Below are positions 1 through 2,319 of a DNA stretch of 2,319 bases, in pieces. The position numbers and the translations under genes are program-made. Positions within the stretch are counted from its first letter, which is position 1, and each line of letters begins with the position of its first letter. Source of the stretch: Naegleria gruberi (lineage: Eukaryota); assembly GCA_000004985.1 (NCBI GenBank), contig GG739271.1. One strand, 5' to 3'. The notes beneath the pieces are model-generated. The model was not told the DNA's origin, searched no databases, and saw nothing but the letters and a program-made list of their open reading frames with translations.

Positions 1-129
1 ATCATCTTTTAATGATGTTAATTTGATGGTTCATTTCTTGTATTGATAGATATTTAAAGGTCAGGTCAGTACTAACTTTTGAATTATGGACTTTGAGAAG
101 TCAAATGTTTGGGACGTGAATCTACTCAT

Positions 130-290
130 TAGATTGAATAGGTATTGCTAATAAAGGAACATTTCATTGATTTATTGATTATAACGGTCAAATTGAGTTG
201 AATGGAAGTGAATCTAATGTTGATTCATCGTGGATGGGTAGTTTCGCCACGAAGTGGTGCAACTACCAACCTTTGTAGATTGAATCAGGT
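130..290 (+). repeat. Dispersed direct repeat TAGATTGAAT(A/C)AGGT at 130-143 and 276-290; a second direct repeat GTGAATCTA at 116-124 and 208-216
   Basis: Read directly: tagattgaataggt at 130-143 and tagattgaatcaggt at 276-290 match at 14 of 15 positions. gtgaatcta is exact at 116-124 and 208-216. gtgaatcta is the inverse orientation of the tagatt core. The second copy pair brackets the hairpin at 237-267. Confidence 0.6.
237..267 (+). other. GC-rich interrupted stem-loop (potential RNA hairpin)
   Basis: ggtagtt (237-243) pairs with aactacc (261-267), 7 bp perfect. The inner stem cgccac (245-250) pairs with gtggtg (254-259), 5 Watson-Crick pairs plus one G.U pair, around a GAA triloop, with single unpaired nt at 244 and 260. 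It is locally much more GC-rich than its flanks. Confidence 0.5.
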
Positions 291-385
291 TGATTTGCAT
301 GCAATATGAATAAGTAACATTATCAAGAGTGATTATTCACCAATTCAATGATCAATATTCAATAATCGGTTTGATTTCAATCAAT

Positions 386-402
386 AGCTTGATCATCAAG
401 CT
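386..402. repeat. Perfect 17-bp palindrome agcttgat-c-atcaagct
   Basis: The reverse complement of agcttgat (386-393) is atcaagct (395-402), around a central C at 394. It is embedded in a run rich in ttgat/atcaa/tcaat (371-407). Confidence 0.9.
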
Positions 403-726
403 TTGAATTAATATTCCAGTAATTAACGGCAGTCTATTTTTAAATTTAATCAAAGACCATATATAGTAGCTTGACTTTTATGATGTGGAAACTATCTAGA
501 TGTGTTCTATATTGAATAATCTATTTGAAAATGAGATGAATTAACTCTTCTATTGAGTTTTATTGGTATTGGATGGTATTACGGTTATAATAATCTACAC
601 AGAACTCACTCTTGAAATATAAACTGTACTACAATGTATGAGAAACATAATGGTGGTAGAATTATTCAACAACTCGTTGAAATGACTGAGATGGAATGTA
701 AACTATGGTCTATTTGTCATGTAATG

Positions 727-1037
727 GTGACTAGACAGTGTCAATTTCATCAAATTATATCAAACTGATTACATTCAATAATAAACCGTTCTATACATCA
801 TGTGTGTCATACAGAATGAGTTTCAATATTTAATATTGTGAACTGACTCTGTTGGATACCATCTCTATAAATATAACAAGATGAAAAGTGTCAACATTCA
901 ATTACACATATGGAGTGTCACCATTGTATCATCTAGACAGATAGCATTTCAAGTTTTAGTGGAATTGACAGTCTAGATATTGAGATGTGTATTCTAAGGT
1001 TTAAGAAGTGTCACCTTCACTGATTAGTGACATGACT
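727..1037. repeat. Cluster of short degenerate direct and inverted repeats built from the motifs AGTGTCA(A/C)C..TTCA and CTAGACAG
   Basis: agtgtcaatttcat 737-750; gtgtcat 804-810; agtgtcaacattca 887-900; agtgtcaccattgt 914-927; agtgtcaccttcac 1007-1020; a partial inverted copy agtgacatg at 1026-1034. ctagacag occurs at 731-738 and 933-940. A loose inverted copy (ttgacagtctaga, 965-977) has a reverse complement matching ctagacagtgtcaa (731-744) apart from a 2-bp indel. TCTAGA sites at 494-499, 932-937 and 972-977. Confidence 0.55.
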
Positions 1038-1050
1038 ATAACAATTGAAC

Positions 1051-1129
1051 ATATGATTCTTGTATCAATAATTCATTGTTCAATGATTGTGATATGATGG
1101 TAAAATTTAATTTTGGAAATATGATTCTT
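1051..1129 (+). repeat. 11-bp exact direct repeat ATATGATTCTT at 1051-1061 and 1119-1129, spanning the 5' boundary of the LRR open frame
   Basis: Read directly. The second copy overlaps the TGA at 1122-1124 and the first LRR codons at 1125 onward. Confidence 0.6.
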
Positions 1130-1741
1130 CCCTATTGACAACCTTTCACAATTAACACTACTTAAAATAGATTATAATAGAATTAATTTAGAAAGTGCCA
1201 AATATTTAACTCGTTTACAAAAGTTAAAACATATTTCCTTATATGCTAATTTGAAATTTGAAGAGAAAGCATTGGATTATATTAATCAATTGAAAGAATT
1301 GCAATATTTAGGAGTTTACAAAAACAATATTCGTGTTAGTGGTGCTGAAAGTATAAGTAAAATGAAATATTAAATATTTGTGAAAATAACATTGGTAGTG
1401 ATGGAGCTGAACATATTAGTGAATTGAAACAATTAACAAATCTTAATATTGAAAATAATCGAATTAAAGATAACGGTGCTAAATGTATTGGTAAATTGTC
1501 TCAGTTAAAAATTCTTAATATTGCCAAAAATAGAATTACTTTTGGTGCTATGTATCTTTTAGCATTGAAACAGTTAACAAATCTTGATATTAGTAGAAAT
1601 GATTTACAAGCTTTGGGATCCTTTTTCGTTAGTGAAATGAAACAATTAACAAATCTTGATATTAGCTTGAATAATATTGGAACTCAGGGTGCTTTAAATA
1701 TTAATCAAATGAAACTAGTAAATCGTTATCGTTTTGATTGA
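1125..1741 (+). pseudogene. Leucine-rich repeat protein fragment with 24-residue RI-like LRRs; 5'-truncated and carrying a -1 frameshift near 1371
   Basis: Frame 0 is open from 1125, immediately after TGA at 1122-1124, to TAA at 1371-1373. It translates to FFPIDNLSQLTLLKIDYNRINLESAKYLTRLQKLKHISLYANLKFEEKALDYINQLKELQYLGVYKNNIRVSGAESISKMKY*. Frame 2 from about 1374 continues (NEI)LNICENNIGSDGAEHISELKQLTNLNIENNRIKDNGAKCIGKLSQLKILNIAKNRITFGAMYLLALKQLTNLDISRNDLQALGSFFVSEMKQLTNLDISLNNIGTQGALNINQMKLVNRYRFD* and contains supplied ORF 1424-1741. Both parts fit the LxxLxxLxIxxNxIgxxGaxxIsx pattern in 24-aa units. Adding one T to the run at 1369-1371 (tat taa at -> tat tta aat) joins the two frames into a continuous LRR reading ...ISKMKYLNICENNIGSDGAEHISELKQLTNL. 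There is no ATG or alternative start in frame 0 before 1251, and the first residues are already mid-repeat, so the 5' end is missing. Confidence 0.6.
1565..1665 (+). repeat. Intragenic tandem repeat at nucleotide level (72-bp period) within the LRR coding region
   Basis: ttgaaacagttaacaaatcttgatattag (1565-1593) and atgaaacaattaacaaatcttgatattag (1637-1665) match at 27 of 29 positions exactly 72 bp (one 24-aa LRR) apart. A third related copy, ttgaaacaattaacaaatctt, sits at 1424-1444, 141 bp upstream. Confidence 0.8.
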
Positions 1742-1759
1742 TCGGTTAATTTAAACAAT

Positions 1760-1765
1760 AATAAA
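1760..1765 (+). promoter_or_regulatory. Candidate poly(A) signal AATAAA for the LRR transcript
   Basis: aataaa lies 19 nt downstream of the TGA stop at 1739-1741. It sits inside the 131-bp spacer (1742-1872, over 85% AT) between the two convergent genes. Hexamers like this are common by chance in such AT-rich DNA. Confidence 0.25.
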
Positions 1766-1872
1766 TATATTAATAATAATTAAATAATATTTTAATAATC
1801 TTTATCATATAATTGTTAACAGAATTTTACACAAAATCTGTTCCAATTACATGTTATTATCTTTGTAATATT

Positions 1873-2319
1873 TTAACGTAAGTTTTGAATTGAATTGTAA
1901 ACTCGTTTAGTAACACTTGTAAAAGTACCATCATCTATTTTAGAAATTGAAACTCTTTCCATTGACTGAATAGATGCTTTGAATTTTGATTGATAAACTT
2001 GTCCTCTCTTTTCAGTTGCAAGATTAAATGGTTCCATTGGTACATTTCTATGATTATTTGTAGTAGTAATAGCACTCTTGAGTGTTGATGAATTATTAAA
2101 ATCTGGCATTGGTCTTGCCTTGAAAGAGTGTGGTAATTTTGGTCCAATAATTGTTGATGCTACACACGACGATGCTACAGATGCTGAGGAAAGAATTGAA
2201 TCTTTAAATGATGATTTAACTTTTGTAATATTTGGTGAAACTGGTACAGTAACTGGTTTGTGTAAAATCTTTGATGTATCTACATTTGTATAGTGATGAA
2301 ATGGTCTAGCTTTAAATAC
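1873..2319 (-). CDS. C-terminal part of a TPX2-family microtubule-associated protein; partial CDS that continues past the window end at 2319, stop at 1873-1875
   Basis: The minus-strand frame (plus-strand triplets ending at positions that are multiples of 3, e.g. 2107-2109) has no stop from 2319 down to TAA at 1873-1875. It translates to VFKARPFHHYTNVDTSKILHKPVTVPVSPNITKVKSSFKDSILSSASVASSCVASTIIGPKLPHSFKARPMPDFNNSSTLKSAITTTNNHRNVPMEPFNLATEKRGQVYQSKFKASIQSMERVSISKIDDGTFTSVTKRVYNSIQNLR*. The motifs FKARP(x)P(x)F (twice), KFKAS, TVPVSP and PFNLATEKR match what I recall as conserved TPX2/WVD2-family motifs (FKAxPxPxF; vertebrate TPX2 C-terminal PFxLATEKRA and TVPVSPxF). Codon usage is the same AT-biased set as the LRR gene (CCA, ACA/ACT, TCA, AGA, GGT). 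Supplied ORF 1873-2109 is just the portion after the internal Met at 2107-2109. Confidence 0.6.
   Translation of the reverse strand, partial: VFKARPFHHYTNVDTSKILHKPVTVPVSPNITKVKSSFKDSILSSASVASSCVASTIIGPKLPHSFKARPMPDFNNSSTLKSAITTTNNHRNVPMEPFNLATEKRGQVYQSKFKASIQSMERVSISKIDDGTFTSVTKRVYNSIQNLR

What the first reader, a model, noticed from the sequence alone, without database searches (positions are those of the whole stretch)
1125..1741. LRR gene copy that is both 5'-truncated and frameshifted
The LRR reading frame begins mid-repeat right after a TGA, with no start codon. No AG acceptor exists in the 100 bp upstream (1028-1124) that could splice in a 5' exon. A single missing T in the TTT run near 1369-1371 shifts the frame; restoring it yields a perfect LRR unit (ISKMKYLNICENNIGSDGAEHISELKQLTNL). 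Two independent lesions suggest a decaying paralogue of an expanded LRR family. It could instead be a homopolymer sequencing error combined with a fragment created by rearrangement or transposition. The 11-bp direct repeat ATATGATTCTT at 1051 and 1119 flanks the truncation point and may mark that rearrangement.
Basis: seen in the sequence. Interest (0 to 1): 0.5.

Follow-up and report, generated by a model that had tools for sequence, protein, structure and literature searches.

The report
Broken second copy of Naegleria LRR gene
The window is a tiny leftover scaffold of the Naegleria gruberi genome assembly carrying a near-identical second copy (probably the other chromosome's version) of a known F-box-like/leucine-rich-repeat gene; this copy has lost its first third and an 82-base internal piece, which makes it an ordinary dead gene copy.

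Summary
The LRR fragment at 1125-1741 is real. It has no start codon and changes frame at 1365-1371. The intact counterpart is Naegleria gruberi NAEGRDRAFT_62334 (342 aa). Window 1367-1738 encodes its residues 219-342 (124/124) and window 1128-1364 encodes residues 112-190 (73/79). Residues 191-218 are missing and only 2 nt lie in their place, so the lesion is an 82-nt deletion (one 24-residue LRR unit plus 10 nt). Adding a T gives a 21-residue unit, not a perfect one, and the "T run" is only TT. Residues 1-111, the family's F-box-like N-terminus, are absent. The 1124 nt upstream are non-coding. The window appears to be a whole 2319-bp unplaced scaffold of the Sanger NEG-M assembly: GenBank's partial protein XP_002668150.1 sits on a 2319-bp contig and matches it exactly. 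The convergent TPX2-like neighbour is also duplicated. Its window-type allele is found full length in an independent metagenome contig (506/509 nt) and is 99% identical to the main-scaffold gene. The best reading is an uncollapsed alternative haplotype, or a very recent duplicate, with a dead LRR allele. It is not an old decaying paralogue. A cloning or assembly artefact cannot be excluded for the two lesions. Interest is low.

The parts
1..1124 (.). Non-coding sequence unrelated to the intact gene. It sits where the 5' third of the LRR gene and its promoter should be.
   Evidence: tblastn with P0001 finds nothing from residues 1-111 in any frame. The longest stop-free run in six frames is 50 aa, against about 70 expected at random. 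No Rfam family reaches its threshold and no tRNA is found. No similarity to the LRR region beyond chance. GC is 30%.
1051..1061 (+). First copy of the 11-mer ATATGATTCTT (15/17 over 1045-1061 against 1113-1129).
   Evidence: Weakly above chance and does not extend.
1119..1129 (+). Second copy of the 11-mer. It overlaps the in-frame TGA (1122-1124) and the first LRR codons.
1128..1364 (+). LRR segment A, corresponding to residues 112-190 of NAEGRDRAFT_62334 (73/79 identical). Four of the six differences cluster in the first 7 codons (1128-1148). There is no start codon. The frame opens at 1125 just after the TGA.
   Evidence: tblastn, translation, Pfam LRR hits.
1365..1366 (+). Deletion junction. 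Two bases (AA) stand where 84 nt encoding residues 191-218 (IQLTNLNISSNFIGSEGAYYISKLPHLT) lie in the intact gene. The net loss is 82 nt, which shifts the frame.
   Evidence: One search gives the coordinates of the two matches. One search gives the unit register. The paralogue P0002 keeps this unit without a gap, so presence is ancestral.
1371..1373 (+). Premature TAA that ends frame A, two codons after the junction.
1367..1741 (+). LRR segment B, corresponding to residues 219-342 of NAEGRDRAFT_62334 (124/124 identical), plus the native stop codon TGA at 1739-1741.
   Evidence: tblastn, translation.
1742..1872 (.). Very AT-rich (14.5% GC) spacer between the two convergent genes. Positions 1811-1872 are also present in the independent contig L001.
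1873..2319 (-). 3' end (148 codons plus stop) of a TPX2-like gene that runs off the scaffold end. GenBank's partial model XP_002668150.1 (134 aa) covers 2277 down to the stop at 1873.
   Evidence: It is 147/148 identical to P0005 and 143/148 to NAEGRDRAFT_45723. P0011 matches exactly.

Best explanation
The window is an entire 2319-bp unplaced scaffold of the Naegleria gruberi NEG-M Sanger assembly. It holds a second copy, about 99% identical, of the convergent gene pair NAEGRDRAFT_62334 (F-box-like N-terminus plus nine 24-residue LRRs) and NAEGRDRAFT_45723 (TPX2-like). Both genes lie on the 941,567-bp scaffold. The second copy is most likely the other haplotype of this heterozygous diploid. 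The assembler would have kept it apart because it differs structurally.

In this copy the LRR gene is dead for two reasons:
1. Everything upstream of codon ~112 is replaced by 1.1 kb of unrelated non-coding DNA. That removes the start codon, the promoter and the N-terminal domain.
2. An 82-nt deletion removes one LRR unit plus 10 nt and shifts the frame, giving a stop two codons later.

It makes no protein and has no mechanism beyond being a null allele or pseudogene. The copy on the main scaffold supplies the function.

Shown: the identity of the scaffold, the two lesions relative to the intact protein, the duplicated neighbour, and the independent existence of the window-type neighbour allele.

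Inferred: that the copy is allelic rather than paralogous, that the two genes are adjacent on the big scaffold, and that the lesions exist in the organism and not only in the clones.
For: - Window length is 2319. The partial N. gruberi protein XP_002668150.1/EFC35406.1 lies on a 2319-bp contig and equals window-encoded residues 15-148 exactly.
- P0001 is the only close relative. It matches 124/124 and 73/79 in two different frames, with residues 191-218 missing and 2 nt between the matches. All other family members found are 36-39% identical.
- The paralogue P0002 keeps the missing unit and the N-terminal domain. Both absences are therefore losses in the window.
- The neighbour is 143/148 identical to NAEGRDRAFT_45723, which is on the same 941,567-bp scaffold as P0001. 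Their UniProt accessions are consecutive, D2V0L2 and D2V0L3.
- The window-type neighbour allele exists as a full-length 698-aa gene in an independent ENA contig, with 506/509 nt identity over window 1811-2319. It differs from the main-scaffold protein at 9 of 700 aligned positions.
- Outside the 7-codon patch at the breakpoint, LRR divergence is 2/196 residues, the same ~1% level.
- N. gruberi is described as a heterozygous diploid, and NEG-M was sequenced by Sanger into 1,977 pieces (PMC9928731).
- No protein model for the LRR fragment exists in the collection.
Against: - I could not obtain any DNA of the main scaffold. Synonymous divergence, the exact deletion end points, and the origin of 1-1124 are all untested.
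- The independent contig L001 stops at window 1811. The two LRR lesions are therefore seen only in this one low-coverage scaffold.
- The difference at 2301 (F instead of I) lies 19 nt from the scaffold end. Both other sequences disagree with the window there, which hints at imperfect base quality.
- Protein divergence of 3% in the last 148 residues of the neighbour is high for alleles.
- Read depth, the direct test of haplotig against duplicate, is unavailable.
Confidence: 0.55

Rival explanations
1. The lesions are artefacts of the draft assembly. The right part is genuine second-haplotype sequence. On this view the 1124/1125 junction comes from a chimeric plasmid clone or a mis-join, and the 82-nt loss is a deletion of tandem AT-rich repeat DNA that arose in E. 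coli. The organism would then carry two intact alleles.
For: - The scaffold is tiny and unplaced. It extends only about one Sanger read length on either side of the two structural differences: 1124 nt to the left and 954 nt to the right.
- It has a probable base error near its end at 2301.
- Neither lesion is confirmed by the independent contig, which ends at 1811.
- The homology to P0001 stops abruptly at 1125-1148.
Against: - A chimeric junction would not explain the cluster of four multi-nucleotide codon changes at 1131-1148. Those changes still keep the LRR pattern I-x-x-L-x-Q-L-T.
- Two separate artefacts within 240 nt are needed.
- The scaffold passed the assembler's criteria as a contig, and its SNPs in the neighbour are confirmed independently.
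Confidence: 0.25
2. It is a true paralogue. A recent segmental duplication copied the 3' two-thirds of the LRR gene together with the TPX2-like gene to another locus. The LRR copy was truncated at the duplication boundary and is now decaying.
For: - The copy is 5'-truncated exactly where homology ends, as expected at a duplication breakpoint.
- It carries a further inactivating deletion.
- The upstream DNA is unrelated.
Against: - The assembly's proteome holds only one full-length TPX2-like gene of this type plus this fragment.
- The window-type neighbour exists as a complete, intact gene in another sample. That fits an allele or population haplotype better than a partial duplicate.
- Divergence of about 1% is at the allelic level.
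- The scaffold could not be extended, as expected when flanking reads merge into the main haplotype.
Confidence: 0.17
3. The gene is functional. An upstream exon is spliced on, and a short intron (for example 1351-1406, GTATAAGT...GGAG, 56 nt) or ribosomal frameshifting bridges the frame change.
For: 37 GT...AG pairs would formally join the two frames without a stop, and 141 upstream ATG-exon combinations are formally possible.
Against: - No candidate splice restores the repeat register: the candidates checked by hand leave the affected repeat unit the wrong length, about 2 residues too long or too short.
- The putative intron consists of sequence identical in translation to coding sequence of the intact gene.
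- There is no AG in 1027-1168.
- Upstream ORFs are shorter than chance expectation and show no similarity to the family's N-terminus.
- There is no X XXY YYZ slippery heptamer at 1362-1373 (read).
- The annotators called no gene here.
Confidence: 0.03

Closest known systems
Naegleria gruberi NAEGRDRAFT_62334 (XP_002682485.1, UniProt D2V0L3), predicted protein, 342 aa
   Same: The window encodes its residues 112-190 (92% identical) and 219-342 (100% identical), with the same stop codon and the same convergent neighbour.
   Different: The window lacks residues 1-111 and 191-218. The two retained parts are in different frames, and there is no start codon.
F-box/LRR (FBXL-type, GALA-like 24-residue LRR) substrate-receptor proteins
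   Same: The LRR units have a 24-residue period with the L-T-x-L-x-I-x-x-N-x-I-G-x-x-G-A pattern. The best solved-structure match of the intact protein is a GALA protein, E 1.7e-22. The N-termini of 5 of 6 N. gruberi family members hit Pfam F-box or F-box-like weakly.
   Different: The window copy has no N-terminal domain at all. P0001's own N-terminus does not reach any Pfam F-box score. No biochemical evidence exists for SCF association.
Uncollapsed haplotigs in draft assemblies of heterozygous diploids
   Same: A small unplaced scaffold that is collinear with a main-scaffold locus at about 99% identity, differs by structural variants, and extends about one read length beyond them.
   Different: Allelism has not been demonstrated. 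No read-depth or positional data were available.
Unitary or duplicated pseudogenes truncated at a rearrangement breakpoint
   Same: Loss of the start codon and promoter, plus an out-of-frame internal deletion within a tandem-repeat coding region.
   Different: Divergence from the functional copy is only about 1%, and the neighbouring gene copy is apparently intact. Any decay is therefore very recent.

Membership tests
Leucine-rich repeat proteins (Pfam LRR_8/LRR_6/LRR_4) | Tandem 20-30-residue units with the LxxLxLxxN core, scoring above the Pfam gathering thresholds. | tested here: met
   For the conceptually joined translation: LRR_8 61.8 bits (cut-off 27), LRR_6 44.5 (23.4), LRR_4 43.6 (27). 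Eight anchors are spaced 21-25 residues apart.
Copy of NAEGRDRAFT_62334 (allele or recent duplicate) | Near-identity to that gene and to no other, together with conserved gene neighbourhood. | tested here: met
   Matches of 124/124 and 73/79 residues. The next-best family members are 36-39% identical. The neighbour is 143/148 identical to NAEGRDRAFT_45723 on the same 941,567-bp scaffold.
Intact protein-coding gene | A start codon and one uninterrupted reading frame (or supported splice sites) covering the homologous region. | tested here: not met
   No ATG in frame A before 1362. TGA at 1122-1124, TAA at 1371-1373, and a frame change at 1365-1366. No AG in 1027-1168.
Single-base (homopolymer) frameshift | Adding or removing one base restores collinearity with the intact homologue. 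| tested here: not met
   After adding a T, 27 codons are still missing relative to P0001, and the repaired unit has 21 residues instead of 24. The run is TT, not TTT.
F-box/LRR (FBXL-like) proteins | An N-terminal F-box of about 45 residues preceding the LRR domain. | tested here: not met
   The window has no counterpart of P0001 residues 1-111. For the intact family the feature is only weakly supported: Pfam F-box or F-box-like in 5 of 6 N-termini, best E 5e-4, and none for P0001 itself.
Processed (retrotransposed) pseudogene | A copy limited to the mRNA, followed by a poly(A) tract, without the flanking genomic DNA of the parent. | tested here: not met
   The copy includes the parent's intergenic spacer and the convergent neighbouring gene. 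No poly(A) tract follows the stop codon.
Alternative haplotype (haplotig) | Same chromosomal position as the primary copy, with half-depth read coverage on both copies. | not testable with these tools
   No reads or main-scaffold DNA were available. Support is indirect only: about 1% divergence, shared neighbour, and a heterozygous diploid genome (PMC9928731).
Programmed ribosomal frameshift site | A slippery heptamer (X XXY YYZ for -1) or a shift-prone stop context, conserved in homologues. | tested here: not met
   The sequence at 1360-1380 is AAATGAAATATTAAATATTTG and contains no such heptamer. The homologue P0001 reads straight through an extra 28 residues instead.

The most novel reading that the evidence does not exclude
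The 1.1 kb upstream of 1125 could be the edge of an uncharacterised, non-coding repetitive or mobile element of Naegleria. Such an element might have inserted into, or mediated a deletion of, the F-box-like/LRR gene in one haplotype. That would explain why the scaffold could not be extended. The four same-strand AGTGTCA(A/C)(C/T)NT motifs at 737-1017 might be part of it. This would be a heterozygous gene knockout driven by a structural variant in a sexual amoeba.
Probability: 0.12. Interest if true: 0.3.

Novelty: new member of a known kind. Interest (0 to 1): 0.12.

Why it matters
It matters little for biology. At most it documents that N. gruberi NEG-M carries, besides an intact F-box-like/LRR gene, a null version destroyed by a 5' replacement and an out-of-register repeat deletion. 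Tandem-repeat genes commonly die this way.

Its practical value is for annotation. The 2319-bp scaffold is redundant with a locus on a 941-kb scaffold and should be treated as a haplotig or low-confidence piece. The partial protein XP_002668150.1 is an allele fragment of NAEGRDRAFT_45723, not a separate gene.

It also shows that a frameshift which "one base fixes" inside a repeat protein can hide a much larger deletion.

Tried and rejected
Attempts to obtain DNA of the intact locus:
- Exact look-ups of P0001, P0002, P0010 and P0011 found nothing on record.
- Scans for relatives of P0001 in JGI metagenomes and IMG/VR found nothing.
- Synonymous divergence, the deletion end points and the origin of 1-1124 therefore could not be determined.

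Attempts to find the same lesions in other data:
- Exact look-ups of four window ORFs found nothing.
- A metagenome scan for the 31-nt hairpin sequence at 237-267 found nothing.

A search blind spot:
- The word-indexed protein search missed the neighbour's relatives. The full HMMER search found them. Absences are therefore not absolute.

Ideas considered and rejected:
- Giant-virus origin: no viral locus, and the window matches N. gruberi nuclear genes.
- An RNA gene or tRNA in the window: nothing above threshold in Rfam and nothing from ARAGORN.
- A degenerate LRR or gene remnant upstream: alignment scores are at chance level and ORFs are shorter than random.
- A gradient of divergence suggesting gene conversion: 6/79 against 0/124 gives Fisher p = 0.003. 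This vanishes once the 7-codon patch at the breakpoint is set aside (2/72 against 0/124, p = 0.13).
- Splicing rescue: many formal GT-AG pairs exist but none is supported.

Literature:
- A search for PRJEB11402 found no paper.
- The 2010 genome paper is not held.

Full report
**Observation**

The window is 2319 nt long with 28% GC. An LRR-coding frame opens at 1125, immediately after a TGA at 1122-1124, and runs to a TAA at 1371-1373. It contains no ATG before 1362. A second frame, offset by +2, is open from 1367 to the TGA at 1739-1741 and also encodes LRR units. The conceptually joined product passes the Pfam gathering scores for LRR_8, LRR_6 and LRR_4. There is no AG between 1027 and 1168, and ATATGATTCTT occurs at 1051 and 1119.

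**The intact counterpart and the real lesion**

A search of 5.8 billion proteins returned one close relative, P0001. This is Naegleria gruberi NAEGRDRAFT_62334 / XP_002682485.1 / D2V0L3, 342 aa, on a 941,567-bp scaffold. All other family members found, all from N. gruberi, are only 36-39% identical.

tblastn of P0001 against the window gave these results:

| Window | P0001 residues | Identity |
|---|---|---|
| 1128-1364 | 112-190 | 73/79 |
| 1365-1366 (AA) | 191-218 | missing |
| 1367-1738 (other frame) | 219-342 | 124/124 |

- Residues 191-218 (IQLTNLNISSNFIGSEGAYYISKLPHLT) have no counterpart. Eighty-four nucleotides of the intact gene are therefore represented by two, a net 82-nt deletion.
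- The more distant paralogue P0002 aligns across this unit without a gap. Presence is therefore ancestral and the window carries a loss.
- The LRR anchors of P0001 are spaced 23-25 residues apart. The repaired unit is therefore not perfect.
- The "T run" at the site is TT within TATTAA.
- The deletion equals one 24-residue unit plus 10 nt. It is out of register, so it is not a clean unequal exchange between units.

**The 5' end**

- No part of P0001 residues 1-111 is detectable in any frame of the window.
- That N-terminal region is conserved among the N. gruberi paralogues.
- It hits Pfam F-box or F-box-like weakly in five of six members, though not in P0001 itself.
- The best solved-structure match of the LRR part is a GALA protein. 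From established knowledge of GALA and FBXL proteins, the intact family therefore looks like F-box/LRR substrate receptors. This is an inference.
- Homology to P0001 fades within 1128-1148, where four of seven codons differ, each by at least two bases. The LRR pattern I-x-x-L-x-Q-L-T is nevertheless kept.
- Upstream, 1-1124 is non-coding. The longest stop-free run is 50 aa against about 70 expected. There is no Rfam match above threshold and no tRNA. There is no similarity to the LRR region beyond chance.
- The 11-mer repeat extends only to 15/17, and 4% of shuffles reach its alignment score. A closely spaced 11-mer pair with one copy within 15 nt of 1125 arises in 0.6% of randomisations, but that test is post hoc. 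I do not regard the repeat as evidence of a mechanism.

**What the window is**

- The minus-strand ORF from 2319 down to 1876 (stop at 1873-1875) has TPX2 motifs.
- The word-indexed search missed its relatives. A full HMMER search found P0005, which is 147/148 identical to the window ORF.
- The 90% identity cluster of P0005 contains two other proteins:
  - P0010 = NAEGRDRAFT_45723 / D2V0L2, 699 aa, on the same 941,567-bp scaffold as P0001. Its UniProt accession is consecutive with P0001's.
  - P0011 = XP_002668150.1, "predicted protein, partial [Naegleria gruberi]", 134 aa, on a contig of 2319 bp.
- P0011 equals window-encoded residues 15-148 exactly, and the window is 2319 nt long. The window is therefore a whole small unplaced scaffold of the NEG-M assembly.
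- NEG-M was sequenced by Sanger, so homopolymer errors of the 454 or nanopore kind are not expected (PMC9928731 Table 1).
- The scaffold duplicates the 3' ends of a convergent gene pair that also exists, intact, on a large scaffold. Adjacency there is inferred from the shared scaffold and the consecutive accessions.

**Allele, paralogue or artefact**

- The window's TPX2-like segment differs from the main-scaffold protein at four residues plus one single-residue indel in 148.
- Three of these substitutions and the indel are shared by P0005. P0005 is encoded full length on an independent ENA metagenome contig, L001 (ERZ929261, PRJEB11402).
- L001 matches window 2319-1811 at 506/509 nt. The three mismatches are:
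  - a non-synonymous one at 2301, 19 nt from the scaffold end, where both other sequences agree against the window;
  - a synonymous one at 2152;
  - one at 1847 in the spacer.
- The right-hand part of the window is therefore a genuine biological haplotype belonging to a complete gene. Over its full length it is 691/700 identical to the main-scaffold protein.
- LRR divergence outside the breakpoint patch is 2/196 residues, the same level.
- N. gruberi is described as a heterozygous diploid (PMC9928731).
- The scaffold reaches only about one Sanger read length beyond the two structural differences. That is expected if only reads spanning those differences failed to merge with the main haplotype.

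My estimates are as follows:

| Reading | Probability |
|---|---|
| Uncollapsed alternative haplotype with a dead LRR allele | about 0.55 |
| LRR lesions are clone or assembly artefacts on genuine second-haplotype sequence | about 0.25 |
| Very recent segmental duplicate | about 0.17 |
| Functional gene rescued by splicing or frameshifting | about 0.03 |

- L001 ends at 1811, so the two LRR lesions are not independently confirmed. That is why the artefact reading stays open.
- On the functional reading, many GT-AG pairs are formally possible but none restores the repeat register. There is also no acceptor in 1027-1168, no slippery site, and no homologous upstream exon.

**How it works**

As it stands in the sequence, the LRR fragment cannot be translated into a family-like protein. 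It lacks promoter-proximal sequence, a start codon and the N-terminal domain, and its frame terminates two codons after the deletion junction. It is a null copy. The function, presumably substrate recognition in an SCF-type ligase (inferred), is supplied by NAEGRDRAFT_62334 on the main scaffold.

**Comparison and novelty**

- This is a defective allele or pseudogene of a known predicted gene, in a public scaffold where the fragment is not annotated.
- It is not a processed pseudogene, because the parent's spacer and neighbour are included.
- It is not a single-base frameshift.
- It is not an old member of the expanded family.
- It is an ordinary, unannotated instance of a well-known kind of feature, and it may partly reflect draft-assembly redundancy. 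Interest is low.

**What could not be done**

No DNA of the main scaffold or reads of NEG-M were reachable. The exact deletion end points, synonymous divergence, the origin of 1-1124 and the allelic status remain untested. The decisive analyses are listed under next steps.

Noticed in passing
window 737-747, 887-897, 914-924, 1007-1017 (+ strand): The motif AGTGTCA(A/C)(C/T)NT occurs four times, all on the same strand, within 280 nt of the non-coding upstream region. Dinucleotide shuffles give 0.04 expected, but the pattern was chosen post hoc. The flanks do not align.
   Followed up: partly
window 237-267: An imperfect hairpin, GGTAGTT-TCGCCAC-GAA-GTGGTGC-AACTACC, lies in the GC-richest part of the upstream region. 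Its folding z-score is only -2.2. No Rfam or tRNA match and no exact match in JGI metagenomes.
   Followed up: partly
window 2299-2301 (minus-strand codon): The window encodes Phe where both the main-scaffold protein and the independent contig L001 encode Ile. The site is 19 nt from the scaffold end. It is probably a low-quality base call, and GenBank's partial model starts downstream of it, at 2277.
   Followed up: yes
L001 1-2316 (ENA ERZ929261, run ERR1078381, project PRJEB11402, contig k127_225201): An assembly labelled as a metagenome contains a complete N. gruberi-type TPX2-like gene 99.4% identical in DNA to the window. The sample therefore held N. gruberi or a very close strain. No paper mentioning the project was found.
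   Followed up: partly
window 1873-2319 (-) and proteins P0005-P0008: The TPX2-like neighbour has full-length homologues in Naegleria lovaniensis (C9374_007228) and Willaertia magna, and in a JGI metagenome (40-44% identity). It is a conserved heterolobosean gene. XP_002668150.1 is therefore a redundant allele fragment of NAEGRDRAFT_45723 rather than a separate gene.
   Followed up: partly
tool behaviour: The word-indexed protein search returned no hit for the 148-aa neighbour, although a 99%-identical representative (P0005) is in the collection. Negative results from that tool should not be read as absence.
   Followed up: yes

Follow-up and report, generated by a model that had tools for sequence, protein, structure and literature searches.

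The terminal open frame and its surroundings

The window, that is, the whole stretch of 2319 bases analysed in the current study (28% G+C), carries at one end a reading frame on the minus strand (1873-2319) that very probably represents the last 148 codons of a Naegleria gruberi TPX2 homologue, truncated where this small 2319-bp scaffold ends. The frame consists of 148 sense codons (1876-2319) followed by a TAA stop codon at 1873-1875, and its translation is free of stops up to the window edge, where it runs off at position 2319. The supplied ORF track contained a 78-aa ORF at 1873-2109, which is the portion of this frame from its first in-frame methionine onwards (residue 71, 2107-2109), a false start. 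The initial annotation had proposed that this ORF under-calls a longer frame, and the translation of 148 codons without a stop up to 2319 confirms it. ORF lists that start at the first methionine after a stop under-call genes running off contig ends. The G+C contents at codon positions 1, 2 and 3 of the minus frame are 37.6, 43.0 and 12.8%, respectively, which constitutes a strong coding periodicity.

The motifs that had been named for the extended frame are all located in it. FKARP is present in two exact copies in the window, the first of which (FKARPF, residues 2-7; 2299-2316, minus strand) opens a stretch aligning with the last approximately 32 residues of vertebrate TPX2 (human residues 713-744, Xenopus chain positions 205-237). 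Residues 2-34 of the fragment (FKARPFHHYTNVDTSKILHKPVTVPVSPNITK) align with the human stretch, the extreme C-terminus of a 747-aa protein, and the TVPVSP motif within them (residues 24-29; 2233-2250, minus strand) aligns with 'LTVPVSPKF' of the human protein, the last residue of which is number 744 of 747; T24, P26, S28 and P29 are invariant in the five orthologues. The second copy, FKARPMPDF (residues 66-74; 2098-2124, minus strand), aligns with the Xenopus 'FKAQPLPQF' (chain positions 59-67) and also with the human 'KFKALPLPHF' from residue 565. It is followed by PFNLATEKRG (residues 97-106; 2002-2031, minus strand), a conserved element at the start of a TPX2 repeat helix, which aligns with 'EPFDLEIEKRG' in Xenopus and 'EPFCLETDRRG' in human TPX2, and in which P97, F98, L100, T102, E103, R105 and G106 are invariant among the five orthologues. 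Taken as a whole, residues 57-114 gave their best alignment with human residues 565-617 and Xenopus chain positions 58-110.

The AlphaFold2 model of the fragment has a low confidence (mean pLDDT 57.1, pTM 0.18) and contains a single predicted alpha-helix at residues 102-119 (TEKRGQVYQSKFKASIQS; 1963-2016, minus strand), placed directly after PFNLA, the rest being coil. At this low confidence, a single helix in that position would be consistent with the TPX2 repeat family, and the model lends weak support to a helix context of the FKARP motifs. The frame closes with a C-terminal tail, SISKIDDGTFTSVTKRVYNSIQNLR (residues 124-148; 1876-1950, minus strand), that is conserved in heterolobosean orthologues.

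At lower window coordinates, on the 3' side of this gene, the plus strand carries a leucine-rich-repeat (LRR) coding region at 1125-1741, made of 72-nt (24-aa) RI-like units of the type 'KQLTNLDISxNxIGxxGA' (repeat family D1) and matching Pfam LRR_8 with an E value of 6.8e-12. Its reading frame is broken, with one frame covering 1125-1370 and a different one 1361-1738, and at approximately 1365-1375 a 'KQLTN' piece seems to have been deleted (ISKMKY* / LNICENNIG). No in-frame ATG was found upstream of the LRR region, and positions 1-1100 hold no ORF longer than 44 aa; a pseudogene, an error in the assembly or an unrecognised intron might explain the broken frame. The LRR region and the TPX2 gene converge tail-to-tail across a 131-nt A+T-rich spacer. 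The gene order 3' of TPX2 differs between the two species of Naegleria, since in N. lovaniensis the gene is followed on the same strand by a non-LRR gene of 216/235 aa with no Pfam domain (L002 8271-8978, plus strand) instead of the convergent LRR region of N. gruberi. In the ORF-free A+T-rich part of the window, a direct repeat, TA(T/A)G(G/A)AGTGTCACC, occurs on the plus strand at 909-922 and 1002-1015, the copies being 93 nt apart, and is probably a chance or degenerate repeat. Besides, 'AGTGTCAAC/GTGTCAAT' strings are found at about positions 738 and 887.

Relatives of the fragment and its assignment to the TPX2 family

In a word-indexed search, the 148-aa fragment gave no protein match at E <= 0.01, and its relatives were found only when 1.84 billion representative proteins were searched exhaustively with phmmer. 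This search returned five proteins, namely heterolobosean orthologues and one FKARP-repeat protein. The best match is a 698-aa protein (P0001; E 8.5e-88) whose C-terminus agrees with the window translation in 147 of 148 residues, and whose gene lies on a 2316-bp metagenome contig from ENA (L001). This contig and the window can be aligned over 509 bases (window 1811-2319 against L001 2316-1808) with 99.4% identity, three mismatches and no gaps; one of the mismatches is non-synonymous (F/I at residue 7, window 2301), one is synonymous and one lies in the 3' flank. Upstream, L001 continues the frame into an uninterrupted single-exon ORF of 698 codons that begins with an ATG and is preceded by in-frame stops. 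The prediction that the remainder of the gene lies beyond 2319 thus holds in a copy 99.4% identical, in which the frame extends to a complete 698-aa ORF and is interrupted just upstream by neither a stop nor a frameshift. In N. lovaniensis, too, the orthologous gene consists of one exon (L002 6001-8112). A bacterial and archaeal contig collection scanned for exact DNA matches to the window yielded none, and exact-sequence contig look-ups with the 148-aa, 78-aa and LRR ORFs and with two further proteins (P0006 and P0007) gave no match either.

The Naegleria gruberi TPX2 gene is already known and present in NCBI and UniRef. The 90% cluster of the 698-aa protein includes two N. gruberi entries, XP_002682286.1 / EFC49542.1 and XP_002668150.1 / EFC35406.1. 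The former (NAEGRDRAFT_45723, UniRef100_D2V0L2) has 699 aa and is encoded on a 941,567-bp scaffold, while the latter ('predicted protein, partial', 134 aa) is identical to window residues 15-148, has a 2319-bp contig as its recorded source and, judged by these two facts, is NCBI's gene model for this very gene. NCBI therefore holds a partial model on this scaffold as well as a full-length model on the main scaffold, and the earlier statement that the gene had been truncated stands for the supplied ORF track but not for that track alone, as NCBI, too, annotates a partial protein of 134 aa. That model begins at residue 15 (TSKIL..., window 2277), although neither the open frame nor its conservation ends before 2319 (2278-2319, minus strand), and it is thus 14 codons shorter than the sequence supports.

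The initial annotation expected the Pfam TPX2 model PF06886 to be found in the 148-aa translation, but the fragment reached 17.2 bits (E 0.0049), below the gathering score of 25. Among the full-length heterolobosean orthologues, none has PF06886 listed at E <= 0.01, and of the five C-terminal fragments four gave weak matches to it (best E 1.4e-4). On the other hand, the search for PF12214 (TPX2_importin), which had also been proposed, was positive in each of the four full-length representatives tested, with 74.6 bits in P0001 and 79-102 bits in the proteins of N. lovaniensis (P0002), Willaertia magna (P0003) and a JGI metagenome (P0004), against a cut-off of 29.5; the domain is situated outside the window and hence not in the fragment itself. 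UniRef lists the N. lovaniensis protein as 'TPX2 central domain-containing protein'.

Comparison with solved structures gave a marginal match of the single 148-aa sequence to Xenopus TPX2 alpha5-alpha7 (PDB 8cx6, E 0.0018). When the five full-length sequences were combined into a profile (A1), it matched human TPX2 (PDB 6bjc chain T) with an E value of 4.6e-14, colinear with human residues 324-744. A profile restricted to the window-equivalent region of the five orthologues (A3, 140 positions) matched human TPX2 with E 5.2e-10 (42.9 bits) and Xenopus TPX2 alpha5-alpha7 with E 8.2e-8; the next best solved structure had an E value of 0.68, so that human and Xenopus TPX2 are the sole significant matches. 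Together with the PF12214 domain of the full-length relatives, the A3 match bears out the proposed TPX2-family gene, and the assignment is well supported by sequence comparison, not only at the level of the gene but also for the fragment encoded in the window. Divergent TPX2 C-termini are under-detected by PF06886, whereas a small profile built from the lineage picks them up clearly.

Proteins of the WVD2/WDL type have the PF06886 (KLEEK) domain as essentially their sole defining feature. The Naegleria protein shares TPX2 repeat motifs with plant TPX2, TPX2-like and WVD2-WDL proteins, but differs from the last in having the central PF12214 domain and in missing the PF06886 threshold. For these two reasons it is closer to canonical TPX2, with a central domain and C-terminal repeats, than to WVD2-like proteins, and we rejected the WVD2-like membership suggested by the initial annotation. 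The FKARP-repeat protein returned by phmmer (P0005, 1029 aa) matches window residues 63-113 with E 2e-8, reaches 57 bits with PF06886 and is apparently a TPX2-like protein with an expanded set of repeats. This protein, which comes from NCBI, contains more than a dozen FKA[RL]PMP[DGN]FY units, roughly 30-40 residues apart.

Chance frames, the antisense ORF and the second copy

In an A+T-rich stretch of low complexity, a long open frame might arise by chance and its motifs resemble those of TPX2 by coincidence, and the sub-threshold single-sequence Pfam match and the empty word-indexed search would fit such an origin. We modelled the length of such frames with 2000 first-order Markov simulations of the window, counting any frame. 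The longest stop-free run had a mean of 80 codons (sd 16) and reached at least 148 codons in only 6 of the 2000 simulated sequences, and the real run is additionally shortened by the window edge. Together with orthologues in four heterolobosean lineages, an alignment with 30 invariant columns and the profile match to human TPX2 at E 5.2e-10, this leaves the chance explanation a practically negligible probability, and it was rejected on the phmmer orthologues, the alignment conservation and the profile match. The same simulations bear on the plus strand ORF at 2078-2293, which encodes 71 aa from a TTG within 79 stop-free codons. Of the 2000 simulated sequences, 1370 contained 71 or more consecutive codons free of stops, and the ORF found nothing better than E 0.11 in Pfam. 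It lies entirely within a coding sequence conserved across four heterolobosean lineages, and FKARP and TVPVSP give rise to its strings GLALK and GETGTV as shadows on the reverse-complement strand. A 107-aa antisense ORF is also present opposite the TPX2 gene of N. lovaniensis (L002 7527-7850, minus strand), and this parallel, along with the existence of the ORF itself, might speak for a real gene or a second overlapping gene on the plus strand. However, its strings 'GRALK' and 'GDTGIV' are in turn shadows of F(K/R)ARP and TxPVSP, parallel to those of the window ORF; conservation of the sense strand can mimic conservation of an antisense ORF. Considering that the length is expected by chance, that a family match is lacking, that the apparently conserved strings are shadows of minus-frame motifs and that the minus frame belongs to a conserved ORF of 698 aa, we rejected a plus strand gene as highly improbable. 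The ORF is best regarded as an artefact, as had been suggested, a non-coding shadow of the TPX2 frame, with which its chance-level length and the lack of a family match are consistent.

A further question is the status of the window copy relative to the locus on the main scaffold. Over the window region, the two differ by four substitutions (F7I, A to S, I to V, M to I) and one missing Asn, corresponding to 97% protein identity, and the main-scaffold protein, XP_002682286.1, is 99% identical overall to the full-length protein from the metagenome. These differences, including the single-residue indel, might be those of a truncated or decaying duplicate, i.e., a pseudogene fragment of the TPX2 locus on an unplaced scaffold, and the adjacent LRR frame on the plus strand, broken by a frameshift near 1361-1375, would fit such decay. 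So would residue 7 (window 2301), which is Phe (TTT) in the window where L001 and the five full-length sequences have an invariant Ile (I557 of P0001). However, of the differences from L001 this F/I change alone is non-synonymous, and with its position 19 bases from the contig end it could have arisen in sequencing; the Phe might reflect a read-end error instead of a polymorphism. The 148 codons contain neither a stop nor a frameshift, there are just two coding differences (one synonymous and one non-synonymous) from an independent contig with an intact complete ORF, and the strong A+T bias at third positions has been retained. A pseudogene fragment is improbable in the light of this evidence. 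The scaffold most likely carries another haplotype of the NAEGRDRAFT_45723 locus or a duplicate of very recent origin, and a separately assembled second haplotype is the most economical reading. The small scaffold probably duplicates, as a haplotig, a locus of the main assembly.

Repeat organisation, C-terminal extension and potential function

TPX2 repeat units comprise about 50 aa in tandem, with an alpha-helix in the first half of each unit (PMC5080731), and the FKARP motif has been defined as a repeated element that follows a helical segment (PMC5379942). In the full-length Naegleria protein P0001, five F[KR]A[RK][PK] motifs are present. We propose that the window fragment corresponds to the last two units of the C-terminal tandem-repeat region of TPX2, followed by a tail specific to Heterolobosea. 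The first unit would be degenerate, running from FKARP to TVPVSP and matching the extreme C-terminus of vertebrate TPX2, and the second would be a full unit comprising FKARPMPDF, PFNLATEKRG and the putative helix. As TPX2 units are tandem repeats, the register is ambiguous and does not allow a one-to-one assignment to vertebrate units; the full-length and the window-only profiles place the window units in alternative registers on vertebrate TPX2.

The Naegleria protein has in common with vertebrate TPX2 (human Q9ULW0 and Xenopus) the FKARP and TxPxSP motifs, the PFxLxTExRG repeat starts, a predicted helix after PFxL, the central PF12214 domain and the colinearity with human residues 324-744. 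The core of PF06886 corresponds to human TPX2 662-718, the alpha7 helix (PMC5080731). The Naegleria stretch equivalent to this long vertebrate helix is much shorter, which is probably why the PF06886 score is sub-threshold. Besides, window residues 2-34 align with a region whose Xenopus equivalent, residues 689-716, is the Eg5-interaction region and necessary for that interaction (PMC5379942). By position counting along the 8cx6 alignment, in which chain position 1 is taken as Xenopus residue 477, F74 of the window falls on Xenopus F543 and F98 on F562. Replacing either of these Xenopus residues abolishes branching microtubule nucleation, and F562 lies within a gamma-TuNAb-like motif (PMC5379942).

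Beyond the window, on L001, residues 33-47 and 79-83 of P0001 read IEEEWEFNAPKYFDFD ... DQWFF, with columns invariant in the five full-length sequences. By eye, we take this N-terminal block to resemble the Aurora-A-binding stretches of human TPX2, YSYDAPSDFINF ... DSWF. A profile of the block (WEFxAPxYFxFD ... DQWFF) found no TPX2 chain among the PDB sequences. The Pfam Aurora-A binding model had no match in the full-length orthologues; this model is restricted to Euteleostomi (PMC5080731).

The N. gruberi TPX2 has previously served as an outgroup for the plant TPX2 family (PMC7139753), and mitosis-specific transcript expression has been reported for a Naegleria TPX2 homologue (bioRxiv 10.1101/2024.01.08.573270). 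By homology, the whole protein would bind spindle microtubules via its repeat region and might promote microtubule nucleation in the centriole-free mitosis of Naegleria, with the FKARP and PFxLxTExRG elements acting as functional contacts.

The Naegleria protein differs from vertebrate TPX2 at its end, since it extends approximately 115 residues past the vertebrate end point, a stretch made up of an additional FKARP unit and a tail specific to the lineage. The tail follows the pattern S-[IF]-S-x-[IL]-DDGT-[FY]-TS-x-TK-x-V...LR, and S124, G131, T134, K138, V140, L147 and R148 are invariant in A3; the invariant final LR supports 1873-1875 as a genuine stop. Conservation of residues 124-148 extends over N. 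gruberi, Willaertia and P0004 and is weaker in N. lovaniensis, and these residues have no aligned TPX2 counterpart in any of the PDB matches (vertebrate TPX2). This heterolobosean C-terminal extension with its tail is the sole mildly new observation of the current study. That the tail of this extension, which like the extra FKARP/PFxLxTExRG unit is wholly encoded in the window, represents a new partner-docking motif of heterolobosean TPX2 is a tentative and rather unlikely proposal. If it is true, the tail could replace or supplement the kinesin-5-binding tail of vertebrate TPX2, and may be adapted to the acentriolar closed mitosis of Naegleria with its divergent mitotic tubulins.
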